64,000 nt of DNA from Yuukianura sp. NJ FZ-2021. Its lineage: Eukaryota. Position 1 is the stretch's first letter, and the number at the start of each line of letters is the position of its first letter. This document shows, in pieces, positions 1 to 64,000 of the stretch. A program made the position numbers and the translations under genes. Where the stretch lies: the NCBI GenBank assembly GCA_046563655.1, contig CM102283.1, positions 9,982,001 through 10,046,000 on the forward strand, written 5' to 3'. The notes beneath the pieces were generated by a model, which saw only the letters and a program-made list of their open reading frames with translations, did no database searches and was not told where the DNA came from.

Positions 1-446
1 TGGATGGACTATGCAAAATTCAGAAGATCAAGTCCCGTAATTCAGTTAAGCTGTTTGTACCGCCGCTGGATCTTGGATTCACATTCACACATAGGCGACT
101 AACATTCCAGGTACTCTGTCAATTGATTTTTTTAAATCCACATTGATAAAACCTTTAATGAGTTCAATTGGATTTGATTGCAGGAGTTACACCTTCCACC
201 TGAAGGCGAATCAACTGCTCAAAGGACTACACACAAACCGCATCAACATCCTGTCCCATCCTCCACATCCATGTCGGGTTGCGGCGGAAGTAAAGTTGGT
301 TCTGTAATGGACTTTTAACTAATTAAAACTATTTTCAGTTAATAAATCAGTGGATGAATGATTACATCGGAAATAATCCGTTTTCTTGTTATTTAATTCA
401 GAATGAACATAAAGTCATTTCAGGGAAGATTGCGATTAATTCTTAA
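1..446 (+). pseudogene. Possible 3' fragment of an unknown spliced gene or pseudogene
   Basis: GT-AG introns at 111-183 and 290-338 join a frame WMDYAKF...HIGD*HSRSYTFHLKANQLLKG...ELINQWMNDYIG...AINS*, with an in-frame TAA at 100-102. The second copy has an in-frame 6-bp indel. No family recognised. Confidence 0.35.
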
Positions 447-2450
447 TTAATCTAGTAATTAGTGACTTCCAAGCAACTAACATTACAATTAACCGGATTT
501 TAATTGAAAATGACAGAAGAATTTTGAATAGAGGCAACTCTGGCAGCCACACACATCTCCATTTCACCCAGAAAGCGAAAGCACAACATGTGGGATTTAA
601 CCCAAATAAAATCAATAGAAACAACATATGAATGAAAATCAACATAAGATAATTAACATTTTTTAATCTTAATTAATGTAATTAAAACTAATTAAGTTTG
701 AGCGGATTCTTTGCAGTTTACTTAAATTATTATAAATTACCTGTTGTTTGTAGTATTTTTTAAACATGCACGCCCATATGTTAAGGCATGAGTGGTGCAG
801 AGTGAAAACTGTTTGTTAGACTGTTTATTTTTGTTCAATTTTTAAATTGAGTAGTTGGCGCCTTTGTTGTTCGGAAGGCGTCTTGTCACCTTATGAGGAT
901 CAAAAACACTTTCAAGGAGAAAGTTGTTTCGCCAATTGGAAAGTTGTGCAAATTACTAACCATTTAACGGTTAATTTGGTACTCAAAATGGCGGTTGATC
1001 AGAGTGAAACAACTTTCACTAGAGTAGTCCATCTTTATTCACCACAAGAAACACATCTTTTAACATAACTTCCATTTTACACGCTTAGATTTTGATTAAA
1101 GTGAATTTTCAAACAGAAACTAAAACTAGGAAGAAAGTTGGTGAAAATAATGCAAGGAAAGTGAAACTGGAAAGCTTTCGCCCTTTGATTTTGTTTGGAC
1201 AAGAGAAAATTTATGGAGAATTTGTGTTTTGAGAGTGGACAAAAGTGAAACTGAGAATAAAGTGGAGTGAACTCACACAGTCTCTCCCTGTTCTCAGCAA
1301 CTTTCTGTGCTTTTCACACTCAAAAAATTCAACTTTTTCTGACGAAATGATGGTCAAAAGTCATCACAAATTACTTTTTACGCAAGTAAATTGTTTCAAC
1401 TGTAGTTTCTTTTTCTAGTAGAAAAAAGAAGCAATTTAGCAGCAATTTCCTCATTAATTGCCATTTTTAGCTCTGTTTTCTTTTAAATAACATGAAAAAT
1501 TTAATTTTTAACTTTCATAAGAAAGCACAAAGAAAGTTTGGAGAAAGAATTTAGAAAACCTGAAATTGAAAAGCTTTATAGAACTTTTATTTGGATTTAA
1601 CAAACGAAAGTGCATGGAGAAGATGTGTTTAGTCTCCAAAAATCAAAATAAAATTGAACGAGAGTCAACTCCAATAGATTCTGCTGGTTCTGCGGAACTT
1701 TCTCCGTTTTTTCACTCGAAAATGTTTGTTTTTTGGGGGGTTTGGAGTTGGGATGGTCCCTCCATGCATTTTTTCCATTGTCACCCCCTCACTCCCCCAA
1801 CATCCAACTCCAAAAGAGTAAAACACTCCTTCGTTCTACTCCTTTCGGCTTCATATAAAAGGGAAGCTCAAACAAATTCTTCTCATTCACTTTTGTGATC
1901 TCACGCGAGAAATGAAGGAAGAGGAGACATAGTTCCCTTATGTGAACAAACAGGATCTGTTTCTTCTTCATCTATTTCTAATTGCCATTTCTAATTAACT
2001 CTTATTTTAGTTAATTAATCGATTGAATTTATCAATCTAATGATTCAGGGAATAGATGCATCAAAACATTGAATTTTGAATTTGTGAAAAGATGTTGGGG
2101 GTTTGGAGTTGGGATGGTCCCTGCATGCATTTTTTCCATTGCCACCCACTCCCTCCCCCAACATCCAACTCCAAAAGAGTAAAACACTCCTTCGTTCTAC
2201 TCCTTTCGGCTTCATATAAAAGGGAAGCTCAAACAAATTCTCCACTCCTCTCAACTATTTATGTGAATCTCAACCTCTGGTGCGGACCGCCGATGTAACA
2301 AGCTGCTTTTACAACTTTTGGTTTTTGTGATTTTGTCTCAAGTTCAAAGTCATCCGTGTGGCTAATCCTCTGAAAACAACAGAAACTGCGGACGAATATC
2401 TCAGCATTAGACGCCACTCCGCTTTGAACTTGAGACAAAAGTGCGGGAAA
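47..2450. repeat. ~2.4-kb duplicated cassette, copy 1 (copy 2 at 46020-48680)
   Basis: Colinear, visibly high identity with 46020-48680 from TAAGCTGTTTGTACCGCCGC to GAACTTGAGACAAAAGTGCG. Contains an internal ~150-bp duplicated module (1735-1880, 2091-2240). Ends ~200 bp upstream of the MECR ATG. Confidence 0.95.
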
Positions 2451-2643
2451 TCTTTTTAAAATTTCAAAGGTCAAAATCAAAACAAATAAAGATCCAGATC
2501 AAATTCTAATTCACCAGCTAATAAATTGAGGGAAGAAAGTGAACATTAACAATTTTAGTTATTAGTCTGATGTGACGTTTGACCTAGGACTACTGACCTC
2601 TACTGCTTGGGTCAACGTATCTACACAACAAAGTACAGCGACC

Positions 2644-3981
2644 ATGCTAACTGCCAATTGGAATGCTTGGCTAAAAGCCTTCGGCCCCTGGACACTGCGG
2701 ACGACATATCGCTACCTTTCGACCCAGCGCCTTGTGTATTCGGAATTCGGTGACCCAGCTCAAGTACTTCGCTTCGAACACAACGTGGACATCGGTACAG
2801 GGAAGGACCAGGTAAAGGGCACTTGTCTCCGCAGAAAAACAAATAAGTGTTTTTGTTTTAACAATCCATTTCTTATGAGTTTTAGCTTGTTGTGAAGATG
2901 CTTGTCAGTCCAGTGAATCCGGCGGACATCAACACAATCCAGGGGAATTATCCCATCAAGCCCAAAGTTTTTCCTGCCGTGGGAGGGCAGGAAGGTGTCG
3001 GAGTGGTTCTCAATCTTGGCCACGGTCCCAATCCAAATGGACTGGCAGAGGGTAATAAACTAACTTTTAACTAATGATAATTAACTTAACTCTAACTTTT
3101 ATCATTCTTAGGAGACTGGGTAATTCCAAAACATTCTGGAAGTGGGACATGGCGAAGTCAAATTGTTGCCAACAACGATGATTTTATAGCTGTAAGTTAA
3201 CTTGGGTTCAGTAGCTCACACATTTTGTCAAAAACTCAAAAATTCTTTTTTTCCCTTCAGATTCCAAAGATTGATGTAATTTGTGCAGCTACGCTTTCCG
3301 TGAATCCTTGCACTGCCTACCGACTGCTCAAAGATTTTGGGGAACTACAGCCTGGTGACACTGTCATTCAGAACGGTGGGAACTCCGGAGTAGGAAGGGC
3401 TGTCATCCAGCTCTGTCGCGAATTTGGACTCAAGTCCATCTCCATTGTGCGGAATCGAGAAGACATTGATGCACTGAAGAGGGAGTTGGAGGCTCTAGGC
3501 GATTCCAATACAATGATTTTGACGGAAGAGGAGCTTAGCCCAAAAGTTAGGCAATTGACATCCCAGTTGGCTCTCAACTGCGTAGGAGGAAAGGTGGCTA
3601 CGGACATGGTGCGAACACTCGGTAAAATCCAGTTTTATTCCCAGCTCATCCCAACAACGCAGATTTTAAATTCGTTGTTTCATTTTAGAACCCGGCGGCG
3701 TGATGGTGACATACGGCGGCATGGCGAGGAAACCCGTCGTTACTCCCACTTCCCTCTTAATTTTCAACGGGATTGCTCTCCAAGGATTCTGGATGACACG
3801 ATGGAACCACGTCAGCCCTCTAGAAGAACGCCTAGAAATGCTCAACTATTTAGCACAGCTCTCCAGAGACGGAAAGTTCAAACCACCAAATCACAAACTA
3901 GTTCCGATCAGGGATTTCAAAGAAGCATTTAGCAACACAGGGGGATTTACTAACCACAAAATTATTTTTGAATTCGACTAA
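2644..3981 (+). CDS. MECR: Mitochondrial trans-2-enoyl-[ACP/CoA] reductase (MDR family), 5 exons
   Basis: Transit-peptide-like N-terminus; motifs LVYSEFGDP, SPVNPADINTIQGNYP, GTWRS, AATLSVNPCTAYRLL, VIQNGGNSGVGRAVIQ, MVTYGGM, LQGFWMTRW. Exons ~2644-2811, 2886-3051, 3112-3191, 3261-3621, 3689-3981. Confidence 0.95.
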
Positions 3982-5368
3982 ATCCAAGTTGGAAGAAAGG
4001 AACCAAAGGTTGGTCCACTTCGATTATGAACAGCGTCTGCACTAATGTTAATTTTATTGACGAACAATACACTTAGTGTATAATTTGATATCCATAGTCC
4101 TAGAGACAAATATATGAGGATAATATGAAATAATTGGATTAGATTGAGATTGTTTAATTACTCCAGATCATGAGTTACTCGTAGAGTTAATTAGCAACTA
4201 CTCTACACGCTCTCCATTTTATGAAACGTAGTGCTCAGATGGACTCCAAAGTTGTGTCAACTAAAAGTCATTCCATTTGTAAGCATCTGAGTTGAGTAGT
4301 TCCTAAGGTCGCAAAATGACTAAACAGTGATGGAACTCTAGTCCAATGTTTAAAAAAGGCTGTCTAATTTCATTTCAAAATTAAAACTGTCCAATTAACT
4401 TTAAAAATTAACTCTTCTACGACGTGACTCATGTTAGCGTTTCAAAGTACTGCTCAACTGCCGCAGTAGGGCCTATTTTCTATCTCTTAACACGGCCTAC
4501 AATTTAGTCTTAAATTAGAAATAATTAACACAACAATTAACACTGCGGAATCATTCATCAGGACAAGGAAACATCACAAGAAAACAAGATTAAGCTGAAT
4601 TTTGACACGATCCCAACCATGTCCAAGTTGGTCAACTGCAAAACACAATGAAGTGGCTCCATTCGTAACAATGCTGCCCACAAAGAGGGCAGTGGAGGAA
4701 TGTCCTTGACATTCCGTCCACTACAACTGCATTTGCATAGTTGTCCTTACAAAATGTAAGGAGACTTATCTAGAACATACTAACCTAAATCCTTCAAGTA
4801 TTACAAGTTCCATTTAAAAATCAAAAATAGTTCTAGTTGAAAAAGCTCAACTGAAAAGGAGTAACAACTTGAGTAGGGAACTTAACATAAGAAAGACTTT
4901 AACACAAATTGAGCTCTCGTTTTCCATTGAATGTTTGCCACTGAACACTTTTGTTAAAAAGAGAGACTGAGGAGAAGCTGCCTGCAGTGCGAGGGGGACT
5001 TAAAAAATGGGGTAAACAGAATGGTAACTGAAGTTAAGGGCAACTTGTAAAGTGGAGATTTAAAAGTAGAGTTAGCAAGATCTTCTGTAGCTGCTTGTTT
5101 TGGCGTTTGGAGTAGCGGAATTGGGTGGTTCCTGAGGATTGGTTGGAGGTTGAGAGTGTTGGTAGTAGTAGTAGTATCTGGAGGGGATGTCGAGTGACTG
5201 TCGCTGAGGGACACAGCGTGCTCCTGGTCCTTGGCGTGAGCGAAGAGGAGACGCATATTCTGGCGGGAGTTGAGGGGCCCTTGACGCCTTCCTTCTGTGG
5301 AAGGGAGAGTAGGAGGAAGTGGAGTGATAATGGAGTGGCGACTGGATTGGGGGATGGTTCACTTGATG

Positions 5369-8300
5369 TCAAACCATCACGACGTCTTCCTTCCCGCAGA
5401 ACAGAAATGGATATTGATCAATCATCGTCTGAACCAAGTCCTCCAAGTGAGGCCTCATCTGCTCAAAGCGCAGCATGTCCACGAAGCTAAATGGCAAAAG
5501 CGTTGGCCACCAGCAAATGGCCAGATTCTTGGAGTCCATGGCGTTGATGCGAGAGCGTTCAGCCACTCGAACCAAATGAGAAAATACTATGCGCAACACG
5601 GCTTGATTTGGCGGCGGAAGACGACGTAGAAACTCCTTCAATTCTAAGAGGCGCAGAGATCGATCCGGAATCAGCGCCACCTACAAAAGCCAAACCCACA
5701 TTCAGCTGCTTACTTGATAAAAAGTAGATGAAGGATGCTTACTCTTTCAATATCAGGCATCATGTCAGTTGGGATGGGGACTGGGAGTCTTTTGGCCAAG
5801 AAATCTTTGAGTGCCGTTGCTACAGCGTTGACTGGAATGTCCAGACTCCTCAAATCAGTGTTCGTGTCTTCCGCCAGTCTTGCAAACAGAGTTTCCACAT
5901 GAGCCCGATTCCCAGGAACACGATACAATCCTAGGAAAAACCAAAAGTCAAAGCAACATCTATATAGTAAATCCAGAGTCCAGAGATAAAGTTGTGTTAC
6001 CCTCCATTTCCAATCCCTCCTCTTCGATGAATTTGACACATCGTTCCAGAATTCCATTAGGAGCAGTGGCTTCGTCCAACTACAAAGGAAAGCTAATTTG
6101 AAAAAGAACAAAGCATTTGTGTTAAAATGCTTACGGTGGCTCCAAACGTGGGTGTTGTCTGAGGCTGTTGCTCCGTTGACTTGGACTTTGTGAGTTTCTT
6201 GGGTGGTTTCTCCTTTTTCTTGGGTTTGTCTGGCTTCACTTTGTGGCCCAACACTGCTGCCATGTCGTCCTTCAGCCTCCCGAATGCCTTCCTCTCCACT
6301 TCAACAGGTGAAGATGCTTCTGGAATCAACACATTTCCATTAGACTCTTGGAGAAAGGAAAGAGAAACAAGGAACTAACCTGAGCCTTCCTCCATCGTGA
6401 GTGATTTATTTCTGGAGCTGAAGATGCCCGAGTCGCCTGAGAGTTGGTAGGGCACAAATCCTTTGGGGACTGTTGGGATTGGAGTGAAGATTGCCTTGGG
6501 TTTCGGTGGAGGAGCATGATGATGATGTCTGCCGCGTCCAGTGCTGGATCTCAAACTCTTCTTCCGGGCTCTTGGTCTCGAGAAATCTTCGGGATCAGAC
6601 ACTGGAGAGGCAGAAGAACTGGAGTCTGTGGCAGGCGGTGGGATTCGACCTACAATTGCACAAAGCCAAAAATTTACATCACCGCCCCACTTCCTCTCTA
6701 AAGAAGAACAAGGAAATTACATGAACCAAAACTCATCAACAAAAACAAATAAAACCAAATCCAGGAAAGCCACTCAAATCTTCTGGAGAAAGGAAAGGAG
6801 AGAGAAGTTATAGCTGGATAAAGATTGGATTTTGATGATGATTTGCTGACCTGGATTCCTCCTTGGTCTGCTCGACCTGTTTCGATGTCCAGTATCACTC
6901 ACATAGTCGTCATTTGGTAAGTTTGTGTAGGGGGGAGAAGTGTGTGGGAGTCTCATTCTGGCCAACGCATCCGTCACAGCACTGTACTCTGCAATGTTGA
7001 TTCTGCCTGGAACATTGTTTCCAGATTGACCAGCATGGTGGGGTCCAGAATTGGGATGTCTGAGCTGAGTGGAGGTCCCATTGTTGTTGAGAGATCGAGA
7101 GTGGTGACTTCTTCTTCCAGTGGCAAATGCAAAGTACTGCTGTGACTTTCCACTGCTGCCACTGGACACAGTGCCCACAGTGGGATTCTGAAGGTCACGG
7201 AGGTTCCTTCTAGCACCGCCACCAGCCCACACGGTCTCAAAGTCCCTGCTTCTCATTTGGAAGTTGTCGGAGGGTTCCATTTTGGGAGGAGTGGGGTGCT
7301 TCTGCTGAATGACTTGGCGCTGGCGGACTACTGACGGTCTCACGAGAGCATCTCCACTCCCCACTTCACTGTCGTCACTCGGCAGTTGCTCGTAGATGTC
7401 ATCAGAGTCATTGGTTGAGCCCAGTTGACTCTCTGCCGATGGAACTTTGGGTCTGGGAGGAGCTCTGTACAGGGCACATGGCGGAGACTCCATTCTGGAA
7501 AATGAAATGAAAACATAAAATAAGTTGACACAAAGTAGAATTCCAAGAGAGATTCCTCACCTGAATGCCTTCTCAATGTCGCTCTTTTGATCCCACACTT
7601 GGCGGAAGAACGGAGTGTACATTCCCACACCCAGTTCTCCACTCCAAGTTGTAAAGTGACCCCGCAATTCATCCGCCAAAGCGTTTCCTTCCGTAATCAA
7701 CTTTTGACCAACACTCGAACCAAACATGGTGGCTGCTCCACCTCAAATTCAAAATAAAATAAAATTCAAAATTCCAAAATAAAATTGAATATTATTTAAA
7801 TTCTAACCATTTTCCGTGACTGCCAGAATTTGAATGGGTAGATTTGGGACGTTGGATGAGAAGGCTTTGAGAGCGGAGAAAGAGGCGATGCGATTGGCAG
7901 AGTAAACAAGGATGAGGCCATGGACCAAATCTTCACGGTGAGAGGAAGCACCATGGTATGACGACAGAATTATCTGGAAAACAGAGTGATTTTGAAAAAG
8001 AGTGATGGCATAATGACATAAGGTTGGTTCATACCTGGACACATCTCCTCCGCTCGCCCAGAAAAGTGAGGAGACTGATGGCTTTGTCTCCAGTTTGTTG
8101 ACATGCTGGCAGAGTGAAGAGAGGAGTGACGAGAGAGGCAATGTTGAAACCATCTCCACAGAACATGCACATGATGACTCTGATGTCGGGCTCTCCACTG
8201 AGCACAGGTTGGTTTCCAAAGGGGGTGGAATGGGGATTAGCACGGTCTCTCAAGGACCGAACGAGGGACTGCAGGGCCTCCGCCAGCAACTGCATACTGA

Positions 8301-11300
8301 AAACAAAAATAGATTCTCTCTTCAAACACTTTTCACATGCCATCTTTTGAAAAAGTGAGTAAAAGTTTGTGTTACCTTGGTGTGCCGTCGGTTCCACTCA
8401 CATCTACAAATCCACATCCCAAACTGTCAGCCAAACTCTGGCCATCGTTGCTAAGCAGTTCCTTGTCTTCGTACTCTGCTTGATTGATTCTTGCATTGAA
8501 GACAATGACGACTGGTGGCTCAGCAAAAGGTACGTTCTCCTCTGCCAGATTCGTGAGGAGAGTCTTCTCCAGGTCTGCTTTCGTGTCCTCCAGAGTTTCG
8601 ACAGTGGAGTAAATGACTAATCTCGACTGGAGATGACCAGAAGTGTTGGCAGGGAAAGTGGCTGGAATGTCCAGCTGAGTCTTCAGCTCCACCGTGTACA
8701 CAACTCCATCCAACTCATATTCGTCATCCTCACAGATTTGTTCCAATCCTCCAATCCAAAAAACAAGCAATTACTGGATGAAATTGAAGTTAAAAGTGAA
8801 GTTGGGCTTACCATATTTGACACTTTCTACGAGTGCCTCTGCACCAATCAAGTAGAGAGTCAACACTGCATCCGTAGAGAGGTTGGTCGTGGCTCCATTG
8901 AAATGCGGCACTTTGGGGGCACTTGACTCCAGCAGTCTCTCGACCTGGACCAAAATAAGACATGAATAACTTAAAAATGAAGTTTTGGGTAGAAGTTTAA
9001 CTTACGATGGAGTCCATGCATGCAGGGGCTGCAGGGCAGTGTTCCCTGAGAGGACAGTGGACAAAGCCCAAGTGCTGGAGCAGCATGAGTCTCCTCTCTT
9101 GATCCAGTCGATCCAGTGCTTTGTATCTGGAGTCTTCCTGCAGAATTTCCACCATCTCCCTCACTTGTTGCTGCGTGATGGTGGCCATGGGAGACACAGA
9201 GTGCACTTGGGCAAAGATCTCTGCATGCTCCAGCATCAACTCCTGGAACGCCCTCTTCGCCTTCTCAATCAACTGAAAACACAATACAAGTCAGAGTACA
9301 GTCCATACTTTCATTGTTAATAGTTGAGTGTTAGACCTGTGCTTGATGCTGTTCATAGATCGTCTGAATCTCCTGCCCAGTCAGAGCTTCAAAGCAGTCG
9401 TGCCCCATAAAGAGAACTTGGAGTTCGTTGAGACTTTTGCCTGGAGTGACATAAGGCGTGTTGTCCAGGAGCAGTTTGAACTTGAGGCGATACTCTCCTC
9501 GCTTCCGATCCGCCTGGAGGGAATTGATCAGATTCCGCCACACCTACAAAAAGAGATCAAGTTCGAATTGAATAAGAAAGTGGAAAGTGTGCTAATAATG
9601 TTACTGTTTGAGCTTCTCCTGTTGAGAGCAAGTCGAGTGGGATGCGATTCTCTGCCCCTCTGAGGTTCGTTTCTGATGAGGATTCTGAGCCCCAAGTCCA
9701 ATCTGTCTCCTGTGCTAAACCGGAGGGGGCGACTGCAAAGTAGAGAGAGCAATCTGGATGATCTTTGATTCTGCCTATCACACTCTCCCACTCCTGGTTC
9801 TCAGGTAAAGAGTCTGGAAACAAAGTCTCCAGAATCTGAGGCAGACGCTCCAAGTAGCGCCGCTCTCTCCTGGACAAGAAGTCTTCCTTGAGTCGCTTCA
9901 GATGGCGACGGAACAGACGCTGAGCACAGTCTTCTCCAAACAACTCAATGTATCTGCAACAACAAACAAAAGTTAACCTTCATCACATCACAACAACCAA
10001 AAAACATTACTCTTCATCTGTCAAACTTTGGATTTCGGAAAATGAAAGCGATTTGTGTGAATCCTTTGATGATGAAATGGTTGTGGTGAAAGTGAAAGTG
10101 GGAGAAAGTCTACTTTTACACCCTGGGTGTTCCTCTTCCAATCTCACACTTTACACTTTCAAAGTGAAAGTCCTTGATGGAATCTCAACCTTCCAACTTT
10201 TGAGAGATGAAAGATGCGGGATTTGGGGAAAGTGTGGAGGTGTAAGTAGAGTTTAATTTGTTACCTCTGGAAAGCAGGGTACTTGAGTAGTTCTCTGCAG
10301 ATGGGGATCCAGACTGCTCTGTGATCTGTGACATGTGACTGGATGAGAGCCTGGAAGGAGTCTGACACAGAGTCCAGCATCTCCTTCCGATTCCTCGCCG
10401 TCTCCTGGTAGGACAGAGGGCGAATCCGGTTCTTGACCTTGTCAATCTGTTGCGCCAAAAGCAGAAAGGCAACATCCACATTCACGTTCTCATGAGCAGA
10501 AGTCTCCACGATCGGAATGTTGAGTTGACGAAACTCCTTCCGCCCCACCAGCTTCTCCGCTTCCTTCATGTACGCCTCACAAGCTTCATCATTTTTCGTC
10601 GTCACGAGCACAACAGGCTTCTTCGTCCGGATGATGTTGTACAGAATGGCTGCAGAGAACTCGGTCTGACGATCTATGGATCGACCTGCCAAAAATAAAC
10701 AACACAAAATAGGTTTTAAATATTCAAAACATGTTTCCAGTCATAGTTTTACCTGGGACAGCACTGACATCGTACACCACAACAAATCCATCAATGCTTA
10801 GTCTCCCATCCGGCAGTACTTTCTGTTCGTACTGAAGTAGAAAGATACGGATTAATTTGACAATCCATGTTTAGCATAGAAAGATTCACAAAGAATTGAC
10901 GGAGTGCTGTGAACTTGCCTCTTTCTCAATGCCCAGCTGACTTTTGCAAATGTACATGAGCTTCTCGGCAGAGAAAATTCTGGTACTCGTGCATCTCTTG
11001 ACGTATGGCTCCATTTTTCCGCCCTGGAAACAAACAAAACCAACTTAGGATGCAACCTTGACCTCTCGTTCCTCCATTGGAAAACATGACCTCTGACCTC
11101 AGAGGAAAAATGTAACGAATACTCTTATTTAGTTAAGCCTAACATAAGTGTGGAAATGACTCAAAAAGAGAAAGTTATTGATCAAAGGACTTTGGAAAAG
11201 AGTTCTACACAGGCCTTGAGAGACAGGGGTCACAAGTTGCATAGAAGGAGATGCTCACCTTGAATGGCTGGAACGTTGCATCATCGATAAACTCTGTCTG

Positions 11301-11700
11301 CTCGATGATGTTGAATCCAATTTCTGGACTGTCTTCCAGTGCCTTGGTCGTGTAGCCCCAGTAGAGGAAATGATCATTGTTGATCACACGACCACTGAAG
11401 TCAGTTACACTGAGGACGGAGATGTGCTCGGGAAAGTAGTCATCAGCCTTCGGTCGCACGAATCGATTACACAGGCACGACTTCCCTACTCCAATCTGCC
11501 CCTTTTCCTTCTCGCATCCTAAAAACACAACTTACTTTAGTGACCAATTATTCATACTCTTACTGTCTTCCAAGTCCAATCATGTACCATTCTAACTAGT
11601 TAATCTTACATTTTGTCATTTTGATTGACTAAAGAAGTTTACCTGTGAGTCCCACAACGGCCACATTGTAGACGCGGGTTGAGTCACCTCTGCGTGACAT
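5369..11700 (-). CDS. RhoGAPp190: p190 RhoGAP (ARHGAP35/ARHGAP5 family): N-terminal GTPase-like domain, FF domains, pseudoGTPase domains, C-terminal RhoGAP; multi-exon
   Basis: ATG at 11700 ([20 protein letters not shown]), [62 protein letters not shown]-like FQELMLEH..., GAP motifs GLYRVPGN and [17 protein letters not shown]. Stop at 5369. Non-coding 5' exons likely extend to ~12600. Confidence 0.95.
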
Positions 11701-13249
11701 TTGAGTACTTGACTGGAGACAGTGGAACTGGATTAGTGTAGTATCATCCCAACTTGTAGAGTGAATCAGATGTAACTCACTATAAAGTGATCCACTGGAA
11801 CTTGGCACTGTGCCTGGACTTGGATATAGGGCCTAATCCACCGTAAATGACCATCACACGAACCACCAAAAGAACAAGAATTAGATGAGAGTTGGGGTAT
11901 GTCACTTCATTCTGGGTTTGGCTATGACGAACTTAGAAGAAGAAGGACTTCATTTCCAGAGTGGGTGTAGATGACAAACCTAAATCACAACACAAACACA
12001 GATTAGATTAGACAGGGAATGACGGAGTTAGGAGAGCAGTTAGTGATCCAGTCCAATTCACGCAACGATGGAATAACGACACTCTCACTTACTGTTACAC
12101 TAAACTGTCAACTGTTGGACATTGGGCCATGGTTTAAGAAGGAATTTAGTAGTTATGGTAGAGGAAATTACAGATGGGGTAGTTACATACCTATTCCGGC
12201 TATCAATTTCCAGGGGATGGATATATTTTGGTTTGAGTGTTCACTGGTCACTGTCCAGCAGTTCCAGCGACCTGGAAGGAGGAGAATGCGGAATGGAAGG
12301 CAGTGGTTGCGTGTCTCTTCGGACGATAGTGTTGCGTAGTTTGAGCTTAGCCTGTTGTTCGTGTCATGTCGGATGTGGATGAATTAATCGGTGTGGCACT
12401 GAGGACCGTTGTTGCTCTACTGGAATAGGGATCCTTCCTGTTCCTGTCGCCCTGTCCAACAGAGCAGACTCAGACATGTGAATGGAATTTGTGTAATGCA
12501 AAGAACCTTACCCTTTATCGATCTCTTTCTCCGAAAACGGAGTAGTTCCCTCCGTCCCACCAGAGGATTCGGAGATCCAAAGGCGGCTCGCGGAATCTGG
12601 TGTTAAGATTAGTCGCGTGAGTATTTCTTCTTACTTGGATACAAGACACCAGGCTAAGATTGCACGTACATTTTCTGACGGTGTGCCAATTGGGGGGCGT
12701 AACAAATTGAGCCTGGACTCCAGAATATTGTTTGTCTTTTTACTCCTTCCAGCTAGTTGTCTCTCTTGGCACTTTGTTCTGCAATAGTGGAATCCGTTCT
12801 GATCCCTAATTACATTGCAATCAAAACAGTTGTAAAGACTAAACTGATGCCCAGCAGGAACACGAGTAGCCGTCATTTGGCCCTACATATTGGCGTACTT
12901 CTTCTAATGCGTACACCGCCGGCTGAGTTTCCAGAGGTCAACGTTGGTGTAGAATCGTTGGATGAAGTCAAACATAATAGAACAGAACATGATAAGCAAC
13001 CTTATTTCAGTTCTAACTTGTATAGAAGTACGGTGATAGGTGGTATGAACCTAACCTTAAGACAAAAGGTTCAGAGTTTTCAGAAGATTCACAGGATTAG
13101 TCAGGCCCATTTAATTTTAGCCTTTTTGAGTTTGACAAAAAGGAAAAAACAAAAGACCAGTGATAGTGAAGCAACAACAACAAGGGCAAGAACAAAACGA
13201 ATAACAGACTGAAGAAGTCTCCGACGAAGCATTAGTTGCGACCACCACG

Positions 13250-15522
13250 ATGAGCTTGAGATCTTCGAATCGTTCTGACAAGACAGGAAACGACGAGAAC
13301 ATTTCTGATTCCGGAAGTAACAATGATGTTAAACTATTACAAGAAAAAGTGTCACAACTCGAAAATGAACTCAAAACGTTTCGAGCAGAAGTTGACATGA
13401 AAATGAGCATCGTGCAGCAGATCTTATCTACGAGGAATGGTTAGTATATCACAGTTTACCTTGTTATTTAATGAATTGTGGTACGTATGACTTATTCCTT
13501 TTCATCTAGCAGAAATGTTCACAGCTCAGAAGAAGCTGATAGAACGAGAGCAGGCACTTCATGAGAATGTGTTGTCCCATTGGAAGAACATTCCGGATCT
13601 GGTTGCCTCTGGGCTATGTCTGAAGTTTACTGATGATGGGGAGAATGACATTCATTTGAGTATTCATGATGATCAAGCTGCCGAGAAACCGCTGAAGAGT
13701 ACCGGACCCGGACAAGGATCATCCACAAAACGGAAAGCCTCGAGCCCCTCTGCAAGAAGGGATCGTCGAAAGAAGTTGAAATCTAGGTATCGAGAACATG
13801 GTAAGATCACCTTCTTAGATATTTCTGTTTTTGTGATTTGATAATTTCTATATTGAATACTTCCTCATCGTGTAATAAACGGCTCGTTTTCTCTTTTAGG
13901 CGAATCTGAATCCGAAGCTGCTTCTGATGCTAGCCCACAAGAGGATCGAGTTCCACTTGATACCGTTGGGGATGAAGGCGACACTGGTACTGGAGATGCT
14001 GATGCTGATGGGGAGAACAACAATGGTATTCTGAACTCCGTGTTCTAAACTTCCGAAAATCAAGTGTTAACCGATTTAGATTCCATCACTGTTTTACGAA
14101 GTTGAAATACGGGTTAATTTAACCAGTGTCTCAACTTTGTAAAACAGTGATAGAATGATGCAAAACTAACTTCCAAAACCTAACTCGTATAATTCATTTT
14201 TAATAGAAGAGAACAATGAGGATTCGGATTCCAGTATGGAAAGGAAGGTGTTTGTGGAGTACTACTCTGAGGAACCACCGAAACCGGGCCAGCTTGCTAC
14301 CACAACTCCGGTCTGGAAATATTACTGGCGAGAGGAGAATGGGGAGTCGGCACTGTGCAAACTTTGCGATGAAGACGGGGTGCAAAGTATTTTGAAAGTA
14401 AAGAAAGGAAATGGGATAACGGTTCTCCGCAGACATCTCAAGCGTAAGCATGCTGACTTCGCCGTCGATTTAGTTCCACTGAAGAAGGTTGCTGGTTCGG
14501 CTGCAGAAACATCTACAGGTAACGATTATCTCTTTTAGTAATCTTACTTTTTACCTAATAAGTGAAAAAGTCATGTTTTCTTTTAATCTGGCATAAACAA
14601 TATTATCGTTTATGGTTAAATGCCACCGGAATTTGGGTGTGAAATTAATCCCACTTGAATTCATATGAGGGTAAACAAAATTCGTCCAAAAGGTAGTGTT
14701 TCGTGTTTTTAAAAAAAATCGGAGTTATGGTATGGTGTAACCTATGGTGACAACCTTGGTCTGTCTATACTAGCAGACGTACTTGTTTGAAACGAAGCCA
14801 CACCCCACCCTCCGCCTACTATTAAGGTTAACGATTAGTATAGCGGCTAAGCTCCTTGGCCACCGCTCCATCAACTAATTTGTCGAAGTATATTAGGTGA
14901 TGAACAGAACTTTTGCAAACTTAAGAAGTAGGCTTCAGTGCATCGTTTACATGAAAGACCCAGTTTGGGCTAACAATGAAGAAATTACTGTTACAGAATC
15001 AACTGCGAATTTTATAAAATACCAACAGTGTATCAACTGTGGTGATAAAGTGAGTGCTAAAAGGGCACACTTCAACAAATTTACAACAGATACGACATAC
15101 ATCAGGGGTGGAAATTTCGACATTAAAGTAGTAGTATTCGTTAGCCACGCGTGGGGTGGGGGAGTGTATGAATTAAATATTTTAAACAAATTTTAATTCG
15201 GGGAAAAAATAACTTCAAAAATTAAATTTGAAACAAATATGAAACAGATTCGAAAAGTTTTGTCAATAAACGAGTTGAAACTAAAAAAAAGTTGGTTTAC
15301 TTTGAACGTTTTTTTTTCGTTGCAGATGGAACTTTTGAAGCTAATAAGTGGCCAGAAGGCGGGAGATGCGGGAGAGTTAGAGATCCGGTTTGGACTAAAT
15401 TCGGGCAATTCGTAGTGGACGGAATGCTGAAGCAGAAGTGTCTTACGTGTAACACAATTGTCAGTTCTAAAGTGGAAAGGCTCAAACAGCATTACGAAAA
15501 ACATCAAACCACTACGGAGTGA
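13250..15522 (+). CDS. Uncharacterised coiled-coil plus double BED zinc-finger protein (no transposase catalytic domain seen)
   Basis: Five exons joined by phase-1 GT-AG introns into one open frame: 13250-13439, 13510-13800, 13900-14025, 14207-14518, 15326-15522. Heptad segment VKLLQEKVSQLENELK, basic NLS-like RRDRRKKLK, acidic linker, BED1 (VWKYY..CKLC..LRRHLKRKH), BED2 (RDPVWTKF..CLTC..LKQHYEKH). Confidence 0.75.
14950..15085 (+). pseudogene. Degenerate BED-finger exon copy inside intron 4 of the BED gene
   Basis: KDPVW...QCINCGDKVSAK-RAHFNK aligns with exon 15326-15522 (RDPVW...KCLTCNTIVSSKVERLKQHYEK) with a short deletion. No phase-1 acceptor found. Confidence 0.55.
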
Positions 15523-16192
15523 ACATACAACGTTGTACAAAGCAAAATGCAAATGCTAGCATAAGAATCATAATCACCTAAAGTATTCTAAACGCTATGA
15601 AATATTATTTTCAGATTTCAAAAACTTTTTTTTAAATTGAGAAAAAAGATGAGGGAGGCTGTTCATTGTTTCAGTTATTCCACAATTAGGTTGTGATCCA
15701 AATGAAAATTCAACTTGTATTGTTCACATTATAAAAATTTTGGTTTGACAGGTTGTGCTTAATTTCTTTTGTTTTTGAACTGGTGAAGAAAACTGCTGTT
15801 GTTTTAAGTTCTACCTGTCTGTTTTTATAGAACAAGGTTCATGTCAGGAATTTTACAAAGTTGTAAGAAAACTGATTATCCTCAGTTGGATTCGTACGTC
15901 GTGAGCATAAGTAGATATAGAGCCAGACTAAACCTCGGACATGACAGACATTCGCAGTCTGCTGTTGTTCCTGTGCGTCCAGGCGAGTTTTTCGCGCATG
16001 CGTGGTGTCTGGGGACAACGAATCGTATCGCGACCAATTCAATGGAAGGTTTTTCAAAGGAACGTTCCCGCCAGGATTCCAATGGGGAGCAGGAACGGTA
16101 ACATTAAAGTTCAATTTTTAACAAAAAAAAAATTTCAAAAACTGAAACAAAAAAAAATGAAAAAGTGAAAAAATTTAAAAGAAAAATTAATG

Positions 16193-16360
16193 GGTTCCAG
16201 GTAATTTGGTTGGAATTGGATTGGTCGAAAACGCAGAGGTCGGCAAACCTAACCTACCCCTAGCATTAGAAAGATTAACCAAACCTAACCTAAATCCCAT
16301 ATACGCCTGCCGACCTCTGCCATTCCGACCAATTCACTTCCGACCAAATTACCTGCTACG
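16193..16360. mobile_element. MITE, ~50-bp imperfect TIRs, 8-bp TSD AATTAATG, internal AACCTAACCT motifs
   Basis: CAGGTAATTTGGTTGGAATTGGATTGGTCG...GAGGTCGGCA is mirrored by TGCCGACCTC...CGACCAAATTACCTG. AATTAATG at 16185-16192 and 16361-16368. Confidence 0.85.
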
Positions 16361-16840
16361 AATTAATGTGTTTTACTGAAGTGTTTTTGATTCTTGGATT
16401 TTCAGTCGGCGTATCAAGTCGAAGGTTCAAGCACAGAAGAGCTTTCACCAGACACAAATTTCGAAAATTTGTTTATAATTTTTGACTTTGATTAAAATTG
16501 TTTCAAAATTTTGAAACTTATTTTGAAATACGTTTTAAGGTGGGTGGAATGCTGACGGGAAAGGGCCGAGTATTTGGGATGATTTTGTAAGAGCCTAGTC
16601 CAGTGGTGGACGGAAGTACGGGCGACATTGCCTGTGACTCTTACTACAGATACCCAGTTGATGTCAAACTACTCAAGAAAATGGGCGTAATAAAAATTTT
16701 TGAATTTCAATTTCAAAATTTTCAAAAAAGATTTTTTTTTTCGAAAATGCGTTTTCTTAGGTGGATTTCTACCGTTTTTCTATGTCGTGGTCACGACTGT
16801 TGCCGGATGGCCGAATTGGATCAAAAAATCAAGCTGGAAT

Positions 16841-17236
16841 TAGTCCTTCAAGTTCGAACTTCCGAACTCGAACCTGGGTGTTTTCCTAGGTTCGAAGTTC
16901 GAACCTCAGCCAAAAGAGTTCGAACTTACCCGTTAATATTGGCAAATATTCAACAATGCCTGGATTTCAACAAAAACCGAGGCATATTGCCTCAGAAAGT
17001 AGTTTTAGTTCACTTTAAAGCTATTGTTTGAGTTAGTTTTTTAAAAAAATTCAAATACAGGGGGAAATGTACTTCGGATGTGAATTGCGAAATTTATCAC
17101 CCTCACCATTTTTGTCATCGCCCCTTGCTTTTTGCATGTAAAAAAAAGGTTCGAAAGTTCGAACTTGCTCTTCAGAAAGTTCGAACTTAGGTTCGAAGTT
17201 CGAACTTTTCATTTTTGGCCCGAACTTGAAGCACTA
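16841..17236. mobile_element. hAT-like MITE inserted in a GH1 exon, 8-bp TSD GCTGGAAT
   Basis: TIRs TAGTCCTTCAAGTTCG / CGAACTTGAAGCACTA; many subterminal TTCGAA palindromes; TSD at 16833-16840 and 17237-17244. Removing it restores KNQAGIDYYNNLID. Confidence 0.93.
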
Positions 17237-17423
17237 GCTGGAATCGACTACTACAATAACCTCATCGATTTCCTTCTAAAACACGACATCCAACCACGTG
17301 AGTCTTTCCTTCACATGCAATTCGTTCGAAAGCAATTGGATCAAATCACAAATTGGGTCAAAAACAGACCCAGTGCGACACAAATTGAGTCAAAGCAAGG
17401 TTTTTGACTTTGATTTTCCTTAA

Positions 17424-17614
17424 CAGGCTGGGTAATATCTCATGTCCTTTCGATTGTCAGAAAAATTTCCATTTTCATTTCAGAGCATCATTGTCACAAC
17501 AATGAAGTCATGTTTTTTTCTTAAATTTTACATACGAATTGGTATCAATTTTTTTTGGATTGGTACTAATTTAATGTTTTTTTTTTGTCAATAAACTACG
17601 TAGTACCCAACCTG
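17424..17614. mobile_element. Possible small MITE flanked by TTAA
   Basis: TTAA-CAGGCTGGGTA ... TACCCAACCTG-TTAA, short imperfect TIRs. Confidence 0.45.
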
Positions 17615-18390
17615 TTAAAAAAAGTTCACTTTTCGCTTGTAAAGGAACATTGGGTCAAATAATCAATTAGATCTAGGATTTCGACACAAATTGTGTCAAA
17701 TTATAAATTTCTTAATTTCCCTTTCGAACTAATTCACTTTTGGTCCAATTGTGTTGAACCTTTCACGTTGAACCAATGACACTTATTCGCCATTTCTTTT
17801 ACAAAAACAAAAATTCAAACCTGTACACAATCTCTTCTACTCCTTTTTTTCAGTTGTGAGTCTCTACCACTTCGACTTGCCAGTGAGTTTGTATCCAAAA
17901 TTTCTTCTCGTACAACTGTTCAAAAAAAAAAATTTTTTTTTCAAAAACCTTACTTTTTTTTTCGTTTTTTTAATGTAGCTCGCTCTGCAGAACTTAGGCG
18001 GTTGGTTGAACGAGGACCTTATTCAGTACTTTGGGGAATACGCTTTCTTTGCCTTTGAGACGTTCGGTGACCGGGTCAAAACGTGGGCCACTTTCAACGA
18101 ACCTGTCATCCACTGCACTGGCAGCTACGAACTGGGCACATTCCCTCCGGGGATCAAGGACGCCACGAAACCATACACATGCGCACATACAATGCTCAAA
18201 GCACATGCATTTGCATACAGAATGTACGACTCAGTTCAAACCAGTACAAGCAGGACGCTGCGGAATCACACTTGACTACGTCTGGCTCGAACCAGACGTA
18301 CAGACGAACAGTTATTCTTGCTTTCTATCGAAATTTCATAATAGGATTGTTATTTCTCAATCCATTTTCTAAGATTTGGTTGTGCCTCTT

Positions 18391-18751
18391 CACGGTTGAA
18401 GCTATGCTTCGGTCAGCATGAGGCTTCCTTGAGATGGGTATCTGGTGGAGGAGTTGTGTATAACTAGTTGTCCCTGCTCTGTGAAGAGAGGGAACCACTG
18501 CGCCGTTTTTGTGCAAAAAAAACATTCTGTCAGGTTTCCACTTTCCTCTCCTCGAATGCGGAGCAAAGCCTATGTTCTGGCATCGTGCGAGGGGAGGAAA
18601 GTGGAAACCTGACAGAATGTTTTTTTCGCACAAAAACGGCGCAGTGGTTCCCTCTCTTCACAGAGCAGGGACAACTAGTTATACACAACTCCTCCACCAG
18701 ATACCCATCTCAAGGAAGCCTCATGCTGACCGAAGCATAACTTCAACCGTG
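18391..18751. mobile_element. Foldback MITE, ~164-bp near-perfect TIRs, 8-bp TSD TGCCTCTT
   Basis: Arms 18391-18554 and 18588-18751 are reverse complements with about 3 mismatches. TSD at 18383-18390 and 18752-18759. Confidence 0.95.
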
Positions 18752-19049
18752 TGCCTCTTCCCGTTATGGCTGGTATCCACAACGATGGCTCATTTGTCTG
18801 TGCACAGCATGTCAAAGTTGAAGCGTTTGAAGAATCAGTGAGCTATGTTAGCCATGTACTTCCAGGAGCCCAAGCCCCAACCTAACCTAACCTTCTTCCT
18901 GATTTTATGTGCTATCGCGGGGGGTGGGGTGGGGGTGGAAATTTCGACATTAAAGTATTGTTGATCCAAATCCAATTTAGATTCGGTGGAAAATGAAATT
19001 GAAGTGATTTAAAACTAATGGACAACTCTATTTGTGATTTTAATTGCAG

Positions 19050-19342
19050 TTGAGGCGCCAAAGGTGGTAGCTGGGAAGTATAAAAATCCGATCTGGAACT
19101 TCTTCAAGGAATCCCCCGACAATCCCAAGTGGACAACATGCTTTTGTACTGTGGAAGTTTCTCGTGGTACAATTGGGCGGGGATCTACTTGCATCAACAT
19201 GGTCAAGCATTTGCAGCGCCGTCATCCCGCTCAATATGAAGATTACATTGCTGAGAAAGAAAAAGGGACATGTATTAGTGGGTTAAAGACTGTTTTGCCT
19301 ACAAAGACTAAGAAACAATCAAACGGTGAAACAATTGATTGA
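19050..19342 (+). CDS. Candidate alternative terminal exon encoding another BED finger
   Basis: Acceptor TTTTAATTGCAG at 19049 is phase 1 and matches the donor at 14518. Encodes NPIWNFF..TCFC..NMVKHLQRRHPAQY, then a stop. CxC rather than CxxC spacing. Confidence 0.55.
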
Positions 19343-20211
19343 ATCTCTATCGAAATCTGGTTGAACCGTTCCAATATTTCAATGTAAATTTGAGTTTTTT
19401 CTCACTTTTTTTGGCAATTGAGGCACTTGCAGCCATACCGTGACGAAGAATATCAAATATGTGGCAGAGAAGTTGGAGAATACTTTTCTTAAATTGATAA
19501 TTTTTCATATACTTTTGTGTAACCAAATAATTTGGCTAAATAAACTTTCTTGAATTATCATTCCACAACCTTTTCTACCTATGTACTTTATTACCGTAGA
19601 GTGTTTAGTAGAAAACTCGAAAGTAGATGGCAAAATAGAATGGCAATTTATTGGTTGTTGAAAAAAGTACCAGTTTCCTGCGAGTTGTAGAGATTTTTTT
19701 GTGACTAATTTTTGAAAATGTAACATTTAAATTAAGCAAATTTGGAAAATAGATTGCAATGCGGAAGTCAAAAACGTAAAACGTAAAACGTAAAAAGCGC
19801 AAGCAATTTTTGGAAGAAATGTGTCTAGACAATTGTACTTTTTCCTGGACAAATCAATGTTTCCAGATGATTTGGTATTTGGCAGTGAAGTAATAGGCGG
19901 TGGTGAAATCGCTAAATTAACGTTACCAATGAGTTTTAGATCCAAGTTAGGGTATTAGGATTCAACTGCTTCACACAAAAACCGATTTTCATCCTTCCCT
20001 TTCGTGCGACGACAGGAAGTGTAAAGGGGACTCTTTACTTCTACAAGGTTTCTCATTCCAATACCCCCACCTAATTAACTAGCGCCCCATCCGTAACTAC
20101 CCAGTACAACTAAAGTTTTCACAATTCAAATTTCTGTACTAAATGGAATTAATACGAAATGATATTCAGCTAAAATTTCTATACAACAGAGAAAACACGA
20201 AAGGATATTCA

Positions 20212-23200
20212 GTTCTCATTTAGTTTTTTCCCAAAACAATTTTGGCAAACCCATCCTCATGGACTTTTCTATACAAAAATTGTAGACCTAGAGTAGCCAT
20301 GTCTTACGTCACACATAGCAACATATATACATTTTCCGAATCAGGAAGTCAAGCCCTTTCCAACGATACGCTACTTGCATGAGTTCGTCATAAGACCAAA
20401 TGGCAACATTTGAAGCCCGTCACACTTTACCCTTTGCTCCTGGAGGGCTGAAAATTGGTACAAATGATCACAACATCTTCCCTGACAATTGCATCAAATT
20501 TAATTCATTTCGAAAAAAGTGGCGTTCTCATTTAGTTTTTTCCCAAAACAATTTTGGCAAACCCCTCCTTATGGACTTTTCTATACAGAAATTGTAGACC
20601 TCTAGAGTACCCATGTCTTACGTCATACATAGCAACATATATACATTTTCTGAATCAGGAAGTCAAGCCCTTTCCAACGATATGCTACTTGCATGAGGTC
20701 GTCATAAGACCAAATGGCAACATTTGAAGCCCCGTCACACTTTACCCTTTGCCTCTGGAGGGCTGAAAATTGGTACAAATGATCACAACATCTTCCCTGA
20801 CAATTGCATCAAATTTAATTCATTTCGAAAAAGTGGCGTTCTCATTTAGTTTTTTCCCAAAACAATTTTGGCAAACCCCTCCTTATGGACTTTTCTATAC
20901 AGAAATTGTAGACCTCTAGAGTACCCATGTCTTACGTCATACATAGCAACATATATACATTTTCTGAATCAGGAAGTCAAGCCCTTTCCAACGATATGCT
21001 ACTTGCATGAGGTCGTCATAAGACCAAATGGCAACATTTGAAGCCCCGTCACACTTTACCCTTTGCCTCTGAAGGGCTGAAAATTGGTACAAATGATCAC
21101 AACATCTTCCCTGACAATTGCATCAAATTTAATTCATTTCGAAAAAAGTGGCGTTCTCATTTAGTTTTTTCCCAAAACAATTTTGGCAAACCCCTCCTTA
21201 TGGACTTTTCTATACAGAAATTGTAGACCTCTAGAGTACCCATGTCTTACGTCATACATAGCAACATATATACATTTTCTGAATCAGGAAGTCAAGCCCT
21301 TTCCAACGATATGCTACTTGCATGAGGTCGTCATAAGACCAAATGGCAACATTTGAAGCCCCGTCACACTTTACCCTTTGCCTCTGGAGGGCTGAAAATT
21401 GGTACAAATGATCACAACATCTTCCCTGACAATTGCATCAAATTTAATTCATTTCGAAAAAAGTGGCGTTCTCATTTAGTTTTTTCCCAAAACAATTTTG
21501 GCAAACCCCTCCTTATGGACTTTTCTATACAGAAATTGTAGACCTCTAGAGTACCCATGTCTTACGTCATACATAGCAACATATATACATTTTCTGAATC
21601 AGGAAGTCAAGCCCTTTCCAACGATATGCTACTTGCATGAGGTCGTCATAAGACCAAATGGCAACATTTGAAGCCCCGTCACACTTTACCCTTTGCTTCT
21701 GGAGGGCTGAAAATTGGTACAAATGATCACAACATCTTCCCTGACAATTGCATCAAATTTAATTCATTTCGAAAAAAGTGGCGTTCTCATTTAGTTTTTT
21801 CCCAAAACAATTTTGGCAAACCCCTCCTTATGGACTTTTCTATACAGAAATTGTAGACCTCTAGAGTACCCATGTCTTACGTCATACATAGCAACATATA
21901 TACATTTTCTGAATCAGGAAGTCAAGCCCTTTCCAACGATATGCTACTTGCATGAGGTCGTCATAAGACCAAATGGCAACATTTGAAGCCCCGTCACACT
22001 TTACCCTTTGCCTCTGAAGGGCTGAAAATTGGTACAAATGATCACAACATCTTCCCTGACAATTGCATCAAATTTAATTCATTTCGAAAAAAGTGGCGTT
22101 CTCATTTAGTTTTTTCCCAAAACAATTTTGGCAAACCCCTCCTTATGGACTTTTCTATACAGAAATTGTAGACCTCTAGAGTACCCATGTCTTACGTCAT
22201 ACATAGCAACATATATACATTTTCTGAATCAGGAAGTCAAGCCCTTTCCAACGATATGCTACTTGCATGAGGTCGTCATAAGACCAAATGGCAACATTTG
22301 AAGCCCCGTCACACTTTACCCTTTGCCTCTGGAGGGCTGAAAATTGGTACAAATGATCACAACATCTTCCCTGACAATTGCATCAAATTTAATTCGTTTC
22401 GAAAAAAGTGGCGTTCTCATTTAGTTTTTTCCCAAAACAATTTTGGCAAACCCCTCCTTATGGACTTTTCTATACAGAAATTGTAGACCTCTAGAGTACC
22501 CATGTCTTACGTCATACATAGCAACATATATACATTTTCTGATTCTGGAAGTCAAGCCCTTTCCAACGATATGCTACTTGCATGAGGTCGTCATAAGACC
22601 AAATGGCAACATTTGAAGCCCCGTCACACTTTACCCTTTGCTTCTGGAGGGCTGAAAATTGGTACAAATGATCACAATATCTTCCCTGACAATTGCATCA
22701 AATTTAATTCATTTCGAAAAAAGTGGCGTTCTCATTTAGTTTTTTCCCAAAACAATTTTGGCAAACCCCTCCTTATGGACTTTTCTATACAGAAATTGTA
22801 GACCTCTAGAGTACCCATGTCTTACGTCATACATAGCAACGTATATACATTTTCTGAATCAGGAAGTCAAGCCCTTTCCAACGATATGCTACTTGCATGA
22901 GGTCGTCATAAGACCAAATGGCAACATTTGAAGCCCCGTCACACTTTACCCTTTGCCTCTGGAGGGCTGAAAATTGGTACAAATGATCACAACATCTTCC
23001 CTGACAATTGCATCAAATTTAATTCATTTCGAAAAAAGTGGCGTTCTCATTTGGTTTTTCCCAAAACAATTTTGGCAAACCCCTCCTTATGGACTTTTCT
23101 ATAGAAAAATTGTAGACCTCTAGAGTAGCCATGTCTTACGTCACACATAGCAACATATATACATTTTCTGAATCAGGAAGTCAAGCCCTTTCCAACGATA

Positions 23201-26200
23201 TGCTACTTGCATGAGGTCGTCATAAGACCAAATGGCAACATTTGAAGCCCCGTCACACTTTACCCTTTGCCTCTGGAGGGCTGAAAATTGGTACAAATGA
23301 TCACAACATCTTCCCTGACAATTGCATCAAATTTAATTCATTTCGAAAAAAGTGGCGTTCTCATTTAGTTTTTTCCCAAAACAATTTTGGCAAACCCCTC
23401 CTTATGGACTTTTCTATACAGAAATTGTAGACCTCTAGAGTACCCATGTCTTACGTCATACATAGCAACATATATACATTTTCTGAATCAGGAAGTCAAG
23501 CCCTTTCCAACGATATGCTACTTGCATGAGGTCGTCATAAGACCAAATGGCAACATTTGAAGCCCCGTCACACTTTACCCTTTGCCTCTGGAGGGCTGAA
23601 AATTGGTACAAATGATCACAACATCTTCCCTGACAATTGCATCAAATTTAATTCATTTCGAAAAAAGTGGCGTTCTCATTTAGTTTTTTCCCAAAACAAT
23701 TTTGGCAAACCCCTCCTTATGGACTTTTCTATACAGAAATTGTAGACCTCTAGAGTACCCATGTCTTACGTCATACATAGCAACATATATACATTTTCTG
23801 AATCAGGAAGTCAAGCCCTTTCCAACGATATGCTACTTGCATGAGGTCGTCATAAGACCAAATGGCAACATTTGAAGCCCCGTCACACTTTACCCTTTGC
23901 CTCTGGAGGGCTGAAAATTGGTACAAATGATCACAACATCTTCCCTGACAATTGCATCAAATTTAATTCATTTCGAAAAAAGTGGCGTTCTCATTTAGTT
24001 TTTTCCCAAAACAATTTTGGCAAACCCCTCCTTATGGACTTTTCTATACAGAAATTGTAGACCTCTAGAGTACCCATGTCTTACGTCATACATAGCAACA
24101 TATATACATTTTCTGAATCAGGAAGTCAAGCCCTTTCCAACGATATGCTACTTGCATGAGGTCGTCATAAGACCAAATGGCAACATTTGAAGCCCCGTCA
24201 CACTTTACCCTTTGCCTCTGAAGGGCTGAAAATTGGTACAAATGATCACAACATCTTCCCTGACAATTGCATCAAATTTAATTCATTTCGAAAAAGTGGC
24301 GTTCTCATTTAGTTTTTTCCCAAAACAATTTTGGCAAACCCCTCCTTATGGACTTTTCTATACAGAAATTGTAGACCTCTAGAGTACCCATGTCTTACGT
24401 CATACATAGCAACATATATACATTTTCTGAATCAGGAAGTCAAGCCCTTTCCAACGATATGCTACTTGCATGAGGTCGTCATAAGACCAAATGGCAACAT
24501 TTGAAGCCCCGTCACACTTTACCCTTTGCCTCTGAAGGGCTGAAAATTGGTACAAATGATCACAACATCTTCCCTGACAATTGCATCAAATTTAATTCAT
24601 TTCGAAAAAAGTGGCGTTCTCATTTAGTTTTTTCCCAAAACAATTTTGGCAAACCCCTCCTTATGGACTTTTCTATACAGAAATTGTAGACCTCTAGAGT
24701 ACCCATGTCTTACGTCATACATAGCAACATATATACATTTTCTGATTCAGGAAGTCAAGCCCTTTCCAACGATATGCTACTTGCATGAGGTCGTCATAAG
24801 ACCAAATGGCAACATTTGAAGCCCCGTCACACTTTACCCTTTGCTTCTGGAGGGCTGAAAATTGGTACAAATGATCACAACATCTTCCCTGACAATTGCA
24901 TCAAATTTAATTCATTTCGAAAAAAGTGGCGTTCTCATTTAGTTTTTTCCCAAAACAATTTTGGCAAACCCCTCCTTATGGACTTTTCTATACAGAAATT
25001 GTAGACCTCTAGAGTACCCATGTCTTACGTCATACATAGCAACATATATACATTTTCTGAATCAGGAAGTCAAGCCCTTTCCAACGATATGCTACTTGCA
25101 TGAGGTCGTCATAAGACCAAATGGCAACATTTGAAGCCCCGTCACACTTTACCCTTTGCCTCTGGAGGGCTGAAAATTGGTACAAATGATCACAACATCT
25201 TCCCTGACAATTGCATCAAATTTAATTCATTTCGAAAAAAGTGGCGTTCTCATTTAGTTTTTTCCCAAAACAATTTTGGCAAACCCCTCCTTATGGACTT
25301 TTCTATACAGAAATTGTAGACCTCTAGAGTACCCATGTCTTACGTCATACATAGCAACATATATACATTTTCTGAATTCTGGAAGTCAAGCCCTTTCCAA
25401 CGATATGCTACTTGCATGAGGTCGTCATAAGACCAAATGGCAACATTTGAAGCCCCGTCACACTTTACCCTTTGCTTCTGGAGGGCTGAAAATTGGTACA
25501 AATGATCACAACATCTTCCCTGACAATTGCATCAAATTTAATTCATTTCGAAAAAAGTGGCGTTCTCATTTAGTTTTTTCCCAAAACAATTTTGGCAAAC
25601 CCCTCCTTATGGACTTTTCTATACAGAAATTGTAGACCTCTAGAGTACCCATGTCTTACGTCATACATAGCAACATATATACATTTTCTGAATCAGGAAG
25701 TCAAGCCCTTTCCAACGATATGCTACTTGCATGAGGTCGTCATAAGACCAAATGGCAACATTTGAAGCCCCGTCACACTTTACCCTTTGCCTCTGAAGGG
25801 CTGAAAATTGGTACAAATGATCACAACATCTTCCCTGACAATTGCATCAAATTTAATTCATTTCGAAAAAAGTGGCGTTCTCATTTAGTTTTTTCCCAAA
25901 ACAATTTTGGCAAACCCCTCCTTATGGACTTTTCTATACAGAAATTGTAGACCTCTAGAGTACCCATGTCTTACGTCATACATAGCAACATATATACATT
26001 TTCTGAATCAGGAAGTCAAGCCCTTTCCAACGATATGCTACTTGCATGAGGTCGTCATAAGACCAAATGGCAACATTTGAAGCCCCGTCACACTTTACCC
26101 TTTGCCTCTGGAGGGCTGAAAATTGGTACAAATGATCACAACATCTTCCCTGACAATTGCATCAAATTTAATTCATTTCGAAAAAAGTGGCGTTCTCATT

Positions 26201-29200
26201 TAGTTTTTTCCCAAAACAATTTTGGCAAACCCCTCCTTATGGACTTTTCTATACAGAAATTGTAGACCTCTAGAGTACCCATGTCTTACGTCATACATAG
26301 CAACATATATACATTTTCTGATTCTGGAAGTCAAGCCCTTTCCAACGATATGCTACTTGCATGAGGTCGTCATAAGACCAAATGGCAACATTTGAAGCCC
26401 CGTCACACTTTACCCTTTGCTTCTGGAGGGCTGAAAATTGGTACAAATGATCACAACATCTTCCCTGACAATTGCATCAAATTTAATTCATTTCGAAAAA
26501 AGTGGCGTTCTCATTTAGTTTTTTCCCAAAACAATTTTGGCAAACCCCTCCTTATGGACTTTTCTATACAGAAATTGTAGACCTCTAGAGTACCCATGTC
26601 TTACGTCATACATAGCAACGTATATACATTTTCTGAATCAGGAAGTCAAGCCCTTTCCAACGATATGCTACTTGCATGAGGTCGTCATAAGACCAAATGG
26701 CAACATTTGAAGCCCCGTCACACTTTACCCTTTGCCTCTGGAGGGCTGAAAATTGGTACAAATGATCACAACATCTTCCCTGACAATTGCATCAAATTTA
26801 ATTCATTTCGAAAAAAGTGGCGTTCTCATTTAGTTTTTTCCCAAAACAATTTTGGCAAACCCCTCCTTATGGACTTTTCTATACAGAAATTGTAGACCTC
26901 TAGAGTACCCATGTCTTACGTCATACATAGCAACATATATACATTTTCTGAATTCTGGAAGTCAAGCCCTTTCCAACGATATGCTACTTGCATGAGGTCG
27001 TCATAAGACCAAATGGCAACATTTGAAGCCCCGTCACACTTTACCCTTTGCCTCTGAAGGGCTGAAAATTGGTACAAATGATCACAACATCTTCCCTGAC
27101 AATTGCATCAAATTTAATTCATTTCGAAAAAAGTGGCGTTCTCATTTAGTTTTTTCCCAAAACAATTTTGGCAAACCCCTCCTTATGGACTTTTCTATAC
27201 AGAAATTGTAGACCTCTAGAGTACCCATGTCTTACGTCATACATAGCAACATATATACATTTTCTGAATCAGGAAGTCAAGCCCTTTCCAACGATATGCT
27301 ACTTGCATGAGGTCGTCATAAGACCAAATGGCAACATTTGAAGCCCCGTCACACTTTACCCTTTGCCTCTGGAAGGGCTGAAAATTGGTACAAATGATCA
27401 CAACATCTTCCCTGACAATTGCATCAAATTTAATTCATTTCGAAAAAAGTGGCGTTCTCATTTAGTTTTTTCCCAAAACAATTTTGGCAAACCCCTCCTT
27501 ATGGACTTTTCTATACAGAAATTGTAGACCTCTAGAGTACCCATGTCTTACGTCATACATAGCAACATATATACATTTTCTGATTCTGGAAGTCAAGCCC
27601 TTTCCAACGATATGCTACTTGCATGAGGTCGTCATAAGACCAAATGGCAACATTTGAAGCCCCGTCACACTTTACCCTTTGCTTCTGGAGGGCTGAAAAT
27701 TGGTACAAATGATCACAACATCTTCCCTGACAATTGCATCAAATTTAATTCATTTCGAAAAAAGTGGCGTTCTCATTTAGTTTTTTCCCAAAACAATTTT
27801 GGCAAACCCCTCCTTATGGACTTTTCTATACAGAAATTGTAGACCTCTAGAGTACCCATGTCTTACGTCATACATAGCAACGTATATACATTTTCTGAAT
27901 CAGGAAGTCAAGCCCTTTCCAACGATATGCTACTTGCATGAGGTCGTCATAAGACCAAATGGCAACATTTGAAGCCCCGTCACACTTTACCCTTTGCCTC
28001 TGGAGGGCTGAAAATTGGTACAAATGATCACAACATCTTCCCTGACAATTGCATCAAATTTAATTCATTTCGAAAAAAGTGGCGTTCTCATTTAGTTTTT
28101 TCCCAAAACAATTTTGGCAAACCCCTCCTTATGGACTTTTCTATACAGAAATTGTAGACCTCTAGAGTACCCATGTCTTACGTCATACATAGCAACATAT
28201 ATACATTTTCTGATTCTGGAAGTCAAGCCCTTTCCAACGATATGCTACTTGCATGAGGTCGTCATAAGACCAAATGGCAACATTTGAAGCCCCGTCACAC
28301 TTTACCCTTTGCTTCTGGAGGGCTGAAAATTGGTACAAATGATCACAACATCTTCCCTGACAATTGCATCAAATTTAATTCATTTCGAAAAAAGTGGCGT
28401 TCTCATTTAGTTTTTTCCCAAAACAATTTTGGCAAACCCCTCCTTATGGACTTTTCTATACAGAAATTGTAGACCTCTAGAGTACCCATGTCTTACGTCA
28501 TACATAGCAACATATATACATTTTCTGAATCAGGAAGTCAAGCCCTTTCCAACGATATGCTACTTGCATGAGGTCGTCATAAGACCAAATGGCAACATTT
28601 GAAGCCCCGTCACACTTTACCCTTTGCCTCTGGAAGGGCTGAAAATTGGTACAAATGATCACAACATCTTCCCTGACAATTGCATCAAATTTAATTCATT
28701 TCGAAAAAAGTGGCGTTCTCATTTAGTTTTTTCCCAAAACAATTTTGGCAAACCCCTCCTTATGGACTTTTCTATACAGAAATTGTAGACCTCTAGAGTA
28801 CCCATGTCTTACGTCATACATAGCAACATATATACATTTTCTGAATCAGGAAGTCAAGCCCTTTCCAACGATATGCTACTTGCATGAGGTCGTCATAAGA
28901 CCAAATGGCAACATTTGAAGCCCCGTCACACTTTACCCTTTGCCTCTGGAGGGCTGAAAATTGGTACAAATGATCACAACATCTTCCCTGACAATTGCAT
29001 CAAATTTAATTCATTTCGAAAAAAGTGGCGTTCTCATTTAGTTTTTTCCCAAAACAATTTTGGCAAACCCCTCCTTATGGACTTTTCTATACAGAAATTG
29101 TAGACCTCTAGAGTACCCATGTCTTACGTCATACATAGCAACATATATACATTTTCTGATTCTGGAAGTCAAGCCCTTTCCAACGATATGCTACTTGCAT

Positions 29201-32200
29201 GAGGTCGTCATAAGACCAAATGGCAACATTTGAAGCCCCGTCACACTTTACCCTTTGCTTCTGGAGGGCTGAAAATTGGTACAAATGATCACAACATCTT
29301 CCCTGACAATTGCATCAAATTTAATTCATTTCGAAAAAAGTGGCGTTCTCATTTAGTTTTTTCCCAAAACAATTTTGGCAAACCCCTCCTTATGGACTTT
29401 TCTATACAGAAATTGTAGACCTCTAGAGTACCCATGTCTTACGTCATACATAGCAACGTATATACATTTTCTGAATCAGGAAGTCAAGCCCTTTCCAACG
29501 ATATGCTACTTGCATGAGGTCGTCATAAGACCAAATGGCAACATTTGAAGCCCCGTCACACTTTACCCTTTGCCTCTGAAGGGCTGAAAATTGGTACAAA
29601 TGATCACAACATCTTCCCTGACAATTGCATCAAATTTAATTCATTTCGAAAAAAGTGGCGTTCTCATTTAGTTTTTTCCCAAAACAATTTTGGCAAACCC
29701 CTCCTTATGGACTTTTCTATACAGAAATTGTAGACCTCTAGAGTACCCATGTCTTACGTCATACATAGCAACATATATACATTTTCTGAATCAGGAAGTC
29801 AAGCCCTTTCCAACGATATGCTACTTGCATGAGGTCGTCATAAGACCAAATGGCAACATTTGAAGCCCCGTCACACTTTACCCTTTGCCTCTGGAGGGCT
29901 GAAAATTGGTACAAATGATCACAACATCTTCCCTGACAATTGCATCAAATTTAATTCATTTCGAAAAAAGTGGCGTTCTCATTTAGTTTTTTCCCAAAAC
30001 AATTTTGGCAAACCCCTCCTTATGGACTTTTCTATACAGAAATTGTAGACCTCTAGAGTACCCATGTCTTACGTCATACATAGCAACATATATACATTTT
30101 CTGATTCTGGAAGTCAAGCCCTTTCCAACGATATGCTACTTGCATGAGGTCGTCATAAGACCAAATGGCAACATTTGAAGCCCCGTCACACTTTACCCTT
30201 TCCTTCTGGAGGGCTAAAAATTGGTACAAGTGATCACAACATCTTCCCTGACAATTGCATCAAGTTTAATTCATTTCGAAAAAAGTAGCGTTCTCATTTG
30301 GTTTTTCCCAAAACAATTTTGGCAAACCCCTCCTTATGGACTTTTCTATACAGAAATTGTAGACCTCTAGAGTACCCATGTCTTACGTCATACATAGCAA
30401 CGTATATACATTTTCTGAATCAGGAAGTCAAGCCCTTTCCAACGATATGCTACTTGCATGAGGTCGTCATAAGACCAAATGGCAACATTTGAAGCCCCGT
30501 CACACTTTACCCTTTGCCTCTGGAGGGCTGAAAATTGGTACAAATGATCACAACATCTTCCCTGACAATTGCATCAAATTTAATTCATTTCGAAAAAAGT
30601 GGCGTTCTCATTTAGTTTTTTCCCAAAACAATTTTGGCAAACCCCTCCTTATGGACTTTTCTATACAGAAATTGTAGACCTCTAGAGTACCCATGTCTTA
30701 CGTCATACATAGCAACATATATACATTTTCTGATTCTGGAAGTCAAGCCCTTTCCAACGATATGCTACTTGCATGAGGTCGTCATAAGACCAAATGGCAA
30801 CATTTGAAGCCCCGTCACACTTTACCCTTTGCCTCTGAAGGGCTGAAAATTGGTACAAATGATCACAACATCTTCCCTGACAATTGCATCAAATTTAATT
30901 CATTTCGAAAAAAGTGGCGTTCTCATTTAGTTTTTTCCCAAAACAATTTTGGCAAACCCCTCCTTATGGACTTTTCTATACAGAAATTGTAGACCTCTAG
31001 AGTACCCATGTCTTACGTCATACATAGCAACATATATACATTTTCTGAATCAGGAAGTCAAGCCCTTTCCAACGATATGCTACTTGCATGAGGTCGTCAT
31101 AAGACCAAATGGCAACATTTGAAGCCCCGTCACACTTTACCCTTTGCCTCTGAAGGGCTGAAAATTGGTACAAATGATCACAACATCTTCCCTGACAATT
31201 GCATCAAATTTAATTCATTTCGAAAAAAGTGGCGTTCTCATTTAGTTTTTTCCCAAAACAATTTTGGCAAACCCCTCCTTATGGACTTTTCTATACAGAA
31301 ATTGTAGACCTCTAGAGTACCCATGTCTTACGTCATACATAGCAACATATATACATTTTCTGATTCTGGAAGTCAAGCCCTTTCCAACGATATGCTACTT
31401 GCATGAGGTCGTCATAAGACCAAATGGCAACATTTGAAGCCCCGTCACACTTTACCCTTTGCCTCTGAAGGGCTGAAAATTGGTACAAATGATCACAACA
31501 TCTTCCCTGACAATTGCATCAAATTTAATTCATTTCGAAAAAAGTGGCGTTCTCATTTAGTTTTTTCCCAAAACAATTTTGGCAAACCCCTCCTTATGGA
31601 CTTTTCTATACAGAAATTGTAGACCTCTAGAGTACCCATGTCTTACGTCATACATAGCAACATATATACATTTTCTGAATCAGGAAGTCAAGCCCTTTCC
31701 AACGATATGCTACTTGCATGAGGTCGTCATAAGACCAAATGGCAACATTTGAAGCCCCGTCACACTTTACCCTTTGCCTCTGAAGGGCTGAAAATTGGTA
31801 CAAATGATCACAACATCTTCCCTGACAATTGCATCAAATTTAATTCATTTCGAAAAAAGTGGCGTTCTCATTTAGTTTTTTCCCAAAACAATTTTGGCAA
31901 ACCCCTCCTTATGGACTTTTCTATACAGAAATTGTAGACCTCTAGAGTACCCATGTCTTACGTCATACATAGCAACATATATACATTTTCTGATTCTGGA
32001 AGTCAAGCCCTTTCCAACGATATGCTACTTGCATGAGGTCGTCATAAGACCAAATGGCAACATTTGAAGCCCCGTCACACTTTACCCTTTGCTTCTGGAG
32101 GGCTGAAAATTGGTACAAATGATCACAACATCTTCCCTGACAATTGCATCAAATTTAATTCATTTCGAAAAAAGTGGCGTTCTCATTTAGTTTTTTCCCA

Positions 32201-35200
32201 AAACAATTTTGGCAAACCCCTCCTTATGGACTTTTCTATACAGAAATTGTAGACCTCTAGAGTACCCATGTCTTACGTCATACATAGCAACGTATATACA
32301 TTTTCTGAATCAGGAAGTCAAGCCCTTTCCAACGATATGCTACTTGCATGAGGTCGTCATAAGACCAAATGGCAACATTTGAAGCCCCGTCACACTTTAC
32401 CCTTTGCCTCTGGAGGGCTGAAAATTGGTACAAATGATCACAACATCTTCCCTGACAATTGCATCAAATTTAATTCATTTCGAAAAAAGTGGCGTTCTCA
32501 TTTAGTTTTTTCCCAAAACAATTTTGGCAAACCCCTCCTTATGGACTTTTCTATACAGAAATTGTAGACCTCTAGAGTACCCATGTCTTACGTCATACAT
32601 AGCAACATATATACATTTTCTGATTCTGGAAGTCAAGCCCTTTCCAACGATATGCTACTTGCATGAGGTCGTCATAAGACCAAATGGCAACATTTGAAGC
32701 CCCGTCACACTTTACCCTTTGCTTCTGGAGGGCTGAAAATTGGTACAAATGATCACAACATCTTCCCTGACAATTGCATCAAATTTAATTCATTTCGAAA
32801 AAAGTGGCGTTCTCATTTAGTTTTTTCCCAAAACAATTTTGGCAAACCCCTCCTTATGGACTTTTCTATACAGAAATTGTAGACCTCTAGAGTACCCATG
32901 TCTTACGTCATACATAGCAACATATATACATTTTCTGAATCAGGAAGTCAAGCCCTTTCCAACGATATGCTACTTGCATGAGGTCGTCATAAGACCAAAT
33001 GGCAACATTTGAAGCCCCGTCACACTTTACCCTTTGCCTCTGAAGGGCTGAAAATTGGTACAAATGATCACAACATCTTCCCTGACAATTGCATCAAATT
33101 TAATTCATTTCGAAAAAAGTGGCGTTCTCATTTAGTTTTTTCCCAAAACAATTTTGGCAAACCCCTCCTTATGGACTTTTCTATACAGAAATTGTAGACC
33201 TCTAGAGTACCCATGTCTTACGTCATACATAGCAACATATATACATTTTCTGATTCTGGAAGTCAAGCCCTTTCCAACGATATGCTACTTGCATGAGGTC
33301 GTCATAAGACCAAATGGCAACATTTGAAGCCCCGTCACACTTTACCCTTTGCCTCTGAAGGGCTGAAAATTGGTACAAATGATCACAACATCTTCCCTGA
33401 CAATTGCATCAAATTTAATTCATTTCGAAAAAAGTGGCGTTCTCATTTAGTTTTTTCCCAAAACAATTTTGGCAAACCCCTCCTTATGGACTTTTCTATA
33501 CAGAAATTGTAGACCTCTAGAGTACCCATGTCTTACGTCATACATAGCAACATATATACATTTTCTGAATCAGGAAGTCAAGCCCTTTCCAACGATATGC
33601 TACTTGCATGAGGTCGTCATAAGACCAAATGGCAACATTTGAAGCCCCGTCACACTTTACCCTTTGCCTCTGAAGGGCTGAAAATTGGTACAAATGATCA
33701 CAACATCTTCCCTGACAATTGCATCAAATTTAATTCATTTCGAAAAAAGTGGCGTTCTCATTTAGTTTTTTCCCAAAACAATTTTGGCAAACCCCTCCTT
33801 ATGGACTTTTCTATACAGAAATTGTAGACCTCTAGAGTACCCATGTCTTACGTCATACATAGCAACATATATACATTTTCTGATTCTGGAAGTCAAGCCC
33901 TTTCCAACGATATGCTACTTGCATGAGGTCGTCATAAGACCAAATGGCAACATTTGAAGCCCCGTCACACTTTACCCTTTGCCTCTGAAGGGCTGAAAAT
34001 TGGTACAAATGATCACAACATCTTCCCTGACAATTGCATCAAATTTAATTCATTTCGAAAAAAGTGGCGTTCTCATTTAGTTTTTTCCCAAAACAATTTT
34101 GGCAAACCCCTCCTTATGGACTTTTCTATACAGAAATTGTAGACCTCTAGAGTACCCATGTCTTACGTCATACATAGCAACATATATACATTTTCTGAAT
34201 CAGGAAGTCAAGCCCTTTCCAACGATATGCTACTTGCATGAGGTCGTCATAAGACCAAATGGCAACATTTGAAGCCCCGTCACACTTTACCCTTTGCCTC
34301 TGAAGGGCTGAAAATTGGTACAAATGATCACAACATCTTCCCTGACAATTGCATCAAATTTAATTCATTTCGAAAAAAGTGGCGTTCTCATTTAGTTTTT
34401 CCCAAAACAATTTTGGCAAACCCCTCCTTATGGACTTTTCTATACAGAAATTGTAGACCTCTAGAGTACCCATGTCTTACGTCATACATAGCAACATATA
34501 TACATTTTCTGATTCTGGAAGTCAAGCCCTTTCCAACGATATGCTACTTGCATGAGGTCGTCATAAGACCAAATGGCAACATTTGAAGCCCCGTCACACT
34601 TTACCCTTTGCTTCTGGAGGGCTGAAAATTGGTACAAATGATCACAACATCTTCCCTGACAATTGCATCAAATTTAATTCATTTCGAAAAAAGTGGCGTT
34701 CTCATTTAGTTTTTTCCCAAAACAATTTTGGCAAACCCCTCCTTATGGACTTTTCTATACAGAAATTGTAGACCTCTAGAGTACCCATGTCTTACGTCAT
34801 ACATAGCAACGTATATACATTTTCTGAATCAGGAAGTCAAGCCCTTTCCAACGATATGCTACTTGCATGAGGTCGTCATAAGACCAAATGGCAACATTTG
34901 AAGCCCCGTCACACTTTACCCTTTGCCTCTGGAGGGCTGAAAATTGGTACAAATGATCACAACATCTTCCCTGACAATTGCATCAAATTTAATTCATTTC
35001 GAAAAAAGTGGCGTTCTCATTTAGTTTTTTCCCAAAACAATTTTGGCAAACCCCTCCTTATGGACTTTTCTATACAGAAATTGTAGACCTCTAGAGTACC
35101 CATGTCTTACGTCATACATAGCAACATATATACATTTTCTGATTCTGGAAGTCAAGCCCTTTCCAACGATATGCTACTTGCATGAGGTCGTCATAAGACC

Positions 35201-38200
35201 AAATGGCAACATTTGAAGCCCCGTCACACTTTACCCTTTGCTTCTGGAGGGCTGAAAATTGGTACAAATGATCACAACATCTTCCCTGACAATTGCATCA
35301 AATTTAATTCATTTCGAAAAAAGTGGCGTTCTCATTTAGTTTTTTCCCAAAACAATTTTGGCAAACCCCTCCTTATGGACTTTTCTATACAGAAATTGTA
35401 GACCTCTAGAGTACCCATGTCTTACGTCATACATAGCAACATATATACATTTTCTGAATCAGGAAGTCAAGCCCTTTCCAACGATATGCTACTTGCATGA
35501 GGTCGTCATAAGACCAAATGGCAACATTTGAAGCCCCGTCACACTTTACCCTTTGCCTCTGAAGGGCTGAAAATTGGTACAAATGATCACAACATCTTCC
35601 CTGACAATTGCATCAAATTTAATTCATTTCGAAAAAAGTGGCGTTCTCATTTAGTTTTTTCCCAAAACAATTTTGGCAAACCCCTCCTTATGGACTTTTC
35701 TATACAGAAATTGTAGACCTCTAGAGTACCCATGTCTTACGTCATACATAGCAACATATATACATTTTCTGAATCAGGAAGTCAAGCCCTTTCCAACGAT
35801 ATGCTACTTGCATGAGGTCGTCATAAGACCAAATGGCAACATTTGAAGCCCCGTCACACTTTACCCTTTGCCTCTGGAGGGCTGAAAATTGGTACAAATG
35901 ATCACAACATCTTCCCTGACAATTGCATCAAATTTAATTCATTTCGAAAAAAGTGGCGTTCTCATTTAGTTTTTTCCCAAAACAATTTTGGCAAACCCCT
36001 CCTTATGGACTTTTCTATACAGAAATTGTAGACCTCTAGAGTACCCATGTCTTACGTCATACATAGCAACATATATACATTTTCTGATTCTGGAAGTCAA
36101 GCCCTTTCCAACGATATGCTACTTGCATGAGGTCGTCATAAGACCAAATGGCAACATTTGAAGCCCCGTCACACTTTACCCTTTGCTTCTGGAGGGCTGA
36201 AAATTGGTACAAATGATCACAACATCTTCCCTGACAATTGCATCAAATTTAATTCATTTCGAAAAAAGTGGCGTTCTCATTTAGTTTTTTCCCAAAACAA
36301 TTTTGGCAAACCCCTCCTTATGGACTTTTCTATACAGAAATTGTAGACCTCTAGAGTACCCATGTCTTACGTCATACATAGCAACGTATATACATTTTCT
36401 GAATCAGGAAGTCAAGCCCTTTCCAACGATATGCTACTTGCATGAGGTCGTCATAAGACCAAATGGCAACATTTGAAGCCCCGTCACACTTTACCCTTTG
36501 CCTCTGGAGGGCTGAAAATTGGTACAAATGATCACAACATCTTCCCTGACAATTGCATCAAATTTAATTCATTTCGAAAAAAGTGGCGTTCTCATTTAGT
36601 TTTTTCCCAAAACAATTTTGGCAAACCCCTCCTTATGGACTTTTCTATACAGAAATTGTAGACCTCTAGAGTACCCATGTCTTACGTCATACATAGCAAC
36701 ATATATACATTTTCTGATTCTGGAAGTCAAGCCCTTTCCAACGATATGCTACTTGCATGAGGTCGTCATAAGACCAAATGGCAACATTTGAAGCCCCGTC
36801 ACACTTTACCCTTTGCTTCTGGAGGGCTGAAAATTGGTACAAATGATCACAACATCTTCCCTGACAATTGCATCAAATTTAATTCATTTCGAAAAAAGTG
36901 GCGTTCTCATTTAGTTTTTTCCCAAAACAATTTTGGCAAACCCCTCCTTATGGACTTTTCTATACAGAAATTGTAGACCTCTAGAGTACCCATGTCTTAC
37001 GTCATACATAGCAACATATATACATTTTCTGAATCAGGAAGTCAAGCCCTTTCCAACGATATGCTACTTGCATGAGGTCGTCATAAGACCAAATGGCAAC
37101 ATTTGAAGCCCCGTCACACTTTACCCTTTGCCTCTGAAGGGCTGAAAATTGGTACAAATGATCACAACATCTTCCCTGACAATTGCATCAAATTTAATTC
37201 ATTTCGAAAAAAGTGGCGTTCTCATTTAGTTTTTTCCCAAAACAATTTTGGCAAACCCCTCCTTATGGACTTTTCTATACAGAAACTTGTAGACCTCTAG
37301 AGTACCCATGTCTTACGTCATACATAGCAACATATATACATTTTCTGATTCTGGAAGTCAAGCCCTTTCCAACGATATGCTACTTGCATGAGGTCGTCAT
37401 AAGACCAAATGGCAACATTTGAAGCCCCGTCACACTTTACCCTTTGCTTCTGGAGGGCTGAAAATTGGTACAAATGATCACAACATCTTCCCTGACAATT
37501 GCATCAAATTTAATTCATTTCGAAAAAAGTGGCGTTCTCATTTAGTTTTTTCCCAAAACAATTTTGGCAAACCCCTCCTTATGGACTTTTCTATACAGAA
37601 ATTGTAGACCTCTAGAGTACCCATGTCTTACGTCATACATAGCAACGTATATACATTTTCTGAATCAGGAAGTCAAGCCCTTTCCAACGATATGCTACTT
37701 GCATGAGGTCGTCATAAGACCAAATGGCAACATTTGAAGCCCCGTCACACTTTACCCTTTGCCTCTGGAGGGCTGAAAATTGGTACAAATGATCACAACA
37801 TCTTCCCTGACAATTGCATCAAATTTAATTCATTTCGAAAAAAGTGGCGTTCTCATTTAGTTTTTTCCCAAAACAATTTTGGCAAACCCCTCCTTATGGA
37901 CTTTTCTATACAGAAATTGTAGACCTCTAGAGTACCCATGTCTTACGTCATACATAGCAACATATATACATTTTCTGATTCTGGAAGTCAAGCCCTTTCC
38001 AACGATATGCTACTTGCATGAGGTCGTCATAAGACCAAATGGCAACATTTGAAGCCCCGTCACACTTTACCCTTTGCTTCTGGAGGGCTGAAAATTGGTA
38101 CAAATGATCACAACATCTTCCCTGACAATTGCATCAAATTTAATTCATTTCGAAAAAAGTGGCGTTCTCATTTAGTTTTTTCCCAAAACAATTTTGGCAA

Positions 38201-41200
38201 ACCCCTCCTTATGGACTTTTCTATACAGAAATTGTAGACCTCTAGAGTACCCATGTCTTACGTCATACATAGCAACGTATATACATTTTCTGAATCAGGA
38301 AGTCAAGCCCTTTCCAACGATATGCTACTTGCATGAGGTCGTCATAAGACCAAATGGCAACATTTGAAGCCCCGTCACACTTTACCCTTTGCCTCTGGAG
38401 GGCTGAAAATTGGTACAAATGATCACAACATCTTCCCTGACAATTGCATCAAATTTAATTCATTTCGAAAAAAGTGGCGTTCTAAGTTAGTTTTTTTCCA
38501 AAACAATTTTGGCAAACCCCTCCTTATGGACTTTTCTATACAGAAATTGTAGACCTTTAGAGTACCCATGTCTTACGTCACACATAGCAACATATATACA
38601 TTTTCTGAATCAGGAAGTCTAGCCCTTTCCAACGATATGCTACTTGCATGAGGTCGTCATAAGACCAAATGGCAACATTTGAAGCCCCGTCACACTTTAC
38701 CCTTTGCCTCTGGAGGGCTGAAAATTGGTACAAATGATCACAACATCTTCCCTGACAATTGCATCAAATTTAATTCATTTCGAAAAAAGTGGCGTTCTCA
38801 TTTAGTTTTTTCCCAAAACAATTTTGGCAAACCCCTCCTTATGGACTTTTCTATACAGAAATTGTAGACCTCTAGAGTACCCATGTCTTACGTCATACAT
38901 AGCAACATATATACATTTTCTGAATCAGGAAGTCAAGCCCTTTCCAACGATATGCTACTTGCATGAGGTCGTCATAAGACCAAATGGCAACATTTGAAGC
39001 CCCGTCACACTTTACCCTTTGCCTCTGGAGGGCTGAAAATTGGTACAAATGATCACAACATCTTCCCTGACAATTGCATCAAATTTAATTCATTTCGAAA
39101 AAAGTGGCGTTCTCATTTAGTTTTTTCCCAAAACAATTTTGGCAAACCCCTCCTTATGGACTTTTCTATACAGAAATTGTAGACCTCTAGAGTACCCATG
39201 TCTTACGTCATACATAGCAACATATATACATTTTCTGAATCAGGAAGTCAAGCCCTTTCCAACGATATGCTACTTGCATGAGGTCGTCATAAGACCAAAT
39301 GGCAACATTTGAAGCCCCGTCACACTTTACCCTTTGCCTCTGGAGGGCTGAAAATTGGTACAAATGATCACAACATCTTCCCTGACAATTGCATCAAATT
39401 TAATTCATTTCGAAAAAAGTGGCGTTCTCATTTAGTTTTTTCCCAAAACAATTTTGGCAAACCCCTCCTTATGGACTTTTCTATACAGAAATTGTAGACC
39501 TCTAGAGTACCCATGTCTTACGTCATACATAGCAACATATATACATTTTCTGAATCAGGAAGTCAAGCCCTTTCCAACGATATGCTACTTGCATGAGGTC
39601 GTCATAAGACCAAATGGCAACATTTGAAGCCCCGTCACACTTTACCCTTTGCCTCTGAAGGGCTGAAAATTGGTACAAATGATCACAACATCTTCCCTGA
39701 CAATTGCATCAAATTTAATTCATTTCGAAAAAAGTGGCGTTCTCATTTAGTTTTTTCCCAAAACAATTTTGGCAAACCCCTCCTTATGGACTTTTCTATA
39801 CAGAAACTGTAGACCTCTAGAGTACCCATGTCTTACGTCATACATAGCAACATATATACATTTTCTGAATCAGGAAGTCAAGCCCTTTCCAACGATATGC
39901 TACTTGCATGAGGTCGTCATAAGACCAAATGGCAACATTTGAAGCCCCGTCACACTTTACCCTTTGCCTCTGGAGGGCTGAAAATTGGTACAAATGATCA
40001 CAACATCTTCCCTGACAATTGCATCAAATTTAATTCATTTCGAAAAAAGTGGCGTTCTCATTTAGTTTTTTCCCAAAACAATTTTGGCAAACCCCTCCTT
40101 ATGGACTTTTCTATACAGAAATTGTAGACCTCTAGAGTACCCATGTCTTACGTCATACATAGCAACATATATACATTTTCTGATTCTGGAAGTCAAGCCC
40201 TTTCCAACGATATGCTACTTGCATGAGGTCGTCATAAGACCAAATGGCAACATTTGAAGCCCCGTCACACTTTACCCTTTGCTTCTGGAGGGCTGAAAAT
40301 TGGTACAAATGATCACAACATCTTCCCTGACAATTGCATCAAGTTTAATTCATTTCGAAAAAAGTAGCGTTCTCATTTAGTTTTGTCCCAAATCAATTTT
40401 GGCAAACTCCTCCTTATGGACTTTTCTATACAAAAATTGTTTACCTCTAGAGTAGCCATGTCTTACGTCGCACATAGCAACATATATACATTTTCTGAAT
40501 CAGGAAGTGAAGCCCTTTCCAACGATATGCTACTTGCATGCGGTCGTCATAGGATGAAATGGCAACATTTGAAGCCACGTCACACTTTACCCTTTGCTTC
40601 TTGAGGGCTAAAACTTGGTACAAATCACCAAAACATCTTCCCTAACAATTGCATCAAGTTTAATTCATTTCGAAAAAAGTAGCGTTTTCATTTAGTTTTT
40701 CTCAAACCAATTTTGGCAAACTCCTCCTTATGGACTTTTCTATACAAAAATTGTTTACCTCTAGAGTAGCCATGTCTTACGTCGCACATAGCAACATATA
40801 TACATTTTCTGAATCAGGAAGTGAAGCCCTTTCCAACGATATGCTACTTGCATGTGGTCGTCATAAGACCAAATGGCAACATTTGAAGCCCCGTCACTCT
40901 TTACCCTTTGCTTCTGGAGGGCTGAAAATTGGTACAAATGATCACAACATCTTCCCTGACAATTGCATCAAATTTAATTCATTTCGAAAAAAGTGGCGCT
41001 CTCATTTAGTTTTTTCCCAAAACAATTTTGGCAAACCCCTCCTTATGGACTTTTCTATACAAAAATTGTAGAGCTCTAGAGTAGCCATGTCTTACGTCAC
41101 ACATAGCAACATATATACATTTTCTGAACCACGAGGTCAAGCCCTTTCCAACGATATGCTACTTGCATGCGGTCGTCATAGGATGAAATGGCAACATTTG

Positions 41201-42415
41201 AAGCCCCGTCACACTTTACCCTTTCCTTTTGGAGGGCTAAAAATTGGTACAAATGATCACAGCATCTTCCCTGACAACTGCATCAAGTTTAATTCATTTC
41301 GAAAAAAGTAGCGTTCTCACTTAGTTTTTTCCCAAAACAATATCGGCAAACCCCTCCTTATGGACTTTTCTATACAAAAATTGTAGAGCTCTAGAGTAGC
41401 CATGTCTTACGTCACACATAGCAACATATATACATTTTCTGAACCAGGATGTCAAGCCCTTTCCAACGATATGCTACTTGCATGCGGTCGTCATAGGATG
41501 AAATGGCAACATTTGAAGCCCCGTCACACTTTACCCTTTCCTTTTGGAGGGCTAAAAATTGGTACAAATGATCACAACATCTTCCCTGACAACTGCATCA
41601 AGTTTAATTCATTTCGAAAAAAGTGGCGTTCTCATTTAGTTTTTTCCCAAAACAATATCGGCAAACCCCTCCTTATGGACTTTTCTGTACAAAAATTGTA
41701 GAGCTCTAGAGTAGCCATGTCTTACGTCACACATAGCAACATATATACATTTTCTGAACCAGGATGTCAAGCCCTTTCCAACGATATGCTACTTGCATGC
41801 GGTCGTCATAGGATGAAATGGCAACATTTGAAGCCCCGTCACACTTTACCCTTTCCTTTTGGAGGGCTAAAAATTGGTACAAATGATCACAGCATCTTCC
41901 CTGACAACTGCATCAAGTTTAATTCATTTCGAAAAAAGTAGCGTTCTCACTTAGTTTTTTCCCAAAACAATATCGGCAAACCCCTCCTTATGGACTTTTC
42001 TATACAAAAATTGTAGAGCTCTAGAGTAGCCATGTCTTACGTCACACATATCAACATATATACATTTTCTGAACCAGGATGTCAAGCCCTTTCCAACGAT
42101 ATGCTACTTGCATGCGGTCGTCATAGGATGAAATGGCAACATTTGAAGCCCCGTCACACTTTACCCTTTCCTTTTGGAGGGCTAAAAATTGGTACAAATG
42201 ATCACAGCATCTTCCCTGACAACTGCATCAAGTTTAATTCATTTCGAAAAAAGTAGCGTTCTCACTTAGTTTTTTCCCAAAACAATATCGGCAAACCCCT
42301 CCTTATGGACTTTTCTATACAAAAATTGTAGACCTGTATAGTAGCCATGTCACACTAACCAGCGTCACACATAGCAACATATATACATTTTCTGAATCAT
42401 AAAGTCAAACCCTTT
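20212..42415. repeat. Satellite array, 315-bp unit, ~70 copies (~22.2 kb)
   Basis: ORF-track period of 315 bp. Near-identical central units; more diverged first unit and last ~6-7 units. Confidence 0.99.
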
Positions 42416-43074
42416 AGGTAAACCTTTAGGCTAAAATTTTTATACTAAAGGCAAACGGAATTAATACGAAATGAGATTCAGGTAAAATTTTTAAAATTAG
42501 TTATCTACGAAATATTTCGGAGAAACCTCCGGAATACGTGTTATCAAAGGAAATCATATGTATTTTGCAATCCGGATTTTTTAATCAAAATCCGAAATCC
42601 GGCTTTCTAAAAAGCAATGAGATATTTAAACTCCCTACCACAAACTCACCAGTAATCAGCTGAAGCTGGAAACAGTGAAATATCATTAGCTGGTTCTAGC
42701 ACATTATTCCGCATTTCCAGGCTTAGCGGCGATAGCCAGAAGGAAGGGAATTTTGATTATAACTTTTCCAAAGTGGATTTTCATGCTCGCCCTTTTACGC
42801 TTCCGTGAAAAATGAGATGTTTAAGTTGCGCGGGCGCTTACTTAAATAACTTAAGGTGTGACTCATGATTACAGAACGTGAAAATAAAGTATGTAATTAA
42901 TTGTTGTTTATGGAAATTAAAGAATAACATTTGATTGTTATTGCTTTCCAAATGAATATGGAGGGGTGAGGGGAAAAGGTAATAAATAAAAATATGTCTA
43001 ATTTCGGGACATCTATCTCAATTCCGCTGAATGTGGAGACGTTGACCTCTGACACTTGCTGGTTTGTGTGGCAC

Positions 43075-45320
43075 TCAGATCACTCCCTCCTTCCGGAATC
43101 TCCTGACGGCAATGAATTCGAGCAAGTAGTCTTTGGTGACAGGGTGCTGAATGCTAAATACGACAGCTGAAAAGACACAAGGATTAGATTTAGGAATTGC
43201 GAGATTGAAGGAGGTGCTTACCCTGCGCCGTGCTCTTGGCATTGGGAAATGACTTGTCTGTGCGTTCTCTGAGAAATACCCACTGTCTTCCATCATACTT
43301 GCACTCGATGATCTTCCCGTCATACTTTTGTACTGACTTGGGGCAGGGTCTCATCAAACTGAATGGAACACTCTGCCCACCAACGTACAACTCACCAAGT
43401 TTGCACGGAAGAATCCTAAATAATATAAAACAAAGTGAATAATCTTTGACCCAGTCTTAAAATGGAAGTGCTGTAACTTACCCCTCCCCAGATTCAGTGA
43501 CGACCTTGAGGCGAAAGTCCACCGTGTTGAGTTCCGGCGGTTTCCACTTGAGAACTTCGTCTGCTCGCCCCACCACGTAGGGCTGAAATCCACAAAGTAA
43601 AGTGATTCGGGGGAGACTCAAGGGAGGCAAATGAACTCACGTCTTTGACAGGTTGGAAAATCAAACCATCCGGTTCGTGGAGCAGCTCTTGGGCGAAGGT
43701 GCCCTCCAGAATGCGTTCCGTATCTTCCACGAACCAGAATGGTTTGAACCGAACGCCAAACGGTTCCGCAGTACGGTCAATGATGCCAGCTTCAATGGCT
43801 TTGTACCGAGGGTTCACAATTTCATCCTGAAACAACAATACACTTTTATTGTAAAGAAGTATTTGACATGATACTGGGATGATTTAAAAGCACTTACGCG
43901 AATGCAATTCAGTCTTACACGGAAGTCACACTTTCCAGTTTCGTTTCCTCGGAAGCGAATAACGTCATAAATCAAATACCTTGGGGTCAACGTACCGTTG
44001 ACATTGTCTATCACCATCTCCTGAACAAGAACACGAAAAACATGAGTTTATCAGTTTGTCAAAGTGGAATTATGTGAACATACGCCGTCGACGAGAGTGT
44101 CCACAAGATGCTCGTACAAGTTTTTCTTGCAAGGGAAGGTGATGTCGTGGGCCCGAAAGACGCAGTTGTCTCGGTCAATGAAATAAACTTGGCCAGGGCC
44201 TTCAATGAGCATTAGGTAGCGAGTTCCATCTGCTTTCCAGGAAACCATGTATTGCTTCTGCGTCAACAACGCTATGTTACGCATGTCCATCGACACGGGC
44301 TGAGAACCGGGAAATCCAGTGCTAAAACATTATGGGATAACATTAGTTTTCATTACATCGATCATCACAGATTAGTTTTCAATGGAAAAACAAAAACATG
44401 CCTGTTCCAGCCGCAGAGACGCTGAACTTTGCGTTGGAGCATGAGGAGTTCGTCTCTGTCAGTGATGGGATCCACTCCAGTAACACCTTCCATGAACGTT
44501 GGATTTTCCTTCACTAGTTCTCCCCTCCTCCGCTTGATTCCATTGACATGGCTATAAGTTTCATTTCCATTGGAGTGGTCCAATGCTCTCTTGCCGTTGC
44601 CCGAGTTCCAGGAAGTAGACGGAAGATCAGCGCAGTTCAAGGCGTCGTCAAAGCACCAATCCGGAAGAGCGGGAGCTAAAGGGGGTGGGGGATCGCCTTC
44701 ATCTTTGAACATTTCCCAAAGAGTGTTGATGTAATCCTGCTTGTAGATTCCAGGAGGACGACACTTGGCAAACAGATTCAAGGCTGCATTCACAGCGAAA
44801 TCAAACTCCCGGATGAGGAAGCAGCAGACAAGGAACCCACTCCGATTGAAGCCGTGTGTGCAATGAACTCCAATGTAGTCTGTGCTGCTCCTGTCCATGA
44901 ACTTGGAGCACACTTTGATAAAAGAGTCAATCTGTTCTGGCTTTGGAGCCTCCCCGTGACCTTTGCAGTTCAGTTTTGTATAAATCGTTCCATTGGCTTC
45001 CACTTCTTCTTTGGGGTAAAAACGATTCGTGTTTGTGAGATCTATCCACAGTCCGAGCTTCTTCTACAAACACAAAGTTCAATGAAATGTTAATAAAGAA
45101 GTAAGAGTAAAGTGCGTACCTTCTTGGACTGCATGTAATCGAAAATCATCTTGGGTGGAAATCTATTCTGAATGGGAACAAGTTCGTTATAGTCGGAACT
45201 GAGCGGGGTTTTGAAGACGAGGAACTTCTCAGCTATGAATGCCTCTGCCTTGCGGGGACACTTGAGCCACCGGTCAGGCACTCCACGATTGTCGTCTCTC
45301 TCTCGTCGGTGGTAGCTCAT
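43075..45320 (-). CDS. RNGTT: mRNA capping enzyme (RNA 5'-triphosphatase plus guanylyltransferase), multi-exon
   Basis: [16 protein letters not shown], phosphatase loop [21 protein letters not shown], motif [41 protein letters not shown]. Confidence 0.97.
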
Positions 45321-45524
45321 GGTAAGACGACCAGCTGATCAGGCTCCCACAGTCCTAAGTCCCACTTCCTGCAACAACAAATCCAGAATGTCAACTAAAG
45401 GTTAGGCTACCTTACTAAACGTTAATCTAACCTTGCTTTCCAATTAACGCTTGCTTTTTTATCCAATTAACTCCACCTGCTCGCTGGAAACTTCAATTGA
45501 ATAATTTGAATTATTGAATTTTGG

Positions 45525-46015
45525 TTAATTAATGGATTGAATTATTTGAAGTCAGAGTGAGAAAAGAATTTTGAACAGAGGTAACTCTGGTAGCCACACA
45601 CATTTCACCGTTGCCCACTTTGAGAATGAACTACATGTGGGATTGAGTTCCGAATAAAATCAGTAGAAACAACAAATTAGTAGAAATCAACATAAACTAA
45701 TTAACCCACTTCCGGTCTTAATGAATTTAATTAAAACTAATTAAGGTTGATTAGATTTTATTGCAGTTTACCTAAATATTTTTTGTTGGTATTTTTAAAG
45801 ATGCCCATACGTGAAGGCTTGAAGAGTGCATAGTAAAAACTGTTTGTTGGACTCATTTATTTTTGTTCAATTTTTAAATTGAGTAGTTGGCGCCTCTTAT
45901 GCTCGTAAGCGTCCTGTATCCTTATGAGGATCAAAAACATTTTAAAGGAGAAAGTTTATTGGCCAATTGGAAAGTTGTGCAAATTACGAGGTCTTTAAGG
46001 ATTAATTTGGTACTT
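45525..46015. repeat. Older, diverged third copy of the cassette module at ~500-985 / ~46470-46950
   Basis: Shares GAGGYAACTCTGGYAGCCACACACAT, CTTATGAGGATCAAAAACA and GCCAATTGGAAAGTTGTGCAAATTAC with both cassette copies. Lies directly upstream of RNGTT. Confidence 0.9.
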
Positions 46016-46019
46016 CGTC

Positions 46020-48680
46020 TAAGCTGTTTGTACCGCCGCTGGATCTTGGATTCACATTCACACATAGGCGACTAACATTCCAGGTACTCTGTCAATTGAT
46101 TTTTTTAAATCCACATGGATAAAAACTTTAATCAGTTCAATTGAATTGGATTGCAGGAGTTACACCTTCCACCTGAAGGCGAATCAACTGCTCAAAGGAC
46201 TACACACAAACCGCGTCAACATCCTGTTCCATCCTCCACATCCATGTCGGGTTGCGCTTGCGGCGGAAGTAAAGTTGGTTCTGTAATGGACTTTTAACTA
46301 ATTAAAACTATTTTCAGTTAATAAATCAGTGGATGAATGATTACCTCGGAAATAATCCGTTTTCTTGTTCTTTAATTCAGAATGAACATAAAGTCATTTC
46401 AGGGAAGGTTGCGATTAATTCTTAATTAATCGAGTAATGAGTGACTTCCAAGCAACTAACATTACAATTAACCGGATTTTAATTGAAAGTGACAGAAGAA
46501 TGTTGAATAGAGGCAACTCTGGCAGCCACACACATCTCCATTTCACCCAGAAAGCGAAAGCACAACATGTGGGATTTAACCCGAAATAAAATCAATAGAA
46601 ACAACAAATTAATGAAAATCAACATAAGATAGTTAGCATTTTTTTAATCTTAATTAATGTAATTAAAACTAATTAAGTTTGAGCGGATTCTTTGCAGCTT
46701 ACTTAAATGTCTATTGTTTGTATTTTTTAAACATACCCGCCCATATGTTAAGGCATGAGTGGTGCAGAGTGAAAACTGTTTGTTGGACTGTTTATTTTTG
46801 CTCAATTTTAAATTGAGTCGTTGGCGCCTCTTATGCTCGGAAGGCGTCTTGTCACCTTATGAGGATCAAAAACACTTTCAAGAAGAAAGTTGTTTCGCCA
46901 ATTGGAAAGTTGTGCAAATTACTAACCATTTAACGGTTAATTTGGTACTCAAAATGGCGGTTGATCAGAGTGAAACAACTTTCACTAGAGTAGTCCATCT
47001 TTATTCACCACATGAAACACATCTTTTAACATAACTTCCATTTTACACGCTTAGATTTTGATTAAAGTGAATTTTCAAACAGAAACTAAAACTAGGAAGA
47101 AAGTTGGTAAAAATAATGCAAGGAAAGTGAAACTGGAAAGCTTTCGCCCTTTGATTTTGTTTGGACAAGAGAAAATTTATGGAGAATTTGTGTTTTGAGA
47201 GTGGACAAAAGTGAAACTGAGAATAAAGTGAAGTGAACTCGTAAAGACTCTCCCTGTTCTCAGCAACTTTCTGTGCTTTTCACAATCAAAAAATCCAACC
47301 TTTCTGACGAAATAATGAAGGAAAATCATCACAAATGGCTTTTTACGCAAGAAAATTGTTTCAACTGTAGTTCCTTTTTCTACAAAAAAAAAAAGCAATT
47401 TAGCAGCAATTTCCTCATTAATTGCCATTTTTAGCTCTGTTTTCTTTTAAATAACATGAAAAATTTAATTTTTAACTTTCATAAGAAAGCACAAAGAAAG
47501 TTTGGAGAAAGAATTTAGAAAACCTGAAATTGAAAAGCTTTATAGAACTTTTATTTGGATTTAACAAGCGAAAGTGCATTGAGAAGATGTGCTTCTAGTC
47601 TGCAAAACCAAAATAAAATTGAACTGGACTGAACTCCAATAGATTCTGCTTGTTCTGCGGAACTTTCCCCGTTTTTTCGCTCAAAAATGTTTGTTTTTTT
47701 GGGGGTTTGGAGTTGGGATGGTCCCCACATGCATTTTTTCCATTGCCACCCACTCTCTCCTCCAACATCCAACTCCAAAAGAGTAAAACACTCCTTCGTT
47801 CTACTCTTTTCGTCTTCATATAAAAGGGAAGCTCAAACACAAGGTGGGTAAACAAAAAAACAAATCTACACCAGGTTATCCAGTAAGTCGATGTTTTTAA
47901 TTTTCTCAAATAATTTGCAAAACTTGCGTCGCCGTGCCTTTCTATGGCAATGATTTGTATGTAATTTAATAGGAATTGGCGGAAAATTGGCGGAAAAAAT
48001 TGTTTGGAGGAAGATTTTTGCAAACCCCGAACTACTGGATAACCTCTTGTAGCCTATTTGTAGATTGGTTGCTATAGTAACCTTGCTCAAACAAATTCTT
48101 CTCATTCGCTTTTGTGATCTCACACGAGAAATGAAGGCAGAGGAGACAGTTTCCTTATGTAAACAAGCAGCATCTGTCTCTTCTTCAGTTATTTTTAATT
48201 GTCTTATCCAATTAACTCTGCTTTTAGTTCATTAATCGATTGGATTACCAATCAAAAGATCCAGGGAATACGTGCATCAAATGTCAATTAACTCAATTTT
48301 AAATTATGTGAAAGCATGATGTTCGGGGGTTTGGAGTTGGGATGGTCCCTGCATGCATTTTTTCCATTGCCACCCACTCCCTCCCCCAACATCCAACTCC
48401 AAAAGAGTAAAACACTCCTTCGTTCTACTCCTTTCGTCTTCATATAAAAGGGAAGCTCCACAAATTCTCTACTCCTCTGAACTATTTATATAAACCTCAA
48501 CCCCTGGTGCGGACCGCCGAAGCAACAAGCTGCTTTTACAACTTTTGTTTTTGTGATTTCGTCTCAAGTTCAAAGTCAACCTTGAGGCTAATCCTCTGAA
48601 AACAACAGAAACTGCGGACGAATATCTCAGTATTAGACGCCACTCCGCTTTGAACTTGAGACAAAAGTGCGCGAAGTTTT
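46020..48680. repeat. Duplicated cassette, copy 2 (carries a 246-bp MITE insertion)
   Basis: Colinear with 47-2450; ends just upstream of the GOSR2 5' UTR. Confidence 0.95.
47840..48085. mobile_element. MITE with CAAGGT termini and 8-bp TSD CTCAAACA (P- or hAT-like)
   Basis: TSD at 47832-47839 and 48086-48093. Subterminal inverted AATCTACA and AGGTTATCCAGTA. The empty site with a single CTCAAACA is at 1867-1874 in copy 1. Confidence 0.93.
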
Positions 48681-49018
48681 TTCAAAAACAGAAAAGTCAA
48701 ATTGAAAATCACTGGCAAATTTATTAGAATGGGACAATGGTTAGATTCAATCTTCTGTATCATATGGTCAGTAAACAATTAAAACTGTAGAGATCTGTCC
48801 AGTGATTAATTGTATTACGAGAGGGTTAATTGGAATCAACTCTTGGTTAATCATGGGCGCCAACTGTTGAGCCTGAAGTGAAGCAGAAGACCGCTTGTAT
48901 TTTGTAAGTTAGGTTTTGTAATTGATGAACTTTGTGTAAAAGTAGAGTAACTGATTGTTCCACTTTCCAGACGCAGGACAAGAACATTCATCAGTGGATC
49001 AGCCCCCTTCTGATCACG

Positions 49019-49851
49019 ATGGAGGCTATATTTTTGGAAGCTCACGAAACACTGGAACAGGTTGGCAACTTATTTGCACAACTGGAGCAACACATTGGAC
49101 ATCCAGATGAAATCGCGTACGAAGACAGCATCAAGAAGAAGCTAGACACATTAAACATGTAACTAACTAATCCATTCCAACAGAGTTTGAATTCAAAAGT
49201 CAGTAAATTTCATTGTAATTGGTAGATTATTTGAGCGGTTGGAAGTTTACGTCCTGAAGGAGCCGCCTTCCAGAAGACAGGCATCCAGACTCAGATTGAA
49301 CCAAATGAAATATGATTCCACACACCTTAATGTAAGACAGCCAATACAAACCATGAATCACCTAAATTGAAACGTTTTCAACTGTCTTCTCTTGACCAGT
49401 CATCCCTCAAGAGTTTCCAAACGAAGAGATTTCGAAGGGAAAGGGATCGGTCAGACCGAGAAGATTTGCTCAGCCGTCGATTCACGCCAAATGACAATAC
49501 GAGTATCAACATTGACTATTCCATCCAGCATCACAGTTCTCTCCAGGTTAGGTCACATCATAAACTACGAATCCCACAATGCCAAATAAAATGTCATTTT
49601 TCCAGAACGCCCACCGTGGAATCGATGACATGCTGTCGCAGGGATACCAAATACTTGGGAATTTGCGAGAGCAGGACTCCATACTGAAGCAAACGAAGAC
49701 AAGGATTCTAAACTTTACAAACACACTGGGACTATCTAACACCGTGATGCAGTTCATAGAACGTCGTGCATACCAAGACAAGTTTGTTCTCTACGGTGGG
49801 ATGCTTCTCACACTGACCATCATCTTTTTCATTTACATGTACTTTCTCTAG
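49019..49851 (+). CDS. GOSR2: Golgi SNAP receptor complex member 2 (membrin), 4 exons
   Basis: MEAIF..., REDLLSRRFTPND, SSLQNAHRGIDDMLSQG, ILNFTNTLGLSNTVMQFIERRAYQDKFVLYGG and a C-terminal TM helix. Confidence 0.95.
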
Positions 49852-50064
49852 ATCTTTCTCCTAATTTAACTCTATCTGTGATTCATCTCCCTAACTTCTA
49901 AGCTTATTAAATCACAACATCCGTTTTCCTAAAATACGAGAAGATCTACCGGAGAGAATAAGTGATTGGAATTAGTTGGATATTTGGTTTTAATCAAAGA
50001 TACCTCGCCATGCCATCCACTGGAGTTTAATGGAAACTAGTGTTTAATTAGTAATTGAAGTACA

Positions 50065-50588
<524 letters not shown>

Positions 50589-51902
50589 TTTGAAGTTTCT
50601 GGATTTGATGGAAGAAAGGACTTCTTAAGGGACCTGGACAGCAATAGGATGAGAATGAAACCATTTGAATGGTTCATGAGTCGGTAGTTACTCGTAAGAA
50701 GTAATTAGTGCTTACCTAGTAAATCGTTGACCACGACCAGTAGACCTGTAACACGGAAACACGTTTCTTCCCTTACACTTTACTCGCAAAGAACCAAATG
50801 CACAAATGATGGACAGAAACCGAATAGATGTTCCGCTTGTCACCGACAGAGGGACTCAACTTCACGCATAGTTTTTGAAATGGATTTTGCCAAATGCACT
50901 GGCAATTTCAAAATACTAAATGACAATTCACTAGAAAATGTGAGAATTGTAATTATTTAATTGACACGTTTTCAAGAGAGAATTTCAATAAAATATAAGT
51001 ACATAATAGTAGCACTTATTTAGTTTATTTTTAGTGGCAACTTGGGCTGGCTGGCTGTCAATTTTAAAGTCCTATTTTAAAAAATAAAATAGTCGTAAAA
51101 AAGTCGAATGGCATTTGTGTGGTTTCGTATTTGGCAATGCAATTTGGAATTTTGGAACGACAAAATGAGAGGTGAATTGCCACAGTATATCGCCTACCAT
51201 GTAATAACATGTGGCAAGTATAAGTATAACTAGAATTTGTTTTCCGAAACAATCGGAGTCCTGAGATCGGTTCCACGGATCTCGGTTCGGTTTCAGTTTC
51301 CGTCGGTACTTGGTTTCAGACTTTTGTTTTTTATTGTTTTTTTGTTTATCAGTCATCAATACATTGACCAGTGACCAGTAGTTCCATCACACTGTTTAAC
51401 TTAACTGCATTGCATTCGGATTCTTGTTGGTGAGACTGTTTCCCTTATGAAGCATAACTCGTACAATTCATTACGTTAATTTCCCATTTGCTCCATTTAA
51501 AGTTCCGTTGGTTATCATTTTGTTTGCTTTTCCTTGTGGATGACACGTAAAATAGTCAAGTAGTAAAATAGGTGGACAGTGGTTTTAGCAACTGTCTGTA
51601 GTCACTGTTTTAATTGGTTCGTATCCGAAATTAGTAGTATTTTAATACATACTTTGATTTACTTTCCAGGTGGAGTGAGGAACTAGGTGACTTCTTTCGT
51701 GAGCACCAACTAGGCAAGCACAACTGGATTGAGTTAGTTGAAGCTACTGAACTTAGTTCTATCGCTCAGTGTCCTTTGACAGCAGTGGAAGTGACGTCAA
51801 CTCAAACTACTGCGTTGAACTCCTGAAGTGAAGTGGACAAGTGTGTAGACTTACTTCTAGAGACATTTAATAGACGAATATCTTGAACTTGGAGTATTAC
51901 TC

Positions 51903-54510
51903 ATGTCTACTGGCGTGTCGGATCATCAAGTACTCTTTTCATTCTTTCTCAAATATCCATATACAAATTTCCTTGATACGTCTTTGTTGAGTAATGTGGA
52001 CTAATAGTTTCAAATTTCATTGACTTTTTTCAGAAAGCGAGAGGATATGGAAATTTGGGCAAGTCGTTCAACAACAAACGTAAGTAATTAGGGTTCAATC
52101 GTTTACTTTGGAAGAATTCAATTGTGATTTACTTTGTGTAGTTCCGAGTGGACCGAAGGAGCATCATGGGAGTGAGAGCAGAGAAGAAGTAGACTCATGG
52201 AGGAACCAGCAACCACATCATCAGCAGCCCTACTCTGGCATGGGAGGGCCCAGTGCAGACCCCTACATGTCCAGCTACTATCCCTCTTTCCAGTACCCGT
52301 CTGGGAACTACGGAGTGGGTGAAGGGGGGCCTTGGTCCAACGGAGGGGACATGGGGTTCGTGGGGGGCTATTCTGGAGGCGTCCATGAGTCACCCAACTA
52401 CGGTGGAATGGATGGAGGGCTGTTCGGAGGGGGGAATGGTGCGGGATTCGGGAACTTCGGAGGGGGGCAGACATATGGCTACCCATTCCATGGGAATGGA
52501 GACTACAACGCATGGGGACAACCACGCAAACCATCATATGAAGACTACTACCGATCTCGGTATCTAATAAGAATAATAAACTAATAAGTTGATTGTAAAG
52601 TGGAATAATGTTGGATGTTTGCAGGGAAGGAATGTATGGAGATGGGATGAAGATGGTGGAGGGCATGGGTGGTTTGTCGCTGAGTGACAAAGAGCACTCG
52701 TTCAAAGAAATGAAGGAGATGATGAGTGGATCGAAGAAGACGACTTGGGCAACGATAGCATCGCAACCTGCGAAGCCGCAAAGCTTAATGAAGAAGAAGG
52801 CTGGGATTGGTGGGATGCCTCCTCCCCCCATTATGCTAGGTCAGCTCAATTCCTCACAATCCTTACTTTCTTTAGTAAAGATTCAAGTGACATTTGTTTT
52901 TTGAGCAGGAACTTGGGAGAAGAATGGATCTTCTGTCCCAAAAGCACCCATTGCAGCCCCTGTTCAAGCTCCAAACCCACCGGCATGGGAGAGAATGGAA
53001 GTTCCCAAACAGCCACCTCCTGGACCACCTCCGGTTCAGACACAAGTCGCTTCTGGATTTGGCCCACCAACACAAGGCCCACCTCCCACCAACACTTGTC
53101 GGGGAAGTGGTGGGACTGGAGGATTTTCTACCCAGACCAAGATGACTTACAACACACAACCTCCAGCACATCAAGTTTTACCGCCACCTCAACCACCGCA
53201 TTCCCAGCAGCACAACACACCTTCATACAACGCGAATGTGACCCCAACTCCAATTTCTGAGCGACCTACGACTGAGAAGCAGTCTCCTGCGTCTCCACAA
53301 TACCCGGGTATTTCAAATACTGTTTCAAATAATTTGTCAATTAGTTAGCATTTTGAGAACTTTTGAGGAGTAAGTGTTGTTTTCTGGAACAGACGAAGCC
53401 AAGATCAAGAGTGACTACAATCCACCCGATTTGGACTTGAGTGCAGAAGGAGCGCGGTTCTTTGTGATCAAGAGTTACTCTGAAGATGACATTCATCGCT
53501 CAATCAAATATGAGATTTGGTGCAGTACAGAGAATGGTAAGACTTATTTGGAAAAATGTGATCACAGATGAATTGATTTGGTTGTGATTTAGGAAACAAG
53601 CGACTGGACGATGCGTGGCGAGAGCGGGAGGGGAAAGGGCCCATTTATTTGTTCTTTTCTGTCAATGCGTCTGGCCACTTCTGTGGCATGGCTCAAATGA
53701 TGAGTGGTGTGGATCACGAAGCCTCTTCTTCTGTCTGGTGTCAGGTATTTAGCATCTCTTCTTTTGACTTTTAATTTCCTAATTGATTTGTGATTAACAG
53801 GACAAGTGGAAGGGGCAGTTCAAAGTGAAGTGGATTTACGTCAAAGATGTTCCTAATCCAGCCCTCAGACACATTCGACTGGAAAACAATGAGAACAAGT
53901 CTGTGACCAACTCCAGAGACACGCAGGTGAGTCCACAATCTATTAGTTAGTTTTGAGTGGAAGAACTAAGGTTGAGTTTGTTTGAAACAGGAAGTTCCGC
54001 CGGAGAAGGGGAAGCAAGTGTTGAAGATTCTGCACAGCTACTTGCACACAACGTCCATCTTTGATGACTTTGTTCACTACGAGAAGAGGCAGGAGGAGGA
54101 GGATCAACGACGGACAATGGTGCCTTCTTCGGGATACGAGAGAGGAGGTGGAAGAGGGGGGCGTGGACTGCAGCACAACGACCAGCACCACGCCAGAGAC
54201 CGCCAAGACTTTGGACCTCACCGCGACCATCATCACGCTAGAGATCGCCGTGACCAGCACCCACCTCACAACGTCGGAGGCAGAGGAGGAGATCGGGAGG
54301 GATTCGGAGGAAGAGGCTTCGATCGCACTGACGATCACAACAGAGACTTCTATCGGGTAACAGTTGACTAGTTGCACAATAACATTTGTAGTTTTACGAA
54401 TCCTTTGAAAGGATTAACTGGAAGAGTTGAATTTGAAATGTTTTCAGGAGAGAGGAGACAGAGATCACCACCGCGCAAGAGGAGCATCTCGCCCACCCCT
54501 AAGGATGTGA
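51903..54510 (+). CDS. YTHDF: YTH-domain family m6A reader, multi-exon
   Basis: [25 protein letters not shown]-rich region, YTH domain [25 protein letters not shown]...[15 protein letters not shown]...WCQDKWKG...TNSRDTQEVP...TTSIFDDF. Confidence 0.97.
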
Positions 54511-55593
54511 ACCCTCTCTTGTACACGGGAATGTTAGTGAAGTGTTAGTGTACAGTGAACGTGATCCTCCAATGTACAGTTAGCATGTAAATCCCATCAA
54601 CACTTCCAAGTAACTTGTAAAAAGGAAATTGTGGAATTGGTGAGGAGCCGGAGAGGACCGCCCTTTGTACAGACCTACTTTTACTCCACTTTTACTAACC
54701 CCATGTCCCTATGAAACACAAAACACAGGAAACTTCGATCCACCGCAGTTGTCAACCAAGGAACTCGCTTCATTTTGGTGGAAAGTTGAACAAAGTTGCC
54801 TCGATTGGACTCCAGTTTCTGTCCACTTTTCCCCATCCACAACAGACGTCGTTGAACATTTCGTTTGCAGCCTCCTTTCACAGCATTTCCCCCATCAAAT
54901 GAACTGGAACTTAACTTTATCAAACCTTGTGCAAAATCCGAACTCTAACAGGAAAGAAGGTCAAAGGTCACTGCACAAGAAGTTTGGATAGATTGACTCT
55001 CCTTCCCTTGACTCTTGAGTTAAATTCCACTTGAAAATTACTATTAGATTGGCCCTGTGTTGTGCCCACTTCATGTGCAGCAACTCTACCTCCAAACACA
55101 ATACGAATTAGTTACTTTGTGCAGTGAAGCACAAACAACAATTGCAACACTTCTATTTGATTAGTAATGGCGGATTACGAATAAAAACTAGGCCTACAAA
55201 CCACTCAATTCATTCACAAGTTAATTAATCAAAGTTGTAACTTAAACAGCATCTCTCAATTTATTAACTGTAACACTAATAACCTTCATTCAGTTCATTA
55301 AATCCTCTCAGTTGTTTTGTGAATTTTGAGAAATAAAGTTGTGTGAAATGAGGGATAGGACTAAATAAATAGAGTGAAAGTTGAGTTGATTCCTAGAAAT
55401 GAAGAGTAGACACAGTGTTGCTAAACACTCTACAACTTAAATGTAACAAATACAAAGTACACAAACACTCAATTGCTATAAAAAGGGGATTGGGATACTC
55501 TGTTCCAACTTGAAAATTGTCCAATTGAAAAGGTACTTGGGAGTAAACTTGTGCTAAGTAGTTGGAACTTTAGAGGGGACATGGTGAGTGGGT

Positions 55594-58500
55594 TCATGCT
55601 TCCTGCGTCTGCGCATCCTCCGCCCCTCCAGCCGCTTTGTTTTGGTTGCAAATGTTCATGTGCTGGGGCCAGTGTTGTTCCTATAAAACAAAGTTCAATC
55701 AAAATTGAAATTGAAATAATGTTAAAGATGGTGGTAGAAGTTGTACCTGGCAGAGATAGCCACAGTAGGAAGTGTTCCAGCAGCAGTAGAATTGAGCCTC
55801 CTTCTGACACCGAGCACACCACTGCTTCTTCTTCGCCTCCTCCACTGCTCGACTCTTCTCCTGCTCACACTGCCGCTTTGTCTCAATCACACTCCGCCTC
55901 TTCTCGTTCTCCAGACTCTGGCGCAGTTCCCGCATCGCAATTTCTAAACAAACAATTAAAGTTAACACAATGACAAAGAAGTGAAATGGAGAGACTGACC
56001 GTGGGAGTGGCGGAGATCCTGGAGTTCCTTGGCGTGTTTCATAACGAGTGCTTCCTTGTCCTTCTGAGCCACCGAGGCGTCTACTTTCCCTTGGATGGAC
56101 CCTCCATCCAGAATGTCAAATGCAATTTGTTCCACCGTTGTTTTGAGGAGGTCGTTGATTCCCTTGGAACACTGCTGCATGTGAGTGGCCACGGAGTTGG
56201 GCAGAGTCACAGTCCCCGTCCGCCGAACCACTGCTGTCGCCTGCTGAAGTTGGCCTGATTTTGAAGGGACGAGGGCTGGAAGACCATTCACGGAACCTAA
56301 AACACAAAATGAACTTGATCAAGTAATAGGTTGATGAGAAAAGAGTTGAGTTACCGTTGAGGGCGACAGTTGAAGTGTTGAAGGAAGTTGGAAGAGAGGG
56401 AATGGGTGGAATGAGGGGGGCCAAGGGGGTGACAGTGATGGTTCCACCGGGGAGAGTGATGGCTCCAGAGATGGATTGGGCAGTTGTCATCTGAAGAGTG
56501 GAGGACACAGAGGGTAGGGCAGTTGGAGGCTCACTCTTCACTCCAGTCCCACGAATCATGCAAGGTGGACTTCCAGTCACCACGGTTCGTTGACTACACA
56601 AAATCAAAAATAATCACTCATAACCAGAGGCGCAAAACATATGTTCTTAAAACCGGTGAAATATGTATGTAAATATGTAGTAAAAAGCAGCGAAATATTT
56701 ACAATATATTTAGCTATAATGTTAAAAATTGCTACACAACATTAGTTGGGATTGAGTATTACAGAACACCCATACCGGAAAAATTTTGATTTAGTGTGCT
56801 ATTTTTGAAAATTATATTGAAAAAAAAATTATTTCTTAAAAAAATTGGCCGGAAATAAAAAAAACGATTTCAAATAAAAAATTAAAAATTTTGAAAAAAA
56901 AAAAAGAGAGTTAATATTTTTCCGAATTGCGCAAAAATCGATTTTTAAAATCGTGTAATTAATCCTTGAGTATGTTGTGGCTATGTTGTTGCTATGTTGT
57001 GACTATGTTGTGACTATGTTGTGGCTATGTTGTGACTATTTTTGAAAATTACATAAAAAAAATTATCCCAACAGAACACTACATGGACCATTTATAAACG
57101 ACTTGTGCATGACAAATGGTATAAAAAGCCACTTTTTTTTTGTTAAAATCTTAGAATATTTTTTATATCTTTTTTCAAGAAATACTTTTTAAAAATATGA
57201 AAATATGTAATACGTAAGAAAATATGTTTTGCACCTGTGCTCATAACAAAGATCAAAATTTAATGAAAAGATGTTTCAAATTTAAGCATCTCCTTACCCA
57301 ACTGCTGGTCGAAGTTGACGAACTGTGCCTACACTTTTGCCCACAATTTGAACTCGTTGAAGTTGGCCAGCACTCACCGCTGTCTTCGCTTGGCTCAACT
57401 GCTGAATCTGACTTGGCGTGTTCTGCGATCCACCAGACTTTGAGACAACTTTTGCAAGAGGACGAACGAGGCGCCCTCCAGACACGCCCGTAGTCACGAT
57501 CCTCCGAACTTTGTTGGCTCCGTTGTTTGGGGCTGATTTGGGGCTTTCTGCCACCTCTCCTTCTGCGCCAATCGCTGAAATGGAAATGTCCTTGGAAATG
57601 TTGAAGCGATAGCCTGGTTTCGTCTGAGCCTGACTCGAGATCTGGTCCATCAAATCCTGTGCCTTGGACTGCTTATTCTTCAGCTGAAACTCTGGCTTGA
57701 TCCGAATCAGTTCTCTCTCTCCAATATCCTCACTCTTTTCATCATTCGAAGCATTCGAAGAAGCATTGGACATTCGGCGCAGAGACTTTCGAGTTACTGG
57801 AACACTCTTTTCTGTATCCGATTTCTCAGACGTTTCTGACGCTGGACGCTTCACAACACGACGAAGACCCAAAGCAGACGCCAAAATTCCGCTGGGGACT
57901 CTACGTCGTTCCGGCTCTTCTTTTTCAACAGTTTCCTTCTCCTCTTCAGGCTTCTCTTCCTTAGCTGGAGCTTCCACAACTGGCTCTACTTTCACTTCTT
58001 CCGTTTCTTTCTCCATTTCGACTTCAGCTTCACTCTTAACTTCGTCTTCATCAGTTGCAGTGGCTGGAGCAATATCTTCCCTTTCTGGAAGTTCATTCTG
58101 AGTTGTTTCTTCTTCGCTCTCTGCCCCACTGCTGCTGCTGCCATCGCTCTCTTTTCCAGGAGATTCTGGAACTGCTGAATTACTCACTACAGTTGGACTC
58201 GTTTTGAGTGAAGAAATTGTCATCTTGACAACTGGAGTTTTAGACCCACTGTTCCCACAGCTTCCCTTTGGAGTCACTTGTGTCGAACCACGAAGTTGAC
58301 AAGGCTCTTTTGGTGTGTACTAAAATAAACACAGTTTCAAATGGGATTCCTTGTGAATATTAGTTTAAATTCCTTACTTTTGGAAGCATGCGTTGAATCT
58401 GCTCAACTCCAAGAGAGGCGTCCATCACCACTTTCCCTTCACTCAGCCTTACTTCACCAAAAACCGCCTTCAACTTCCCAATATGCTGGTTCAGTTCCTG

Positions 58501-60214
58501 GAAAACAGTCACTTGTTCAATTCCCTGCTTAGTTGGAGGTAAAGATGGGACTTACGTCGACTGCTGCAGCGAGAGCAGCACTTTTCTTGGGTCCAGCATG
58601 GGGCTGGTCGGGGGAGTAGAGGTAGCAGTCCTTCACATTCACCCACGCACGGTCATGCTGCCCAAAGAACCGAACGTCTGCCTGCTCCTCCTTCACTTTC
58701 ATGGCTTTGGCAGGCCAGTAGGGAAACCCCTTCAGTTTAGCCCAAACCAAGATATGCGGCCGTTTCTAAACAAAATGAAACACAAGTGAGACTTTACAAG
58801 TAATTCACTTTCAAAAAATGCTTACACAAGCCTCTGTGAACCAATCCTCCTTTGTATGGGCGTTTGTGTAGCATTCGGGACAAGTTTCAATCTCAGACAG
58901 CTCCTGCTTGCACACTTTGAGCAATCGCTTGGCTGCTGCACTGTACGGAGAAGATGCTAAAACCAAAAACAATCACTTAAGGTTTAATTTTACTTTCAAT
59001 TGAGAAAAAGGAAGTGTTTAGTGTTACCAGAGTTGAAGATGATTGAGTTGTGCACAATCCACTGGACATCAGCCAGAAAAGCTTCCGTGGAGCCATACTG
59101 TCGGTTTTTGATGTTGGTTTCCAGTTTGGCAATGTCCATGGGATACTTGACATACTCAAAGTAATCCTCAGCATCCTCCTGACTCACGGGCTTCAGAAAT
59201 GCATCAGCCTAAAAGCAAAAGAAATGGAGACAAATGAAGTAAGAGTGAATGAGAAGAAGACGTATAAGCAGTATTCTTACCCCTGGAGTCACTTTCATTC
59301 TTCCACAAATGTACTTGAGCATACTGCTCAACTGATCCATACTCAGCAGTTGCATCGCATCCGACCTACAAACAAAAGTCAAAGTACTAAAATCATTAGC
59401 TGGAGGAGAGAGAGAGGAGGGATGAGGAGGGTCCGAACGATCCCCCAACGACTCGTTCTTCTTCGGAACACACAACTCATCTCTTCTCTACACAAGGAGT
59501 GCCCTATCCTCTTCTACATCCACTCCCAGACCAACACTTACCGATGATTTACATTCTCCGCCTTCATGACCACGATGCACTCCGGACAAACACAACTTCC
59601 CTCTTCCGCCTTCGTCTCTGGAGAGTCATGCTGGATGCACTTGGAGTGGTAGGATCGCGGACACACGCGACATCGAATATGAACGTCCAACTTGTGACAG
59701 GCCCAGCAATAGGGGTCATGCTCTCCATCGTCCTCCAGAACTCCTTCACGGGAAGACAAGGCCTGGAACAAACAAGAGTTGAAATGCTAAAGTCAAATGA
59801 TTAGTTTACAATTGGACTTACTGGTGAGGGTGGGTCTGTCTTCGTGCCACTTTTCAAATCGTTCCGAACTAGCTTTGGTTTTGGGCCGTCGGAGGGTGTA
59901 GTGGATGCTGCTCTTTTGCGGGTGACCATTTCAAAGGAATGACCATTGGACTCTGACTCTTCTTGGTCAGCACATCCTTCGTCGTCCCCTCCTTCGGGTG
60001 GAGATGTGTCACTGTTCCTGTCTCCACTGGACACGTCCATTCCAGCATCAAGAGATGGAGGTTCAACAGCTGGTTTCGCTTGAGCCTTCGTTTTATTGGG
60101 ATCCAAGATGTCCTCCAGAGCCACCACTGCAATCGGCCCAACTGAACCCACCTTCACATCCGCCGTTGGTGGGGCCGCCTTCGGAGTCTCTTTATCTGAC
60201 AGAGGTTTGTCCAT
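55594..60214 (-). CDS. ZMYND8: PHD-Bromo-PWWP-MYND chromatin reader (ZMYND8/PRKCBP1), multi-exon
   Basis: PHD (CWACH...[16 protein letters not shown]), bromodomain (YVKYPMD...HNSIIFN), PWWP ([26 protein letters not shown]), MYND ([18 protein letters not shown]). Start taken at CACCATGG, 60214. Confidence 0.93.
56625..57239. mobile_element. Intronic MITE, ~25-bp TIRs, 8-bp TSD CTCATAAC, internal 11-bp minisatellite
   Basis: CAGAGGCGCAAAACATATGTTCTTA / TAAGAAAATATGTTTTGCACCTGTG; TSD at 56617-56624 and 57240-57247; ~6 copies of a TATGTTGTGAC-like unit at 56971-57039. Confidence 0.92.
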
Positions 60215-60660
60215 GGTGATAGTTGGCAGTATCCTGTGTAGAAAAAGTGATAATTAGGTTGTGTTGGAGAGAATAAAGTATAGGAGTTACCTTGTTGGAT
60301 GGTGGATGAGATATTTGAAGAGGGGCTATGTGTAGTGTCCTTCTGCCTTCGCTGTGGACGACTGAGTGAGTTTCTACGCTTTGTGTCCAACTCTCCCGCA
60401 GGAACGAATGGGAAGAGTGCGGTGGAGGTGGAGCTACACTCACCCCACCCACCACCAAGGCCACCATCTCACCCACCAGGCACTGTCGGCAGAACCGATC
60501 TCAGAACGACACACGAACGCCAAACCGGTACCAACCATCCACCTAAACGGCTCTCATTAACTACTGGTCACACATTTGGAAAATTAGGGTAAGAGAAGCA
60601 GCTGACTCACAATTTCCAATTAAGCACTGATTGACATGATTTAATTAACAGAAAATCGTC

Positions 60661-61986
60661 ATGAATCTTGTATCTCCCGTCGTTCGTTGGACGTTGAGGT
60701 CAAGCAGGAGGCAGTTTAGTCAGTTCGCCAAGAGAGACGCTGGAAGAGAGTTCCAGAAGATCCAAGTGATTCATGAGGAGGCCAACAATGGACTCAGAAG
60801 AATCGTCATGAAGGACATGAGAACCAGGTCAAGCCCACTTTATACAAATCACAAGTTAAGAATGATAGTAGTAATTGGAATGTGATTTCCAGGAATGCGT
60901 TGTCCCTGGAGATGATGACTGAACTGGTGGAAGCGATCAACGACAACAAATCCAGCACTGCCCTCCGAGCCATGACGCTGGAGTCAATTCCAGGACCAGT
61001 ATTCAGTGCTGGACACAACTTGAAGGAAATGGTGAATAAAGAAACCACGCACCCATTCTTCGTCTAAAACTAACAATTGTTTAGGGACGAGAGGAAGGAC
61101 TGGAGGGACAGAGGGCCATATTCGCCAAATGCACGCAACTCATGACCTCAATCAGAGTAAGAAACTTGGAACTACTCTACTTTTAACAGTACTCGTTCAT
61201 TAACTTTCTATTTTTGTAGAAGGCGGAAGTTCCTGTGATTGGCGTAGTGAATGGACTGGCAGCGGCAGGTTCAACACATCCAACCATTCAACACCTTTTC
61301 AAAGTTCTAACTGTGACTCTGACTTTGTAGCTGGTTGTCAATTGGTTTCTTCCTGTGATTTTGCAATTGCATCTTGGACTTCCACATTCTCAACACCCGG
61401 GTAATATTTTCCAAATTCAAAACAACTCTCATTCGAAACTGTTCTTTTCCAGTGCCAATTTTGGCCTCTTTTGCTCAACTCCTGGAGTGGGAGTGTCTCG
61501 CGTGGTCAACAGAAGCACTGCTGCATTCATGCTCCTCACTGGAATCCCCATTTCAGCAGAAACAGCACTCCAAAGTGGCCTTGTCTCCAGAGTAGTTTCT
61601 CCCGATCTCTTGGGTAACTCACACTTGAATTCCTTAGTCTTTTAGGCCTACTTTGTAATGAATGGTTTGTAGATTCCACACTCCAAGACATCTACAGCCA
61701 CATCCAGGCCAAGAGTCGCCCTGTTCTCAAACTGGGCAAGGAATTCTTCTACCACCAACTCAACCTCTCCTACGAACACGCCATGAGGTAACACTTTTTC
61801 ATAATTTTAATTACCAGTCTACTTTCATCAGTTCATTAACTTTGTTTTTTTGACAGGGTTGGGGAGGAAGTTATGGTAAAGAATCTACAACATCCGGATT
61901 GCCAGGAAGGAATTCTCAGTTTCAAACAGAAGAGAAAACCCAACTGGACTCATACTTCTATGGATATTTGTACAGAAACTAATTAG
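60661..61986 (+). CDS. ECHDC3: Enoyl-CoA hydratase domain-containing protein 3 (mitochondrial crotonase family), multi-exon
   Basis: RNALSLEMM, GPVFSAGHNLKEM, VPVIGVVNGLAAAAGCQLVSSCD, FSTPG, FCSTPGV, DCQEGILSFKQKRKPNW. Confidence 0.92.
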
Positions 61987-62038
61987 TACAATTGAATTCA
62001 TTAAAGAGTAAGGAAGAACTTTGACTGAGGTTGTAGTA

Positions 62039-64000
62039 TCAGGTAGACACAACGGAATCAACAATACTTGCGGCAGTTTTGCCTGTGAGAAGAGAGTGGC
62101 ATGATTTGAACTGGGCTTTCCAGAAGTGGAGACAGGAGTCCAGGGACTGGAAACACAAGTTCCTCAACCAAATCCCCTCAGCAGTCACACCCACCACCTC
62201 CTGAAACACTTTGTTCTCAAAGGGCAAGTAGGACAGGATGAACTGACCTGGTTTCCGTCTCGACGCAGTGAGGACGTAGTGCGTTCTGTTCGGCTTCTTG
62301 TCCTTGACTCCCTGCAAGTACTTGGAGGCCTCTTGCAGGCTCTCGTAGTCCTCCCTCTTGAAATATTTAAACCGAATCATCTCCCGCGCAAAGGCCGCCT
62401 GTGGATTCACGAACCGAACAATGATTTCATCCAAGTCCTCAAAGTCCACGTTCCCAATGGACAGCACAGACCCCAGCTCAGACTCACTCCGTTTGTCCTT
62501 CTCCACGATGTTGAGGTGCTGGACCACTCCAGGAGCCACGTTCCAACTCAACGTCAACACATCGAACCCCTACAACAATCAAAGTCAACTCAAACTATTC
62601 AAAAATGTCACAGTACCCCAACCACACTCCAAATTGAACAATACAAAGCACAATTTAACTAAACACTATAAAACATTCAAAAATGAATTTAGAAAAAACT
62701 TCTAAGCTTTTTCTAAACGTCGTTCCTTTGATTAATTTGAAATATTTCAAACTTTGTTCGTCATATTGTTCAACCAATTTGGAATCTCTTGGGGTGGAAT
62801 GAGATTTTTAGAAAAAAGTTAGTTTTTTGGTTGAAATGGACTGAAGTTGGATGGTTACCTTGGTGGATGGTCGGAAGATGACGTCGCCCTGGTCCATGTC
62901 TCTCAGCATCTCTTCTGCCTCTGTGAAAGTGATGTTCTTGTAGGAGGGATGAGTGACATTTCGACGGACGAAGCCAGGGAGGGGTTTGGCCACTTTCCTC
63001 AACTGCTTCATTCTTTCACTCTCCGCCTCTTCATCATAGTAGGGGTCCTTGATCGGCCTGGAACCAAAACCAAAGTGTGAACATTTGAACTTGTGCCATT
63101 TTGTAATTGAGATGTTACATGTATTCGTGATTGTGGAGATCGGCTGTGGTGGCGCTGGCTTTGAGGAAGAACTTGGTCGTGTCCACTGAGAGGATTCTCA
63201 CTTGGATTGGAAGACGGAGAGACACGAGTCTGAGAATGTCTTGTGCCCTGGGCACTTTGTCACCCAGTTTGTCGAGGGGGATGATGCCAGTGATCCCATT
63301 GCCCAAACTAATGTGAACAGCATAAATCTCTCCTGGACAAGCGTCCAGGTCAAAGTGTTCCCACAACTACAAACCAACAGTCAGTTAGCACATAATAAAG
63401 ATAGGAGAGCAGTATTTGGACTTACACTTTCCACTTGTGGAAGATGTTGCTCACAGAAGGGGCAAATGATGTGTCCAGTGGCAGGGTCAGTGAAGGGGTC
63501 AACCTCATTCCAGTCTTCCAAAGTAGGCTTCCGTCGTTTCACATCTAAAAACACAAATCCAAAGTTGGTTCATTGTTTTATTTTGTATTTTTGAGTGGGT
63601 AGTGTTACCGTTCATGTAGGCAGTGACCAATTTCCCCTCTCGAACAGTTTCCTCCCTTTCCTTGGTCAAAATGTAGAAGATCTGAGTAGGGTCAGGAACT
63701 TGGAATGGAGCTCTAACTTCATGGTAGGGATGAGCTAGTTCTGTGACGATGCTGTTGAGGAGGAGAGTCAAGTCTCCGTAGCCCTGTCTGCGCAGAGTGT
63801 CAATGTACTTGGTCAAATCCAGTGCCACGAGTCTGTCCAGACACTCTGGCTCCACCATCACTCGCTCCATGATGTCACAGTCACCCACAAAAGTTGACTC
63901 CTCCTCTGATGAAAGGGCGGCTCGAGCCACTGCCAGCGCAAATCCATAGTGCTGCGGATGAATTCTCGTCTGGTCTCTGGGGTCAACGATCGCACTGCAA
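62039..64000 (-). CDS. Divergent Spt6-like transcription elongation factor (3' part: S1-like region and tandem SH2); 5' end outside the window
   Basis: IHPQHY, RRQGYGD, ILTKE..GKLV, CPFC, WEHFDLDACPG, RRNVTHPSYKNITFTEAEEMLRDMDQGDVIFRPSTK, LTLSW, FEDLDEIIVRFV, PGQFILSYLP. Confidence 0.88.

Follow-up and report, generated by a model that had tools for sequence, protein, structure and literature searches.

A BED-finger gene with two predicted last exons

The window (the whole 64-kb stretch of DNA analyzed here) carries what fits an insect-like BED-finger gene with two alternative last exons, the use of which is predicted from the sequence. The common BED-finger exon lies at 14207-14518 (forward strand, as do all features described below) and ends in codon phase 1 at a donor GT (14519-14520); its reading frame and splice sites were assigned by inspection. 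It matches Pfam zf-BED (PF02892) with E=2.8e-5 and 24.5 bits (cut-off 20.6), and HMMER yielded 71 relatives, 15 of them at E<=1e-10 and the best one 66% identical. The distal last exon (19050-19342, stop codon at 19340-19342, AATAAA at 19539) fits the phase of the donor at 14518 and is also a zf-BED match (E=9.8e-6, 26 bits, cut-off 20.6). Word-index protein searches with the common and the distal exon at 'longer' lengths found no spliced protein at E<=0.001, a negative of little weight, and none of the 333 pattern matches of the distal exon in metagenomes was confirmed.

The proximal last exon (15326-15524, stop codon at 15522-15524) likewise fits the phase of the donor at 14518 and is preceded by a strong pyrimidine tract at its acceptor. 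Pfam found no BED match in it, and its BED-like character lies solely in a CxxC...H...H pattern. Compared with a diverged copy over 15417-15453, all six listed differences are synonymous. Together with the fitting phase and the splice signals, this bias gives indirect support for use of the predicted exons. A decayed BED-like pseudo-exon lies upstream of it at 14951-15094, with 28.8% identity to the proximal exon over 52 aa (tblastn, E=0.009). A third in-frame BED exon was considered at 14897-15196, a stretch with weak homology to the proximal exon, but inspection found no nearby AG acceptor in phase with the common donor, and this candidate was rejected.

Between the two last exons, ORF translations outline the 5' half of a gene interrupted by MITEs (15943-18300), which by eye we take to be glycoside hydrolase family 1-like. 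The fragment is inside the stretch that would be looped out by the distal pairing described below and has no part in the proposed mechanism. Self-BLAST of 13000-19500 found no paralogue in the 64-kb window, the only hits being an exact short repeat (R, see below) and one pair of MITE arms.

Complementary elements in the last intron

The last intron of this gene holds three related elements, a triad of low copy number and partly low complexity: one after the common donor and two in the opposite orientation, one before each alternative last exon. The first element, a candidate docking site delimited by duplex energies and helices (dock, 14780-14860), starts 261 nt 3' of the common donor at 14519 and consists of a C-rich core (14797-14815) and its flanks. 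The candidate proximal selector (15131-15189; G-rich core 15149-15166 and flanks) is 137-195 nt upstream of the acceptor at 15326, with the pseudo-exon between it and the dock. The candidate distal selector (18862-18957; G-rich core 18917-18936) is 93-188 nt upstream of the acceptor at 19050. The core motifs are rare: the 8-mer CCCCACCC occurs at two places in 64 kb, 14803 in the dock and 60443, and the 9-mer GGGGTGGGG only at 15153, 18921, 18926 and 44682, that is at three loci, two of which precede the two acceptors. Counted on either strand, the 8-mer has six loci in 64 kb; three of these are within 4.2 kb, in the sole orientation pattern able to pair.

The first-pass annotation had proposed that the stretch after the donor is complementary to the introns before both last exons, in four colinear blocks for the distal one, and the strings it quoted were all found where it had placed them. 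For the distal partner the complementarity proved real. RNAduplex gave -64.7 kcal/mol for 14780-14860 with 18862-18957, and -66.8 for slightly wider pieces; values ranged up to -71.1. Dinucleotide shuffles averaged -37.6 (sd 4.9) with the selector shuffled and -36.9 (sd 5.1) with the dock shuffled, none of 500 being as good in either case; for the wider pieces at -66.8, none of 1000 was as good in each of two shuffles. Most of the stability comes from a GC-rich 15-bp core helix with one G-U pair (14801-14815:18917-18931), accompanied by weaker colinear helices of 7 bp (14824-14830:18888-18894) and 6 bp (14851-14856:18864-18869) and by two outer helices of 6 bp each (14779-14784:18953-18958 and 14787-14792:18942-18947). 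The sole mismatch of the core, A14800, is a C in the single covering contig of each of four DNA runs, so the distal core helix would be longer in that form.

The proximal intron also pairs with the dock, although not best where it had been located. The segment 15105-15160 named by the annotation gave only -39.8 kcal/mol against -29.9 (sd 4.1) for shuffles, with 9 of 500 as good, while 15131-15189 reached -47.3, matched by 0 and 3 of 1000 shuffles in the two tests. This pairing consists of one 10-bp and two 9-bp helices, all colinear (14783-14792:15180-15189, 14803-14811:15153-15161 and 14826-14834:15138-15146). Both partners exceed composition-matched shuffles, and both claim the same dock nucleotides in the core (14801/14803-14815) and at 14824/14826-14834. 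In the minimum free energy fold of the whole intron (4531 nt) the 15-bp core helix with the distal partner is kept and the dock is split, its core going to the distal and its 3' flank to the proximal partner.

The complementarity is striking against shuffles and far less so against natural sequence. The low-complexity core, (CCCCA)n against (GGGGT)n, supplies most of the energy (-39.6 of -66.8 for the distal and -29.0 of -47.3 for the proximal pair). When one partner was reversed, the energies fell to -50.9 and -36.5, which is 11-16 kcal/mol weaker than the real pairs, and with the flanks alone 6, 130, 61 and 36 of 1000 shuffles were as good, which indicates complementarity beyond the core. 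Of about 3200 natural windows scored with the dock, none surpassed the distal partner, but an unrelated natural coding window at 3521 reached -65.1. Of 88 natural triples sharing this geometry, 25 equaled the triad on the joint statistic; these triples lie in regions of the window with a higher G+C content. A contiguous stem of at least 15 with G-U allowed was present in 42 of 400 natural triples. The distal duplex was stronger for the untranscribed strand (-78.2) than for the transcribed one (-71.1), whereas the proximal duplex was stronger for the transcribed strand (-58.4 against -46.0). These opposite biases give no consistent sign of selection on RNA. At the dock, a second organism represented in the DNA runs shares about 98% identity and was therefore uninformative about covariation. 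A search of 14400-19400 against Rfam at E<=1 yielded six matches, all below the gathering score and all on a foldback at 18484-18659, with none on the dock or its partners.

Copy number and rearrangement of the intron

Five DNA contig runs from two studies match 13200-19600, and copy number was assessed in four runs with a depth test that sees copies of at least 80% likeness. At position 14800 one contig covers the dock in each of four runs, and its depth is about 1.3-1.9 contig equivalents, compared with about 67 at a MITE in 17378-17548. In run X1 the depth was 437-876 over the dock and both partners versus 6039-18197 over neighboring MITE bins; non-MITE bins generally lie at about 400-1200 and MITEs 10- to 40-fold higher. 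High-copy transposon ends, which the first-pass annotation had named among the findings that would count against its proposal, are thus rejected at a likeness of at least 80%. A profile built from the three elements found no further copy of the triad in the 64-kb window.

The three elements are mutually only about 70-75% alike, as read from the alignment. Their inverted ends show patchy complementarity over about 60-95 nt with indels, and nhmmer with the dock alone as query returned no reverse-strand match at E<=1. By inspection, no direct repeat that could be a target-site duplication is shared by the flanks of 14780/15189 or of 14780/18957. An exact 26-nt direct repeat, R, which the annotation had missed, is found at 15105-15130 and again within the distal selector at 18932-18957. 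The two copies are identical at 26 of 26 positions and have unrelated flanks, and no chance match of this kind arose in 100 shuffles. Such perfect identity, bounded by sequence that differs, looks more like the result of a DNA event in the recent past than of lasting constraint. Metagenomes gave no match to an exact 21-nt pattern taken from R.

The contigs also contain a form in which 15104 is joined to 18893, skipping 3788 nt. It was present in three of four runs (X1-X3), all from one sample, and the joint leaves the window sequence exactly at 15104, directly before the first copy of R. More generally, the intron is crowded with young MITEs and structurally variable, with four other foldback or MITE insertions within 3 kb.

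Competing pairing and its alternatives

The arrangement matches that of a docking site and its selectors: a single dock stands beside the constitutive exon, each alternative exon has one complementary partner, and the two partners overlap on the dock. This part of the earlier proposal stood, while the weak natural-sequence controls and the inconsistent strand bias tell against it. A switch in which competing pairings govern the choice of the last exon is plausible and unproven, and we hold it tentatively. In such a switch, the C-rich segment 14797-14815 of the pre-mRNA would pair with either G-rich partner but not with both at once. The pairing that involves 15131-15189, which is transcribed first, would close a loop of about 290 nt and bring the proximal acceptor to the donor. 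Pairing with 18862-18957, thermodynamically the stronger, would close a loop of about 4.1 kb, bring the distal acceptor to the donor, and loop out the proximal terminal exon together with the glycosidase fragment. The logic would combine the competing pairing of 3' variable regions with a looping-out stem of the Nmnat type. The elements themselves probably arose when a local duplication or rearrangement carried intron arms along with exons.

The closest parallels are two systems of Drosophila. The sections of Pan et al. 2018 (PMC6191721) on 3' variable regions describe competing RNA pairings in PGRP-LC, CG42235 and Pip, where splicing and 3'-end choice are coupled and the pairings are backed by comparative analysis and minigene mutagenesis. 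As here, alternative 3' cassettes lie downstream of one shared 5' splice site, and the selectors upstream of these cassettes compete for one dock; unlike there, the present case is a prediction in one genome, in the BED-finger family and with a low-complexity C-rich/G-rich core. In intron 4 of Nmnat, according to Raker et al. 2009 (PMC2724269), splicing to the distal acceptor depends on a stem that encloses the proximal terminal exon; the boxes of this stem are conserved in 12 Drosophila genomes and were probed with compensatory mutants. The arms 14780-14860 and 18862-18957 surround a proximal terminal exon in the same geometry, although the loop of about 4.1 kb with a gene fragment and several MITEs sets our case apart from Nmnat as described there. 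The annotation had compared the locus with Dscam1 and 14-3-3. Dscam1 exon 6 and 14-3-3xi, both named in PMC6191721, do share a dock beside the constitutive exon, a selector before each variable exon and mutually exclusive pairings, but their alternatives are internal exons followed by a downstream constitutive exon, which makes them less apt than the 3' cassettes and the Nmnat stem. Because the alternatives here are terminal exons, only one per transcript is expected even without a pairing mechanism. The locus is thus a plausible candidate addition to a published mechanism. No BED-finger case was met in a limited literature search; one may still exist in print, and the supplement of PMC6191721 may include more genes whose 3' regions are of this type.

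About as likely as a functional switch is a functionless relic of local duplication. On this account the three elements would descend from an old foldback or MITE-like element of low copy number, spanning 14780-15189 (about 410 bp, its imperfect arms some 60 nt long), with 18862-18957 as a solo end, or else from inverted segmental duplication; they would pair incidentally, with no measurable effect on exon choice. The MITE-like shape of the 14780-15189 hairpin suggests this, as do the exact repeat R as a mark of recent rearrangement, the form lacking 3788 nt, the four neighboring insertions and the inconsistent strand bias in energy; moreover, copies less than 80% alike escape the depth test, and the three elements here fall below that value. 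The relic account fits less well with the lack of a visible target-site duplication at either pair of ends, with the single-copy dock in four runs at a likeness of at least 80% and with the absence of another copy in 64 kb. The supposed MITE would also enclose a remnant homologous to the neighboring exon (E=0.009), all three copies are placed and oriented for donor-acceptor bridging, and at 15-18 bp the GC-rich helix falls within the size range of functional Nmnat stems (PMC2724269).

Distinctly unlikely is that the elements are protein-binding motifs with no RNA-RNA pairing, the G-runs GGGGTGGGG being hnRNP F/H-type intronic splicing enhancers or G-quadruplexes, or the three motifs, CACCC/GT-box-like, being transcription-factor sites on the DNA. 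G-runs are known intronic splicing enhancers, and GT/CACCC boxes bind Sp/KLF factors; in the DNA-level variant, orientation would be irrelevant. This reading suits a core motif that is common to both partners, rare in the window and holds most of the predicted energy. It leaves unexplained the colinear flanking helices of both pairings (14826-14834:15138-15146 and 14783-14792:15180-15189; 14824-14830:18888-18894 and 14851-14856:18864-18869) and the single C-rich copy beside the donor. Chance meeting of simple C-rich and G-rich tracts in one AT-rich intron accords with the natural controls (25/88 triples, 42/400 stems, -65.1 at 3521) and with the failure of nhmmer to find a reverse-strand relative of the dock, but we reject it as the leading reading and consider it very unlikely because the motifs are rare (three of six 8-mer loci within 4.2 kb in pairing orientation) and the flanks complementary (jointly better than shuffles), and R, being exact, had no chance match in 100 shuffles.

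A further reading, which we regard as unlikely, sees the birth of a competing-pairing switch, in which a 3.8-kb block was inserted between the arms of an older stem and produced two selectors for one dock. The older stem, made up of dock, pseudo-exon and distal partner, may have linked the BED last exon to the donor; the block, presumably from a paralogous locus, would bring in half of a neighboring glycosidase gene and a second BED-like exon, the latter accompanied by a G-rich partner. On this view the 15104-18893 contig form would represent a copy that lacks the block, from this locus within the sampled population or from a close duplicate. Ivanov and Pervouchine 2018 (PMC6071210), in the part concerning the origin of competing structures, give an arm-duplication model in which a stem-loop with one arm present twice has two selectors and one dock. 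In parallel, the contig form seems to lack the proximal block while retaining the dock, the pseudo-exon and the distal partner with its exon. Unlike in that model as set out there, the two partners here did not arise by recent copying of one another, save for the 26-nt repeat, and the contigs do not fix the order of events.

If the pairings are inert, the locus is a warning about C-rich and G-rich low-complexity tracts in repeat-rich introns, where energies can be striking against shuffles and ordinary against natural sequence. If they act, this gene would swap its second DNA-binding BED finger by an RNA-structure switch, and a transcription factor-like gene outside Drosophila would join the few documented RNA-controlled 3' variable regions. 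Together with the structural variant, it might then illustrate the origin of such switches through the movement of exons and intron arms.

Organization of the BED-finger gene

The window resembles insect genomic sequence, with introns rich in A+T, numerous small foldbacks and a satellite of 22 kb, and a gene on the + strand starts at ~13.2 kb. The common exon of this gene (14207-14518, +) carries the coding sequence of a BED zinc finger (Pfam zf-BED at E=2.8e-5, better than the cut-off) and ends in codon phase 1 at the consensus donor CAG/GTAACG, with GT at 14519. Two predicted last exons, both with good acceptors and a phase matching the common donor, end in stop codons. The proximal one (15326-15524, +) shows a CxxC...H...H pattern and gave no hit in Pfam, and only the variant polyadenylation signal TATAAA at 15730 lies 3' of its stop. 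The distal one (19050-19342, +) matches zf-BED at E=9.8e-6 and is followed by AATAAA at 19539. HMMER searches with the common exon returned 71 proteins at E<=0.001, including 15 at E<=1e-10, the closest being short ORF-like predictions at 66% identity. Word-index protein searches revealed no longer proteins with the common or distal exon, and no annotated spliced isoform speaks for or against the model. When the proximal exon was compared with a diverged copy, the listed differences at 15417-15453 were all synonymous (6/6), which argues that this type of exon is coding now or was until recently; the non-synonymous differences are grouped at 15403-15411.

Contigs of four DNA runs, three from one sample (X1, X2, X3) and one from a second study (X5), were placed on 14300-19400 at 80% likeness. 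At 14375, 14387, 14429 and 14475 in the common exon, all covering contigs in X1, X3 and X5 differ from the window, and in X2 the same holds for the greater part of the depth (the whole depth at 14429); the change is non-synonymous at three of these four places (D>G, S>T, R>H). At a fifth place, 14443 (R>C), the listed contigs are uniformly different from the window, but in X1 and X3 the depth is so in part only. The number of contigs over these variant places ranges from two to eight, which suggests paralogues. The adjoining intron is ~98-99% identical in the contigs. Less than 1 kb past the distal polyadenylation signal begins the satellite (20212-42415), which consists of 70.5 copies of a 315-bp unit with 98% matches and a constant GC skew of ~-0.22. 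Judging from ORF reading, we take the neighbouring genes to be an enoyl-reductase (2566-3981, +), a p190 RhoGAP-like GTPase-domain protein (4000-12000, -) and an mRNA-capping-enzyme-like phosphatase (44400-45070, -).

Predicted pairing of one intronic site with two downstream partners

The first-pass annotation had described an intronic site after the common donor (14780-14860, the candidate docking site) as complementary to a stretch upstream of the distal exon (18862-18957, the distal partner), and all the strings that it quoted were found in place. The two, C-rich and G-rich respectively, form a duplex of -64.7 kcal/mol, compared with ~-37 (sd 5) for dinucleotide shuffles of either partner, none of which was as good in 500. 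Slightly wider pieces reached -66.8 (0/1000 shuffles), and 100-nt contexts -71.1. The backbone is a 15-bp helix (14801-14815:18917-18931) with colinear helices of 4-7 bp alongside. A14800, the sole mismatch in an 18-mer of the original proposal, reads C in the single contig that covers it in each of the four runs, therefore the usual sequence would pair better than that of the window. Near the proximal exon, the interval originally proposed to pair with the docking site (15105-15160) does only modestly better than shuffles (-39.8 versus -29.9, sd 4.1, 9/500 being as good). The colinear proximal partner is the G-rich stretch 15131-15189, which forms helices of 10, 9 and 9 bp with the docking site at -47.3, and shuffles were as good in 0/1000 and 3/1000 cases. 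Both pairings thus surpass shuffled sequence, the comparison proposed with the claim. The same docking-site nucleotides are claimed by both partners. When the whole 4531-nt intron is folded to minimum free energy, the 15-bp core still pairs over long range with the distal partner, and the 3' flank of the docking site is paired with the proximal partner.

The shuffles overstate the strength of the case. The core (14797-14815) is a short (CCCCA)n tract opposite (GGGGT)n tracts, and accounts for -39.6 of the distal and -29.0 of the proximal energy. Reversing one partner, which keeps composition and runs and loses true complementarity outside the palindromic core, still gave -50.9 (distal) and -36.5 (proximal), and an unrelated coding stretch at 3521 reached -65.1 with the docking site. 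The joint statistic was matched by 25 of 88 natural triples of the same geometry from the rest of the window, these coming from regions richer in G+C, and a contiguous stem of at least 15, G-U allowed, occurred in 42 of 400 natural triples. In addition, nhmmer with the docking site alone as query found no reverse-strand relative at E<=1. Other observations point the opposite way. The motifs are rare within the window: GGGGTGGGG is present only at 15153, 18921/18926 and 44682, and CCCCACCC only at 14803 and 60443. The flanks taken alone also surpass shuffles, of which 6, 130, 61 and 36 of 1000 were as good. An exact 26-nt repeat lies at both partners (15105-15130 and 18932-18957), and 100 shuffles produced 0 such matches by chance. 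From these sequence comparisons, we conclude that the docking site and its two partners are of common origin and that the predicted pairing potential is real. Selection is not shown by energy alone.

Origin of the elements and history of the intron

The possibility that these segments are high-copy transposon ends, which the first-pass annotation had itself raised, was ruled out at a likeness of at least 80%. Depth in X1 was 437-876 over the docking site and both partners, not above that of the exons (762-1175), and one contig per run covers position 14800. Over the foldback bins 16181-16351, 16865-17206 and 17378-17719, depth in X1 was 6039-18197, with ~20 contigs at single positions. Members of a family with a likeness below 80% would escape this test, and likeness among the three copies here is only ~70-75%. 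No further copy of the elements was found in the 64-kb window, no target-site duplication was seen at them by inspection, and Rfam gave no match on the docking site or partners.

Three repeat insertions (16192-16372, 16841-17249 and 17348-17652; 179, 407 and 303 nt) are each skipped by contigs, so there are copies or alleles that lack them; in depth, these intervals exceed their surroundings 10- to 40-fold. A near-perfect foldback at 18391-18751 has 164-nt arms that are 98% complementary and 33 nt apart, and yielded only sub-threshold miRNA-precursor-like matches in Rfam. A form lacking this insertion exists, since 18380-18750 is skipped by a contig in every one of the four runs. The insect telomeric unit TTAGG has its complement in short (CCTAA)2-3 tracts at 18876-18892 in the distal partner and at 16243-16293 in the foldback 16179-16374.

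In the stretch that separates the docking site from the proximal partner, there is a decayed remnant of BED-like sequence (14951-15094) with weak homology to the proximal exon (E=0.009), whose phase is not fitted by any nearby acceptor. The two last exons are separated by a fragment, the 5' half, of a glycosidase-like gene and by four insertions with foldback structure. The fragment (15943-18300), presumably from a gene like those of glycoside hydrolase family 1 as recognised from ORF translations, shares the strand of the BED gene and falls within its last intron; it has a signal-peptide-like start and is interrupted by repeats, and its 3' half is absent. The remnant, both last exons and parts of the glycosidase fragment are represented by contigs that are ~88-90% like the window. 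One contig of this kind in each of X1, X2 and X3 joins 15104 to 18893, with 15 other letters in between and 3788 nt left out; the joint was not seen in X5. This contig begins where window-like contigs stop (14893-14915), which suggests, but does not prove, that it has the docking region in common with the window. There thus seems to be a form with the docking site, remnant, distal partner and distal exon but without the proximal block, to judge from these contigs a diverged haplotype or paralogue. The proximal block has copy 1 of the 26-nt repeat precisely at its left edge.

Competing explanations and precedents

In the best-supported reading, only one of the two partners could be paired with the docking site at a time. 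The hairpin with the proximal partner (loop of ~290 nt) would be the first to form in transcription and would favour the proximal acceptor, and the distal helix, 13-19 kcal/mol stronger, would place the proximal terminal exon in a loop and promote use of the distal acceptor. We infer every functional step of this mechanism, and hold functional pairing tentatively, at somewhat under an even chance. The elements may instead be a relic without effect, a serious possibility that likewise falls a little short of even. Two observations speak against selection: the untranscribed strand gives the more stable distal duplex (-78.2 versus -71.1 on the transcribed strand), the proximal duplex showing the reverse, and the identity of the 26-nt repeat looks recent. 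That the tracts act as protein-binding motifs is unlikely, and chance is more improbable still.

Published precedents are PGRP-LC, CG42235 and Pip, in whose 3' variable regions pairings compete for one docking site (PMC6191721), and a stem in Nmnat that loops out the proximal terminal exon (PMC2724269), as the distal helix would do here. The origin of the elements fits the arm-duplication model (PMC6071210). Among the papers listed by a literature search, none mentions a BED finger, which is only a weak sign of absence from print. Because the logic has already been published for alternative 3' cassettes, what is new here is at most the gene family and the organism.
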